Part shown: piece by piece, positions 1 to 64,000 of the stretch
Numbering within the stretch: position 1 is the stretch's first letter
Layout of the letters: each line of letters begins with the position of its first letter
Program-made: the position numbers and the translations under genes
From: Octopus vulgaris
Taxonomy: Eukaryota
Length of the DNA stretch: 64,000 bases
Direction of reading: 5' to 3'
Assembly: GCA_951406725.2 (NCBI GenBank)
Contig: OX597826.1
Location: 5,270,001 to 5,334,000, forward strand
Notes under the pieces: generated by a model
Told to the model about the DNA's origin: nothing
The model's input: only the letters and a program-made list of their open reading frames with translations
Databases searched by the model: none

Positions 1-52
1 ATAATTACCTAATGAACTAACCAAACAAAACGACCAGCTAAATAACCAGCCA

Positions 53-53
53 A

Positions 54-145
<92 letters not shown>

Positions 146-200
146 ATATCTATCTATCTACCTACCTACCTACCTACCTACTTACCTAACTATCTATCTA
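53..200. repeat. (TATC)n/(TACC)n microsatellite, left flank of the Tx1-like insertion
   Basis: Tetranucleotide repeat read directly; it resumes at ~1478-1640 after the LINE. Confidence 0.95.
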
Positions 201-1091
201 GGGCTGGGCATGCCGTGGTTGATGATGCGCAGACACGCGCTGAGACTGCGACATCTCTGGCTCTATGTAGACGACGGTGAACAGGTGTGGTCGCCGTTTG
301 TGAGGCACGCTTTCCGCAGCTCGTCTCCATGACCGAACTGCAGTCGTGGATCAAAAAGAGGCCGAAGGAGGGGCGAATGGCACCGCGAGTGTCGCGTTGC
401 TCTCAAGCAACTCTGCCGTCCTGGGTCGACCTTGAGTGACTTCAACACAACCAAAGCATTCTATAGGGGTTTAGTGGAGGGGAGGTACGACGACGAGCTC
501 GGGGCGAACCTGGACGTCGACGAGGAGTACCTGACCCGCCTGTTCAGGACGACTTTCGGGCCAGGGCCTATGGACAACTTCCATAGATCCCTGGCCTGGC
601 AGTGCTACCGAGAAGCGCTACCCGTTCGGGATAAGCTCTACAGACACGGCTCGAGAAACACGGGGCCGACCTGCCCGAGATGCGGTCAGAGCGACGAAAC
701 CGTTCTGCACGCACTCGTGCAGTGTCCAACAATTTCCGACCTGTGGGCTTATGTCGAACAACTGCTGTCACGTGTGGGACGAGTCGGTTTATCAGCTGAG
801 TCTATCGTCAATATTGTCACGCCTCCCTCCTTCAAACGGGAAGGAAGAGCTATTTTCATCATCCCTGTGTCTATGGCGAAAGAATGTATCTGGTGGACGC
901 GTCTGAAAGGATTGGAGACAAACACTTTCCTCTCTGGTCAATCTCTCATCAACTTCTTCAAGTACCACTTGAAAAGGAAAGTGAGAGTAGAGAGGCAAGT
1001 TTTGTCTAGCGAATGTTTTAAAAAAAGATGGGTGAATGTAGCAAGAATGGCACGTATGAATGACGAAGCCACCTTGAGCATGATCCTATGA
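201..1091 (+). pseudogene. Tx1-like ORF2 C-terminal fragment with zf-RVT
   Basis: Open frame 432-1091; upstream coding continues to 201 across two compensating 1-nt frameshifts near 313 and 372. Confidence 0.8.
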
Positions 1092-1475
1092 ACCTAGAAA
1101 TTGAAAACAGAGAGTTGCTTATTCGCAAAAAAAAAAAAAAAGAAATATAACATGTGACTCCATTGACCGAGGTTACCGTGGTCTTTTCCGTAGGCTTTTC
1201 TTTCCACGGGTAAACCTCACCTGTCCTCCCCTTTACACTTCATATTGACATTTCTGTGATAACGATCCCTATTGATCAATTTAAAAAAATTTTTTTTTTC
1301 CTCTCCCCCCTTTTTTTTTAACCCCCCTTTTTTTTGTCCTCTTTCTCTCCTTTCACGATCCCTTTTGATCGAAACTCCCCTTCCTTTTTTTTTTTTTTAA
1401 ACCTTCAAAAGAAAAGCTCTACCTTGTAATTTGTTCTATCTGTGTGCAGCCCTGTGTGGCTAATAAAGAAACATA
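201..1475 (+). mobile_element. 5'-truncated Tx1/L1-clade non-LTR retrotransposon (ORF2 C-terminus + 3' UTR)
   Basis: From 201 it reads GLGMPWLMMRRHALRLRHLW (post-RT GGLG motif). ORF 432-1091 has a zf-RVT-type CCHC finger (LAWQCYREALPVRDKL...CPRC..DETVLHALVQC). T-rich 3' UTR, AATAAA at 1462-1467, (TATC)n on both sides. Confidence 0.88.
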
Positions 1476-1477
1476 TG

Positions 1478-1535
<58 letters not shown>

Positions 1536-1572
1536 GCTAGCTAGATTGCTAGCTATCTATCTAGCTATATAC

Positions 1573-1639
<67 letters not shown>

Positions 1640-2424
1640 CCATCCATCTATGTCTGTCTGACGCTCTCTATATGTCTATCTAATTAACTAAATAACCAAT
1701 TAACTCCAATGTATGAAAATTTATATGGTTTCAAAGAAAGCGAACATAAGTTAGCGCAGCAGCGTAGATGTGTGCAACATTTAGAAGGAGGTCGCTGTAA
1801 CCTTCAAGTAATCCAGCAACATGGCGTAGTATTGAGTCTCGCAGTGGGAATATTTACCTATTCCTTAATGTCATTAAAAATGCATGAAATGTAACAACTC
1901 ATTTATGCCCATCCATAAAACTTAGCTGTATTAGTCAAGAGAAAAATAGATCTCAAGAAAGTAAAATCATTACTGTAAAGGTTGCTTGGGAGGAGCGGCA
2001 CATCCGCGGACTGAATAATGATATTAGATTTCGTATCACGTTGGGAATCTGGTTTCATGTCATGAATCACTGTTATCTTTCTCATCAGCTCAAATTTTGG
2101 ACACCAATCTACATAACATTCATATCATTCAAAAAGTATCGGCTTCTTCGACAGTAAATTACGGGTTTTGCAACTTAGAATTTAGAATTTCCCTTTGTAA
2201 TATTGGTAGATTTGAACCTTGATTCACGAGCAGACTGTCCACGCAGTATACACCCGAATTTAGGCTTACTACTGTGTACAAATGTATATATCATGTCATC
2301 GTTCTAAACCCTTGTCTTAAATACCACTGGAAAACAGTTTGCACCTTATCCTCAAAGAAACTGGCTATCACTTTTCATCTACTCTTGTCATATGTGATAA
2401 TGTTTTTATTTAATAAATAGTAAA

Positions 2425-3088
2425 AGTGTGGTGGGCTGGTAGAATCGTTACCATGTCGGGTAAAATTTTTAGCGGTATTTCTTTCGTTCTGATTTCAAAT
2501 TCCAGCACGGTCCACTTTGTCTCCCATCCTTTCAGGTTCAATAAAATAAGTACTATTTGAACACTGGTGTCTATATAATTGACCTGTCACCTCCACCGAA
2601 CTTGCTGACCATGTGCCAAAATTTGAAACCAGTATAATATATAACAGTAAGGAGGTGAGCTGGCAGAGTCGTTATGGCGCCGAGCTAAATGCTTAGCGAC
2701 ATTGCATCTGTGTGTACGTTCTGAGTTCAAAATTCCGCCGAGGTCCACTTTCCGTTTCTTTCTTTCGTTGTCGATAAAATAAGTACAAATTGACAAGTGG
2801 GGTTTGTGCATTGGACTTATTCCGTTCACCAAACTTGCTGGGCTTTTTGCCAAAATTTGAAACCAAGATAACAAATAGTAGTAAGGCGGCGGGCTGGCAG
2901 ATTCATTCCCACCCTGAGCAGAATGTTTATCTGCATTCCGTCTGGGTTCAAAATTCTGCCAAGAACGACATTGCCTTTAATCCTTTCGGTGTCGAAAGCA
3001 TAATTACTAATTGAATACTGGGGTCGCAGTAATCATCCTGCTCCCTCCTTTGAACTTGATGGCCTTGTGCCAAAAAACGAAGCAAATA
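2425..3088 (+). mobile_element. Three tandem full-length copies of tRNA-derived SINE family A, older short tail
   Basis: Each copy has the head ggcggcgagctggcagaatcgttag, B box gagttcaaattcc, core gcctttcatcctttcggggtcgataaa and tail ttgctggccttgtgccaaaatttgaaacc; units start near 2425, 2648 and 2882. Confidence 0.85.
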
Positions 3089-3095
3089 TAATAGA

Positions 3096-3480
3096 CTAGC
3101 AGTATCGCCCGGCGTTGCTCAGGTTTGTAAGGGAAATAACTATAAAGCATTTTTAGAGAGTTATAGCCAAAAAATAGCAAAAAAATGGGAAAAAAATGAT
3201 GGTAAATTTTTTTTGAGAGTAAAAAAAGGTTGAGTTGCGTCCCCTAGACAGTCTGTGGTTTGTTTCTTTTGATTCTCGACCCCATGTCGAATTTATCGAT
3301 TTTTTTCAGAACTGGGGAACTTTTCAAAATTTTCGCTGCGTTAGTTTTGAATTATGACATTGGGCTATGTGTGTGTCAAGTTTCATCAGAATCGGTTGAA
3401 AGCCGTGGTCAGGGTGAGGGTACAAGAAAACAGACACACAGAAACACACACAGACAAACTGCCGTTTATATATAGAGAGA
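3096..3480 (-). mobile_element. Non-autonomous Helitron, family H1
   Basis: On the minus strand 5'-TC...CTAG-3' between A and T with no TSD; subterminal hairpin cc(t/c)gagc-aac-gccggg; near-identical copy at 52036-52416. Confidence 0.9.
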
Positions 3481-4292
3481 TAGTAAATAATCGTCAGTGT
3501 GTTTAGTCATTAGGTAATATATTAATGCATTATGTGACATATATTCGATTTTACGAAAACATTATCACTTATGCCGGGTCACTCCTGCCGTATGAATTGC
3601 CTTGTTAACGCATATCAGCGTTATGATATTCAATCCTCCGTCTGTCGTCAATATACACTCGGAAGAACGTGAAAATCTATAACTTTGCGAATGTCATGTA
3701 AAACCAATACGAAGAGAGAGTTGATTGTAAGGAAGATGAAAAATATCTAAATATACATCAGGGTTTTGATTCTCAAAGGAGCCTTTTGACTTGCGCATCA
3801 CTGTTAATGTGCTCCAAGGGAATTAATTGGCCATCCAGTATTAGATACATCTAATTAAGAAAATTAAGCGACTAACTAGACTTCTAAAATACATCACGTA
3901 TTAAAATAATTACTGAATAAGTGGATATTGCTTTCTATTTCAAGCATAAAACTATAAGTCGCAGTTTTGATTGTGTTTTTTTTTTGTCTTCCATCTAGAC
4001 AACCAAAAATGCAAAAACATTTAGAAGTGGCGGTTTTGTTCATGTGTCCATCTGTCGTCTTTTGTATATTTGGTACAGAAGACTTTGTTTAATAAGTCCT
4101 TCCTTTTCTATGATGATAGGATGTGATTTGATCGAGACTTGACTCATATTTCTGTTAGGCTACGCATCATTAGAGATGCTTCATTGTTGGATCGAATGGC
4201 GTGGCATGTTGTGGCATATATGACAATCTAAGATTCGTAAAGTGTCGTAAATACAATAAAATTTGTATCGATGGAAAGTGGTTAATTATATA

Positions 4293-4597
4293 TGTTGTTT
4301 GTTCCTTCTCGAGCCATGACTGGTTCATAAGGGCCGGATTCCCGGTTTCCTTGGCGTGTAAGTTCCCCACCTGGACAGGACGCCGGTCCGTCGCAGGTGA
4401 GCAGCAAGATGCAGGAGGAAAGAGTGAAAGTAAGTTGTGGCGAAAGGGTCAGCAGAAGTTCGCCATTACCTTCTACTAGATCCGCATGGTGCTAAGGTGT
4501 TTCGCTCATAAATACATACATCGCCTTGTCTGAGACTCGAACCCGTGATCTCTCGACCGCGAGGCTGCTGCTCTAACCACTAGGCCATGTGCCTCCA
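4293..4597 (-). mobile_element. tRNA-derived SINE family B (V-domain-like core, AAC-rich tail)
   Basis: A box tggcctagtgg, B box ggttcgagtc, motif cctgcgacggaccggcgtcctgtccagg; further copies at 6931-7244 and 15371-15668. Confidence 0.85.
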
Positions 4598-5406
4598 CGA
4601 AAAAATGTGGCTAACCGGCTACCTTCCTCCGATAGAGTCTGGTAAGGTTTGTTTATCGTTTGTTTATTTTTCCACTAATTGCTTCGTCCCTTACTTTTCT
4701 CGTTCAGATAATTACTTGGTAATTTGATATACATCTTAGATATATTCATATAAAACACTATTTCCATATCCGTAAGTGCTTTTTTTTACCGTCAATTCAT
4801 TAGTAAGACCCCTTAGACTATTCATTCCTTAAATATTTTAATTTTTGTTTTTACTTCTCTTGTAATTTATTGATAATTTTACCGTTTCAAAGATTAGCTG
4901 ACCAATTAAGTTGTAGGATTAACTTTGGCCTCAAACAACTATCCATAGGGGTCTCGGGATTAAGTTTCTGTAAATATGTAACAAGTAATAACACCGCACT
5001 TAGGTTTTACCTAATTTTCTTTTCATTGATACATCTACGTATTGAATTTCTCCAAACAGATTCAATGTAAGTTAATCCTGCAAATTCCTTTTATGATGCT
5101 CTATTAAATAGCAGTTAGCCTCTAACTTCTGACCCTGTGACATGAACCCTACCATTAAATTCACTCCACAACGTCTTACCCTCGCTATCCCCACCCCACT
5201 GTATAATTGAAATGCTATGTAACTCTCAAAGGCTGCGGAAATTTCTCTTGGAAGTAACTTTCTTTACCATAAGATGTAATACCATGGATTATAATAAAAT
5301 CTTGAAATGATATTCTCGCCATTCCTTACTATTTTTATTACGTTATTTTAATTTTACTTTATTATTTTAACTTACATTCCAACATGTTAGTTTCCTATAA
5401 TTCGGT

Positions 5407-5551
5407 CTCTCTGATGAAGTCTTGGGGGATCAACCATAGTCCAACCCCTGTCCAATGTTTGTTCAACCTTTGTCAGGTTCCTGTATATCACTGGCGTGAT
5501 GTGGAAAACTTGGAAGATTGAGGAGCCCCACTTTAGAAACGGCTGTAAGTG
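5407..5551 (+). ncRNA. Hammerhead-ribozyme-like motif with long stem II (Penelope terminal-repeat type)
   Basis: CTGATGA 5411-5417, GAAAC 5536-5540, GGCT loop, GTA cleavage triplet; homologous to 37765-37896. Confidence 0.5.
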
Positions 5552-6568
5552 TTTAGTATTTGCACATTTATTCCTATTCGTTTATTTTTATTTATCTATT
5601 TATTTATATATTTATTTGCTTATTTCATTCGTTTATTTCCATCACTTATCCATATGATGGTAATCAATTAATAAATATAGAAATATTTTTTATTCTCAAA
5701 TGCTAATAAAATAGCGTGATCAGGATAAATTATCCATACATTGGAGAAAAATACTCGAACTCACATACCTGTGATTATGCGTCAAGTGCTTTACCATAAA
5801 GCTAAACTGCCCAGTAACGAATTCTTCTGCAATTTTAGAACTTATAAATTTAGCTTCATAAGACGCTAACGTTAAATACAACTTCTGATGAAAATAAACA
5901 AATAAAGTTTGTCTTTTTAGGAGATTTGCTATTTCCGTTCACACACAGATGGAATGAGCAAATAATTCTCTCCATTACCAAAATAAAATAAAATAAAATA
6001 AAAATGTTAAAGAAATCTCTATTCGTAAAAGTACTCGTATCGTTCTCAGCTGTTCTTTTGAGAAAACCGAATGCGATGGAAACGATGCGTTTGACGATCA
6101 GTTAAATATTCCTTGATCACAAACATTCTGCAGAAAACAAAAGAAATTCCCTGGCGAAAAGAATGTGAAAATATCTCTATTCTCGAGAGAAATATTGCAA
6201 TATATTTAATGAAGTATCTTATGGAATAAGATTCAGTGAGGAATATGATCGGTGAGTTTGTGTTGCGAGAATGTACGGCAAGCTCACTTCGCTGACTGAA
6301 AGCTGATGTGAGGAAAGAAGTGGGCAGAGACAGATTAACTGTCGAAGTTTCTGTGAAAAAACAGGCGTAATATTTTGTCAATCATGGAAATGTCTATTAT
6401 GTTGTTTTTTTATCATACTCTGGGATGTGTGTATATGAGTGTGCAGCAGTAAAATTGTCCCAGATATGTCGGTTGTACTCTAATATACATATCACTTGAC
6501 TTCAAAAGACAGTTCTCATTCCCTAATGCTATATAATGAATGTCTGTGTGTATCTATATCTATATCGA

Positions 6569-6639
<71 letters not shown>

Positions 6640-6930
6640 ATGTCTGTCTGTCTGTCTGTCTATCTATCTGCTTCCGCACAGACACACACACTCATACGTG
6701 AGTGAATAGACAAACGAAAGAATGTGGCAGATTTGGTAGGAGTTGTATATATTGTATAATAACATTCGTCCCAACCTGGACTGCTACATTAACCTTTACT
6801 TTAGAGTTGTGATTCTGAATGCTTCTCGTTGGGATACTTACAAATACTATTATTTCTATTTAGTAGATCAGTGATTGTGTGTCGTTTTGGAAATTATATA
6901 AATTTTCTAACACTAGTTTAGCAGCACCAC

Positions 6931-7241
6931 TGAAACCGGGAAACCTGCCTTTATGAGCCTGGCATGGCTCGAGAACATCTTTTCGTTGAGGCACGGGTTC
7001 GAATCTCCGACCGGGCGATGTGTGTGTTTATGAGCAAAACACCTAAGCTCCACGCAGCTCCTGTAGAAGGGAATGCCGAACTTCTGCTGACGCTTTCGCC
7101 ACAACTTTCTCTCACTCTTCCTGCATCTAGCAGCGCACCTGCGATGAACCCGCGTCCCATCCAGGTGGGGAGCCTATACGCCAATGAAACCGGGAAACCG
7201 GCCCATTATGAGCCAGTCATGGCTTGAGAAGGAACAAACAG

Positions 7242-7244
<3 letters not shown>
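6931..7244 (+). mobile_element. SINE family B: 3' tail fragment followed by a 5'-truncated copy
   Basis: Matches 4293-4597 and 15371-15668; tail gaaaccgggaaacc..atgagcc..catggct present twice. Confidence 0.85.
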
Positions 7245-7278
<34 letters not shown>

Positions 7279-8522
7279 ATATATTCTAGCATGTATGTAT
7301 AATACTATTTTCGAGATGTTTATTCTTGGTTGCTGTTATGTTTCATTTGAAGGATATTTATAAAAGCTCACTATGTACGTTGTCAGTGGTGGTCTCATGG
7401 TGAGTAATTACAATCAATAAAATCTATTCTTGTTTCTATTGGCGTTAAATAATTGTTATATTTATATATTTGCCATACATAATATTATTGATGTGAAATC
7501 TCGTGAAATTGTTTTAACGCAATATCGAAACCTTATGGCCGGTTTGGTCTATCGAGATGGATGCAGCTTTTACTCTATAGTGTTAGCAATCAGGTTCAAA
7601 CATAACTAAAAGCGAAACAATAATCGGAATTTTATTTCGCAGATTTATTCATTTAAACGAAGGAATTACTCAGAAAATGTCTTCAGAAATATCACTTCCT
7701 TCATTCAAGCAACAGCTGATTAAATCCGATAATCTGAATTTTATCTGATGATTGATAATTTGACTGGACACAGCCCGCGGTCATATAGTAATAAGTGACC
7801 CGGTCAAGAGTTTTACAGCAGACAGCGATTGAAATGCTAATGATAAATCAGATTGCAAGCAAGGGCGAGAGAGCATAGAGTTAGTTCGTCCGATGCTTAC
7901 TTTGTCCAGCGAAATAGAAATAACTGAAATATACGAAGATATATAAGCGAAATGTCATCAATTTGACAGAGCTCTGTTCGATTTAATAAAGTGATTGATC
8001 GGGAAATTGTAACCTTCGACTGTTTTATTACTTTAAGTATTTATTTATTTATTTAATTTTCACCCCATTCAAATATATAATACACATAGCAAACGATGCA
8101 CAGGAATAATGAAATAACATTAAAAAAAACATAGGACAATAAAAATAACATCATCAGTCAATAGGCAAAGGCCATTCACATAAATTATTTAAGAAGTAAC
8201 AGATATTGATGATGATATTCTAACTTTTGTGTCTACAAACATTCGAGTATGTGCTTGCTGCTTTTGATTCTGATGATATTATTACGTGATGACGACGACG
8301 ACGACGACGATGAGGACATTGATGCCGATGACGATGACGACGATGACATTGGTGACGATGATAATGATGACGATGATGACCACAAGGGTTCTAGGTTGCA
8401 TCCTTCAGCAAATTCCACAGCTATGTGTCCAACAAAGTTCTTTCCGAGGAAGAAATTTTTATAAGATTCTGTAAGCGTTTTTAAGATATGTATACGTACC
8501 ACCTCTTGCAAAGAAACAGACT

Positions 8523-8566
<44 letters not shown>

Positions 8567-8750
8567 GCATATTTCAAAGAGTGGTTTATTAGCAATGAAA
8601 AGCCAAAGGCAAAATTAATAGAAGTCACAAAAATTGACAAAGGGTAGTGATTAGCTGACGTTTGTGGCTTTTAGTGAGTTTAACTCTTATCTTCAGCAAA
8701 AGCAGTGCTAGTCACTACCCTCTGTCGCCTTTTGTGACCTCTGTTAACTG

Positions 8751-8790
<40 letters not shown>

Positions 8791-8869
8791 TGCATCCGCC
8801 TATCCATACATGCATACATATCCCTTTGTGTAAAGTAGCTTGCTAAGAAAGGCTATTCAACTCAGTCAG

Positions 8870-9075
8870 TGAACGCGACAAGATGGTAGAATCGTTAGGG
8901 CAAAATGTTTAACGACATTGTGTTCGTCTTTACGTTCTGAATTCAAATTCCGCCGAGGTCGACTTTGCCTTTCATCCTTTCTTGGTCGATGAAATAAGTA
9001 ACAGTTGAGCGCTGGTAATCGACTTAATCCTACTACCGAAATTGCTGGCCTTGTGCCAAAATTTGAATCGAATAT
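8870..9075 (+). mobile_element. SINE family A, older tail
   Basis: ttcaaattccgccgaggtcgactttgcctttcatcc core plus ttgtgccaaaatttgaa tail. Confidence 0.85.
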
Positions 9076-10369
9076 TTCTGTCTCTGTTCATCAAGCAATT
9101 CTAATTTTACATTGGATACTGGTCATGCTGACGGTTATTTTCCCAGCGAATATGGACAATATCCGTAGCGTGTGTCGTCTTTCTCCAGTGTTTTCCTTTC
9201 ACCACTTCGACATGAAGTGAGTATATTATCCTCGCCCCACCCCAGACTATATATGTATTTTGGGTCTCCAAAACACACCAGGTAATTTGTACATTAATTA
9301 GCGTAACGTTTTAATTTTGAGGTGCAGGCAACATACGTTCGTTTTGTGGCTTCTGCCTGATTTCTGTTATCTATTCATCTTATGTTTTTATTTCAGAACA
9401 CTGTAGCTGCCATACCCTTTCTCACGAGAGAAGTACTATATCTATGATACTCTCTGGGGAATATTATAGCATATATTTTCAGTTTTTATTTCGCACAGCT
9501 TTATTTATTGTTAACTGACACGTTTTTGTTTAGAAATGTACTTAGTAAAGATTTTTTATCTCACTCACTGCGTGAACGTAATACTTAAGCTGATACAAAT
9601 ATGAACTCCATGGTAAATTTTAAAGTGTGATATATTCTCTGTAGTGACTACATTTCTTTTCAAGGGATTAGAGGTTTTTCTTCCCTGTAAACCATTCTCA
9701 TCGAGTTCACCCAATTCTTTTTTATTTCTGTTGTCTTTAAATATGGTTTCACGTAAATTATTCTTTCTGAAATCTCTTTTTCGACATCTCTTTATATCCC
9801 GTTGTTTGATCTTCATTATATAGTCATACTTTTAATTGAGACAACAGAATTTTCATCCCTAATATTTGTAGAAAAGCAGTAGAGAAGTTAAGGGTAAGAT
9901 GTTTGCGAGAGGGCCGTCCACTCCAGAAGACACTTTTATTGGACTGGAAGTTGTTTTGGCTGCTGTAATATGCCTTAAAGTTTTAGAAGGATGTTGGGGT
10001 GCAACCTCAAGTGATGCAGCGGGCAGCAAACACTCCAGCTAGGCCACAGTTTGAAAGATAGGTTTTCTATTGAATCTACTTGCCTTAAACTTACACAAGA
10101 CGTTAGGAATAACTACATATAAAAGCACGTCTTAATACATATCTTTCACAGGACACTTAGTGCTGCTTTATGGAAGTGTAGAACTACAGACAGCTACAAC
10201 ATCTGGCATTGGTACAATTTTACACCTGTGAAATGGAAGAAAAAAGTAACTATCGATTAAATTGATCTATAGCTTGACAGTTATTTTATTTTATCTCTTA
10301 TCAGGAATTACGATCTGTATTGATTTGAAATCAGAATGTAAAGTGTTATGTGTAAATATCATAAGAGGA

Positions 10370-11342
10370 AATATTCTTTACTAATCTAAGCACAAAGCCC
10401 GAAATTTTGGGGGAGAGGGCCATTCGATTAGATGGACTCCAGTACGTAACTGGTACTTTATTTATCGACCCTGAATGGATGAAAGGCGACGTCATCCGCT
10501 GCGGAATTTGAACTCAGAACGTAGTGGCAAACGAAATACCTATTTCTTTATTACCCAGAAGAGGCTAAACATAGAGGGGACAAACAAGGACAGACATAGG
10601 TATTAAGTCGACTATATCGACCCCAGTGCGTAACTGGTACTTAATTTATCGACCCCGAAAGCATGAAAGGCAAATTCAACCTCGGCGAAATTTGAACTCA
10701 CACCGTTACGACAGACGAAATATCGCTAAGCATTTCGCCCGGCGTGCTAACGTTTCTTATTTCTTTATTGCCCACAAGGGGCTAAACATAGAGGGGACAA
10801 ACAAGAACAGACAAAAGGATTAAGTCGAATACATCGACATCAGTGCGTAACTGGTATTTAATTTATCGACTACGAAAGGCTGAAAGTCGACCTCGGCGGA
10901 ATTTGAACTCAGAACGTAGCGACAGACGAAATACCTATTTCAGTACTACCCACAAGGGGCTAAACACAGAGAGGACAAACAAATGGATTAAGTCGATTAT
11001 ATCGACCCCAGTGCATAAATGGTACTTATTTAATCGACTCCGAAACGATGAAAGGCAGAGTCGACCTCGGCGGAATTTGAACTCAGAACGTAAAGACAGA
11101 CGAAATACCTATTTCTTTACTACCCACAAGGGGCTAAACACAGAGGAGACAAACAAGGACAGACAGACGGGTTAAGTCGATTATATCGACAACCGTGCGT
11201 AACTGGTACTTAATTTATCGACCTCGAAAAGATGAAAGGCAAAGTCGACCTCGGCAGAATTTGAACTCAGAACGTAGCAGCAGACGAAATACCTCTAAGC
11301 ATTTCGCCCAGCGTGTTAACGTTTCTGTCAGTTCACCGCCTT
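10370..11342 (-). mobile_element. Nested array of five SINE family A units (four with Tx1-like tail, last with older tail)
   Basis: Junctions at 11107|11108, 10933|10934 and 10538|10539 (aaatagg|tatttcg) and at 10755|10756 (aaataag|aaacgttag). Confidence 0.92.
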
Positions 11343-11609
11343 CATAAAAGCAAGTATTAATTTCTGTATGTGATATCACTCATGTAAATTTTCTTAGTGA
11401 ATTCTGTACGATTAAGAACATTATATACCAGTACCATTAGTGAAAGATGTGACAGGTTATGAAATATGATAATTAATGAATAATTAGGATTAAATTTAAA
11501 TATGATTCGAACAGGTGATGGACATTTCAACGCAAATACAATCTGACTGAAACTAATGACTATGAAATATTTAAAGAAACTATTTTATGTTAAGTTATTA
11601 TGTTAGCTA

Positions 11610-11784
11610 TCTATATATGTATATATGTATATGTGTATATATATATACATATACATATATATATATATTTATATATATGTATATATGTATGTATGTATGC
11701 ATGCATGTATGTATGTATATATGTGTGTATGTATGTATGTATAAATATATATATATATATATATATACATATATATACATATAA

Positions 11785-11817
<33 letters not shown>

Positions 11818-11858
11818 CATATAAATATATGTATATATACATATATACATATACATTC

Positions 11859-11889
<31 letters not shown>

Positions 11890-11900
11890 CATATATAAAT
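11610..11900. repeat. Compound (TA)n/(TATG)n microsatellite
   Basis: Read directly. Similar tracts at about 17660-18020, 19570-19820, 20910-21270, 29125-29320, 38090-38530, 43520-43760, 55745-55925 and 62090-62550. Confidence 0.95.
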
Positions 11901-12852
11901 CTTTCTTTGGTGGTGTTTCAATTTATTTCTCAGAAATAGTAATTATAGAAGATAAAATTTAAAACAAAGGAAGAGGACAGCTGAACTCATTTCGCAAACA
12001 GCTGCCTCATTCACATTGAATCTTATCGCGCGACTCATTCAATATCGTCTCAATCTAACTAACGGTGTTGTGTGTTTGAATATATTGTTTTATAATGCTA
12101 ATTGGAAATTGTAATTGGAATAATTCTACTTACTTCCAACCTTATTGAGATCGTACTCTATCTCAGCCATTTGCTAATGACGCTCGATGACATTAAATAT
12201 TTATACTAATAAGTACATAATTAAGACGGACTTAATTTATATATACTGTAAAGATTATGATCAAACTTTAGGCGCATTAAAATGAGATGTGAGATTTGCT
12301 GTTTTTCTTATTTGTTTCCGTATAAAGTCATATCGAACGCATGGCTCTGTGGTTAAGCATTTCTTTTTGTAATCGGCTTCAATGCAACAGACAACCTATT
12401 TTCGCAAGTGTCAATGACAGATTGTGTAATCTATTAACTCTGTGTGTATGTGTGCAAATTCATATACATACATACGTACGTACCACACACACAGAGACAC
12501 ATACACGCACACACATACAGACACACAAGCACACACACATTCCTGAATTTGTGCTGCAAGATTCCTGATGTGAAAACGTGTGTTGAAACAAATAGTATTA
12601 TATTTCGGGATGGTCACTGCTTTTTTGCCAAATAAACACACGCCCTAAATATACGTTATACACTTGTTTATTTTTGTTCGTATTCTAAATCATGTCCATC
12701 GTCCAGAAATATTTGGCACACATCTGTGACATCTTCAGCAACACATTCCGCCTTCATGTATCCTCTTGTACCGCTTATTCCATTCTGTCCTATGGAAGAA
12801 GAGAATAGAGTAAGCGGATGAAGGGCGAAAAAATGACAATCCTGAAATACAA

Positions 12853-12945
<93 letters not shown>

Positions 12946-13051
12946 TTTCTGTAGAAGAGCGTAGGCTCGAAACGTAAAACAGGTTATACTAATACATCTG
13001 TTTGTTTTGTACACCACCTCTCTTCGTCCTTTGTTTTTTTTCGTAAACTCT

Positions 13052-13104
<53 letters not shown>

Positions 13105-13301
13105 AGTGGATGAATGAATTATCCTTTGTTTACTGATAACATGGAAAATTCAATAAACAGTTGCCAGGGTAGCAAAATTCACGCAAGTAACAAGGATGTA
13201 GCGATCTATTCAAAGGTAGAAACTCCGGGTTAATGTGCAGTAATTTGTGTAGTATAAGTAAATAAAAGGGGTTGAACGCAGATGGTATTCAAATTATTTT
13301 A

Positions 13302-13384
13302 TTTTAGACATATGTTTCGAAGACAACATTGGTTTTGTTCCAAAGGAATAAACGGTGTAAAATGCAATCTTCTCATCAGGAAAC
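13302..13384 (-). ncRNA. Minimal type I hammerhead ribozyme in a Penelope-type terminal repeat (~13100-13430)
   Basis: Minus strand: CUGAUGA, stem II GAAGAUUGCAUU/AAUGUUGUCUUC, GAAAC-AUAU-GUC (palindromic ACAUAUGU), weak stem I, AAUAAA just downstream. Confidence 0.7.
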
Positions 13385-13501
13385 AACAAGACATTATAAC
13401 AATTTCAGATAAATGATAAACAGAACGTTATTAAGTATTTTAAAATGCTTAATAATAATAATAATTATTATTATATATATATATATATATATATACGTTA
13501 T

Positions 13502-13535
<34 letters not shown>

Positions 13536-13537
13536 TT

Positions 13538-13873
13538 GACCCCCTTCGGTCATGAATGACCATGGGATTGCACCTAGAAAGTTACCCTCCTAGACACAAG
13601 TCTGGGCAAGGTTGTTTTTATGGAAGGCCAGCAGTCGCCCATGCATACCAGCCTCCCCTCTCCACGCCACCAGTGTTATCCAAGGGAAAGACAAAGGTCG
13701 ATACAGCTTGGCACCAGTGACGTCGCAACTCATTTCTACAGCTGAGTGAACTGGAGCAACGTGAAATAAAGTGCCTTGCTCGAGAACACAACACGCAGCC
13801 CGGTCCGGGATTCGAGCTCACAACCTCACGATCGTAAGCTCGACGCTCTAACCACTGAGCCATGCGCCTTCAC
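13538..13873 (-). mobile_element. tRNA-derived SINE family C (cactcagctgtagaaatgagt core)
   Basis: A box tggctcagtgg, B box gctcgaatccc; shorter copy at 24773-25024. Confidence 0.85.
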
Positions 13874-13914
13874 ATAATATATATATATATATATTATATA
13901 TATATATATATATA

Positions 13915-13957
<43 letters not shown>

Positions 13958-14431
13958 CATATACATATACACATATATATATAGTAAATGCAAAAGAGAT
14001 GAACAAACACAGAAAAACAACCACGTGAGGACGTGATACATGTAAAATATTAGCACACGCTCAGGGAAGAAAAGAAAGATGGTTTAAAGTTTCGAGCAGA
14101 GGCTCTTTTTCGGAAACAAAGGAAGGTCCAATAGAAGGGAAGACGGAGAAAGAAAACCCGCAACGATTCCCATGTGGTTGCAGTATATGCATATGCTGCA
14201 TGTATGTATGTACGTATGTATGTATGTATGTATGTATGTATATATATATATGTATGCATATATATCCACACATTTTTCTTTTCTGTTTATTTTGTGTTGT
14301 TCCTTTCTGTTGAAGAGTGTAGTAGGCTCGAAGCGTAAAGGACTTTCTCACTCTCCCGAGCGTCAAAATAATACACCTTCTTGTTGTTCATACAATTGTC
14401 TTCGACTTTTGGTTTTCTGTAGACTTCAGCT

Positions 14432-14471
<40 letters not shown>

Positions 14472-14787
14472 ATATATCAGAGCCGCTGACGAGCCCTAAT
14501 GTAATTGCGAAATCAGTGGTTATCTGACAATGCCCGGCGCTGAAGGACCTTGCCTCGCTTGTCAGTCATTAACATGGTGTTTAACGTGGCTATGAGCTGC
14601 TTTGACTGTTATTCCTAGCAATATGTACGCTGACTAATGCACTTATACGCTTTAGAGACGTATATATGTTTGCCTTTCGTTTGAAAAATTACTAACAAAC
14701 CACTCTTAGTATTGATATATATATATAAAGAAAGAAAGAAAGAAAGAAAGAAAGAGGGAAAGGGAGAGAAAGAGAGAGAGAGATATA

Positions 14788-15357
<570 letters not shown>

Positions 15358-15370
15358 TTGTGTGTGTGTG

Positions 15371-15668
15371 TGGAGGTACATAGCCAAGTGGTTAGAGCAG
15401 GGGACACGCTGTTTCGAATCTCAGACCGGGCGATGTGAGTGTTTATGAGCGAAACACCTAAGCTCCACGCGGTTCTGGCAGAAGGTAATGGCGAAACTTC
15501 TGCTGACTCTTTCACCACAACTTTCTCTCACTCTTTCCTCCTGTATCTGGCAGCTGACCTGCGACGGACCGATGTCATGTCCAGGTGGGGAACAAATACG
15601 CCAAGGAAACATGGAAACCAGCCCTATTAGCCAGTAGTGGCTCGAGACGGAACAAGCAACAACAACAA
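15371..15668 (+). mobile_element. SINE family B, near full length
   Basis: Matches 4293-4597; AAC tail. Confidence 0.85.
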
Positions 15669-15910
15669 AAAGATATATATATATATATACATAATTCCAA
15701 GAGAGTGAAAAGTTGTGAATCCCACCAATTAAGGGATAATATCTATCCAATATGCTGCTGGTAATATATTAATACACAAGTATTTTATCATTGCATGCCA
15801 ATTACATTACCGAGTGCAATAAATGGGTGAGGGTACAAAGTTATGTTACCTTTAGGGGATCAAGAGGTGGCGATAAATACCACCTCTTGATCTCCTCCAT
15901 TTTCTTATTG

Positions 15911-15959
<49 letters not shown>

Positions 15960-15992
15960 TACACACATATATACTTGTTTGTGTGTGTCTGT

Positions 15993-16313
15993 GTGAAGTC
16001 ACGTGACTTAGGGGTTAGAGAATTTGGCTCATGAGCGTAAGGTCGTAAGTCCAATTCCGGTCGACACATTGTATTCTTGAAGGCGCTTTATTTCACGTTG
16101 CTCCTGTCCATTCAGCTGGCAGAAAGGAGTAGCACTTGTATTTCAAATGACCAGCCTTGTCACATTCTGTGTTACGCTGAATTTCCCTGAGAATGTTAAG
16201 GGTACACGTGTGTATGGAATGCTCAGCTACTTGCACGTTAACTTCATAAGCAGGCTATTTCGTTCGTCGGATGGACTGGAACCCACTTCATCGTAACCGA
16301 CTGAGTGTTTCAG
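15993..16313 (+). mobile_element. SINE with family C head and core but a different 3' part
   Basis: Shares ctttatttcacgttgctcc..cattcagctgg with 13538-13873, then diverges. Confidence 0.7.
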
Positions 16314-16562
16314 CTCATATATATATACATAAAATTAGAAATATTGCATTTCTAAATCTCTCAGAGAGACTTTTACAGTAGAAGCACGATAAAGTGATGG
16401 TTTGTCAACTTAATGTGGTAGTTCCAAGAAATGGAAGAATGAATGCTACATCTATTTAGCCCCAGGGAACATCGTTTCCAGTTGGCTACGTGTCACAAGC
16501 GTTCTGTGTCCTTACGTTTTCAAACAGGGGAGATGATCACCTCTACCTAGTAAAACCAGCAA

Positions 16563-16603
16563 CCGGAGACTAGTTTCAGAGTTATTGTGCTTCATCAGTT
16601 TGG
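16563..16603 (-). ncRNA. Degenerate minimal hammerhead ribozyme
   Basis: Minus strand: CUGAUGA (16592-16598), short stem II AG/CU, GAAAC-UA-GUC (palindromic ACUAGU); stem I partly mismatched. Confidence 0.5.
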
Positions 16604-16949
16604 AGTAGCTTGGCTTCCTTGATGTCCATGCTAATTTTGTATTTGAAAAATCATAGAATTTCAAGTGGAATAAATTCACTGATCTACAAATTTAGAAATA
16701 TAACATTTCTAAATTTCTGAGAGACTTATACAGTAGCAGACAGATAAAGGGATGGTTTGTTGACAATGACAATAAGACCCCATTAATAGTGGCCTTAACT
16801 CCAACATTTTACAACTCCATGTGCTCCATGTGCTCCACTTTTCAGGAGCAAAAATCTTTGAATGGTGTTTATAAGATTTGGAGTTTGGAATCTGGGCATA
16901 AAGATAAGTAGTATGGGATAAATTTGTCATGATTAGAATTTTTGGTTGG

Positions 16950-17106
16950 GTGTGTAATGAGGGAAAGAACTCCCATTAAAATTCTTAATCTCCAATTTTG
17001 ATGAAATTCGAATCATATATATTCCAGTTCATTAGAGAAAATATAAAAGAAAACTTTTATTTCTTAAATTTCATGTGACACGGACACCGCCGAGTATCTC
17101 TGCTAG
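16950..17106 (+). mobile_element. 3' end of a second Helitron family (5' boundary not defined)
   Basis: Hairpin acacgg-acaccg-ccgagt at 17078-17095, then ctgCTAG|T at 17103-17107. Confidence 0.5.
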
Positions 17107-17108
17107 TA

Positions 17109-17153
<45 letters not shown>

Positions 17154-17659
17154 ATATATATATATATATACATTATACATACGCACATAGATAGAAACGA
17201 AGGTACATATAGATATAACAATAGATGCATAAATAGATGGATAGATAGATAGCTTGACACATACATGCAAACATACGTACATACATACATATATACATAC
17301 ATACATGCATACGTAAATACACAAACATAAAAGCCAGATGACCAAATATGAAGCTAATACGGAATAGAACAGAATCATGATATTTGCCTTTACAAACTTT
17401 CTTTTAAATTAAATATTAGAGTTTCAGAAAGTGGAAAAGAGTCGCCCTAAGCATTTATAAAACAAACAATGAAGAAAAAAGGACAGCATGTCACACCATG
17501 TAAAATCTCGATTTGAATATTTTGCATTGCACAAGAAATCTTTTGGGTGAGATACTTTTGTCACTTTCAGCCTTTCTCCCCTCCAAATTTTCTTCCCTCT
17601 TAATGCACAATGCTACGCCCCTCGGACGCCCTACGCCATTGTCACTCTCTCTTCCTCAT

Positions 17660-17710
<51 letters not shown>

Positions 17711-18899
17711 CAGCATTTCTTTGCTGAGAATGAATGTATATATATATATAAATATATATATACCCAATTGCATATGTATATATGCATACATATATATAAA
17801 CATACATACACATATATGTGTATGCAAACTTGTTCATATATATATATGCACACATACACAAATGCATACATATATAAATATATATATATAGGTATATATA
17901 TATATATATATACATATATATATGTATATGTATATATGTATATATATATGTGTGTGTGTGTATGTATATATATATATATATATATATATACGCATATATG
18001 TGTGTGTGTATGGGTGGGTGTAATCATGTAATATATTGCGTAACATTCGTTTATAAATTTGTAGGATTTTATTTATGCTATTTTACTCAATTTTTGAAAA
18101 CAACCTCGAATGATGTTTTTTGGTTTAACATAGATTCTTTTCAGCTGTATATTGTTTTATTTCTACTTATTTTCCCCTAAAACAGGGCAATTATATTTTT
18201 TATTCGTAATTTAGTTTATTTCGTTATTTTGCAAATTTGTACCATTTCCAGCATCATTGCAGCGTCCCGGGCAAACACTGATGCCATCATTATATTCGCT
18301 TGTCTTTACAATAGGGACAGCATCTTCTCAATACATACATATATATATATACATACATATGTATATGTATATATATATATATATATATATGTATATACAT
18401 ATACATATACACATATACATATGCATGTATGTTTGTATGTATGTATGTATGTATTAAGGAGAGGCTGTCCCTATTGTAAAGGCATACATATGTATATGTG
18501 TATTTGTATATGTATATATATATATATATAATATATATATAATATATATATATAATGTATATATATATAATATATATAGCAGACATATGTATATATATGT
18601 ACTCGCGCGCACACACACTTAATGTATAATTGCATATATGGAGATGTGTCTGGTGTGTGTATGTCTGTTAATAACAGAGAGAGAATGTGTACGTGTGCGT
18701 GAGTGTGTGTGTCGTGTGTGTATGAGTGTGTATGTGTGTGTGTGTGTGTGTCTTGATGATCCTTAGAAACATCAGCATCCCAATCGCCTTAACCGCATCC
18801 ACCAAATATCATTATCATTCCTCCTACATTTTACCTTGTATATATTTGGCCACCGCTTATTATCAAACATTGCAGCAATCATCGGTGTCATTACGCTCC

Positions 18900-18916
18900 A
18901 TCACCGGCATTACCAC

Positions 18917-18966
<50 letters not shown>

Positions 18967-19125
18967 CCATCATCACCATCATCATCATCACCATCATCAT
19001 CCTCGTCATCATCATCACCACCACCACCACCACCAACACCACCACCACCACCACCACCACCACCATCACCATCATCATCCTCTTCATCATCATCTTCATC
19101 ATCATCATCGTCATCATCATCATGT
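18900..19125. repeat. (CAT)n/(CAC)n trinucleotide repeat
   Basis: Read directly; explains the poly-His, poly-Ile and poly-Met ORFs. Confidence 0.95.
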
Positions 19126-19606
19126 ACACCTGTATCAACACGATTATATCTAAGAATGTTTATGTTTGTTTGTTTGCTTTTGTTATTATTATTTTATTAT
19201 TTTATTATTTTTGCTTCTCATCATCATTTTCATCATCTACATATTCTACACAAGAAATAAGATGATGAAATCGCGAAAAAAACAAAAAAACAACAACAAA
19301 AAATAAAGCAGAGATGTAAATTTTCAAAAGTAAAAGAAAAAGTTGGAAATATTTACTAAATTGTATCTATTCGAAGAAGAGCAAATTGACCGAGTCATAA
19401 TTTCCATTACGTAACGTTCAAATCTTCGCACATACACTCACTCACACACACACACACGTGTATAAGGGCGTACTCACTCACACAGATAAATAAGCCTACA
19501 TACATACAGACAAAGAGACACAAGATATCATATACATGTATCCACTTACATATGTATTCCATAGATTAGATGCGCATATACATATACACATATATATGTA
19601 TATGTC

Positions 19607-19640
<34 letters not shown>

Positions 19641-19750
19641 CATACATATATATACATACCTTATATATACATATATATATAGACATATATATATACATAT
19701 ATATATATATATATGTATATATATATGTCTATATATATATATGTATATAT

Positions 19751-19810
<60 letters not shown>

Positions 19811-20006
19811 TTATATATGTTTTTATTTAAGTGTATGCACGAACTACTCTATGCATGTACACTATTTAAAATTTAGCCTTCGGTTAGCGGCCTCTGAATC
19901 CCAGTAATTTTAACCAATCATAATATCCCAGGAGATGGCACTAAGAATCGGTAATAACATGCAAGAGTTTAAGGAAGAGAGGAAAAAAATACATAAAAGA
20001 ATACAC

Positions 20007-20044
<38 letters not shown>

Positions 20045-20961
20045 CACGCATATATATATATGTATATATATATGACCGTTTTGTGCCGTATTTATATATT
20101 ACATCACATGTGTGTCTGTGTAGCAAAATAATGATAAGAAAACAAGGATGTAAAATTATGAAGAAACGAAATGAGTGGAAGACACGAAAGAAGGTTAACA
20201 AGATAGACGAAATATATAGAATCACAAGATGAATTACTTTGCGGATTCTTGCTGCATATTTTAGCAGAAGATAATCCTATTGTAGAGACTAGGTTATTTT
20301 TCCAAAATTCTTTTTCTTATGATATACGTTTTCCCCAAACACTAACAATAATAGCATAACATTTTCTTAACTTTTCTTTCTGATGTTTCTTTTTTTATTC
20401 CTCTTACAATTGCAAGTTCTTCATATATATATGTATGTATTTATGTATATATATATATATATATGTACATGTGTGTGTGTGTGTGTATATATGTACACAC
20501 GCACACTCACAAACACATACACACAAAGACACACACACACATACTCTCTCTCTATATATCTCTCTCTTATGTATATGTAAGCCTTGTTATGTTTCAATGT
20601 GTATACGTATTAAATATTTTATATTTTTAGTGTTTCTAGAACCGGTGAATTGCGTCAGAATCATGGGAAGATAATTGAATAAAAATTGCAAATAAATAAG
20701 AAATTTGCTTTTATTTATTTCGCCATTGCAAAATAAAACGAAAATCAAAATCAAACCAAAATGTCAAAAAAATAAAGCAAAAAAAAAAAAAACAAGCAAA
20801 AGTGGAAATGTATTACAAGAGAAGAGAAAAAAAACAACTATTTTCAGCAATTTTACTTCTTATGTTGTAAATTTGAAATATTTATGTGTTATGTCATCCT
20901 TATTTCGTGTGTGTATGTATGTATGTATATATCAATATTTATATGTATGTACATATGCATA

Positions 20962-21026
<65 letters not shown>

Positions 21027-21176
21027 ATGTATGTTTCTATGTGTATATATATATATATATGAATATGTATAAGTCAAGATACGTAATATACAAATATATA
21101 TATTTACATATATATATATATATATATACCTACATATATATACTCATATATATACATACATACATACATACATATT

Positions 21177-21255
<79 letters not shown>

Positions 21256-21665
21256 ATATATATATAGTGTACGATGGAGAAGGTGAAAGAGAGGAGAGAG
21301 GAAATTTGCTATGGAGCGATAAGTATAAAATAGATAGACGGACTGGTAGTTAGAGAGATAAATATAATGCATGAATTCGACTTTATTTTCCTTTTTCTTT
21401 TTTGTATGTGTGTGAGTGTTTTATTTAGTTAGATATCAGCACTTTCTAGGGTTTTAAAGCGTATTTCTAAAACAGTAAAACATCCAAACTGAATGAAAAA
21501 AGGAACGCCACAATACGCTGGAGCGTTGATTTTGCTGATTTGCAAAATTTTTTAGAGAGTCTATGTCATGCCCTTTTATAGCATAACCCTGTTTTAATTC
21601 TAACAAACAGTGTCACAACCATTTACAGACACAAATGTATACCACTGCGTGTAATTATATATGTG

Positions 21666-21755
<90 letters not shown>

Positions 21756-21767
21756 CATATATATATG

Positions 21768-21804
<37 letters not shown>

Positions 21805-21930
21805 TGGCCTACTCGTTTAGCCAGCGGGGTGGCGTCTTTTGAAGCCTAAAACAATGCAAGGCGCATTGTGACCAGCGATGTGTAGCTGCATCTGATGGCC
21901 TGTTCGGTCACAGTGATCACAGTGATCACG

Positions 21931-21994
<64 letters not shown>

Positions 21995-21995
<1 letters not shown>

Positions 21996-22203
21996 TTGTG
22001 TGTGTTTGTGTGTCTGTGTTTTTCACCTCAACATCGCTTGACAGCCGATTCTGGTGCGTTTACGTCCCCGTAATTTAGCGGTTCGGCAAAAGAGAACCGA
22101 TATAATAAGTACTAGGCTTACAAAGAATAAGTCCTGGGCTCGATTTGTTCGACTAAAGGCAGTGCTCTAGCATGTTCGCAGTCAAATGACTGAAACAAGT
22201 AAA
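21995..22203 (+). mobile_element. SINE family D, 3' half
   Basis: Matches 51420-51625 (gtccccgtaacttagcggttcggcaaaa...cagtcaaatgactgaaacaagt). Confidence 0.8.
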
Positions 22204-22218
22204 TACACACATAAACAT

Positions 22219-22292
<74 letters not shown>

Positions 22293-22329
22293 ACAATCCC
22301 TCTCTTTAGGCACTGAGCAATCTCTCTCT

Positions 22330-23231
22330 TTGCTCAGTGCCTAAAACATCGTGCAAAATATATAAGTAGCGATCGTGATACACACACCACGAAGAAATGA
22401 TCAAGCTCAATAACGATCTGCTAAGCAACAACTATCCCAAAAGTATGCTATCCACTTCAATTATGAAGAAGAGAGAGGATGAGGTTCATAAACTGTCCAC
22501 AGTCTGTCTACCCTATGGGAAAGGCCTCTACGAAAAGATACAAAAGATATGTGGCCCATATGACATCAGGATAGTATTCAAGAGTAATACAACCCTTCGC
22601 AAATATCTCCTTCGAGTAAAAGCACCAATAGAAGGGAATATGACCAAAGACTGCGTGCACTCCATCCCATGCAGTTGTGGTAGGTTATACAAAGGTGAAA
22701 CATGCCGCCCCCTCAAAATAAGGGTAGACGAACATCGCATAGCTGTAACGCGAGGAGATATTGATAAATCGGGAATAGCTGATCATGTATGAAAAACATG
22801 GAGACTACCCCCCACCCCCGTGGGATGAAGTTAAAATAATAGACGGAGGACACCAGTGGAAAACACGGAAACTAAAAGAAGCAGCAACGACCTCCTAAGC
22901 AGACAGAGTGCAGATATGAGCAGCAAATGGGAACCTATTTCTTTATTACCCACAAGGGGTTAAACATAGAGGGGACAAATAACATGGACAGACATAGGTA
23001 TTAAGTCGATTATATCGACCCCAGTGCTTAACTGGTACTTAATTTATCGACCCCGAAAGGATGAAAAGGGGTCGATGAAAAGGGGTCAGATATGAGCAGC
23101 AAATGGGAACCGGTATTAAAGAAGTATAGGGGAATATTATATTTATAAGCTTTAAAATTCACTCCATAACAGTGGTTAAGAGCGCGGGCTACTAAGCCCA
23201 AAATTCGTGTTCGATTCCAAGCATTGACCTG

Positions 23232-23265
<34 letters not shown>

Positions 23266-23315
23266 CCGCCACCATCATCACCACCACCACCACCAACAAC
23301 AACAACAAAAACAAC

Positions 23316-23353
<38 letters not shown>

Positions 23354-23515
23354 TAACATCGAAAAATGCCTTAAGAATGAGAAGCCAGGTTCGAAATTTT
23401 CCGAAGACACCTGAAAAAAGGCTGAAGGGTATATCAGGCGAAACGTGTTAACAACAAACAAGACGAGGACAAATATCCGTCGAATGTAAATAATGTAAAT
23501 AAAGCCTTCGTTTAT
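22330..23515 (+). mobile_element. 5'-truncated Penelope-like element (thumb, linker, GIY-YIG endonuclease, terminal repeat), interrupted by a SINE fragment
   Basis: AQCLKHRAK...LLSNNYP, VCLPYGKG, CVHSIPCSCGRLYKGETCRPLKIRVDEH, SGIADHV; degenerate hammerhead at 23406-23449. Confidence 0.85.
22936..23086 (-). mobile_element. 5'-truncated SINE family A (Tx1-like tail) with 25-bp TSD
   Basis: cagatatgagcagcaaatgggaacc at 22911-22935 and 23087-23111. Confidence 0.9.
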
Positions 23516-23519
23516 TCGA

Positions 23520-23990
23520 TCCATTCACATATGTTATGGATTTCTCAATTACTTTCCATTTAATCACATGTGGTGTTTGGCTACCTTTCAAAGACCAGAC
23601 GTGGCTAACCACTTAGTTGCTTTATTTTGTCCCTGTGATAAAGGAGGATATGTGATTGGTTAAGCGATTTTTAATTTCACCTTCACATAGGTTTTCTTAT
23701 TAGTTGTATTATTATTATTTAGGATTGCAGTAACCTCTGCTTGATATATGATAGATTTAATCATACATCGTTGGTCAAGTGGACAAGATGATAGGTTGCG
23801 ACAGTTGCAGCTGGATAGAGATATTCTTCATATTGGTGCAGTAGCTATACGATAATTTCACAGAACACCTATCAAATATTTTCTTGTCCCTGTGAGTTGC
23901 TGGGTAGTGTTTGTCTAGGGAAGACAGGAATCTTTTACCTATGTTAGTTTTTATATAAAGGGAAATGGATATAAAGTAGCATAGTGACGA
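23520..23990 (-). mobile_element. Second Penelope-like element relic, different clade (Naiad-like motifs, tentative)
   Basis: KTNIGKRFLSSLDKHYP..KIFDRCSVKLSYS, then IYQAEVT..KTY, KNRLTNHISSF, HVWSLK..IKWKVIEK across frameshifts. Confidence 0.75.
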
Positions 23991-24772
23991 ACTATTTGAT
24001 GTATGTATGGAGTCATAATATTGTACTGACATATGTGATCTTGTGGGCTTATTTATATTAAAGACAATGAGATATAGAAGCCATCTCATGACGTTGGCCT
24101 ATACCATGACGACGGTTTAGGCATTTCCCATGAATGTGATAGATTTAGAAAGCAACTTATTTCCAACTTTAATTAACGAGGACTTAAAATTACAGTAGCT
24201 ACTAATCTCTCTATAATTGATTATTTACAAGTTCCCTAGATCTAAACCCCTCGTATAAACCTTTCCGTAAGCCTAATGAGAATCTCGCATATATACATAA
24301 CCAGTCTTGTCACCCTCCTGTAATATCTAAAAACCCGATAGCCAGTATTAACAACAGGGTATCTAACAAATGCTCGTGTTTTGCACATAAAATCTACTCT
24401 CAACATTTGTTCAAAATATTGGATAATCCGTAAATTTTCAGCGCAATCCGCAATTATCTACATCATACGTTCATCAAATTTGAAGAAACACAAAACTGGA
24501 ACTGTAGCGCGACTGCCAGATATTTAGAAGCAGTGCTAAGCTATGACTCTTCATTTCACATTTTATTCAAGCGGTTAGAAAAGTTTATTTGTCGTTACCT
24601 TCAAATGTAAAATTTTGGCAGGTAATTTTTTTACAACTATTTTAGCTTTGACATGACAGTCTGTTATTTAGGTCCTGTAACAAACCTTGATAAATATGTA
24701 TGTATGTATGTATCTGTGTGTGTATAATTTAGAATAGGATGCCAGTTGTCATTGTAAAGACAATCGAATGCT

Positions 24773-25024
24773 GAGACCCCGTTCGGTCATGACAGACCAT
24801 GGGTTGCATCTAGAAAGTTACCCTCCCAGGCTCAAGTCCGGATAGTCGCCCATGCATACCGGCCTTCCTTCTCCCCTCTCTCATTTATACAGTTGAGTGA
24901 ACAGTAGCAACGTGAAATAAAGTGTCTTGCTCAAGATTACTACACGCAGCCCCGTCCTGAATTCGTACTCACAACCTCACGATCGTAAGCTCGACGCTCT
25001 AACCACTTAGCTATGCGTCTTCAC
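24773..25024 (-). mobile_element. SINE family C, internally deleted
   Basis: Matches both ends of 13538-13873. Confidence 0.8.
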
Positions 25025-26174
25025 TGGCAATCGACTATAGTTCATAAAATCCTTGTTTTCATAATCTTTCGTGCGCATTTGCAATTCCGTTATGATACTC
25101 CATTGGAGTTTTCATTTATCTTCTCTTAACAACAGACCGAAATTCAGCTGCTAGTTCTTCATGAAGGATTGTTTTTGCAGTCATGATCTAATTAAAACAG
25201 TGCGACTGACAGCCTTGGTTCCAGATTATGTATAGGAATGTCCAATAATTTCTAGACTCTATATAAGGAGAACGCGCTGTTGTATACAGTTTTATCTTTC
25301 TCTGTTATACAAGTCATTTGACTCCAGGTATTATGAATAAATATTGTTAAGTTTCGCTTTTTGCATTCTTACGATTAACACCAGTGCGATGTGACCGCCC
25401 TTTTGTAAGTTATCCAGACAGGAAGTAATTGTGCTGGTGGATTTTAATACCTACTTCTAATTTAGAGAATTTTGAGCACTTTTGGTTTTCTTTTTAGCTG
25501 AAATTGAACATAAATTGAAACCTTTATCACTTTTCCACATTAATATTGTTAACAATATTATTAGCTAACACTGGTACCCATATATCTATACTCACGTAAA
25601 CAAACACTCACATATACATAAAACGAACAAACGCAAAACATGCAACGACAGAAATGTATAAAGCGGACACAGACACATAAATGCGAACACACCAGTTTAG
25701 AAATTCTTGGATAAAGGTTACGGAGAGACGGAAACTTTGACGCACTTGAAATTATATTCTAATAGAAAATCTATTATTAGACACAAAATTAAGAAATTGA
25801 CGTTCGTTTTCTTCAGTATCATCCATTTGAATCTATGCATATAGACTTATTTCAATTACGAAAGAAAGACGATTACTACAGAGTAATTTACCATCACGTG
25901 ATTTCTGAGTAGTTTTATTTCTAAATTATATGATAGACTATACTAAAGATTGTAAAATTTCACATTCTTTACTGCATAATAGGTGAAAGATAAGTCAGAA
26001 GCAGATATACTTGAAAATACAACAAATTTCATAACATTTCCGACAGTCGAAAATTGAATGGATTTGCGTGTATCTGCAGAAAATCTCGAAAGAAAGATAA
26101 AATAGTTTGATTCCACTGTGACAATGGAATCAAGTATTGAATTGGCTAAATGTAAATACATTTATGCTCTCTCA

Positions 26175-26205
<31 letters not shown>

Positions 26206-26936
26206 CACAGACAGTTCCTCCTCCTTTTACCAGTTAAAACACTTGACGAACTGTGGCACAATAAATATAAGACTGACAGGTTCTGACCTTAGTAGGTTAA
26301 GAAATCAACAGTGGTCTTCGGATATAAGTGAAGGATCTAAACATAAGTAACTAAAGGCAACAATTCATTTTCTCTGATCTTCTTACAGTGTTTTGACATT
26401 CCACCAGCTGCAGTTTGTTTTAACATTGATTTTCTTTTATAGTAGAAGCAGGTCAAATATTATAGGACTACAATCGAATAAAGTGACTGGCTCTATATTA
26501 CAGGTAGTTATTTTTACCGAACTCTGTAGGATAGAACACATGCTCATTCGTAGCATTTATAAAAGAACGCAGAAAAATAGTAAAGTCGCGATACTGTTCA
26601 TTCGTTTCTGCCAATGCTTCTGTTTTCATCATGAACAAAAAGTAGTATTAATTATAAATTTGTCATGATAAATGCGCGCTCAAAGACAAGCGGGAAGAAG
26701 TGACTATGATTAAATATTCACATATAAATTAGTGTTATCGTGAAATTATAGGCTCGGTTGTAAAGGGCCTTGCTTCTTGCAAAATGTCCCTCAAAAATTT
26801 CAGTTAAAATAACATTGATGTCGAATCTAGATTTTGTGTCAGGTACTTATGTTAATTTTATAAAATATATTCTTCGCTGAAATATGAATCGAATCTCTGC
26901 TACAAATCACTATTTAAATACGTTTTGAAATAGTAC

Positions 26937-27367
26937 GGCGGCGAGCGAGCTGGCAGAGTCGTTAGCACGCCGGACGAAATGCTTAGCGGTATTTCGTCTG
27001 CCGTTACGTTCTGAATTCAAGTTCCGTCGAGGTCGACTTTGCTTTTTCATCCTTCAGGGTCGATAAATTAAGTACCAGTTACGCACTGGGGTCGATATAA
27101 TCGACTTAATCCGTTTGTCTGTCCTTGTTTGTTCTCTGTGTTTAGCCCCTTGTGGGTAGTAAAGAAATAGAAATTAGTATATCGTCTGTCTTTAAATTCT
27201 GAGTTCAAATTCCGCCGAGATCGACTTTGCCTTTCATTCTTTCGGGCTTGATAAATTAAGTAACAGTTACTCACTACGCACTGGGGTCGATGTAATCGAC
27301 TTAATCCCTTTGTCTGTCCTTGTTTGTGTCCTCTATGTTTAGCCCCTTGTGGGCAATAAAGAAATAG
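26937..27367 (+). mobile_element. Dimer of SINE family A with Tx1-like tails
   Basis: Two units joined at ~27170-27178; gttttgaaatag repeated on both flanks (probable TSD). Confidence 0.88.
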
Positions 27368-28684
27368 AAATGTTTTGAAATAGCTGAGTATTTGGGCATT
27401 GTATAATCTTATCCTCAATAATTGCTAGATTTACTTGTGTCTTGAATACTTTCATCTAAGTATAAGTCAAATACAAATTCTGTTTAATTAAAAACATTCT
27501 ACTGCGTAATTTCTGCTTTTTCTTTTGACAATAAAAAATATTCGCTTAGCGATTCCAATTAAATAGAGATCTCTGTAATTTTGCAAAAAGAGAGTTAGCT
27601 TTCGAGAAGAAAACTTCTACCATAATTTTAAAACAAATTGTTGATGTTGACAGTAAATATATATGTGTAACAAAATATCCTGTATTTGTAATAAATTTGA
27701 ATTCTGTGTTAAAAAAAAAAATATTTGTATTTTTTGTTTACGTGTGTAAATGATAATTATTGTTTCCAGTAGCCGTTCTTATGTGAAATTTCTGCCTGTT
27801 TCGTACGTTTCGAATATTTATTTATCTACTTCGTATACTTTTTCGATCTGTAATTTGATAATACATCTTAATTAAACCTGAAACTCGAGACAGCAGGCAT
27901 TTATTTCTATTTCTTGTTTTTTGTTATCTATTTATACCAATTCACCACCGACGTATGGCATGAGCCATAAAAAGGTCAATCTGATAACAGGACAAATGTC
28001 GACACCTGGTCATTGATTGGCTGAAAAGGAAAACAAAAAAAAATAATAAGATGAAGTATATATCAAAATCTGTTTTTTTTCTCATCCAAGCCAGTGAAAA
28101 AAAATTACTACAACAATAAACGATACAAGCAGAAGTGGAATAAGAACAATAACAACATTTAAAATAACATCAATACAAACAATATTAACAAAAGATGAAC
28201 AGCAACAAAAAAAAAATAATTGATTTCTTAATTTTAGCACATGACCATATTTAGCTGATCGGTGTCGTCGATATATTTGACCTCAGTGTTTGGCTGGTAT
28301 TTAAGTTAACCTAAAATAGATGAAAAGCGAAGTCGACCACTACAGTATTCCAAATTACAATATTACTAAATCCCGTAACACTTTTTGTTATGTATATATT
28401 TCTAATTTGCAATCAATTTTTCAATCTAAAAGAATTAATTTAAAAAGAAAATATATATATAAACAACCATGACACCACGATGTAGAGATTATGAAGATAA
28501 TTATAATGCCGATGATGATTATGATGATGATGTATAAAAATAACCACAGTGATCGTGATGATGGTGGGGGTCAAATGCTGTTTACCCACTTCAAGTACGA
28601 GCAGGGAAACTATGGTAAAAGCCCTTCCTACAGCAACCTGTCCGTCTTTCGAATATCATGCCGGGAAATTTTATATAATGTATT

Positions 28685-28860
28685 CAGGCGGCAAGCTAGT
28701 AGAATCGTATGCACGCCGGGAAAATGCTTAGTGGCATTTCGTCCATCCTTACGTTCCGAGTTCGAATTCCGCCAAGGCGGATTTTGCATTGGGGTCGATG
28801 AAATCGATGCTAGCCAACCCCCAAATTGCTGATCTTGTGCCAAAATCTGAAACCAATATT
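28685..28860 (+). mobile_element. SINE family A, older tail, degenerate
   Basis: Head, B box and ttgtgccaaaatctgaaacc tail. Confidence 0.75.
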
Positions 28861-29120
28861 ACATAATAGCTTCTCTTAATCTAAAATAGTATGATGAGAT
28901 TTAAGACAAATTCGGTTGCTATTTCTGGAAGGTCACAGGAACATATAGGCGCTCACTGATGACAGGATGTGTATAAAGCATAATTTACATTATGCCGATA
29001 CTGATGAGGATGACGATGGCAATGATATTGATGTTGATTGTGATAAACATGATGGGGCTAACTATGTACCCCTAAAACAAATATGTGTAAGGCACATGGA
29101 CAGATGAAAAATAAAACAAA

Positions 29121-29191
<71 letters not shown>

Positions 29192-29207
29192 CGTATATAT
29201 ATATATG

Positions 29208-29258
<51 letters not shown>

Positions 29259-29267
29259 ATACATACA

Positions 29268-29301
<34 letters not shown>

Positions 29302-29647
29302 TGTATGTATGTACATACAAACACAAAATAGATTGACATTCCGAAAGGTCACAATTATTTACCAGAAAGTCTTGTTGGCTCGATGACATGGCGTACTTAC
29401 AATGTTGCCATTGAAGCTTTAATGACCGTCTTAATATGTGACACTTTGAAACGTAAAGTTCAGCATCTGCTTTTTGAAGGGTGGTTTATACTGTCAGTTG
29501 GTATAGAGTTACTTAATCAGCTCATTCGCGGCTGTTCTGTTTCTATTTCTCTCACTTTCCCTAAATAAAAGTAATTACGGCTCTTGTATTATTATTGTTA
29601 TTTGTTGTTTTTTTTTCTTTTTTCTTTTTGTTTTCAATTTTCAACAG

Positions 29648-29809
29648 AGATCCGTACCATGAACCACAAGCTCACTCCCGAGGATCAAAAGGCCGCGACC
29701 CGTTTACCAACTTCTCTTAAATACACAACAGTTCAATCGTGGTGTTTAATATCCTGCGGGAAGACAAATAAGAACATACAAACTTCAAACCTACTTTTGC
29801 TTGAAACAG
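29648..29809 (+). other. Candidate host exon, possibly with start codon at 29659
   Basis: Long polypyrimidine tract plus caacAG acceptor, CAG|GTTAAC donor, accATG context, one open frame MNHKLTPEDQKAATRLPT...; no recognisable homology. Confidence 0.35.
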
Positions 29810-30415
29810 GTTAACTTGTGTTTAGTGAAAAGATATTAATGTTAAGGCCTTTAACATGTAAATCTCAAAGTATTTGTTCACATTTTTACATTTGCATTTT
29901 AGAAGAACTGTTGCTACTTTTTCCGTTTATTTTGTGTATTTGTTTTATCATAGTATTCCTGATTTGTTTCTTCTGTTAATGCCTAAAGTCGACGCCAGTT
30001 GTTATTTTCTATGTTTCTTTTTTCGTAGTCATATGCCATATACTTAACTAGATTGCCCAGCTTACTATTGAACTTCTGTTCACCTTATTTGCTATTTCAT
30101 TACATTTACATTCTTAACGCCCTTAGCAACATACGAACGTAGACGTTTTCATATTTTTCGTTGCTAATATTATTAGTATTCATTCTTACGTAGGATGTTA
30201 TTAAGAAATTCTGATTTGGTGGAAAGTTAAATTTGCTAAAACGCCAGAAAAAAAAAAAGAAACATATCAGGCAATGTACTCCAAGGTTATGAATAGACGA
30301 ACGTATCGACTTTTCTGTGTATACACGTAGGGATATATTTTCTTACATATTTTCCTAAGATTTTTCACGTAACAACTTTAGTTGTAAATCTGGTGGCTTC
30401 ATGTAACTAACATAA

Positions 30416-30809
30416 TCTTTATATATAAAAGTAAGGTTGTGTGTCTGTCTCCTACGATTTAGATTCCTAACTACTCCCACATATTGCGGTGCAGTTTAAC
30501 CAAAACCGGGTATCTTATAGTCGTGATTCATATCGAGCCCTTCTGGGTATTAGCGCGCGTCTACGATGAGTCTACGATTTAAAAAAAAAATTACCATCAT
30601 TTTTTCCATTTTAATGCATTTTTCGCTATTATATAAGGGAAGTAACTCTCTAAAAATGTCTACGATGTGTCAACGATTTAAAAAAAAATTACCATAATTT
30701 TTTTTCCATTTTTAATGCATTTTTTGCTATATTTTGGCTATAACTCTCTAAAAATGCTTATATAGTTATTTCCCTTACCAACCCGAGCAACGCCGGGCGA
30801 TACTGCTAG
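30416..30809 (+). mobile_element. Non-autonomous Helitron, H1-related with a different 5' part
   Basis: A|TC start; cccgagcaacgccggg hairpin and CTAG|T end matching H1; internal ~100-bp tandem duplication. Confidence 0.88.
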
Positions 30810-31054
30810 TTTATTATATACCAACTTTTCCGTGTCATGAATAAGAAATGGAGTAAGAGTATTACCATTTTTGATAATCGTGTACAACTGTGGAAGCTTT
30901 TGTCGGGATGATTAGAAATAAAGTGGAATTGTAGCAAATCTCGTGTGGACACCGACGCTGCGATTGCTTTCTCTGCAAACTCGTCTCACCATCTTTGTTG
31001 TCGTTTGTTACCATCATGTCCCACAAATACGTCGACAGCATATAGACTCCTTCA

Positions 31055-31067
31055 ACTACTACTACTG

Positions 31068-31129
<62 letters not shown>

Positions 31130-31595
31130 GCTGCTGCTACTACTACCACTACTACTACTACTATTGCTGCTACAGCTACTACTACTACTACTACTAGTAT
31201 TACTATTATTACTACTACTACTACTACTACTACTTCTGCTGCTTCTACTACTACTACTACTACTACTACTATTTCTTCTTCTTCTTCAACTACTACTACA
31301 ACTATTACAACAACTACTACTACTACTACTACTACTTATTCTACTACTATTACTACTGCTACTACTACTACTACTACTACTACTAACTCTACTACTACTG
31401 CGACAATACTTCCTCTCTTCCTCCCCTACTACTACTACTGCTACTACAACTACTACTAATTCTACTCCTCCTCCTACTACTACTACCACTACTACTACTA
31501 CTACCACCACCCGGTAACACTACAACAATATTTACTACTATTGCGATAACACCTCCTCCTCCTCTCCCTTCCCCTCTTCCTACTACTACTACTAA
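31055..31595. repeat. (CTA)n/(CTG)n/(CTT)n compound trinucleotide repeat
   Basis: Read directly; source of the poly-L, poly-Y and poly-T ORFs. Confidence 0.95.
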
Positions 31596-32359
31596 GTAGG
31601 GGCTTATACCAGGTTCCTTAACTTATAAACAATCGAGTGTGAGGCACTCCTCCCCCAATGGCACGTCAATCCATTCCAGGATTGTTGTCGCGTATTTCGT
31701 GCTGCGAGAAGAGGGAACAGCCTGAAAAGAAATGTTTTAACCCAGAAAACAGCACGCCACCCGGTCTCAGGATCGAAACTATGACCTTACAATCCACGAG
31801 AAAGCGCATAATTGGTTACACCACGAAATATGTACGGGAGTCTATTAACACCTATAATATTCGTTTCATCCGCATCACTATCGTCGTCATCATCATCATC
31901 ATCACCATTATTATTATTGTTATTATTATATGTTTGACATTTTTCAGGTAGGTGTTTAGGCCAAGTGTGGCAATCTTCTGGTTCAGAGTGGTTCTCCATG
32001 ATCTCATACTTACAGACAAAGAAATTTCGCAGAGTAGGTTCTATTTTATACATTTCCAGACATTTCGTAATCCAGCTATGTGGTAGACTATCAAAAGCGT
32101 TTTTTTCTTATCCAAATTGAAGAAGTGAAACTGGTGAAAAAAGCGAGTGTGTAACTCTCGATACCAATAAATTGTTATTGTACCTTATTGTACACTGGCC
32201 ACTTTTCGCTCCCTCAATCGTCCACATACTGCTTGAAGCTTACTAACGTCCAACTCTCGAATCTCCAGACGTATACATATATTTGTATGTATGGAAAAAG
32301 ATGGCTAGATTGATTGAGAGCTAGATCGATAGATATGATATATACATGTGTGTGTATAT

Positions 32360-32394
<35 letters not shown>

Positions 32395-32753
32395 TATACT
32401 TATATTAGTATGTAAAGTTGGCTATACATAAATACAAAGGGGAACTTGCCAGCTAGTAGCAGCCATTTGTTTCTTATTCAATGCCCCACGTTTCAGAACG
32501 TTGCATTTTTGTGATGGTGTATCACATCCACCCATTCCAATTAAATAATTGCCAGTAACATAATATATTTAACATGGGCATTTTTTTCATTACCATAAAA
32601 ATAACTTTCTGAATCAGTTATTAGAGAATAAAAAAAATAGACATTAATAAGAATACAGGAAACATAGTCCGAGCTAGACATGTTCACGACTGTCATGTAT
32701 TATTGCATCATATATATGTGCCGTAGACAAAGATATAAAAGAAATTGTTGTTG

Positions 32754-32817
<64 letters not shown>

Positions 32818-33008
32818 TAAGGCGGCGTGATTGCAGAATTGTGATCTCGCCGGGCGAGATGCTTAGCGGCTTTTCGTCCGTCCTAGGTCGACTTTACCTT
32901 TTCATTTTCTCGGGGTCGATAAATTAAGTACCAGTTGCGTACTGGTGTCGATCACATCCACTAAACCTCTCACCCAAAATTTCGGCCCTTGTGCCTAGTT
33001 TAGAAAAG

Positions 33009-33010
<2 letters not shown>
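32818..33010 (+). mobile_element. SINE family A, older tail, embedded in (TTA)n
   Basis: Head, core and cccaaaatttcggcccttgtgcctag tail; (TTA)n on both sides. Confidence 0.8.
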
Positions 33011-33539
<529 letters not shown>

Positions 33540-33747
33540 TATAGTTTTATTTTTATAGCGTGCTTTCACTTCACTACCGAGCGCAGCTCTGTGTGCCTTG
33601 GGTATGTGCTGTGATTTGTTGTGATGCTCTGATGGTTATTTTACGGAAAGTGTTCTGCGTAGGATGTGTGCAGTGCCTAGTAGTGCAATCTTCTGTATGT
33701 TATAAGTGTTTGTAAGTCCTGGTGTTTTTGTTATGTATTTGTCTGAA

Positions 33748-33752
<5 letters not shown>
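33540..33752 (-). mobile_element. R4/Dong-clade LINE 3' end inserted in (TAA)n
   Basis: Minus frame KYSDKYITKTPGLTNTYNIQKIALLGTAHILRRTLSVK*, short 3' UTR, (TAA)n on both sides. Confidence 0.85.
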
Positions 33753-33835
<83 letters not shown>

Positions 33836-33837
<2 letters not shown>

Positions 33838-34180
33838 GCACATGTTTATACCATTTGTCAGTTTTTATGTTGTAGTGTTGGCATATTGTCCAGTAGATAT
33901 AACTACTCACTCGGTCGTGCCTGCGTATATATTCAGATTTGACAAGGACCGGACAGCCAGAGATGATGTGGTCAACTGTCTCATTCCACTCGTTGCACAT
34001 TCTGCACTTGCTGTTTGGGTCTATTTTCATTATTTTACTTCTATAGTCGTTCGTAGTCAGGTATTGGTCTTTGGCCACGAGAGAATCAGTCCCTCCGTTT
34101 CAACTCTTAGTCTAGAGCTGTTGATCCATTGTTGGCTTTCACTTACGATTAGTTCTTCCCTGTCAGGCCTTGCAAGGTAT
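33836..34180 (-). mobile_element. R4/Dong-clade LINE fragment (CCHC finger, RHD motif)
   Basis: DQYLTT..KCRMCNEWNETVDHIISGCPVL..EYIRRHDRV..YIYW. Confidence 0.88.
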
Positions 34181-34400
34181 TAGCAATCGACTGATTTTCT
34201 CACCGTTTCTTCTTTAAATATGTTTTGTAATTCTGTTTTCATGTTACTTTTTTGCCTCTGCCAATTTCTGCTATGCAGTCATCTGAGATCATAGTATCCG
34301 TATATTATGTTTCTATTTCGAATTTTGTCGCCTCCTCATGAAGAGAGAAATGCGTTGTCTTTTTCTTGCGTTGCTTTATTACATGTAGTAATCTTATTGA

Positions 34401-34461
<61 letters not shown>

Positions 34462-34600
34462 AATAATAATAATAATATTATTATTACTTTACTATTATTT
34501 TGCAAAAAAAAGAGACGGTAGTATCGAGAGCATTTATATATATATATATATATATTGATACACCTATATTTATATGTATCTATAAATAAACAAATAAGTG

Positions 34601-34647
<47 letters not shown>

Positions 34648-34878
34648 CATAGAACACTGAATGTTCTTTGAACACTTAGGAGAAGAGAAAGGCTTCCAAA
34701 CAGATGATTGTTTAGTCGTGTGAATATTTTAGACTAAACTACAATTCCACTCAGACATTTATATTGACCCATCCTGAAGTGAGTGACGCTATTTGTAAGT
34801 AATGATTCAAAAATAATTGTGGAGAAACTGAGAGCAAGCGATGAGGGGTGAGAAACAAATAGAAAGCAACTTAATGAG

Positions 34879-34919
<41 letters not shown>

Positions 34920-35569
34920 CGGAGTAAGAAAGGGAGGAAATATAAGATATTTTAAAGACTTACTAGATATTTATACTCGAGTGAGTTGATCAGTCGATAG
35001 TGCATTTCAAGTATGAATCAGATGTCTGAAATCTTTGACCTCCTCAAAACAAAATCCCAATAAAATGTCTCAAATTTTTGCAATCGTTGAAAATATTGAT
35101 AAAAACAAAATTGACACACATTATTTAGTTATTGGTTGAGACCATCTGCATCGAAGAGTGCTTAATCTGTTGACATATTCCTATAAAACTCCCACCCGAA
35201 AAAAAGTGTTTCATGATGATTTTCAATTCCGCGAATTCAATATTTCCACTGTTTAATTTTTACATAATTTCATTTCTTCTAAGTTTCAAATCAGCAAATT
35301 TCAAAGAAAACAATCACAACAAAAATATTCCATTGACAATTTGAGTAAATATATATATATATATTAAATATATAAACGATATATTCGATAAAAAAGAATC
35401 GAGTTATGATTCGACAAAAACGACACACTTAAACGGATATATTGATACAGTTTTATTTCCAAGAGTATGAGCAAAATATATGAAAAAGCTCCAATAGGGA
35501 ATTGAAATTATATTACGATGTTGACTATTAGATTCACACATAATTCATTGAGAAATAAATAATAAATAG

Positions 35570-36172
35570 AAATATTGTTTTCTCCTTTAGGCACAAGGCC
35601 GAAATATTTAGAGTGGGGTGCAGTCGATTAGATCGACACCAGTACGCAAGTGTTACTTAATTTATCGACCCCGAAAGGATGAAACTAAAGTCGACCTCGG
35701 CGGAACTTAAACATTAAAGACAAAAAAAAACTGTAAGCATTTTGGCCTGCGTCTAACGTTTCTTATTTCATTATTGCCCACAAGGGGCTAAACATGGATG
35801 GGACACGCAAGGACAGACAAACGGATTAAGTCGATGACATCGACACCAGTGTGAAACAGGTACTTAATTTATCGACCCCGGGAGGATGAAAGGCAAAGTC
35901 GACCTCGGCGGTATTTGAACTCAGAACGTAAAGACAGACGAAATACCTATTTCTTTACTACCCACAAGGGGCTAAACACAAAGAGGACAAACAAAGACAG
36001 ACAAACGGATTAAGTCGATTATATCGACCCCAGTGCGTATCTCCTACTTATTAATCGGCCGCGAAAGGATGAAAGGCACCTCGTCGTAAGTTGAACTCAG
36101 AACGTAACGGCAGACGAAATACCGCTAAGCATTTCGCCCGCCGTGCTCAAGTTTCTGCTTGATCACCGCTTT
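35570..36172 (-). mobile_element. Nested array of three SINE family A units
   Basis: Junctions 35945|35946 (aaatagg|tatttcg) and 35761|35762 (aaataag|aaacgttag); last unit has the older tail. Confidence 0.9.
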
Positions 36173-36459
36173 GCAAATAACAAATATTAAGTTAACTTAA
36201 ACGTTGTAGTTCGAGCTTCAACATGCTTCTGAAGTAGTGAAGAAAGATAAGCACATAATAGGCTTTGTAGACAGTCTTTGAGTGCTTTTTTGAAGTACGG
36301 ATTTGCATAAGGTGACTCAAACACATCCACAACTCGGGTGCAGTAAAAAAAAAACCCGATACCTAGTGACATTTTTGAAAGGTATTAATTCGTATTAGTT
36401 AATCCAGCGCATCTATTTTCTGAGTGAGAACTCTTCTGAGAATGATTTAGAATGTTATA

Positions 36460-36900
36460 CGAATTCATTTGTGGCTATTTGTATTAGTTTTCCTTGTTTC
36501 TGAAGTTGGTATTTCTGTAGTCATATGGTGGTTATTGTGTAATAGTTTTCTAGCTAATACAAATCTATATTTAAGAGATGGGGAATTATGTACATTATTT
36601 ACATTTGTCGGATATCCGTCAAACGTAAATAATGTAAATAATGTTTTCTAGCTGTATAAGGCATCTACCACATTCGATACGTTATATATATATATATATA
36701 TAACATTTGGTTGTCAGATTTTGGGTGGTGCATCCTAAATCCTGTCATTATTTTTCTTGTTTTCCTGTCTATTTTGATTAGTTTATTTAGAGTCCAGTTA
36801 AGAATATTATAACTAGTGTTGATACCTATTATTTTGTTTTTTGCATTGAGCTCTGTATTCAGTATTAGTCTACGTAAAGTCACGCTGTATTCTTCAAGAA
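36460..36900 (-). mobile_element. R4/Dong-clade LINE fragment (RT thumb region)
   Basis: RLILNTELNAKNKIIGINT..NWTLNKLIKIDRKTRKIMTGFRMHHPKSD..GRCLIQLEN; interrupted at 36556-36642. Confidence 0.85.
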
Positions 36901-37453
36901 AGAGAAAGACATTAATTCCTTGGGATACTATGTTGGAAACACGAGTATGACACATAAGGCTGACACGTACTTGAATAATCGGCAATCAACGGTGGAGGCG
37001 GAGTACGGCTAAAACGCAAACATATATTATATTAATTAAATAAGAATTTAGCATATTTTCATAATGTGCCATCATTAACATAAATTATAATCACAAATGT
37101 TTACGTTAGTCTGAGGAAATTAACAAACAACGATGGGGTCCGTCTTCTGAAGTTCAATGTGTACATCAGGTTATTTTTTTTTTACATTTGTTTTGCTTTC
37201 CTGCTTGTAGATATGTCACTTCGAATAACTGCTTAACACTTTTAAGAAATGCATAAATGCAATGTATATAAATCCGGCCCTATTAAATTAACTACAGATA
37301 ATTTGGATGTTGACACACAGGCAAACAATAAAATCAATGTACTGTGACAAAATACTAACACACACATATACAAAGAAACGCAATCGTGCACACACACAAA
37401 CAAGGATTACATTTATATGCATGTGTATATACATATATATATTTATATATACA

Positions 37454-37502
<49 letters not shown>

Positions 37503-37616
37503 CTTTATATAATTAGGGTTCAGCAAAAAAATTTCCTTTCCCACACACCGAACTTTTAGGAATACCAGCCAAATAATTTAGCTATTTTCTCTACTATAAG
37601 AAGAGTCTCCCAGACA

Positions 37617-37674
<58 letters not shown>

Positions 37675-37764
37675 TAAGAGTTTAAAATAAAGTTCTTACT
37701 TTTCCTTACTCTATCTTATCTTATCTAAGTGAATTTCCCGCATGCTGCTTTCCTAACATTTGTA

Positions 37765-37896
37765 TACTCTGAAGAAGCATTGAGGCTCAAACATTATCCA
37801 ATCTCTGTACAATGATTGTGCATCCCTGTATATCCCTGACTTGATGAGGATACCTTGGAAGATACAGAAGCCCCATGGTAGAAACGGCCGTAAGTG
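37765..37896 (+). ncRNA. Type I hammerhead-ribozyme-like motif with long stem II
   Basis: UACU-CUGAAGA (37769-37775)...GAAAC-GGCC-GUA-AGUG (37881-37896); stem I UACU/AGUG; palindromic ACGGCCGU. Confidence 0.55.
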
Positions 37897-38181
37897 ATTT
37901 CTAACTGTACACTGCTCTATTATTATTCATTCATCTCTATATATCTGTTTACGTTTTTATTGGCTGATTTCATATTCGTTTACCTGTACCACTTAAACAC
38001 ATGTATGTTATCATTTCATAAATAGATATAATGAAATATTTACTAGCTGGTGTTTGCCGTTTTTATATCCTCTCCATCTTCTTACTTGCCTTATATATAC
38101 ACACACATATATATACATACAAATATATATACTCATATATATGCATATATATACATTTCATAAATGTATATATATATATAA

Positions 38182-38220
<39 letters not shown>

Positions 38221-38274
38221 AAATGTATATATATATATATAAACATATATATATATATACACATATACATATGT

Positions 38275-38311
<37 letters not shown>

Positions 38312-40399
38312 GAATAACTATGTAATATGTGCTTATGCATGGAAAAGTATATATATATATATACACACATATTAATAATGTTTTATGCATACATGCATAT
38401 ATAATCAAATATTTTATACAATAACGTATCTTAAAATACACCTACAAACACACACACATCCCACATGCGCATATACACACAGAAACACACACACACACAC
38501 ACACACACTCACACACACATATATATGTATAATCAGTTGTGTTTTCCGAAAAAGTGCCACTTATATAAATTAGAGTTATTTACTGTAAGTATGAAATGTA
38601 GGCTCAGGGCAGAACAATAATGAATTATTAGACAATTGGCGGTTGTCATAGCGTGAAATAATTAGACCATTCATTGTGTGCGACTGGTGAATACTGGTTA
38701 GATTAAAATCTAAACTGATATTAGATTCTACGATCTGCTAACCTCTGTGCTGTATTACAAATTCGATTACTATTCAGAAATGAATTAATATTCTTTAGTT
38801 AGCTATTCATAGATATTAGTTAATGTTATTATGTGTGTTATTCACTCCTGAATTGCTTATTGTTTTATCTCGGAAATAATCCGTTTAGAAACTGACCGAA
38901 CGAAATTGCTACCATCGATTGAAGATTCAGATCGATAATTTGCTGTTTGCTATTCGCATTCTACATCTACAATATCCTTATTGTAATTTAATTAGTTAAC
39001 ATACGCCAAGGAAGAATTGCTTTTATGAAATACTCTCAACCACCGAACACCGTTCTTCGTGAATTGACAAACCGATAATTAATCAGTTCAAAGCAAAGGA
39101 TGCTACCTTATCAGGTAAAAAATTCTGGAGTTATTTTTTTCTATTAATCTTGTGCAGATGTTCAACTTTCTTGAGAAAGAAAAAGCTTAGTTTTTGATAT
39201 CTCAAATGCATTCTGCTTGTTTACTGCAGGCCATACATACATTATATACACGTACAAATATATGTATGTATGTATGTCATTATTCAGGTTTATTTCAAGA
39301 TTTCTTGCCAATAGCCGGTTTCTAACCTTGATTCGAGGCTACTTCAATGGAATTTTAACATCAACAGGGTATGTATGTAAGTAAGCATGCATGTATGTAT
39401 ATGTATATATGCAGATTTTTATGTTTAATTTTACGTATGTATTCTCATGCATATAGTTACGTTTCTAGACATGCTCATATATACTTAAGTGACAAAGTTT
39501 TGGTAAGTTTTATAGATTTTTACAGTTCTTGTAATGGCTTGCGTCTGTAGTCTTCGAATCAGATTTATACTTTTTGTAATTGTATCAGCTTTCTCGTTTC
39601 CGTAATCAGCTTTCTCCTTTCATGTAATCTGGTAGTACTTTTAAAACAAAACAAAAAAAGCGTATCATTCTGCAAAGCATATAGAATATATAATGTGATA
39701 CAAGAGAAAACACTAAGGTGTGTATATACATTCAGAAATGACAGTGAAATAGTTTAGCTTGTTATTAATATCATTCATAAGCGCTATTTGGTCTGTCTTT
39801 ACGTTCTGAGTTCAAATTCTGCCAAGGACATATTTGCCTTTCATACTTTCGGGGTCACACAGACACAGAGACACAGACACACACACACAAACATATATAT
39901 ATATATATATATATATATACAGTTAGTCGTAAATGACAAAGCAATAGTTTGATATATTCTGTTTCAAAATAAGAAAATTCTAATATCATGGCAAATTGTT
40001 TCGTTACGTAAAGAAAAACATGTCAATAATGTATACTATTTCATAAATGATAATTAAATAAATAAATAAATAAATAAATAAATTATTTACATGCCTGCAT
40101 TGATGGAAAATGCCAAATGTCTTTCAAAATAATTCAGAATTTAAGTTACATCCACAGGTGAATAAACTCTTTGTTAAATGCTCGATTCTCGTCGTCACAA
40201 ATCAAAATTTCAAAATATCACGGAAGACAATAATAATAAAATTGATAGAAATTAATAAAAGTATTTTCTAATGAATGGATGAGAATTGAAGTAATATGAT
40301 TAAAAAGCAGCTAGTAGGTATTATTAGTACAATAAAACAAAAGAGATATATTTATTATTAAATATCTAGAAAATAAAATATCGTAATAATAGCGAAAAA

Positions 40400-40490
<91 letters not shown>

Positions 40491-40544
40491 TATATATATA
40501 CATTGTTATAACAACAACAACAGCATCAATAATAATAATATTCT

Positions 40545-40715
40545 TGCATGATAATTGACATAGCATGCCCCAGTAACAACAGAATCAATGTGGAAGAAGA
40601 AGAAAAGTTAAGCAACTATGGCGTTTTGAAGTAGGAAGCACGAAGGTTTTTGTTAATGAGGAGAGTAAACGTGATAGTAATAGTAATTGGTACATATGGA
40701 AGTATCAACACTCAA
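40545..40715 (+). mobile_element. R4/Dong-clade LINE endonuclease C-terminal relic
   Basis: IACPSNNRINVEEEEKLSNYGVLK*EARR..VNVIVIVIGTYG. Confidence 0.65.
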
Positions 40716-41039
40716 CTACCATCAAACAACACACAATGCAAAAACAAATACAACAGAAAACTCAAACCAACCCCCATAACAGCACATACTCATACAATTT
40801 AAATATCCCACCCCAACAAAATGATGCATTACAAAGGTGCAACAAATGATGCAGTAGAAAGCTGCTTGAAACTATAGTGTTGATGATGTTGGTAATGAAT
40901 GTTACCTTACCTCAGTTTATGAGAGACAGAAGTTTCCGAAGAAACTCTTGTTGTAACAGCAAAGATGAAGCTGGACATTTAAGGGAAAGCCTATCGCTAT
41001 GTAAATTGACCACAGCTGTGATCCTAATACAGCATCAGA

Positions 41040-42685
41040 AGATAATAGAGTAAGTGGGAGTGAGTGGTCCAGAGAAGAAAACAGGATAGTGATGCAGTGC
41101 TTCTTAGAAAATGAACCTAAAAGAAGGAGCTATAGGAAACGGATGTTAAAATTTTGGTTAGAGAAGGGGATGTTTAAAGTGACTGAACAGAGATTAGTTG
41201 ATCAAGCTGACGCTATTAGGAGGAGAAAGTGGATGAGAGAACTGGAAGTAGAAGGGATCATAAGAGAACTGGAAAAGAAAGACAAACAACATAAGAGATA
41301 CAGCTCAAACCAAAGAAGAATCTAAAGGAAAACATAATAATAGCTCTACCAATAATGAACGGAGCAACGACTTGAATGATTTAAGTGAGGAAGATCAGAA
41401 GATTTTAGATGAGTTGCAGAAAGTAATGAGTATAGAAGCAAGGAAAAGATTGACAGCATTAAAATGCACAAACAGAAGGAAGCTGCTAGAAATGACGAGA
41501 GAAGTAGATTCTGTTATCGGTAGGATAGATACAAAAAATATAGGAGACACTGACTTATTTATATATGTAGGAGGGGTAGTAGTCACTAGATGATTAGGTA
41601 TCTCATAGGGAAAGATTAAAAAAGAGCAAATGTGGAAAAGGAGACTAGAAAATAAAGTGAAGACTTTCAGACAAAATCTGAGTAGAAATGAAATCTGGAA
41701 ACTGAACAAATTAGAAAATACAAGATGCAAATCTTCCCCTCAGAAAAGATACTTAGTCAAAGAGAAAGGATTTGGGTCAGTAATAGAAGAGCGTGTGATA
41801 GCAGTAGCAGGTAAGCGGTCCAGATATCAGAAAAAAATATATCAGTATAGATTATTTGAGACATACCAGAGATTTTATAACCAAATAAATAGTGGAGAGC
41901 GAAGAACTGAAGATGTGAAGCCTATTGCAGAAGAAACTAGAAAGGTTTGGAATAACATTTGGGATAACCAGTCAATCATAATGGAGATGTAGTATGGTTA
42001 AAGTAAGGGAAGATGTAGTGAATGAGAAGCAGCCAGATCTAAGACTAGTGCTTTAATGAGTATTGTGTTGGGAAAAATGCCGAATTGGAGGGTCCGGTAC
42101 CATATTTAGTTCATGGGTACTGGTTAAAGAAATTTAGTAGTTTATATTAGAGGCCAAAGGAACAACTCCAGGATTGCCTTAATGGATGCATAGAGGGAGG
42201 AAAATACACCTTATGAAAGACACGACAAGGCTAATACAGCTAGCAACTATGGTCCAGTCGCTTGCTTACCATTAGTGTGGAGGCTGTAACATTAACAGGA
42301 ATGCTTTCAGAAAGTATTTACGAGCACCTTGACAACCAGAATTTACTGCCAGAAGAGCAGATAAGGTTGTAGGAAGACGGTTAGAGGAACGCATGATCTA
42401 TTATGCATAGACAAAGCTGTTCTAAACAAAGTAAAAACTAGAATGAAAAATCAACACTAGCGTGGGTGGATTATAAGACAGCCTATGACATGATCCCACA
42501 CTCATGGATAAGTGGATGTTTAAGTATATTCAGTATAGCAGACAAAATAAGAAAATTAATTAGCTTTAGCATGGAAATATGGAAAGGTGACACACTCTTA
42601 GGGAAAGTTAATATCAAGAAAGGAATTTTCCAAGGGGATTCGTTATCCCCTTTAATATTTATCTTATGTTTTATCCCACCCACGC
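41040..42685 (+). mobile_element. R4/Dong-clade LINE, N-terminus to mid-RT, many stops and frameshifts
   Basis: WSREENRIVMQCFL..YRKRMLKFW..TEQRLVDQ; WKRRLENK; WVDYKTAYDMIPHSWI; KKGIFQGDSLSPLIFILC. Confidence 0.9.
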
Positions 42686-43009
42686 CTAGTTTAGTGAGAT
42701 AATGACTCACTCCACTTTTCTCTCCTTCTACTTACATTTTTTCCTACTTTTTTCCTGTTTACCCGGTTGTCGCTTCCCAGCAAAAACCAAGGAAGACAAT
42801 TTGCAGCAGAACTTATTAAAAAGCAGGAAAATAGCTTGAATATATATTGTTGTTGGTAAACAGAAAAAACAACAACAATTGGACGTTTTTGGTTGCCCAG
42901 TTTAGCCAAGAAAGTATTCGTTTGCTGACAAGAAAGAGTTAGGACTTTCATACATTGGAAATTTCGCTATCAATAGCGACTACTAAGAAAAAAAAAAATG
43001 TAATGCAAT

Positions 43010-43290
43010 GTATCAACCAAAAAGTTCTCAGAGCGTGACAAAGCAAGCATGCTGTAGTATATACCAAATTACACTGACAGGAAGATCGAGGCTAATCGAC
43101 CGGATATTGTTGTCAATGACAACCAGGAAAGGATATGCCATCTAATCGAAATGCCATTTCCCAACAGGCGTTAATGTACTTCCAACTGAAATGTCGAAAT
43201 TTACCAAATATGAAAGTATGAAAATAGATGAAGCTAAAACGTGAGTAGTAAAAACATAAACAATAATAATTGGCATTGGGAAGATTAAAT
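43010..43290 (+). mobile_element. R4/Dong-clade restriction-like endonuclease relic
   Basis: YTDRKIEANRPDIVVNDNQERICHLIEMP (PD...D/E motif). Confidence 0.75.
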
Positions 43291-43555
43291 AAATAAATAA
43301 ATAAACTAAAATGTTACTAACATATAATATTAGGAATAGAGCTCTTCTTGGGGTTGCAATCAGAGCAGTTAGATGACTCAATACAGTAGAAAATAAACGA
43401 AAACCTAACAGTTCATATAACCCAGACACAAAGGAAAACACTCAACGGTGCATTGAAAGCAAGCAATAAACAGAAGAACCGGCAAATAAGAATAACAGAA
43501 TTTGCGGGAGTATGCATGTATATTCGCATGTATGTATATATGTATATATATATAG

Positions 43556-43625
<70 letters not shown>

Positions 43626-45978
43626 ATTTGTGCCTCTATGTATGTGTATTAGTATGTATGTGCGAATAATTTTGTTTAAATGTGTATCTGTATATGTGTG
43701 TATATATATATACATACATACATACATATATATATATATATAGCATATATATATATATACATGGCAGCAAGTAGGTGTAGTATTTTTGAGGGACAATAGT
43801 AGTGGCACTATCAAGTTGCTAGTATGTGGTTGCTAGCTACTGTTCCTACTACCACCACTACCACTTAGTAATACCAGTAAAGAACTGTCACTCCCACCAC
43901 CACTGATCCGCCTCCCACTACTATTAGACCTATCTCCTACCAGCTAACAAATACCAGACCACGAAGTACAACGCCATGTGAAGTATAATATGAACATCCA
44001 GAAGTGTTCGTTAGGAAAGTTTAATTTGTTTTATTTTTCCATTTTCATTCATTTCTTTTTTTCTTTTATATAGTTTTTTTCAGTTTGAAGAGGTCATCTT
44101 AAACAACCGGAACCATACATATTCTTTTGTTTATATATTATATATCTATATATTATATATCTATATATTATATATCTATATATTATATAATATCCATACA
44201 AATACGTGCGGTTGCGGTCGTTGAAGTATATTCACACCTATGTATGTGTCCATTAATGTGTTTGTGTCTGTGCGTGCGTTCGTGTGTTTCATTGTGTATT
44301 GTGACTAAATAAAAAAAATCAAAGATTGTGTAACTTTCGTCTTTGTCTTCGCCAATTCTGTCTATTATTTCATTCCTATATTCTTATTCTTACATGTTTT
44401 CAAATTTTCGCTTCTTCTCAGCGTTCGTCCTTGTATTTGCCGTGCAACCTTCTAATTAGGCCTAATTTTGAAGGCTTGTTGTATCCGAATACAAGATCCA
44501 ACTCAATGTGCTTTAAGCCTATATTTTGGTCTATGTACGTCATTTCTATAGCACACATATATATGCTATACTTCCAGAATTTATTAGCTATGAATGCAGA
44601 TTTATAAGGTCCAAATGTCACACAAAAATTTAAAACAACTTTAGAAATTACTCTTTTATTCCTTAATTAAATATTGGAACTTTTGAAAGAAAACTTTATG
44701 TAAGTCTTTATGAAACTCATAAGATATTTTGTTTTTGTTTTGTGAAAGTGTCCATGTCGTAGTAGAAAAGAAATGATGGTAGTAAGAAATTCTAGGGAGA
44801 GCTGAACAGCAGAATATTTTGTTTGTGAACTACTTATATACTAAAGTGGACTGGATGCATTCAGGTCACATTGGCAGCGCAGAACTATATAGATTACATT
44901 CTGATGATAATAAACTAGGGGTTTAAACCTGTTTGTTACTTCTGTTCCCTTCACGGTAAAATATTTCATTCAATAATGACGTGAGTTCTTCACAGAAATA
45001 TTTCGCCCGTTATTGTTTTAGTTTCTCCTTGTTGAAAACCCTGTCTACTTCTGACCGAGATTTGCTCGTCAATCGTTTTAGGCTTCTTCGTCCTTAGGTT
45101 TCGTTCTGATATAGTATTATGTCTCATTACAGTAAGTAACATGCATTAGCTACTCTCAAGTCGGTGTGATAGGAAAGCACATGGCGTAATGGTTACTGTT
45201 TTGCATTCACGTTCTTACGCTGTGCGTTGTATTTTTTGCCCACTTCGTTTCATATTACTGCAAGCTGCGCGACTATAAACAAGTCCCAGCAACGTTTACG
45301 ACATTAACACGGCAGCGTTGCGACACTCTCCTCTAAATAAGGAGCATGTCATAATCTCAGTCGCTTATACACTGGAAAGCGGCTTAATTTCCGGGTGTAT
45401 CAGCCCTAAGCCTTATGACGAACGTGGCGCGTTTTAAAAGATTAATGGGTACTATTTCTAGCTTGTCAAGGGTCTACGTAGAGTCTTTCTGACCCTTCAC
45501 ATAGATGTTAAGGAAAATATGAGTGAAGCAAATACAATTTAATATTAATTGACGATGTTATATCGCTGATCATCACAGAACACTCTTAACGCTGAGTTTT
45601 GATAAGAAAACAATTATTTGGTGATTAATAAACTCTGTGATTCATTCTTTTCACGGCTGGAATAATTTAATTTCCATTACATTCATGATGCATTTATAAA
45701 ATGGTTTTCCAATTACAAATTCATATTTATTCACTATTGTAAATCTATAGAAGTAATTCTTTAGTCTTTCTCACAATAACTATTTCTCTGCAATTACCTT
45801 CTTATTTGCAATGTCTTTCAATCACTCAACTGCCAAAACAAACAGAGAATATATCAGTCACAGCAACACAAATGTTTTCGCTAATTCAGAAGGATGCTAA
45901 GTTGATACATTGTTACATCTCCATGCATCGCACAGCATCAATATACACTTGCACGCACACACACACACACACACACAC

Positions 45979-46067
<89 letters not shown>

Positions 46068-46110
46068 TGTGTGTGTCTGTGTGTGTCTATAATAAAATAA
46101 ACGCGCCCTT

Positions 46111-46352
46111 TTAAAGCCTAGCCAGGCTCATGGGCCCGGTTTCCAGGTTACTATGGCGTATGTGTTCCCCAGCTGGACGGGACGCCTGTCCATCACAGCG
46201 TTACTTATTTTTGCCAGCTGAGTGAACTGGAGCAACGCGAAATGAAGTGTTTTGCTCAAGAACACAACGCGTCACCTGGTCCAGGAATCGAAACCACAAT
46301 CTTACGATCATGGTGCTGTGCTGACACCCTAACCACTACGCCACGCGCCTCC
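46111..46352 (-). mobile_element. Chimeric SINE: family C-like head and core with family B-like V-domain and tail
   Basis: ccagttcactcagctgg followed by gatggacaggcgtcccgtccagctgggg and ggaaaccgggcccatgagcc. Confidence 0.75.
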
Positions 46353-46780
46353 ATTACACACATATATATATAATAAACGAAAAATGTATGCTAAATAAAC
46401 AAACGATACAACGTTTATTGAGTGTAGAACCGGACGGGACACAAACACAGAAGGTCCCTAATTCTTCATCAGTTACTCAGACACGTGCCATAATTGATAA
46501 GAATGAGGACTTCTCATATTGGTGGTGCCCGCAAAAACATTTTCTTGCGGAGAATTCAGGGCCGAGAGCAAACAAAACAATGCAAGACAACACAGCGTTA
46601 GTTAGGGCGGTGGAGAAGGATGACGAGACGAGCAAAACACGGCCTGCGGGTCAAGTAGAGAAAGATATCATAAAGGATAAGGCACGAAGAGACAGAGAAT
46701 TTGCGACTGGTCAGCTACGGGACCAGAGTGAGAAAGGGAGAATGCTGGCTGCGGGTCACAGACATCGAATGAGAAAGAGC

Positions 46781-46840
<60 letters not shown>

Positions 46841-46879
46841 GAAAGAGAGAGAATAGGGTCTTTCAGGTACACACATTCG

Positions 46880-47102
46880 AGCTGGCAGAAACGTTAGCAC
46901 GCCGGGCGAAATGCGTAGCCGTATTTTGTCTGTCGTTACGTTCTGAGTTCAAATTCCGCCGAGGTCGACTTTGTCTTTCATCCTTTCGGGGTCGATTAAA
47001 TAAGTACCACTTACGCACTGGGGTCGACGTAATCGACTTAATCCCTGCGTCTGTCCTTGTTTGTCCCCTCTGTGTTTAGCCCCTTGTCGGTAGTAAAGAA
47101 AT
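46880..47102 (+). mobile_element. Solo SINE family A (Tx1-like tail) with 15-bp TSD
   Basis: aggtacacacattcg at 46865-46879 and 47103-47117. Confidence 0.92.
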
Positions 47103-48625
47103 AGGTACACACATTCGCACACATATGTATATATATGCTCATCTTTAAACTAACCGTATTTTCAATTTCCATCTAAAAAAAACACACAAAATAACAGCAC
47201 ATCTATACAAACAGCTTTATTTTTGACAAATATGTAATTGACATTGTTTCACATCAAGTCAATAAGCCAACCTAAGCAGTTTTTTTTTTGTGGTGCTGGC
47301 ACGGTTCATGTCCATTAATTTAGCAGATATACTATCGAAAGGGTTCTTTCCTTGAAAATCTCTCCTATTTCCATATCAGGGACGATATTGTCCAAACTAT
47401 GGTGGAGCGTGACTTGAAGGAAATTTTAGTCAGAAGATCTATTTCATTCAGTCCATTACTATTTATTTATTTTGTAAGCAAAATTGTATATGTTAATCGC
47501 CTGTGGTTTAGCGTCGAATAACCAGAATCATAAGTTCATGAAATAAGATACTTGACGTTATTTTTCTGATCCATTGCGCTCTGAGTTCGAATCCTACAGA
47601 GATCAACTTTGCCTATCATGTCTCAGACGTCAATGAAAAAGACTGCCAAGTAACGGAGTGGATATAATCAACCAATTCTCTCTTTACCTAAAGAACAGTC
47701 TTATTTCTAAATTATATAAAAATATATGTCGTTGTTGGTTTTGTTGTTTCTCCTTTCAATCGTGACTGAATAAGTATTCTAGCCACATCTAGATGTCAAC
47801 TGCATTCCATTGGAAACCTACATCATTTAATGTATCTCGACTTTGCCTGCTGTTTCTAGCAGATCGAGCGACCACATGGTAGCTCTCAGTCCTCACCGTC
47901 TGTGAATGCAGGAACATTATTTATAGTGATATGACTGGTTAAAGTAACCGTTTAATTTACTTGATTTTACTCCAGTACTTACTGTTGCAGAATCCACTGC
48001 ACACAAATATGTAGCCAGCAAATTCACTGATCACTTCACACACATTGACACTGTTGATACGACCATGATATATTGCGTGTACAATATTACTGAATGTGAC
48101 AGAAACTGACAAGAAAATCTTCTGGAACTGTCTGCAGAAACATTTGGAAAGAAACAAGCCGAAGTACACAGCAAACCGTATAAATTAATACGAAGCATTC
48201 GTGTCGATCTGGATAGTGGCTATATGTGATTTAATGCATACGTATTCAGTTGTTAAATGTAGCGCTGTTTTACTTTCTGTTGCCAAAAAGAGTTTATAAA
48301 TAATAAATATGCCATTTGTTATCATGCTTTGGAACAAATTTAGGTAGGTTTCTCCTGCCCAAGTAAATGCACATCTGCATCCTCAAGCGATTTTAGTATT
48401 GTCTTTTCGTAGCGTAAATTTGTATTCCCATAGTACAACATTAGCTTTTATTATTTGGTATTATTTGTGCTTTATAAGCTGCTTGAATTGAGGTTTTAGT
48501 GTCAAAATGCGAATGCCTGTCATTGTTTTAATGTATCGCGGCTTGTTCTATTCTATGTTCAGTCTGTATTATCTCTATGGGTTGTTCAATTTCACCCATT
48601 TACATCTCATTATTGCTTCTCATAT

Positions 48626-49220
48626 AAGGCGGAGACCTGGCGGAAACGTTAGTACGGTGGGCGAAATGCTTAGCTGTATTTCGTCTGCCGTTACATTCTG
48701 AGTTCAAATTCCGCCGAGGTCGACTTTGCCTTTCATCCTTTCGAGGTCGACTAAATAAGTACCAGTTACGCACTGGGGTCGACATAACCCGTTTGTCCTC
48801 TCTGTATTTAGCCCCTTGTGAGTAGTAAAGAAATAGGTATTTCGTCTGTCTTTATGTTCTAAGTTCAAATTCCGCCGAGGTCGACTTTGCCTTTCATCCT
48901 TTTGGGGTCGATAAATTAAGTACCAGTTGCATACTGGGGGGGTCGATTTAATCGACTGGCCCCCTCACCCCCAAAATTTCTGTTCTTGTGCTTAGATTAT
49001 TCTTATAAAACGACGAGCTGGCAGAAACGTTAGCACGCTGGGCACAATGCTTAGTGGCATTTCGTCAGCTTACGTTCTGAGTTCAAATTCCGCCGAGGTC
49101 TACCTTGCCTTCCAACCTTTGGGGGTCAATAAAATAACTGCCAGTTTAGTACTGGGGTCGATGTGATCGACTGCCCCCTGCTCACAAATTCCATACTTTG
49201 AACCTATAGCAGAAAAGATT
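48626..49220 (+). mobile_element. SINE family A cluster: nested dimer plus adjacent older copy
   Basis: Junction 48837|48838 aaatagg|tatttcg; separate full copy from ~49008. Confidence 0.9.
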
Positions 49221-50204
49221 CTTAATTCTCATAAAATCCATCTACAGTAGAAAATGTGTTTGCATTGATATTTTCCTTCAGTTCTTGATCTTTTTTCGTA
49301 ACTTACATGCTTCTTATAGAATTGCTCTGTAGAAGGAATATTGCATTTCAACGCATTGTACTTTATTTTAATTTTCTCATTGATTCTTAAATTTTCTTTT
49401 CCATGCAAGCAGGCTCAATGAGTCGGGCCATTCTGGTTGGACTTAGCCTTATATGAGAAGACTGATCATAAAAACACGATGATCGTATCGATATCATGTT
49501 CACCTTCCCTTAAGGAATTTATTATATATACCTCTTAGGCCATTCGAATTTTGTTTATTTATTTTAATTAAGTTGAAATATGACCCTAGGTTTTCCGCTT
49601 TATTTTTCTAAGTAACGCGATTTTAATTTATGTTTATTTTGCTTTAGATTTGGTTCGTATCGTGTGTATCCATTTCATTTTGTTAATTTTTAATGACAGC
49701 ATATTACATTTATATGCGTGTATAATATATTTAAAATACGATCTATAATTTGCGTATAATATCCATGTGTAATATCTATTACAAATATGATACTTCTTGC
49801 CGAATCCGTTTTGATTCATTTGTGCTTTTGCATGGTTTTGTATGTTTGTACTCAGAATTCCGTTCCGCTGCGTATGCTTTGTCCCAAATGCACGGTTCAC
49901 TGTCGCATATGTATAGGATTTCAACAAAATACGTCGCATGTAATTATTGAATGTAATACAAGATAAGTAGTATTTGTAATTAATAGTGAATCTATACTAT
50001 CAATTTCTTCATTTTTTTATCGACTACGTATTGATTTTATTAATATTAACATATTTTTTTCAGATTTTATGCATACCAGTATTTACACGTCCATATTGTA
50101 TTGCAATCTTGACAGAAATATAGGTCTTAATTCTGTCGTGTCTTCTTAGTCAGGACTGGACAGCCAGAGGCAATATAATTTATTGTTTCTTCTCCACCAC
50201 CACA

Positions 50205-50382
50205 TATTCATCAGATGTCCTGGGGAAATTCCGAACCAGTGTTCTCATCCCTAAGGCATTTTATCATCATCATCATCATCATCATTATTATTATTATTAT
50301 TATTATTCAGGTCACTGCCTGGAATCGAACACGGAATCTTGGGGTTAGTAGCCTGCACTCTTAACCACTACGCCATATGCCC
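50205..50382 (-). mobile_element. tRNA-like head + (AAT/GAT)n + Penelope terminal-repeat fragment
   Basis: A box tggcgtagtgg, B box gttcgattcc; homologous to 23163-23417; CTGATGA at 50208-50214 on the minus strand. Confidence 0.75.
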
Positions 50383-51332
50383 GATTCAGTTACGTTCCTT
50401 TGCCTAATTTACTATTGGATTTGACGTGTAGTTTTAGTTGTTTTTTGTTGAAAAACGAGCCCATAGTGAGTATATTTAACATTATCAAATGATTTTTTTA
50501 GCGTAAACACGATAAGAAATCACAAAGGACTTATTAAGAATCGATTGAATATCCTTGAATTATAACAGTTACTTGATAAAATTTCGGTAAATATAAAGAG
50601 AAGTATTTGATAAATATATGTGATATGCCCAAGCAGCCTAATTCCTGCCGATCTCATAGAAGTCCCACAGAAAATAGTACGACGCTATATTCATCACTAT
50701 AATAATAATATTGGATGAGAACGCGTATAGTTTAATCACGGTAGTAGCGGGGCTGTCCAACAACAAATCTACCAATAAGTTTGTCGTTTACCATTTATTC
50801 ATTGTCGATAAAATAACTGGAAGTAAGACGCTTAGTTCGTTATCTTCAATTGTTTCTCATTTCCCGTGTTATATATACAAACAAGGAAGCTGGTAATGGA
50901 GAAAGCACTTAAGCGGTCTTGGCTCTTTTTTATGTTCATCTTATTTAAGTCAATTATCTTGAGTGAATTGAGAAGTTTTAGTGAAAGAGAAAATAAACAC
51001 AGGGGATATCTCATTCGGTCAAAAGAAACAGCCAAAACCGCGCATACAATATATAGTAATATCATCAATTAACTTATTATTCTAGAACCATTCTACAAGA
51101 ATGTAGATCATCAACGTTCAATTATAATGACAAATAATTGTAATAAATCGATCACAAGTTTCTTCCTAGCTCTAGCATACTTGTGTAACTGCCATTAGAA
51201 TGTAGAAACGTATACAATAAAAAAGAGTCAGTGATATCTGAAACAAATGTTACGTAATATACATGCTCCTAAATGATTTTTCTCCTGAAAAATAATGTTT
51301 AAATGAAGAAATTTGGGTTGATTCCGCATATC

Positions 51333-51625
51333 GTGAGTGGATTTGCTAGACGGAAACTGAAATAAACCCGTCGTATATATATGTATATATATATATGTGT
51401 GTGTGTGTTTGTGTGTGTATGTGTGTGTGTGTTTGTGTGTCTGTGTTTTTATCCCCAACATCGCTTGACAACAAATAGTGGTGTGTTTACATCCCCGTTA
51501 CATAGCGGTACGACAAAAAAGTTACCGATAAAATAGGTACAAAGAATAAGTCCTGGCGTCGATTTGTTCGACTAAAGGCAGTGCTCCAGCATGGCTGCAG
51601 TCGAATGACTGAAACAAATAAAATA
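51333..51625 (+). mobile_element. SINE family D, 5'-truncated
   Basis: Reverse-complement match to 51640-51920. Confidence 0.85.
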
Positions 51626-51639
51626 ATATATATATATAC

Positions 51640-52035
51640 TCTTACTCTTTACTCTTTTACTTGTTTCAGTCATTTGACTGCGGCCATGCTGGAGCACCGC
51701 CTTTAGTCGAGCAAATCGACCCCGGGACTTATTCTTTGTAATCCCAGTACTTATTCTATCAGTCTCTTTGCCGAACCGCTAAGTGACGGGGACGTAAACA
51801 CACAAGCATCGGTTGTCAAGTAATGCTAGGGGGACAAACACAGACACACAAACACACACACATATATATACATATATACGACAGGCTTCTTTCAGTTTCC
51901 GCCTGCCAAATCCACTCACAAGGCATTGGTCGGCCCGGGGCTATAGCAGAAGACACTTGCCCAAGATGCCACGCAGTGGGTTTGAACCCGGAACCATGTG
52001 GTTGGTTAGCAAGCTACTTACCACACAGCCACTCA
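51640..52035 (-). mobile_element. SINE family D, full length, internal microsatellite, (AAGAGTA)n-like tail
   Basis: Head gagtggctgtgtggtaag, B box gggttcaaaccc; 5'-half copies at 55587-55745 and 56437-56598; degenerate 3' half at 57990-58180. Confidence 0.88.
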
Positions 52036-52416
52036 TCTCTCTATATATAAACGGCAGTTTGTCTGTGTGTGTGTCTGTGTGTCTGTGAGGTTGTACCCTC
52101 ACCCTGTCCACGGCTTTCAACCGATTCTGATGAAACTTGATACACACATAGCCCAATGTCATAATTCAAAACTAACGCAGCGAAAATTTTGAAAAGTTCC
52201 CCCAGTTCTGAAAAAAATCGATAAATTCGACATGGGGTCGAGAATCAGAAACACAAACCACAGACTGTCTAGGGGACGCAACTCGACCTTTTTAACTAAA
52301 AAAAAAATTTACCATATTTTTTTCCATTTTTTTGCTATTTTTTGGCTATAACTCTCTAAAAATGCTTTATTTTTATTTCCCTTACAAACCCGAGCAACGC
52401 CGGGTGATACTGCTAG
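52036..52416 (+). mobile_element. Non-autonomous Helitron H1 inserted in the 5' end of a family D SINE
   Basis: A|TC...hairpin...CTAG|T; near-identical to 3096-3480. Confidence 0.92.
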
Positions 52417-52419
52417 TGC

Positions 52420-52451
<32 letters not shown>

Positions 52452-52533
52452 TTTGATAGGTTTCGGCCATTATTGGCCCAGGCCATGTCTAACTAAATAG
52501 CACCACCTGGTGAAGTCTTTCAAGTCAGAATTT

Positions 52534-52603
<70 letters not shown>

Positions 52604-52832
52604 CATACACACACACACACAACTCGTTGCCTTCATCCCCAAAAGAACACCAGTGCCCGACCTGCTGCAGGAACTATGGAGCACTGTTCGGCCTGATTGA
52701 TCACAGCTGGTAAATCTTTCAACCATTTTCTTTTCGCATGTGATGTCCTGGTGATCTTCAACAACAACGCACGAACTTTACATACTTTTGAATAATTACA
52801 CACACATACACATATATTTATATACATACATG

Positions 52833-52870
<38 letters not shown>

Positions 52871-53384
52871 AATACCAATTAATAATTAATGGTACTAGGA
52901 AGTACCCTTAATTATAGTTAATAATTGAAGGTACTAGCAAATACCCTTCATTATGAATTGATATTGCATACCGTGATAGGTTTTTTCATGCATGCTGAAC
53001 CACTGATATTATTATAAAAAATTTCCTCATATATATTTATATATTTAAATATACATGTTTGTGTTGGCGTTTGCCCATGTGCACATGTCCATATATGGGT
53101 GCGTACATGCACGTACATATATATATATCTTATACGGGGACATTACATACGTACAACTTAGAAGCAAGAGGCAAATAAACAAACGTTCTTTCTCTCTCTC
53201 TCTCTCTCTCTCTCACTCTCTCTGTTTTTTTAACGTCAACCGCACAAACATTTGACCCGACAATGCAAATAAATCTGAGAGCGAATAATATAGTCACTAG
53301 ACAAATTAAGATATTTCTTAAACTGAGCAGCTATCATAAAAAAAAACTAATAAAAAAAAACAGCAAAAAAAATTTGACGAATGC

Positions 53385-53517
53385 AACGAACAAGAACAAT
53401 AGCAACAATTACAACAACAATAATAATAATAATAATAATAATCATAACAATAAAAACAATAATAACAATAATAATAATAAGTAGCAGCAGTAGCAGTAGC
53501 AGTAGTTGTAATAGCCT

Positions 53518-53556
<39 letters not shown>

Positions 53557-53613
53557 AACAACAACAACAATAATAATAACACAAGAGTAACCACAGCGAT
53601 AACAATAGTATAG

Positions 53614-53664
<51 letters not shown>

Positions 53665-53775
53665 AACAACAACACCAATAACAGCAACAAGAACAACAAC
53701 AATAATAATAATAGTAATAATGTTGATAATAATAAGTGCTATAATAATACTAAAAAAGAATAGTAACAACAAGTA
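53385..53775. repeat. (AAT)n/(AAC)n/(AGT)n compound repeat
   Basis: Read directly. Confidence 0.95.
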
Positions 53776-54464
53776 GCATGACGGAAAAAGAGAAAAAAAA
53801 ATAATAATGAATGATGAGAGGAGAAACAATTGCAGCCGGCCCAGTTGCAAGTCTATGATGGCAGCATTAGGAATGAGAAATGTTGACAGGTTCGACATAA
53901 AAGCTAGCATATAAATCTAAAGTGAATTCCACACACAATTAAGCCGTTCTGGATGAAAGACTTACAAAGTCGACATCAGCACTGCTGTCATGGCAATAGG
54001 CACTTAAGGAAAGAGTAACAGAGAGAAAGAGAGAGGGAGAGTGAGAGAGAGAGAGTGAGAGAGAGAGAGTGAGAGAGAGAGATGTATGGTGGAATTGAGA
54101 AAATAGAGAAAGAAAGAGGGGGAATGAAAGAGAGAGAGAGTAAGGGAAAAATGAAGTAAAGACAGAGAGGGAGAAAGAGGAAATTGAATGAATGACTGTG
54201 AATTGGAGATTTGAGAGACAGACGTAAAGTGAGAGAGAGAAGTAGTTGCTGGGAGGGAGGGAGGGAGGTAAGGGGAGGTAATTGAAAGGCAGGCAAAAGG
54301 AGAAACGTCAAGAATAGTGTTGCCGTCGTCGTGGCCGTCGTCATTGTTTGGTAAAGCATCAGGCGTGTTTTTTGTTTTTCTGTTTTTCGTCACCATTTCT
54401 GTCACCTTCATTATATCTTCAGGGTCATCGTCATCTTTGACATCGGCTACACCGACGTCATTTA

Positions 54465-55330
54465 TGTCCTCCTCCTCGTCCTCGTCGTCATCCCCTTCCT
54501 CCTCTTCCTCCTCGTCGTCGTCGTCCTCCTCCTCATCGTCTTCTCCTCCTCTTCCTCCACGTCGTCCTCGTCCTCCTCCACGTCCTTCTCCCCCTCGCCC
54601 TCCCCGTCATCCTCCTCTACGTCCTCCTCCACATCCTCCTCCTCGTCCTCGTCCTCCTCCTGGTCCTCCTCGTCATCATCGTCGCTCCTCCTCCTCCTCC
54701 TCCTCTCCTCCATGTTTCCCTCCTCCACGTCCTTCTCCTCCACGTCCTCCTCCTCCAAGTCCTCTTCCACGGCCTCCTCCTCCACGTCCTTCTCCTCCAC
54801 GTCCTCTTCCACGGCCTCCTCCTCCACATCGTCCTCCTCCTCTTCCTCCTCCATGTCTTCCTCCTCGTCCTCCTCCTCGTTCTCCTCCACATCCCCCTCC
54901 TCATCGTCCTCCTCCTCCCCCTGGTCCTCCTCGTCGTCATCGTTACTGTCCTCCTCCTCCACGCCGTCCTCCTCATCGTCCTCCTCCCCGTCCTCCTCCC
55001 CGTCCTCCTCCAGGCCCTTCTCCGCCTTGTCCTCCTCCTCCTCATCATCATCATCATTATCATCATCATTATCATTACCACCATCGTTGTCGTCGACACG
55101 ATCATTATTCTGATTATGGTACTCCTGCTTCTCCGTCTCAGCACCACCACCATCACCACAACCACCACTACCATCAACACCATCACCACCAACATCATCA
55201 TCATCACCAACATCATCATCAAAATCATCATCGCAATCATCGTCATCCACGTTCCCACCAAGATCACCATTCGATGATCCTCCTCCCCATCATCATCATC
55301 AACCTCATCATCATCAACAACAACAACAAC
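54465..55330. repeat. Pyrimidine-rich (TCC)n/(TCG)n/(CAT)n low-complexity tract
   Basis: Open in several frames on both strands, as expected for stop-poor triplet repeats. Confidence 0.9.
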
Positions 55331-55743
55331 AGCCTCGGATAATAAATTATGATGACAAAAACGATTATGTTCGCAATGAAAGTAGCGACGAACACCGATA
55401 CGAAGAAAGGGAGATAATACCTGAGATGGAAAACTTGGGATCTGGAGTTATCCCATTATTAATGAAAGCAAAACACTTCAAAAGTTACGATGTTGCATCA
55501 CCACAATTTGTATTTTCATAAGTTTATCTTCTTACCAAATACGCAAATATTATCGATAATGGCATAAAATAGGGAAATATTATTCATGTGGCTGTGTGGT
55601 AAGAATCTTGCTTCCCAACAACATGGTTCTGGGTTCAGTTCCACTGTGTGGCACCTTGTGCAAGTATGTTCTACTATAGCCTCGTGCCAGCCAAAGCCTT
55701 GTGAGTAGATTTGGTAGACGGAAACTGAAAGAAGCCCGACGTT

Positions 55744-55779
<36 letters not shown>

Positions 55780-55794
55780 CATATATATATATAC

Positions 55795-55872
<78 letters not shown>

Positions 55873-56000
55873 GTGTATGTATGTATGTATGTATGTATGT
55901 ATGTATGTATGTATGTATGTATGTTCCTTCTTTCCTGAGCGTCCAATAATACTATATTTGTTCCACGTCCTCGCGTTGTTGTGTTTTCATGTTTGGATTA

Positions 56001-56066
<66 letters not shown>

Positions 56067-56627
56067 AACATCTAGCGTCTTACTAAGTTGAGAATAAAAT
56101 TCTAATGCGGTTTCGAGAATGGGCTGTTAGTCGATACCAACGACTCCCGTACTTGATCTGCATCTTTCATATTTCAGACGAAAATTGCATTTCATTCTTT
56201 AAGGGCCAATACATTAAGGTACCAAATCGATTAAGAACAACAACAACAATAGTTTCTGGTATAGTCACATGGCTTGAAATTTGAGGAAAAAGATTAGTCG
56301 AAGGCACAGTTATATAAAAGGCTTTGGTCGGCCTGAGGCTATTGTAGACCACAATTGTCTAAAGGTGCCATGCTGTGGGACCGAAAAGTTACCTCACCAC
56401 CACACCAGCGAATATATATAAATATGTATATATGCGGAAGTGTGGCTGTGTGGTAAGAAGCTTGCTTTCCAACCACATGGTGCCGGATTCAGTCCTACTG
56501 CGCGGCACCTTGGGCAAAAGTCTTCTAATATAGTCTCGAGTCGACCAAAGCCTTATAAGTGGATTTGGTAGACTGAAGCTGAAAGACGCCCGTCGTATAT
56601 ACACTAACACATACATTATGTTATATA

Positions 56628-57883
56628 CAGAGTGCGTAAGATATTTGAGGGTATATTTTGGGGGTAATTGCTGCATTTTTGGCTAACACTGTATAAAATG
56701 TGTTTCAGAAAATAATAATGGCAGACACTCAGCTTACTCAAGAAATGAAGAGGTATGCTATTATTATGGTTATAAAGGCTGAGTATAGCGATTTAGATAT
56801 ATCTCACTTTTTAAAAGTTGTCAGAACTTTTGTCTACAAAGTTTATAAGGAGCTAGAAACTGAAGATGGAAGCTTATCACCAGTATCAAAGAATAAAAGA
56901 ACATTCTAAACAGTCTGAAATCATCGGAACACTAGAATTTATCCAGCAAGTTCAACAGGCCAATGGTCTGCTGAACTGTTGAACTTGCTGGATAATTAGT
57001 CAATCCCAGAAAGTCCGTGGGGTCAATTGTAAAGGATCTCTATGTGTCAGAAGCAACAATCAGAAATGTTGTTCACGAAGATGTCAAATATAATTCTTAT
57101 ATGATGAGGAAAAGTAAATTTGTCAGGAAAAGCAAAAGAAAATCACAAAATCAGATCTAAAAGGCTCTTAAACAAACTGAAAAATTCTGCAGAAGATTTG
57201 ATTTGGTTCTTCTCAGACGAGGAAAACTTTGACCAAGATCAAAATGTTAAAAGAAGAAATGATAGATGGCTATGTGCAGGCCCTTCTGAAGTTCCAAGAG
57301 TTATGCATACAAAATTTCCTGCAACAGTGATCGTTTTAGGGGTTATCAGCCATGAATGACATGTGAAGGCTCCTGTCTTCTTTCCACAACTCTACCACCT
57401 ACATTGAGGTCCCGGAAATAATTTGTTACGCCCTGAATATCTGTGTATCAGGCCATATATGTTTCAGTAAGACTGCACTATCATCCATGACTCTCATAAC
57501 ACAGGGATGGATGTTTAAAAATTTTCATAGCCTCTAATATTTGGCTTCCTAATTCCCCCGATCTCAATCCATTGGACTATTACATGTGGAGCATTGTTGA
57601 GAGGGAGGTCAATGAACACGGCCTTTACACCAAAGGTTCTTTAAAAGCTACCATAATCAGAGTAACGTCCCAAATGAATGAGGGCCACTTGATTTAAGCA
57701 TGTAGATTATTTAAATCTCATATAGAAGCAGTTGTTGAAGCTGCAAGTGGCTTTACTGATTAACATTGTAGAAAAGAAGGTTTATTTTTTATCCTCATAG
57801 CATATTTTGATAAATAAACTTATTATCTGTTATTATTATTATTTTTTTATAAACATAAATCTGTCCTCAAATATCTTACGCAC

Positions 57884-57887
<4 letters not shown>
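56628..57887 (+). mobile_element. Near full-length degenerate Tc1/mariner transposon, probably DD37D (maT)
   Basis: TIR core gtgcgtaagatatttgagg at 56632-56650 and inverted at 57865-57883, TA flanks; transposase relic with WFFSDE, FQ*D and WLPNSPDLNPLDYYMWSIVE. Exact D-D spacing is obscured by indels. Confidence 0.88.
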
Positions 57888-57947
<60 letters not shown>

Positions 57948-58239
57948 TATATGTACACATATATGTATGTATATATATATATGTGTGTATGTCTTTGTGT
58001 TTGTACCACCATCACCCTTGACAACCCTTGTCGGTGTGTTTACGCTCCCGTAACTGAGCCGCAAAAATCAGTACTGGGCGTCAAAAATTACGCCCTGGGA
58101 TCGATTTGTTCGATTAAAACTCTTCAAGGGAGGGCTCCAGCGTGCCTGCACTCAAATGATTGAAATAAGTAAAACAATAAGAGAATTTATACATACTTTT
58201 ATATATATAATATAAATACCCAGTTGTGTATGCATGTGT

Positions 58240-58720
58240 AAGTAGTGTATTCAAACGTCGATTTTTTCGAAGTGAGTATGAGACAGGGAACTATACACGC
58301 ACCCACTTGCACAGTCCCAGACACAGCACACATTCTATACACCGTACCGTGCGCACAACGACCTGAAAATATTTTATTAAAATAGAGCCGTGAACATGTG
58401 ATATATTGTAAACTTTTCAATAGTTTGTTAAGCGCCATAATATCAGACATTTCCTACGACGTTCTAAACTATGAACAGCAATCTATATTTAAGCTTCAGT
58501 ACATTCGTTTGTTTCATCAATTATCTTGCTTTTAGAATTTCTGTTGTCTGTAGGTTTCGCTTAATCAACACTATGCAAAAGTCTGCGAGCACTTCTGTTG
58601 CATATCTTCCTGCAACAATTGAAATTGATGAGGTGCTCGCTTGTTTCACTTCTTGGCATTTCTTCAAGCAAACGAGACACTCTTTATGTAGTCGCTCGGA
58701 CTGTTGATTAGACAAACTAG
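58240..58720 (-). mobile_element. Possible old Tx1-like ORF2 relic
   Basis: LHKECLVCLKK..IVAGRYATEVL resembles WHRECRVALKQ..LVEGRYDDEL of the element at 201-1091; heavily decayed. Confidence 0.4.
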
Positions 58721-59147
58721 TGTCCCGTATACAAAAGACAAGGTGGTCATAGTAGGAGAGTCTTTGGTCAGGGGTTTTGCTTGTTCAAGGCTGATGAGCG
58801 GCTAATCACAAACATAATTTACAGTACTCTAAACTTTCTTTGCATGAAACAACTTTCAAGAGAAAATCATACAAGTAAACCATTTGAGTAAAACATTTTT
58901 GCTCTTTAAATTTTCATAAAAACGTCTCAGAACACTAAAATATCAGGATTTATTAAGAATCTAGAAGATCGATTTCTGGAATATTTTTGCTAAAATTGTA
59001 GTGCTTTCATTCGGTTAGTTTAAATGAAATAATTTCACACCCAGTACTAACCAATCTGGATTCACAGTACCGGTTATTCTATTCATCCTTTCGATCTTTG
59101 AATACAAAACATGGCTCGCGAATCCTCTGTTCGGGTAGTGTCCTGAG

Positions 59148-59378
59148 ATTTCTTTACTATCCACAAGGGGCTAAACACAGAGGGGACGAACAAGGACAGA
59201 CAAACGGATTAAGTCGATCATATCGACCCCAGTGCGTAACTGGTACTTATTTAATCGACCCCGAAAGGATGAAAGGCAAAGTCGACCTCGGCGGAACTTG
59301 AACTCAGAACGTAGCGCCAGACGAAATACTACTAAGCATTTCGCCCGGCGTGGTAACGTTTCTGCCAGGTCGCCGCTT
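59148..59378 (-). mobile_element. Solo full-length SINE family A (Tx1-like tail)
   Basis: Complete head-core-tail; possible short TSD tgagat. Confidence 0.9.
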
Positions 59379-62117
59379 TGAGATACCGTCTCACACTTGG
59401 ACGTCAATCCGTCAAATGGTTATCAATTTACAGCTGAGTGATAAAATGCAACCCACCACAACCATTTGCATGTTCGGTTATCGGCGACTAAACCGGTAAT
59501 CCCGCGAAGATTGATTGATGAGGAGGAAAATGTATTTGGACATCCTGCGAGACGGAAGGTAAAACTTGTCAAAGGGTGGAGAAACTCAACAGAGTCAACA
59601 GCTCAATAATGTGTAAGGGCACGTGGTCTAATGGCGAAGGTAGTCAACGTGTTGTACTCATAATAGCAAGATCGAGGTTTCGATTTCTTGACCAGCTCTA
59701 CGTTGTATTCTTGAAGAAAAACATTTCCGTGTGTTTTCGACCAACTGAATGGCCTATTTGAAGAGGTGTAGCTAATGACGTTTCCGAGGTCAGCAGTTAC
59801 GGACATAAAAGCTGTTTTGAAATTTGATTCTGGTTTAAAACCTGCGGGCTAAACAAATATTAAAATCTGAAATATTTCTGCTCTTGTTGGTTACAACAAG
59901 TTTTGGTCAGTAATCAGGCACTGCTGTATATCAGAGGTTACTGTAAGAGATCTTCACTTATTCTGAGGAATATCTTTGTAATTATACTGAAAAATTTAAA
60001 TATGTGTTAAATAAGAGTAAAAATGTATTATTCAAATATACAAATACTACAATGTAAAAATATTTTGCTGATACACGTATGAACTGTGACTCAAAGCGAA
60101 TAACTACATTATCTAATGATCTCTTCTTTTCTGTCCAGAGCAGCATTTAAAATTCGTTTAAAGTTCTTAAGTTTCATTTAAAGAAGACAGTCGTGTGTTG
60201 AAGGTGAAAAATGACCGGTGTGTGGTGTAACTCACAAATATACAAGTATGTTAAAATTTAAGTAAGTATTCGTCATTAATGTTCGAAATAAAGAAAGCAG
60301 AATTACTTGGATTCTGGGCTACCTAACATCCCACCACAAAAAAAAAATAAAATAAAACGATAGAATGTAAATTATAAAGGCAGTATCTATTACATGCCGC
60401 CTGGTAAGCAACTGGAATCCAAGATGAGCGAGATAGATGTAAGGATGAAAGAGAAAAGTGAGCAAGAGGGATTCAAATCAAAAATATTCCAAGAATTTTC
60501 AGAAGCAAGCGAAGGACAAAAGAAAAAGAAATCTCTCTTCGAAGACCAAGTAAGAATTATCGGGAAATATAAACAAGAAACGAAACAATTTGTTAATTGA
60601 CTGGGCCATACCGCATTTAACTTACTAATACCAGCAAAAGCAAGTACATTCCTGAGGATAAGTAGGCATTATTATGCATACGTATCTTAGATTTACTGTT
60701 CGTATTTTCCATACCTCTTATTTTTCGACATCGCTGTATTTGTTTCTACTCTATCGCTTTCATCCTTCCTTCCTTCCTTCCTTCCTTCCTTCTTTCCTTC
60801 TTTCCTTCCTTCCTTCCAGTTATAATATTCCGTCTTCTATGGCCGAGGTGTTTATTTTCCACAACGGCTAACATTTCGTATATTACCAATACTTTTCATG
60901 TATTTTTCATTCCAAGATTTTTCACAATAAATGTGGAGATAAACTGCATGGGGAAATCACTCATTTTTACCATTTAAAAGCTATGCACATCAACGGAAAC
61001 GGAAATGGTTTATGTTTTCAATATATCAATCTGTAATGGTGGGAATGAATTATGGAATGACTATTGTCACTGCAACCCGAAACTATTAGTAACCACGGTG
61101 GAGAATCTTTGCTTTCTATAACGTCCTATATTACATACACGCATACCTGTATATTACAAACACATACACATATGTGTGTGTATGAATATATGTATATACG
61201 TATGTAAGTATATGTATATACGCATAACTATGTTCATATATATTTCAACATATATTCACACATAATCACACACTCGGATAGATATATTTATATGCATAAA
61301 ATATGTATATTGATACGCGTGCATAAACAGATGCACATACATGCACTGACATACGTGTATGTATATATATTTATGCATATGCATATGTATATATGTACAC
61401 ATACTCAGGCGCACAGATACAAACACACATATACACATGTACCTATATATGCATATATACAAACTAAACCCTTCGATTTCACCATCAATATTTCCCTACA
61501 CACATCTATAAAATTTGCTTAAACAATTCCTATTATTGAGAAAATAGCCCTAGAGTTACGGACTCGAAAAAGAGATTGATACGTATATATGATGAACAAA
61601 ATACAATAAACAGCGCACAGCATATTAGAGCACACAGAAATAAAAAAAATAAATAAAAGTATTTGATCAATATTAAGGCTGACCGATTTGAGGTAGTTTT
61701 TACGTTATCTTATCTTCCCGATATCTCATTTCGATTTAGACTCTCTATATTCATGAGTATTTGTGATACTAAAAACAAAATTTTAAAAATATTATATATA
61801 AAAATTATATCTAAAAAAATATAGTACTATATGTATATAATTGAACAAATATGGATTCATATAAGTACGCGTATAGTCAGATATGTATATGCACATACGT
61901 ATATAGACGCTCACGAAAGTAATTACATATCTGTATTATGGGAGCAAAAATGAAGAGGAGAGAGAGAAAGAGAGACAGAGAGGAGAGGAGAGTCAGTGAG
62001 GGAAAGTGAGAGAGAATGAAGGAAAGAAAGGGAAAAAGAGGGGGATAGAGAAATAGTGAATAAGAAAGAAAGAAATCCATGCAGTCACACACACACATAC
62101 ACACACATGTATGTATG

Positions 62118-62191
<74 letters not shown>

Positions 62192-62214
62192 GCCTACGTG
62201 TATATACATATATA

Positions 62215-62364
<150 letters not shown>

Positions 62365-62394
62365 CATGTATATATATGTGTGTGTGTATGTGCA

Positions 62395-62440
<46 letters not shown>

Positions 62441-63339
62441 TATATACATGATAGATACATGCATACATATATGCATACATACGTACACCCACACATACAT
62501 AATACATAAAAACATACATACATACATACATACATATACACATACATATAATTCACTAGCAAAAATTGTGTTCGCGAATAGAGTAATATGAAGGCACTAT
62601 AACTGCCTTCGCATTGTTCACAAAGCGTAGAATTATTTTATCTAGTGTGTATTTAAGCATCTTCCTTTTATTATTTTCGATTTTTTTTTCACTTCAAGAG
62701 GTTCTTGCCCTTTTTATTCATATTCTATTTTATTCACATGAATGTACTTATTTAATATTTTTTGTTTCTTTATGTATATTTCATTGAGTTCTACTGATGA
62801 AATATACAAAATAACAAGTGCCAGATCTGGTCAGAGTAATTTAAGGAGATATAATATGTGCCTATTTGGTTCCTGCCACTTTCTTCACGATATTAATATG
62901 TAAGGTAAAGCAGGAACCCATGAATATCTCTGTGTTATTTTCTTTTACGCGTTGCTATATTTGATAGCCAATTGTGGATATAACCATATGAAAAGAAAAA
63001 AAATTCTTATATTGTTTTGTCTTTCCTTTCTTCTTGTCGAAAATCTTTCAAACTGTTTCGTTTAAACGAATGTGTTAATATGTTGTATACCATTCCGTTG
63101 AAGATGTATATATGCATACACATACGTACATATATATTTGTACATACATAAAGATTTTATACATACATGCATACATACACAAACACACACACACAAAAGC
63201 ACAGAGACACACACAAACACATATACGCACACGCGAGCACACACATTCATATACGTATACGTAAAGTGAAAGAAATAGATACGCAGTTAGAATGTTACAT
63301 ATACACAGGCACACACAGACACACACACATACACACGCA

Positions 63340-63401
<62 letters not shown>

Positions 63402-63781
63402 CAGAAACATAGATAGATAGATAGATAGACTGACACTTAGGCAGCCAGAGAAGTAGATAGATATAGAGACATGCAGACAGACAAACTGGTAAAGAAGGGG
63501 ATAGATATATAGGTAGATAGAAAGATAGATAGATAGATATATGGATAGATAGTTGAAATATTGCTTTGTTGCAGATCTTAAAATCTTGTAACGAGTTAAA
63601 CTATTTTCCAGTGATGTTCCCCAAGAATGATGGCAGTTAACCTTCTGTGGAAATTTTTTTGTAACGTTGAAGTGAGTTGCTACGGATGGCCATGGTACCA
63701 CATTCTTCGAAACTACGCAACATTTCCATGATACAGTCATATTTTTCTATCTCCGCCTCACCGTATCTCCTTTCTCTATGA

Positions 63782-63837
<56 letters not shown>

Positions 63838-63941
63838 TTATCTACTTATCTATCAATCTATCTCTATAGATAGATATATACACACCTATATTTGTATACA
63901 TACGCATGTATGTATGTATTCTCCGTTTATTATTATTATTA

Positions 63942-64000
<59 letters not shown>

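What the first reader, a model, noticed from the sequence alone, without database searches (positions are those of the whole stretch)
1422..1473. The SINE's 3' tail matches the 3' end of the Tx1-like LINE: a SINE/Tx1 partnership
Seen: LINE 1431-1470 ttgttctatctgtgtgcagccctgtgtggctaataaagaa aligns without gaps to SINE 47061-47100 ttgtcccctctgtgtttagccccttgtcggtagtaaagaa (30/40 by hand). Both are preceded by ccttgt, both end at the element terminus, and both can form a small stem-loop (AGCC/GGCT versus GCCC/GGGY). Established: SINEs commonly borrow the 3' end of the LINE that mobilises them, and Tx1-clade LINEs are often target-specific. Inference: this SINE acquired a Tx1-family tail and with it sequence-specific insertion, which would explain the nested arrays. 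The partner is probably a sister family rather than this exact LINE.
Basis: partly seen in the sequence, partly recalled or inferred. Interest (0 to 1): 0.8.

Follow-up and report, generated by a model that had tools for sequence, protein, structure and literature searches.

The report
SINE with a Tx1-like LINE tail
A short jumping repeat, likely from an octopus genome, ends in nearly the same 41 bases as a neighbouring L1-type retrotransposon and often sits at one spot inside copies of itself, so it likely borrows the enzyme of a not-yet-found sister of that retrotransposon.

Summary
The match is real. The LINE's last 41 nt match all 12 tail-A SINE copies at 29-32/41; nothing else in the window exceeds 25/41, and 0 of 20,000 shuffles reach the score. 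Contigs from four public runs show this is the LINE family's regular 3' end. Common family variants lie closer to the SINE (1435 T>C, 44-58% of summed depth). Both ends can form a 4-bp hairpin, with different loop lengths and unremarkable energies.

Target choice differs. This LINE family runs into (TATC)n. Of the 12 SINE tails, 8 abut another SINE head, 7 are followed directly by GGT, and 2 of 4 unique-site insertions have TSDs starting (A)GGT. The arrays are not recent tandem duplications.

The partner was not found. No genome was available, and no SINE-head insertion of this LINE family showed in the displayed rows. Tx1 versus L1 could not be tested against named references.

Best reading: a SINE with a tail from a Tx1-like lineage, moved by a sister family with a GGT(A/T) preference that includes the SINE's own head. 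SINE/LINE pairs with L1-clade tails are rare, and I found no animal case in the papers searched. New variant of a known kind.

The parts
201..1473 (+). 5'-truncated L1-superfamily (Tx1-like) LINE: C-terminal part of ORF2 (starts at the GLGMP motif, frameshift near 330-373, stop at 1091) and 3' UTR 1092-1473
   Evidence: zf-RVT E=1.4e-8; tblastn 63% identity to P0003 over 201-1088
1431..1473 (+). LINE 3' tail shared with SINE tail A
   Evidence: family-wide end by contig depth
1448..1461 (+). LINE tail hairpin AGCC-CTGTGT-GGCT (predicted)
56..200 (+). (TATC)n/(CTAC)n microsatellite 5' of the LINE
1478..1640 (+). (TATC)n microsatellite 3' of the LINE
46880..47103 (+). Solo tail-A SINE; 15-bp TSD starting AGGT at 46865-46879 and 47103-47117
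22936..23086 (-). 5'-truncated solo tail-A SINE; 25-bp TSD starting GGTT (23111-23087 and 22935-22911)
59148..59378 (-). Solo tail-A SINE; 6-bp TSD lying inside GGTATCTCA. Its head folds into a long hairpin whose loop abuts the GGTATTTCG site
10385..11340 (-). Array 1: one full head, four tail-A units, final unit with tail B; junctions tail|GGTATTTCG (3) and tail|AGAAACG (1)
35585..36170 (-). Array 2: two tail-A units, final unit with tail B; junctions GGTATTTCG and AGAAACG
48628..49000 (+). Array 3: one tail-A unit in front of a tail-B unit; junction GGTATTTCG
26940..27371 (+). Array 4: two tail-A units, 12-bp TSD around the whole dimer

Best explanation
The SINE's last 41 bases match the 3' end of an L1-type (likely Tx1-clade) LINE family, and the SINE is likely copied in trans by a sister family that prefers GGT(A/T) sites, one of which lies in the SINE's own head. 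SHOWN: shared terminal sequence; it is the LINE family's regular end; SINE copies carry TSDs of 6-25 bp; 7 of 12 tails are followed by GGT and 8 of 12 abut a same-orientation SINE head. INFERRED: (1) the tail was acquired by template switch from a LINE RNA; (2) ORF2p recognises the small tail hairpin, i.e. stringent 3' recognition; (3) the nick falls at GGT(A/T); (4) when the target is a SINE head, the new cDNA anneals to the homologous host head, so no second head appears and head-(body-tail)n arrays grow; (5) the carrier is a sister family, because the window's own family goes to (TATC)n.
For: Tail match and shuffles. Tails B and C on the same SINE head do not match the LINE (10 of 11 copies reached by more than 100 of 1,000 shuffles, one by 28), while 12 of 12 tail-A copies were reached by 0 of 1,000. 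Contigs of 4 runs from 4 coded organisms carry LINE variants nearer the SINE: 1435 T>C 44-58%, 1437 T>C 40-45%, 1461 T>C 18-27% of summed depth. Loose ends before 1439 read LINE-type upstream sequence plus TTTTGTCCCC in 46, 50, 31 and 24 contigs. By hand count that variant gives 35/41 against a typical SINE tail. TSDs: 15 bp (AGGT...), 25 bp (GGTT...), 6 bp inside GGTATCTCA, 12 bp. P(2 or more of 4 unique sites start GGT) = 4.4e-4 at the window's GGT frequency. Within-array identity is 85.5% (8 pairs) against 86.2% between arrays (47 pairs). In 2 of 3 arrays with a tail-B last unit, that unit is older: 13.8% and 17.6% divergence against 6.9-9.3% for the units in front. Precedent for Tx1-driven, target-preferring SINEs that stack in tandem: SINEU/Tx1-Mar (PMC4494074).
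Against: No LINE was seen at a SINE-head site: none of the 24 loose-end rows shown lies at 1471-1475, and 1,157 rows were hidden. Six mismatches to the SINE remain even for the closest LINE variant (hand count). Two common LINE variants (1430 T>C 22-34%, 1438 A>G 8-31%) do not move toward the SINE. In array 3 the supposed host (4.3% divergence) looks younger than its guest (7.3%). Array 4 has one TSD around the whole dimer, and that TSD does not start with GGT. 5 of 12 tails are not directly followed by GGT. The tail hairpin is thermodynamically unremarkable. The clade was not tested against named Tx1 sequences.
Confidence: 0.55

Rival explanations
1. The tail is LINE-derived, but the site preference is written in the SINE RNA rather than in a special endonuclease. 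Pol III reads through the tail into the next unit, so the RNA ends in ...GAAAUA-GGUAU (or -AGAAA). Nicks made by the window's own family, or a loosely specific relative, prime only where the target pairs with that extension. No dedicated sister family is needed.
For: No run of 4 or more T in the copy at 59148-59380, and only two in array 1. The base string after the tail tracks the tail subtype: all 7 GGT-followed tails read GGGT or a one-base variant of it, and the 3 GGGC tails are followed by AAGAAAC or GAAATG, which repeat the tail's own end. The LINE's own junction (GTATCT) resembles the SINE sites (GGTATT, GGTATC).
Against: The GG is present in the 5' TSD copy or 5' flank of the 3 solo sites, so it belongs to the target; that fits either model. 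No RNA ends were seen, since contigs cannot show them.
Confidence: 0.25
2. The arrays were not built by insertion into SINE heads. They come from multimeric read-through master copies, or from reverse-transcriptase jumps from an RNA cut or stalled at a loop of the tRNA-like head onto the 3' end of another SINE RNA.
For: One TSD surrounds the whole dimer at 26940-27371. The order GGGT-tail then GGGC-tail recurs in 3 of 4 arrays. 4 of the 5 units that follow a GTAGT-type tail share GTCTTTA. The GGTATTTCG junction is the first base after the loop of the head's RNA hairpin (z = -3.96). The last unit of array 3 is not older than the first.
Against: Unique-site insertions also start GGT. Last units are older in 2 of 3 arrays. 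The last tail differs among arrays. There are two different junction sites.
Confidence: 0.15
3. The likeness is chance or convergence of T-rich and A-rich 3' ends, or the LINE picked its end up from the SINE.
For: Without the A-rich end the gapped score is only marginal (279 of 20,000 shuffles). The SINE's other tails already carry a CTTGT-loop hairpin.
Against: 0 of 20,000 shuffles for the whole tail and for the ungapped A-free part. Both matches are terminal. The tail is the end of a high-copy LINE family in four organisms, with variants nearer the SINE. The direction of transfer is inferred from the general rule, not shown.
Confidence: 0.05

Closest known systems
SINEU with Tx1-Mar in crocodilians (Kojima 2015, PMC4494074; parts 1-4 of 5 of the text read)
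   Same: SINE attributed to Tx1-clade machinery; site preference inside another repeat; tandem insertions around a TSD. The SINEU-3 TSD printed there (AGGTTCCCATCAGCAT) shares GGTTCCCAT with the 25-bp TSD at 22935, a single and possibly chance likeness.
   Different: SINEU ends in poly(A), and no LINE sharing its 3' end was found; the link rests on a shared target. Here a tail is shared, the head is tRNA-like, the preferred host is the SINE itself, and no LINE with the same target has been found.
SINE/LINE pairs with L1-clade tails: ZmSINE2, ZmSINE3 with LINE1-1_ZM; SINEX-3_CR with L1-1_CR (Ohshima 2013, PMC3747384; section 1.4 and passages incl. part of Table 1)
   Same: Short shared 3' end with a predicted stem-loop of conserved loop and variable stem; suggests stringent 3' recognition by an L1-superfamily protein.
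   Different: Those 3 (of 58 pairs) are plant or algal. This one is animal, has no poly(A), and comes with a site preference.
Kibi, Koshi and crocodilian microsatellite-targeting Tx1 families (as described in PMC4494074)
   Same: APE-type LINE inserted in a pyrimidine-rich microsatellite.
   Different: The repeat unit here is TATC rather than TC, TTC, TTCC or TTTC; phylogenetic placement untested.
Tandem SINE arrays of the bivalve Scapharca broughtonii (PMC11481361; passages)
   Same: First unit with a full head, followed by head-truncated units.
   Different: Those are ascribed to unequal recombination. Here units within an array are no more alike than units between arrays, tails are complete, and solo copies share the junction motif.
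Octopus SINEs OK, OR1, OR2 (Ohshima and Okada 1994; seen only as a citation; the name OK is recalled)
   Same: tRNA-derived octopus SINEs; this family may be one of them.

Membership tests
L1 superfamily LINE | ORF2 with AP-endonuclease, RT and C-terminal zinc finger, RT nearest L1 | tested here: met
   Window piece has zf-RVT and is 63% identical to P0003 (RT + zf-RVT). Full-length relative P0008 (43% to P0003) has Exo_endo_phos + RVT_1 + zf-RVT; its best solved structure is human L1 ORF2p, E=9e-69, against R2 5e-16. The endonuclease and RT themselves are not in the window.
Tx1 clade | RT phylogeny groups with named Tx1 elements rather than L1 | not testable with these tools
   Three protein searches, a cluster look-up and an Atlas search returned no sequence named Tx1 among the rows listed.
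Tx1 clade | Target preference (Kojima's criterion: more than 20% of flanks of one type) | tested here: inconclusive
   The window copy has TATC repeats on both sides. Contig depth across the junction bin 1463-1481 is 69-86% of the tail bin, and no frequent change at 1477 is listed. Summed contig depth is not a count of copies, and 5' flanks of other copies were not seen.
SINE/LINE pair with shared tail | Significant similarity at the 3' terminus of both elements | tested here: met
SINE/LINE pair with shared tail | Shared 3' stem-loop | tested here: inconclusive
   4-bp stems can form in both; with a 1-nt gap in the loop one pair is swapped G-C to C-G (by eye). Across SINE tails A, B and C (21 copies, 18 distinct) 87.5% of cells pair, 0 of 500 shuffles reach this and slid controls reach at most 47%. 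That rests on three related lineages, the sites were picked by loop match and pairing, and energies are unremarkable.
SINE/LINE pair with shared tail | Same insertion signature in SINE and LINE | tested here: not met
   For this LINE family: (TATC)n against GGT(A/T) or AGAAA for the SINE.
SINE/LINE pair with shared tail | Trans-mobilisation by the LINE's ORF2p | not testable with these tools
   Needs a cell or in vitro assay.
tRNA-derived SINE (SINE2) | tRNA-related head with A and B boxes | tested here: inconclusive
   A-box-like TGGCAGAAACG and B-box-like GAGTTCAAATTCC by eye (box consensus recalled); ARAGORN and Rfam found no tRNA match.
tRNA-derived SINE (SINE2) | Short, dispersed, multi-copy, non-coding, flanked by variable TSDs | tested here: met
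   12 tail-A copies in 64 kb, about 230 bp, TSDs 6-25 bp.

The most novel reading that the evidence does not exclude
A self-targeting SINE. It took a hairpin tail from a Tx1-type LINE, and its read-through RNA carries, right behind that tail, the sequence of its own head. That extension pairs with nicked SINE heads, so the element homes into copies of itself and builds seamless arrays that are again transcribed from the front promoter. The same head has swapped through at least three hairpin tails with a conserved CUUGU loop. This would be the first animal case of stringent, tail-based RNA recognition in the L1/Tx1 group, with targeting guided partly by the SINE RNA.
Probability: 0.25. Interest if true: 0.78.

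Novelty: new variant of a known kind. Interest (0 to 1): 0.55.

Why it matters
L1-superfamily LINEs are the textbook exception to tail-sharing: 3 of 58 SINE/LINE pairs in the 2013 review, all three in plants or algae. The one Tx1-SINE link I found in print (SINEU) rests on shared targets, with no shared tail. A shared, hairpin-forming tail in an animal Tx1-like lineage would make the open question of stringent versus relaxed RNA recognition in this group directly testable with a 45-nt element. It would also explain part of the build of octopus SINE arrays; SINEs make up 11.6% of the O. vulgaris genome (PMC13282606).

Tried and rejected
No whole genome is held for this window, so the decisive genome search could not be run. 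Scans for LINE relatives with alignment A2 confirmed no locus in metagenome, viral or prokaryote-genome contigs. Tail patterns found 0 matches in the same three collections.

Rejected: recent tandem duplication as the origin of the arrays. Rejected: the LINE 3' end at 33541-33660, which I label Dong/R4-like from recall, as source of any of the tails (local scores 11-19, against 25-41 for tail A with the Tx1-like end). Rejected: the tail being a one-off piece at this locus. Rejected: this LINE as source of tails B and C.

Rfam and ARAGORN gave no support for the tRNA origin. Attempts to get named Tx1 references failed. Two of the 23 tail sites picked were mis-picked (2816, 49242) and were left out of alignment A4.

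Full report
Setting. The window is AT-rich, microsatellite-rich animal DNA. The named relatives of the LINE protein point to an octopod: Argonauta hians, 57% identity, and a short 80% piece in an Octopus bimaculoides gene model. The species is not known and no genome is held.

The observation. LINE 1431-1470 and SINE 47061-47100 match at 30 of 40. In a blastn of the SINE against the window, the LINE tail hits at E=0.003; the other hits lie in copies of the SINE head/body that one search also finds. An ungapped scan with the LINE's last 41 nt gives 29-32 for all 12 tail-A copies and at most 25 elsewhere. The local score of 34 is reached by 0 of 5,000 shuffles of the 3' UTR and 0 of 20,000 shuffles of either tail. 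Without the A-rich end the ungapped match (22/31) is still reached by 0 of 20,000, but the gapped score by 279 of 20,000. The CCTTGT before the match is 3 nt out of register. The hairpins differ in loop length, and their energies are not unusual.

The LINE. 201-1473 is a 5'-truncated ORF2 end with zf-RVT, 63% identical to P0003, followed by a 380-nt 3' UTR. It has TATC repeats on both sides. Full-length relatives have endonuclease, RT and zf-RVT and resemble human L1 ORF2p far more than R2. That places it in the L1 superfamily. The label Tx1 rests on the microsatellite association and on recall; no named Tx1 reference could be obtained.

The LINE family. 18 of the 24 runs listed hold at least half of the LINE's sampled words. 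Four of them, from four coded organisms, were laid on 950-1492 at 80% likeness; 22,809, 23,348, 5,937 and 5,008 contigs were laid. Depth is highest over the tail bin in all four runs, so the tail is the family's regular end. Variants toward the SINE are common: 1435 T>C 44-58%, 1437 T>C 40-45%, 1461 T>C 18-27%. Loose ends before 1439 read LINE-type sequence ending TTTTGTCCCC, as in the SINE. These are unlikely to be SINE contigs, because runs X5 and X9 list no C>G place at all, whereas SINE tails would give C>G at 1460. Two variants do not approach the SINE (1430 T>C, 1438 A>G), and 25 variant rows were hidden. Depth over the junction bin is 69-86% of the tail bin. Joint rows 1492 to 1439, 1492 to 1351 and 1486 to 1351 show further LINE 3' pieces right after the TATC repeats. 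None of the 24 loose-end rows shown lies at the terminus; 1,157 were hidden. The family therefore looks TATC-linked, and no insertion in a SINE head was seen.

The SINE and its junctions. Twelve tail-A copies were found. After the tail come GGTATTTCG (5 copies), AGAAACG (2) and a degenerate head piece (1), all in a same-orientation SINE head. The other 4 run into unique DNA. Their TSDs are 15 bp starting AGGT, 25 bp starting GGTT, 6 bp inside GGTATCTCA, and 12 bp without GGT. With GGT taken from the array junctions, 2 or more of 4 unique sites starting so has P = 4.4e-4. Tail subtype tracks the junction: the 3 GGGC tails are followed by AAGAAAC or GAAATG, never GGT. The main site lies directly after the loop of a long head hairpin (z = -3.96).

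The arrays. Units within an array are no more alike (85.5%, 8 pairs) than units between arrays (86.2%, 47 pairs), which argues against recent tandem duplication. Three of four arrays end in a unit with another tail (B). Leaving out 3 B-diagnostic columns, that unit is 13.8%, 17.6% and 4.3% from the tail-A majority; the tail-A units in front are at 6.9-9.3%. Two arrays fit an older host and one does not. Array 4 has one TSD around the dimer, which fits either a dimer master or a later insertion into the first copy's head. Only one full head stands at the front of each array; I infer that the cDNA anneals to the homologous host head.

Three tails. The same head and body carry tails A, B and C. 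All can form a 4-bp stem round a CTTGT loop, with the stems swapped: GCCC/GGGY, GGGC/GCCT, TGGC/GCCA. On 21 copies (18 distinct), 87.5% of cells pair, 0 of 500 shuffles reach this, and slid controls reach at most 47%. This rests on three lineages and on sites chosen by loop match, so it is suggestive only. Tails B and C do not match the LINE; their partners are unknown.

Mechanism. Most likely (0.55): the tail came from this LINE lineage, and a sister family with a GGT(A/T) preference moves the SINE, including into its own head. Rival (0.25): the preference comes from the read-through RNA pairing with the nick. Rival (0.15): the arrays are multimer or template-jump products. Chance or reverse transfer: 0.05. 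Tail homology alone I put at about 0.9.

Literature. Kojima 2015 (PMC4494074, parts 1-4 of 5 read) links SINEU to Tx1-Mar by target only and reports no shared 3' end. Ohshima 2013 (PMC3747384; section 1.4, passages, part of Table 1) counts 3 L1-tailed SINEs among 58 pairs; the three seen in the table are from maize/sorghum and Chlamydomonas. The O. vulgaris repeat annotation (PMC13282606; part 1 of 3, passages, supplement searched) lists 80 L1-Tx1 families, 13 recently active; the words partner and nested do not occur in its main text. Passages only were seen of PMC4824008, PMC4758252, PMC11481361, PMC4640811, PMC3531059, PMC8967140 and PMC5786205. Nine searches listed no paper on an octopus SINE with a Tx1 tail. 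Repbase Reports, Dfam, Ohshima and Okada 1994 and most subscription papers could not be searched, so the pair may already be on record there.

Verdict. A real SINE/LINE tail pair of an uncommon kind, with a real but small-sample site preference. The carrier family and the source of the specificity remain open. New variant of a known kind; interest 0.55.

Noticed in passing
window 2430-3090, 8881-9075, 28267-28355, 28691-28860 (tail C); 10385-10543, 32828-33010, 35585-35764, 48833-49000, 49013-49210 (tail B): The same SINE head/body with two other tails that keep the CTTGT-loop hairpin with swapped stems. The tail-B copy at 32828 has (TTA)n on both sides. Three tail-C copies stand head to tail at 2430-3090.
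   Followed up: partly
window 59270-59378 (-): The SINE head folds into a 16-bp hairpin (z = -3.96); the main junction site begins directly after its loop.
   Followed up: partly
window 33541-34100 (-) and about 40520-43400 (+): Two decayed LINEs that I label Dong/R4-like from recall; the first has a weak zf-RVT hit and ends in (TAA)n.
   Followed up: partly
window 22097-22220, 51525-51640, 51640-51764, 58056-58180: Another SINE-like family sharing part of the body (GGGGTCGATT region) but with an unrelated tail; the two copies at 51525-51764 face each other.
   Followed up: no
window 4290-4600, 7181-7250, 46100-46350: A second tRNA-like SINE family, unrelated to the tail studied.
   Followed up: no
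window 22379-22792 (+): Open frame resembling the C-terminus of a Penelope-like element (recalled; no Pfam match).
   Followed up: partly
P0004 / P0126: Relatives of this LINE's ORF2 are filed in NCBI under a bacterial metagenome-assembled genome, probably animal DNA in that assembly.
   Followed up: no
window 22911-22935 (-): The 25-bp TSD starts with the same nine bases as positions 2-10 of the SINEU-3 TSD printed in PMC4494074; one case, possibly chance.
   Followed up: no

Follow-up and report, generated by a model that had tools for sequence, protein, structure and literature searches.

Introduction

In crocodilians, 90% of SINEU-3 insertions fall into Mariner-N4 through the LINE Tx1-Mar, and the copies occur in tandem (PMC4494074). 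The passages of that paper devoted to this pair describe several features that recur in the octopus SINE family reported here, namely a strong target preference of a SINE attributed to Tx1-clade LINEs, TSDs of ~15 nt and tandems built by sequential insertion at the same site. Unlike the octopus SINE, however, SINEU-3 targets Mariner-N4 rather than its own family, its tandem units are separated by a TSD, and the same passages make no mention of a pairing between tail and site (PMC4494074). Other members of the clade, Tx1 (into Tx1D), Keno, Kibi and Koshi, insert sequence-specifically into repeats or microsatellites, and a LINE lying in (TATC)n in the 64-kb stretch of Octopus vulgaris DNA analysed here (hereafter the window) works like Kibi and Koshi. 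As portrayed in those parts of the paper, it is the endonuclease that determines where these LINEs insert, and they do not nest in their own family, unlike the SINE described below (PMC4494074).

Annealing of a 3' AGG has been proposed for SART1Bm, with R1Bm cited (PMC7265360). As in the proposal made here, the RNA would end in a short word matching the target, and annealing of this word to the nicked strand would improve accurate priming; in the sections of that paper concerned, however, the elements belong to the R1 clade and are autonomous LINEs of rDNA or telomeres, whereas here a SINE with a Tx1-like tail uses two sites within its own family (PMC7265360). Many SINE copies in tandem, and arrays of partial units, are also known from Dip and B1 multimers and squamate SINE satellites. 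As far as the relevant part of the source goes, Dip multimers consist of full-length units and the squamate satellites are attributed to duplication, whereas the octopus arrays show a fixed internal cut and different tails (PMC10702118). In an octopus genome SINEs account for 11.6% and L1-Tx1 is recently active; the word “nested” is absent from the text of that paper (PMC13282606).

A literature search, with subscription journals, Repbase and Dfam outside its coverage, returned no report of this self-nesting array type. Each ingredient has a precedent, and the combination (a SINE that targets copies of its own family, two tail-linked sites and about half of insertions involved) was not found in the literature searched. 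Zepp of Chlorella, a non-LTR element, reportedly inserts into earlier copies of itself and forms nested clusters; it is an autonomous LINE, unlike the SINE here.

The SINE Unit

The reference unit of the family, built from 30 near-full-length copies, is tRNA-type and 231 nt long. Sites are numbered on this reference as nt 48 and nt 15, which correspond to ~49 and ~16 in the earlier note. An unselected set of 664 kb, made up of 60 unselected 10-kb stretches and the window itself, holds 207 SINE units; further loci (labelled L) were fetched by targeted patterns. The unit shows several traits of a SINE2 element, being short, non-coding, high-copy, flanked by 12–17 bp TSDs and provided with a 3' tail shared with a LINE (see below). 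Words resembling A and B boxes lie at ~nt 11–22 and 75–85, as judged by eye against the box consensus, and neither ARAGORN nor Rfam returned a tRNA hit in the unit. The body extends to ~nt 166 and is followed by an old tail, of which there are three kinds ending in AATATT or ATTATT, or by a young tail (TAGTAA, CAATAA and, in one unit of the window, TAATAA). The consensus has no T4 run. The unit may resemble the Meta domain, and the MetaSINE, CORE and Ceph-SINE superfamilies, with octopus OK, OR1 and OR2, are candidate groups for it. Membership of a superfamily is marked by a conserved central domain matching the published consensus, as in the part of PMC4824008 that defines MetaSINEs.

In one copy (window 59148..59376) nt 1–90 of the head fold as a long RNA hairpin with a z of −5.35. 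Positions 31–43 pair with 48–60 around a 4-nt apical loop ending at nt 47, which makes nt 48 the first base 3' of the loop; nt 15 sits within a stem. As DNA the hairpin is weak (−14.7 and −14.2 kcal/mol vs −38.7 for RNA), and no significant fold was found in SINE or LINE tails. T43/G48 is replaced jointly by G43/C48 in 32 of 156 heads (p = 5e-22), that of window 46878-47103 being an example. This is a compensatory stem change that also deletes the GGTA target from the copy's own head; a body allele linked to G43/C48 heads was looked for and none was found. Most sampled stretches also contain another abundant family of short repeats, which has a TA/TG microsatellite inside it (window 51830-51853, minus strand).

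Arrays in the Window

The arrays, solo copies and LINE of the window are listed in Table 1. The seven junctions and two off-SINE contexts named in the earlier note were all confirmed, and an eighth junction, at nt 48–49, follows the stuttered tail at 27170. An old terminal tail, claimed for three arrays, is indeed present in three; the fourth, 26937..27367, ends in a young CAATAA tail. This array is enclosed as a whole by a TSD of ~17 nt, and the outer TSD of 10370..11342 is 17 nt long with 3 mismatches. The TAGTAA unit of 48626..49005 has an internal deletion of ~nt 161–186. A 14-bp TSD starting GGTA (46866-46879 and 47104-47117) flanks the solo copy within 46866..47117.

Old-tail copies also stand in full-head tandems (window 2430-3034 and 49011-49172, both plus strand; L043 5607-6212), apparently through insertion into the ATT-rich tails of earlier copies.

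Table 1. Features of the window, with strand and the basis or array of each.
Feature	Position	Strand	Basis or context
Five-unit SINE array	10370..11342	-	unit parse, junction check
Full first unit, TAGTAA tail	11110-11340	-	array 10370..11342
Unit from nt 48	10936-11109	-	array 10370..11342
Unit from nt 48, CAATAA tail	10758-10935	-	array 10370..11342
Unit from nt 15, TAATAA tail	10541-10757	-	array 10370..11342
Terminal old-tail unit from nt 48	10370-10540	-	array 10370..11342
Three-unit SINE array	35570..36172	-	unit parse
TAGTAA unit	35948-36169	-	array 35570..36172
CAATAA unit from nt 48	35764-35947	-	array 35570..36172
Terminal old-tail unit from nt 15	3' end of array 35570..36172	-	unit parse
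Two-unit SINE array: TAGTAA unit and old-tail unit from nt 48	48626..49005	+	junction 48836
Separate old copy with full head, just after array 48626..49005	49011-49172	+	unit parse
Two-unit SINE array: TAGTAA unit (stuttered tail) and CAATAA unit from nt 49	26937..27367	+	unit parse
Solo TAGTAA copy (46878-47103) with TSD	46866..47117	+	sequence reading
Solo young SINE copy	59148..59376	-	head hairpin; GGTA in upstream flank
5'-truncated Tx1-like LINE in (TATC)n array	201..1473	+	zf-RVT in ORF 333-1091

Two Junction Positions and Their Link to the Tail

In the 664-kb set 33 units come directly after a young tail (25 outside the window and 8 within it), and every one of them starts at one of two places, 48/49 (27 units) or 15/17 (6 units). 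Exact matches genome-wide join the TAGTAA tail to nt 48 in 29,077 cases and to nt 15 in 182, and the CAATAA tail to nt 48 in 699 and to nt 15 in 1,736, an odds ratio of 397; reversed-pattern controls gave 0 matches. The exact site follows 53% of 54,654 TAGTAA+AGG tails and 14.5% of 11,955 CAATAA+AG tails, and these exact-pattern counts and percentages are minimum values, because such patterns overlook junctions that have mutated. Among selected loci, 2 of 123 junctions lie elsewhere (nt 65 and nt 1). The concentration of junctions along the unit is not a matter of chance. The claim that each site belongs to one tail survives as a strong association and fails as an exclusive one: the link is strong, yet TAGTAA tails at nt 15 and CAATAA tails at nt 48 both exist.

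Insertion Into Older Copies

At 140 exact loci genome-wide the old head is kept and runs to nt 60, where a new full head begins. Thirty nested loci, from 28 separate arrays, were read, and most show the same structure: an old head or earlier junction, a 13–16 nt TSD from nt 48, a full young copy, and the rest of the invaded unit from nt 48 onwards. L095, L108 and L117 are among the exceptions. Both TSD copies have private changes in common at L103, L115, L069, L118 and L040. Over nt 17–47 of 17 nested loci, most of them chosen for exact inserted nt 1–16, kept heads diverge at 64 of 435 sites and inserted heads at 24 of 493 (0.147 vs 0.049, p = 3e-7). Young copies have thus been inserted into older genomic copies at fixed sites, and these TSD-bearing loci bear out the site-specific invasion of older heads by young subfamilies that the earlier note had inferred.

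The relative ages agree with this order. Upstream units are less diverged than the old-tail unit downstream in 19 of 25 pairs, with the reverse in 5 (0.049 vs 0.076, p = 0.0017), while the 49 young–young pairs show no order of age (21 vs 20, p = 0.31). A TAGTAA-type tail precedes CAATAA 21 times, and the reverse arrangement occurs 3 times. The invaded old units (n = 29) comprise 27 oldB, one oldA and one oldC; oldA and oldC heads mostly read GGCA or AGCA at nt 48–51 and mostly lack both GGTA and AGAAA. Outer TSDs could be scored in 11 of 33 arrays and 4 of 9 solo copies, numbers that give no power for ageing by TSD. A search for orthologs of window 9600–11600 in the contigs of four runs, taken from three further organisms, was swamped by paralogs (~240,000–565,000 records per run), and among the matches listed none spans the array.

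Could the arrays descend from one or two master multimers? Forty-six invaded oldB units have no clades in common and share private changes as uninvaded copies do, which argues against a few master dimers, and no such descent was seen. Composite dimers copied as units may nonetheless account for part of the seamless class (below). Near-identical neighbours make up 5 of 72 young–young pairs, so that local duplication explains only a minority.

Two places (G000:C10:17996023-17996504 and C14:84691111-84691409) carry a 64–66 bp unit of head and TSD repeated 8 and 5 times, to all appearances a SINE-head minisatellite born from nested insertion. At L040 (3626-4041), L089, L154 and L176, SINE pieces of opposite orientation lie beside or inside another copy, head-to-head or tail-to-tail; these are possibly inversions or a further mode of insertion.

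The Upstream Join

Most arrays are seamless, and in the unselected set 2 of 24 first units keep the target head (several of the 24 are truncated). The earlier note had inferred that the 5' end joins by homology. Old 61T/63T alleles are found in the upstream unit in 1 of 12 cases only, and of 20 arrays whose last unit is old, 3 have G43/C48 heads. A join at the cut site, within the TSD overhang, is thus not supported as the rule: in most cases either the head is new or the seam is situated closer to the 5' end. An RNA conversion tract was considered as the source of old-type 61T/63T after junctions and rejected, these alleles tracking the family of the downstream unit. Heads ahead of an old unit are more diverged (60/612 vs 118/1808), with p = 0.009 when pooled and p = 0.11 per element, and a separate comparison of older-head signal in seamless arrays gave p = 0.24. 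This weak extra divergence is as expected if the seam varies within nt 1–62.

At L207 and L204 long tracts of private changes are common to the upstream and the next unit, and sharing exceeds that of shuffles in several bins; such tracts could reflect copying at insertion or later conversion. The inserts of TSD-bearing loci prove no younger than those of seamless arrays (0.041 vs 0.046, p = 0.34), which gives collapse at a later time no advantage over a join made during insertion, though collapse may still contribute. Template jumping or the copying of dimers is possible behind part of the seamless class.

Target Words Outside the SINE

TSDs were scored at 39 of 86 off-SINE 3' ends examined (38 with classed tails) and measure 12–24 nt, with a mode of 16. 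Once 7 that start in TA repeats are set aside, 19 targets of TAGTAA-type tails and 12 of CAATAA tails are left. The former begin GGTA(TT), with 16, 13, 15 and 16 of 19 matching at positions 1–4, and the latter A(G)AA, with A at position 1 in all 12; TSD starts thus divide by tail into GGTA and AGAA, and the echo of the junction context in off-SINE insertions, noticed at two places in the window, extends to these scored TSDs. None of 26 off-SINE CAATAA ends extends to AGAAAC. At off-SINE targets of TAGTAA tails the bases at −2 and −1 lean weakly towards A,T (10 and 12 of 18), and the target logo is flat past +6. TSDs beginning TAT account for 7 of the 38, and both young tails are found in (TA)n microsatellites too (L044, L072, L019, L051), a third target class.

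Where the junction and the upstream target copy disagree within the first 6 nt, the tail word of TAGTAA-type elements stands at the junction 11 times and at the target once, a comparison that is selection-biased at positions 1–2 and gives 4 vs 1 at positions 3–6 alone. For CAATAA no such excess appears (4 vs 3). The one unusually intact stretch of invaded oldB copies is nt 48–53 (2/110 vs 14/120), and no extended recognition is seen at nt 54–63 (19/152 vs 21/151). Specificity through annealing of read-through RNA, one of the two sources the earlier note had considered, is likely for a short word of 4–6 nt, and annealing over a longer stretch is not directly supported.

The preference for SINE copies is far larger than such a word predicts. 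Hand arithmetic on present-day site counts, with small numbers, gives a bias per site of ~46-fold (26 nt-48 junctions vs 3 off-SINE GGTATT insertions, with 55 SINE vs 291 other sites), of 158-fold at the level of GGTA, and of ~160-fold for AGAAA (5 vs 3 events). A match of 4–6 nt under-predicts the bias ~50–150-fold, so a further determinant is needed, which may be homology between RNA and target, Pol III-bound chromatin or the hairpin.

The Presumed Partner LINE

Over 42 nt the young SINE tail shares 79% identity with the 3' end of the window LINE (1430-1471), and several LINE-like copies have 3' ends that match it at 79–86% over 36–42 nt. The window LINE is presumed from this resemblance to be a relative of the SINE's partner. 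The family yields 34,031 first-look candidates with many open ORF2s of 1149 aa. A full copy (L151 2819-8292, minus strand) has ORFs of 680 and 1149 aa with APE, RT and zf-RVT domains; two ORFs with APE, RT and a C-terminal zinc motif fit L1 and Tx1 alike, and the LINE looks Tx1-like by its domains together with its microsatellite targeting. In the 25 loci inspected out of 30 retrieved, every LINE 3' end runs into TATC or TA repeats. The LINE is abundant, with many intact ORF2 copies and tandem arrays within (TATC)n, for which it is apparently specific. Related families with different tails occur at L072, L074, L039, L076 and L048.

Tail-pattern searches did not find a LINE with the SINE's exact tail; one gave 2 hits (L155 being the end of a TATC-type LINE) and a second gave 43 loci, two of which were read, both SINE variants. 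None was found sitting at nt 48 of a SINE. RTE, Dong-R4 and R1 partners were dropped once the SINE tail had matched an APE/RT/zf-RVT LINE; the presumed partner looks Tx1-like rather than R1.

Origin of the Arrays

We give a probability of roughly two in three to the reading that young SINEs insert into older family copies at nt 48 and nt 15, likely through target-primed reverse transcription by a Tx1-type LINE enzyme, with the site likely chosen by pairing of the RNA 3' end and seamless joins made by homology. The last 4–6 letters of the SINE RNA would pair with the nicked DNA and so choose the site. Because the unit has no T4 run, Pol III would be expected to read past the tail into the element's own TSD or the next unit; the RNA would then end in the parent's target word, the preference would be inherited, and the tail variant would mark the lineage for its site. 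Homology of the SINE RNA or cDNA to the target copy, or Pol III-bound chromatin, would add the bias towards SINE copies. Full-length cDNA would usually join the upstream head by homology 5' of ~nt 43 to give seamless arrays, a minority of insertions would keep both heads, and slippage and unequal exchange would later duplicate some units. More speculatively, and with less than even odds, the RNA could act as a heritable guide: its read-through end would record the parent's site, one founder at nt 48 could have started a self-reinforcing homing lineage with the Tx1 enzyme, and the G43/C48 variant could have escaped invasion.

Site choice by the endonuclease alone, with two Tx1 LINE families (one cutting at GGTA, one at AGAA) having moved the two tails at different times and RNA pairing incidental, seems to us unlikely. 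Targets in the Tx1 clade are commonly set by the endonuclease and can pass to SINEs, according to the passages of PMC4494074 on these elements, and several Tx1-like families with related tails are present here, one strictly tied to (TATC)n; none, however, was found with the exact SINE tail or at nt 48. The weak bias at −2 and −1 would suit such a cutter, but it mismatches the SINE head, which has G,C there, and a logo flat past +6 cannot yield the 50–150-fold preference for SINEs. The tail word is also present at junctions where the target lacks it.

We consider slightly less probable again an origin at the level of RNA, in which a SINE RNA that is cleaved or stalls at the hairpin loop (nt 47/48) serves as template and the reverse transcriptase then switches to the 3' end of another RNA, or in which read-through dimers are copied whole, genomic nesting being then a small TSD-bearing class. 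The place of nt 48 directly after the apical loop of a strong hairpin fits this, but nt 15 lies within a stem, and proven genomic insertions use nt 48 too. It draws further support from the lack of a T4 run, from the young alleles at 43–63 in most first units, and from L117, where an old head and full copy are followed by unique DNA starting GGTATC, like a composite moved whole. It would nevertheless require old-tail RNA to be mobile during the young burst, and the downstream old units are more diverged, with no common clades among the 46. Local tandem duplication or unequal crossover through short tail–head matches is very improbable as the main source of arrays and was set aside as such: units within one array differ in subfamily and tail, TSD-bearing nested loci exist, and the target words recur at solo copies. 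Its part is a secondary one, visible in the near-identical neighbours, the ~64 bp head repeats standing 5 to 8 in a row at two places, and the private-change tracts shared with the next unit at L207 and L204. Overall, the earlier note's interpretation is largely upheld, although neither a join at the cut site nor long annealing is supported.

Implications

If the favoured reading is right, the target choice of a retroelement would be switchable and heritable through a few RNA letters while the enzyme stays unchanged, with a bearing on programmable non-LTR insertion tools. The octopus arrays would supply dated natural events by the tens of thousands in which to examine 5' joining with homology between cDNA and target, a poorly understood step, and repeat annotation would split such arrays into many false families. 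The SINE family could also use itself as a safe place to insert, taking up about half of its own insertions.
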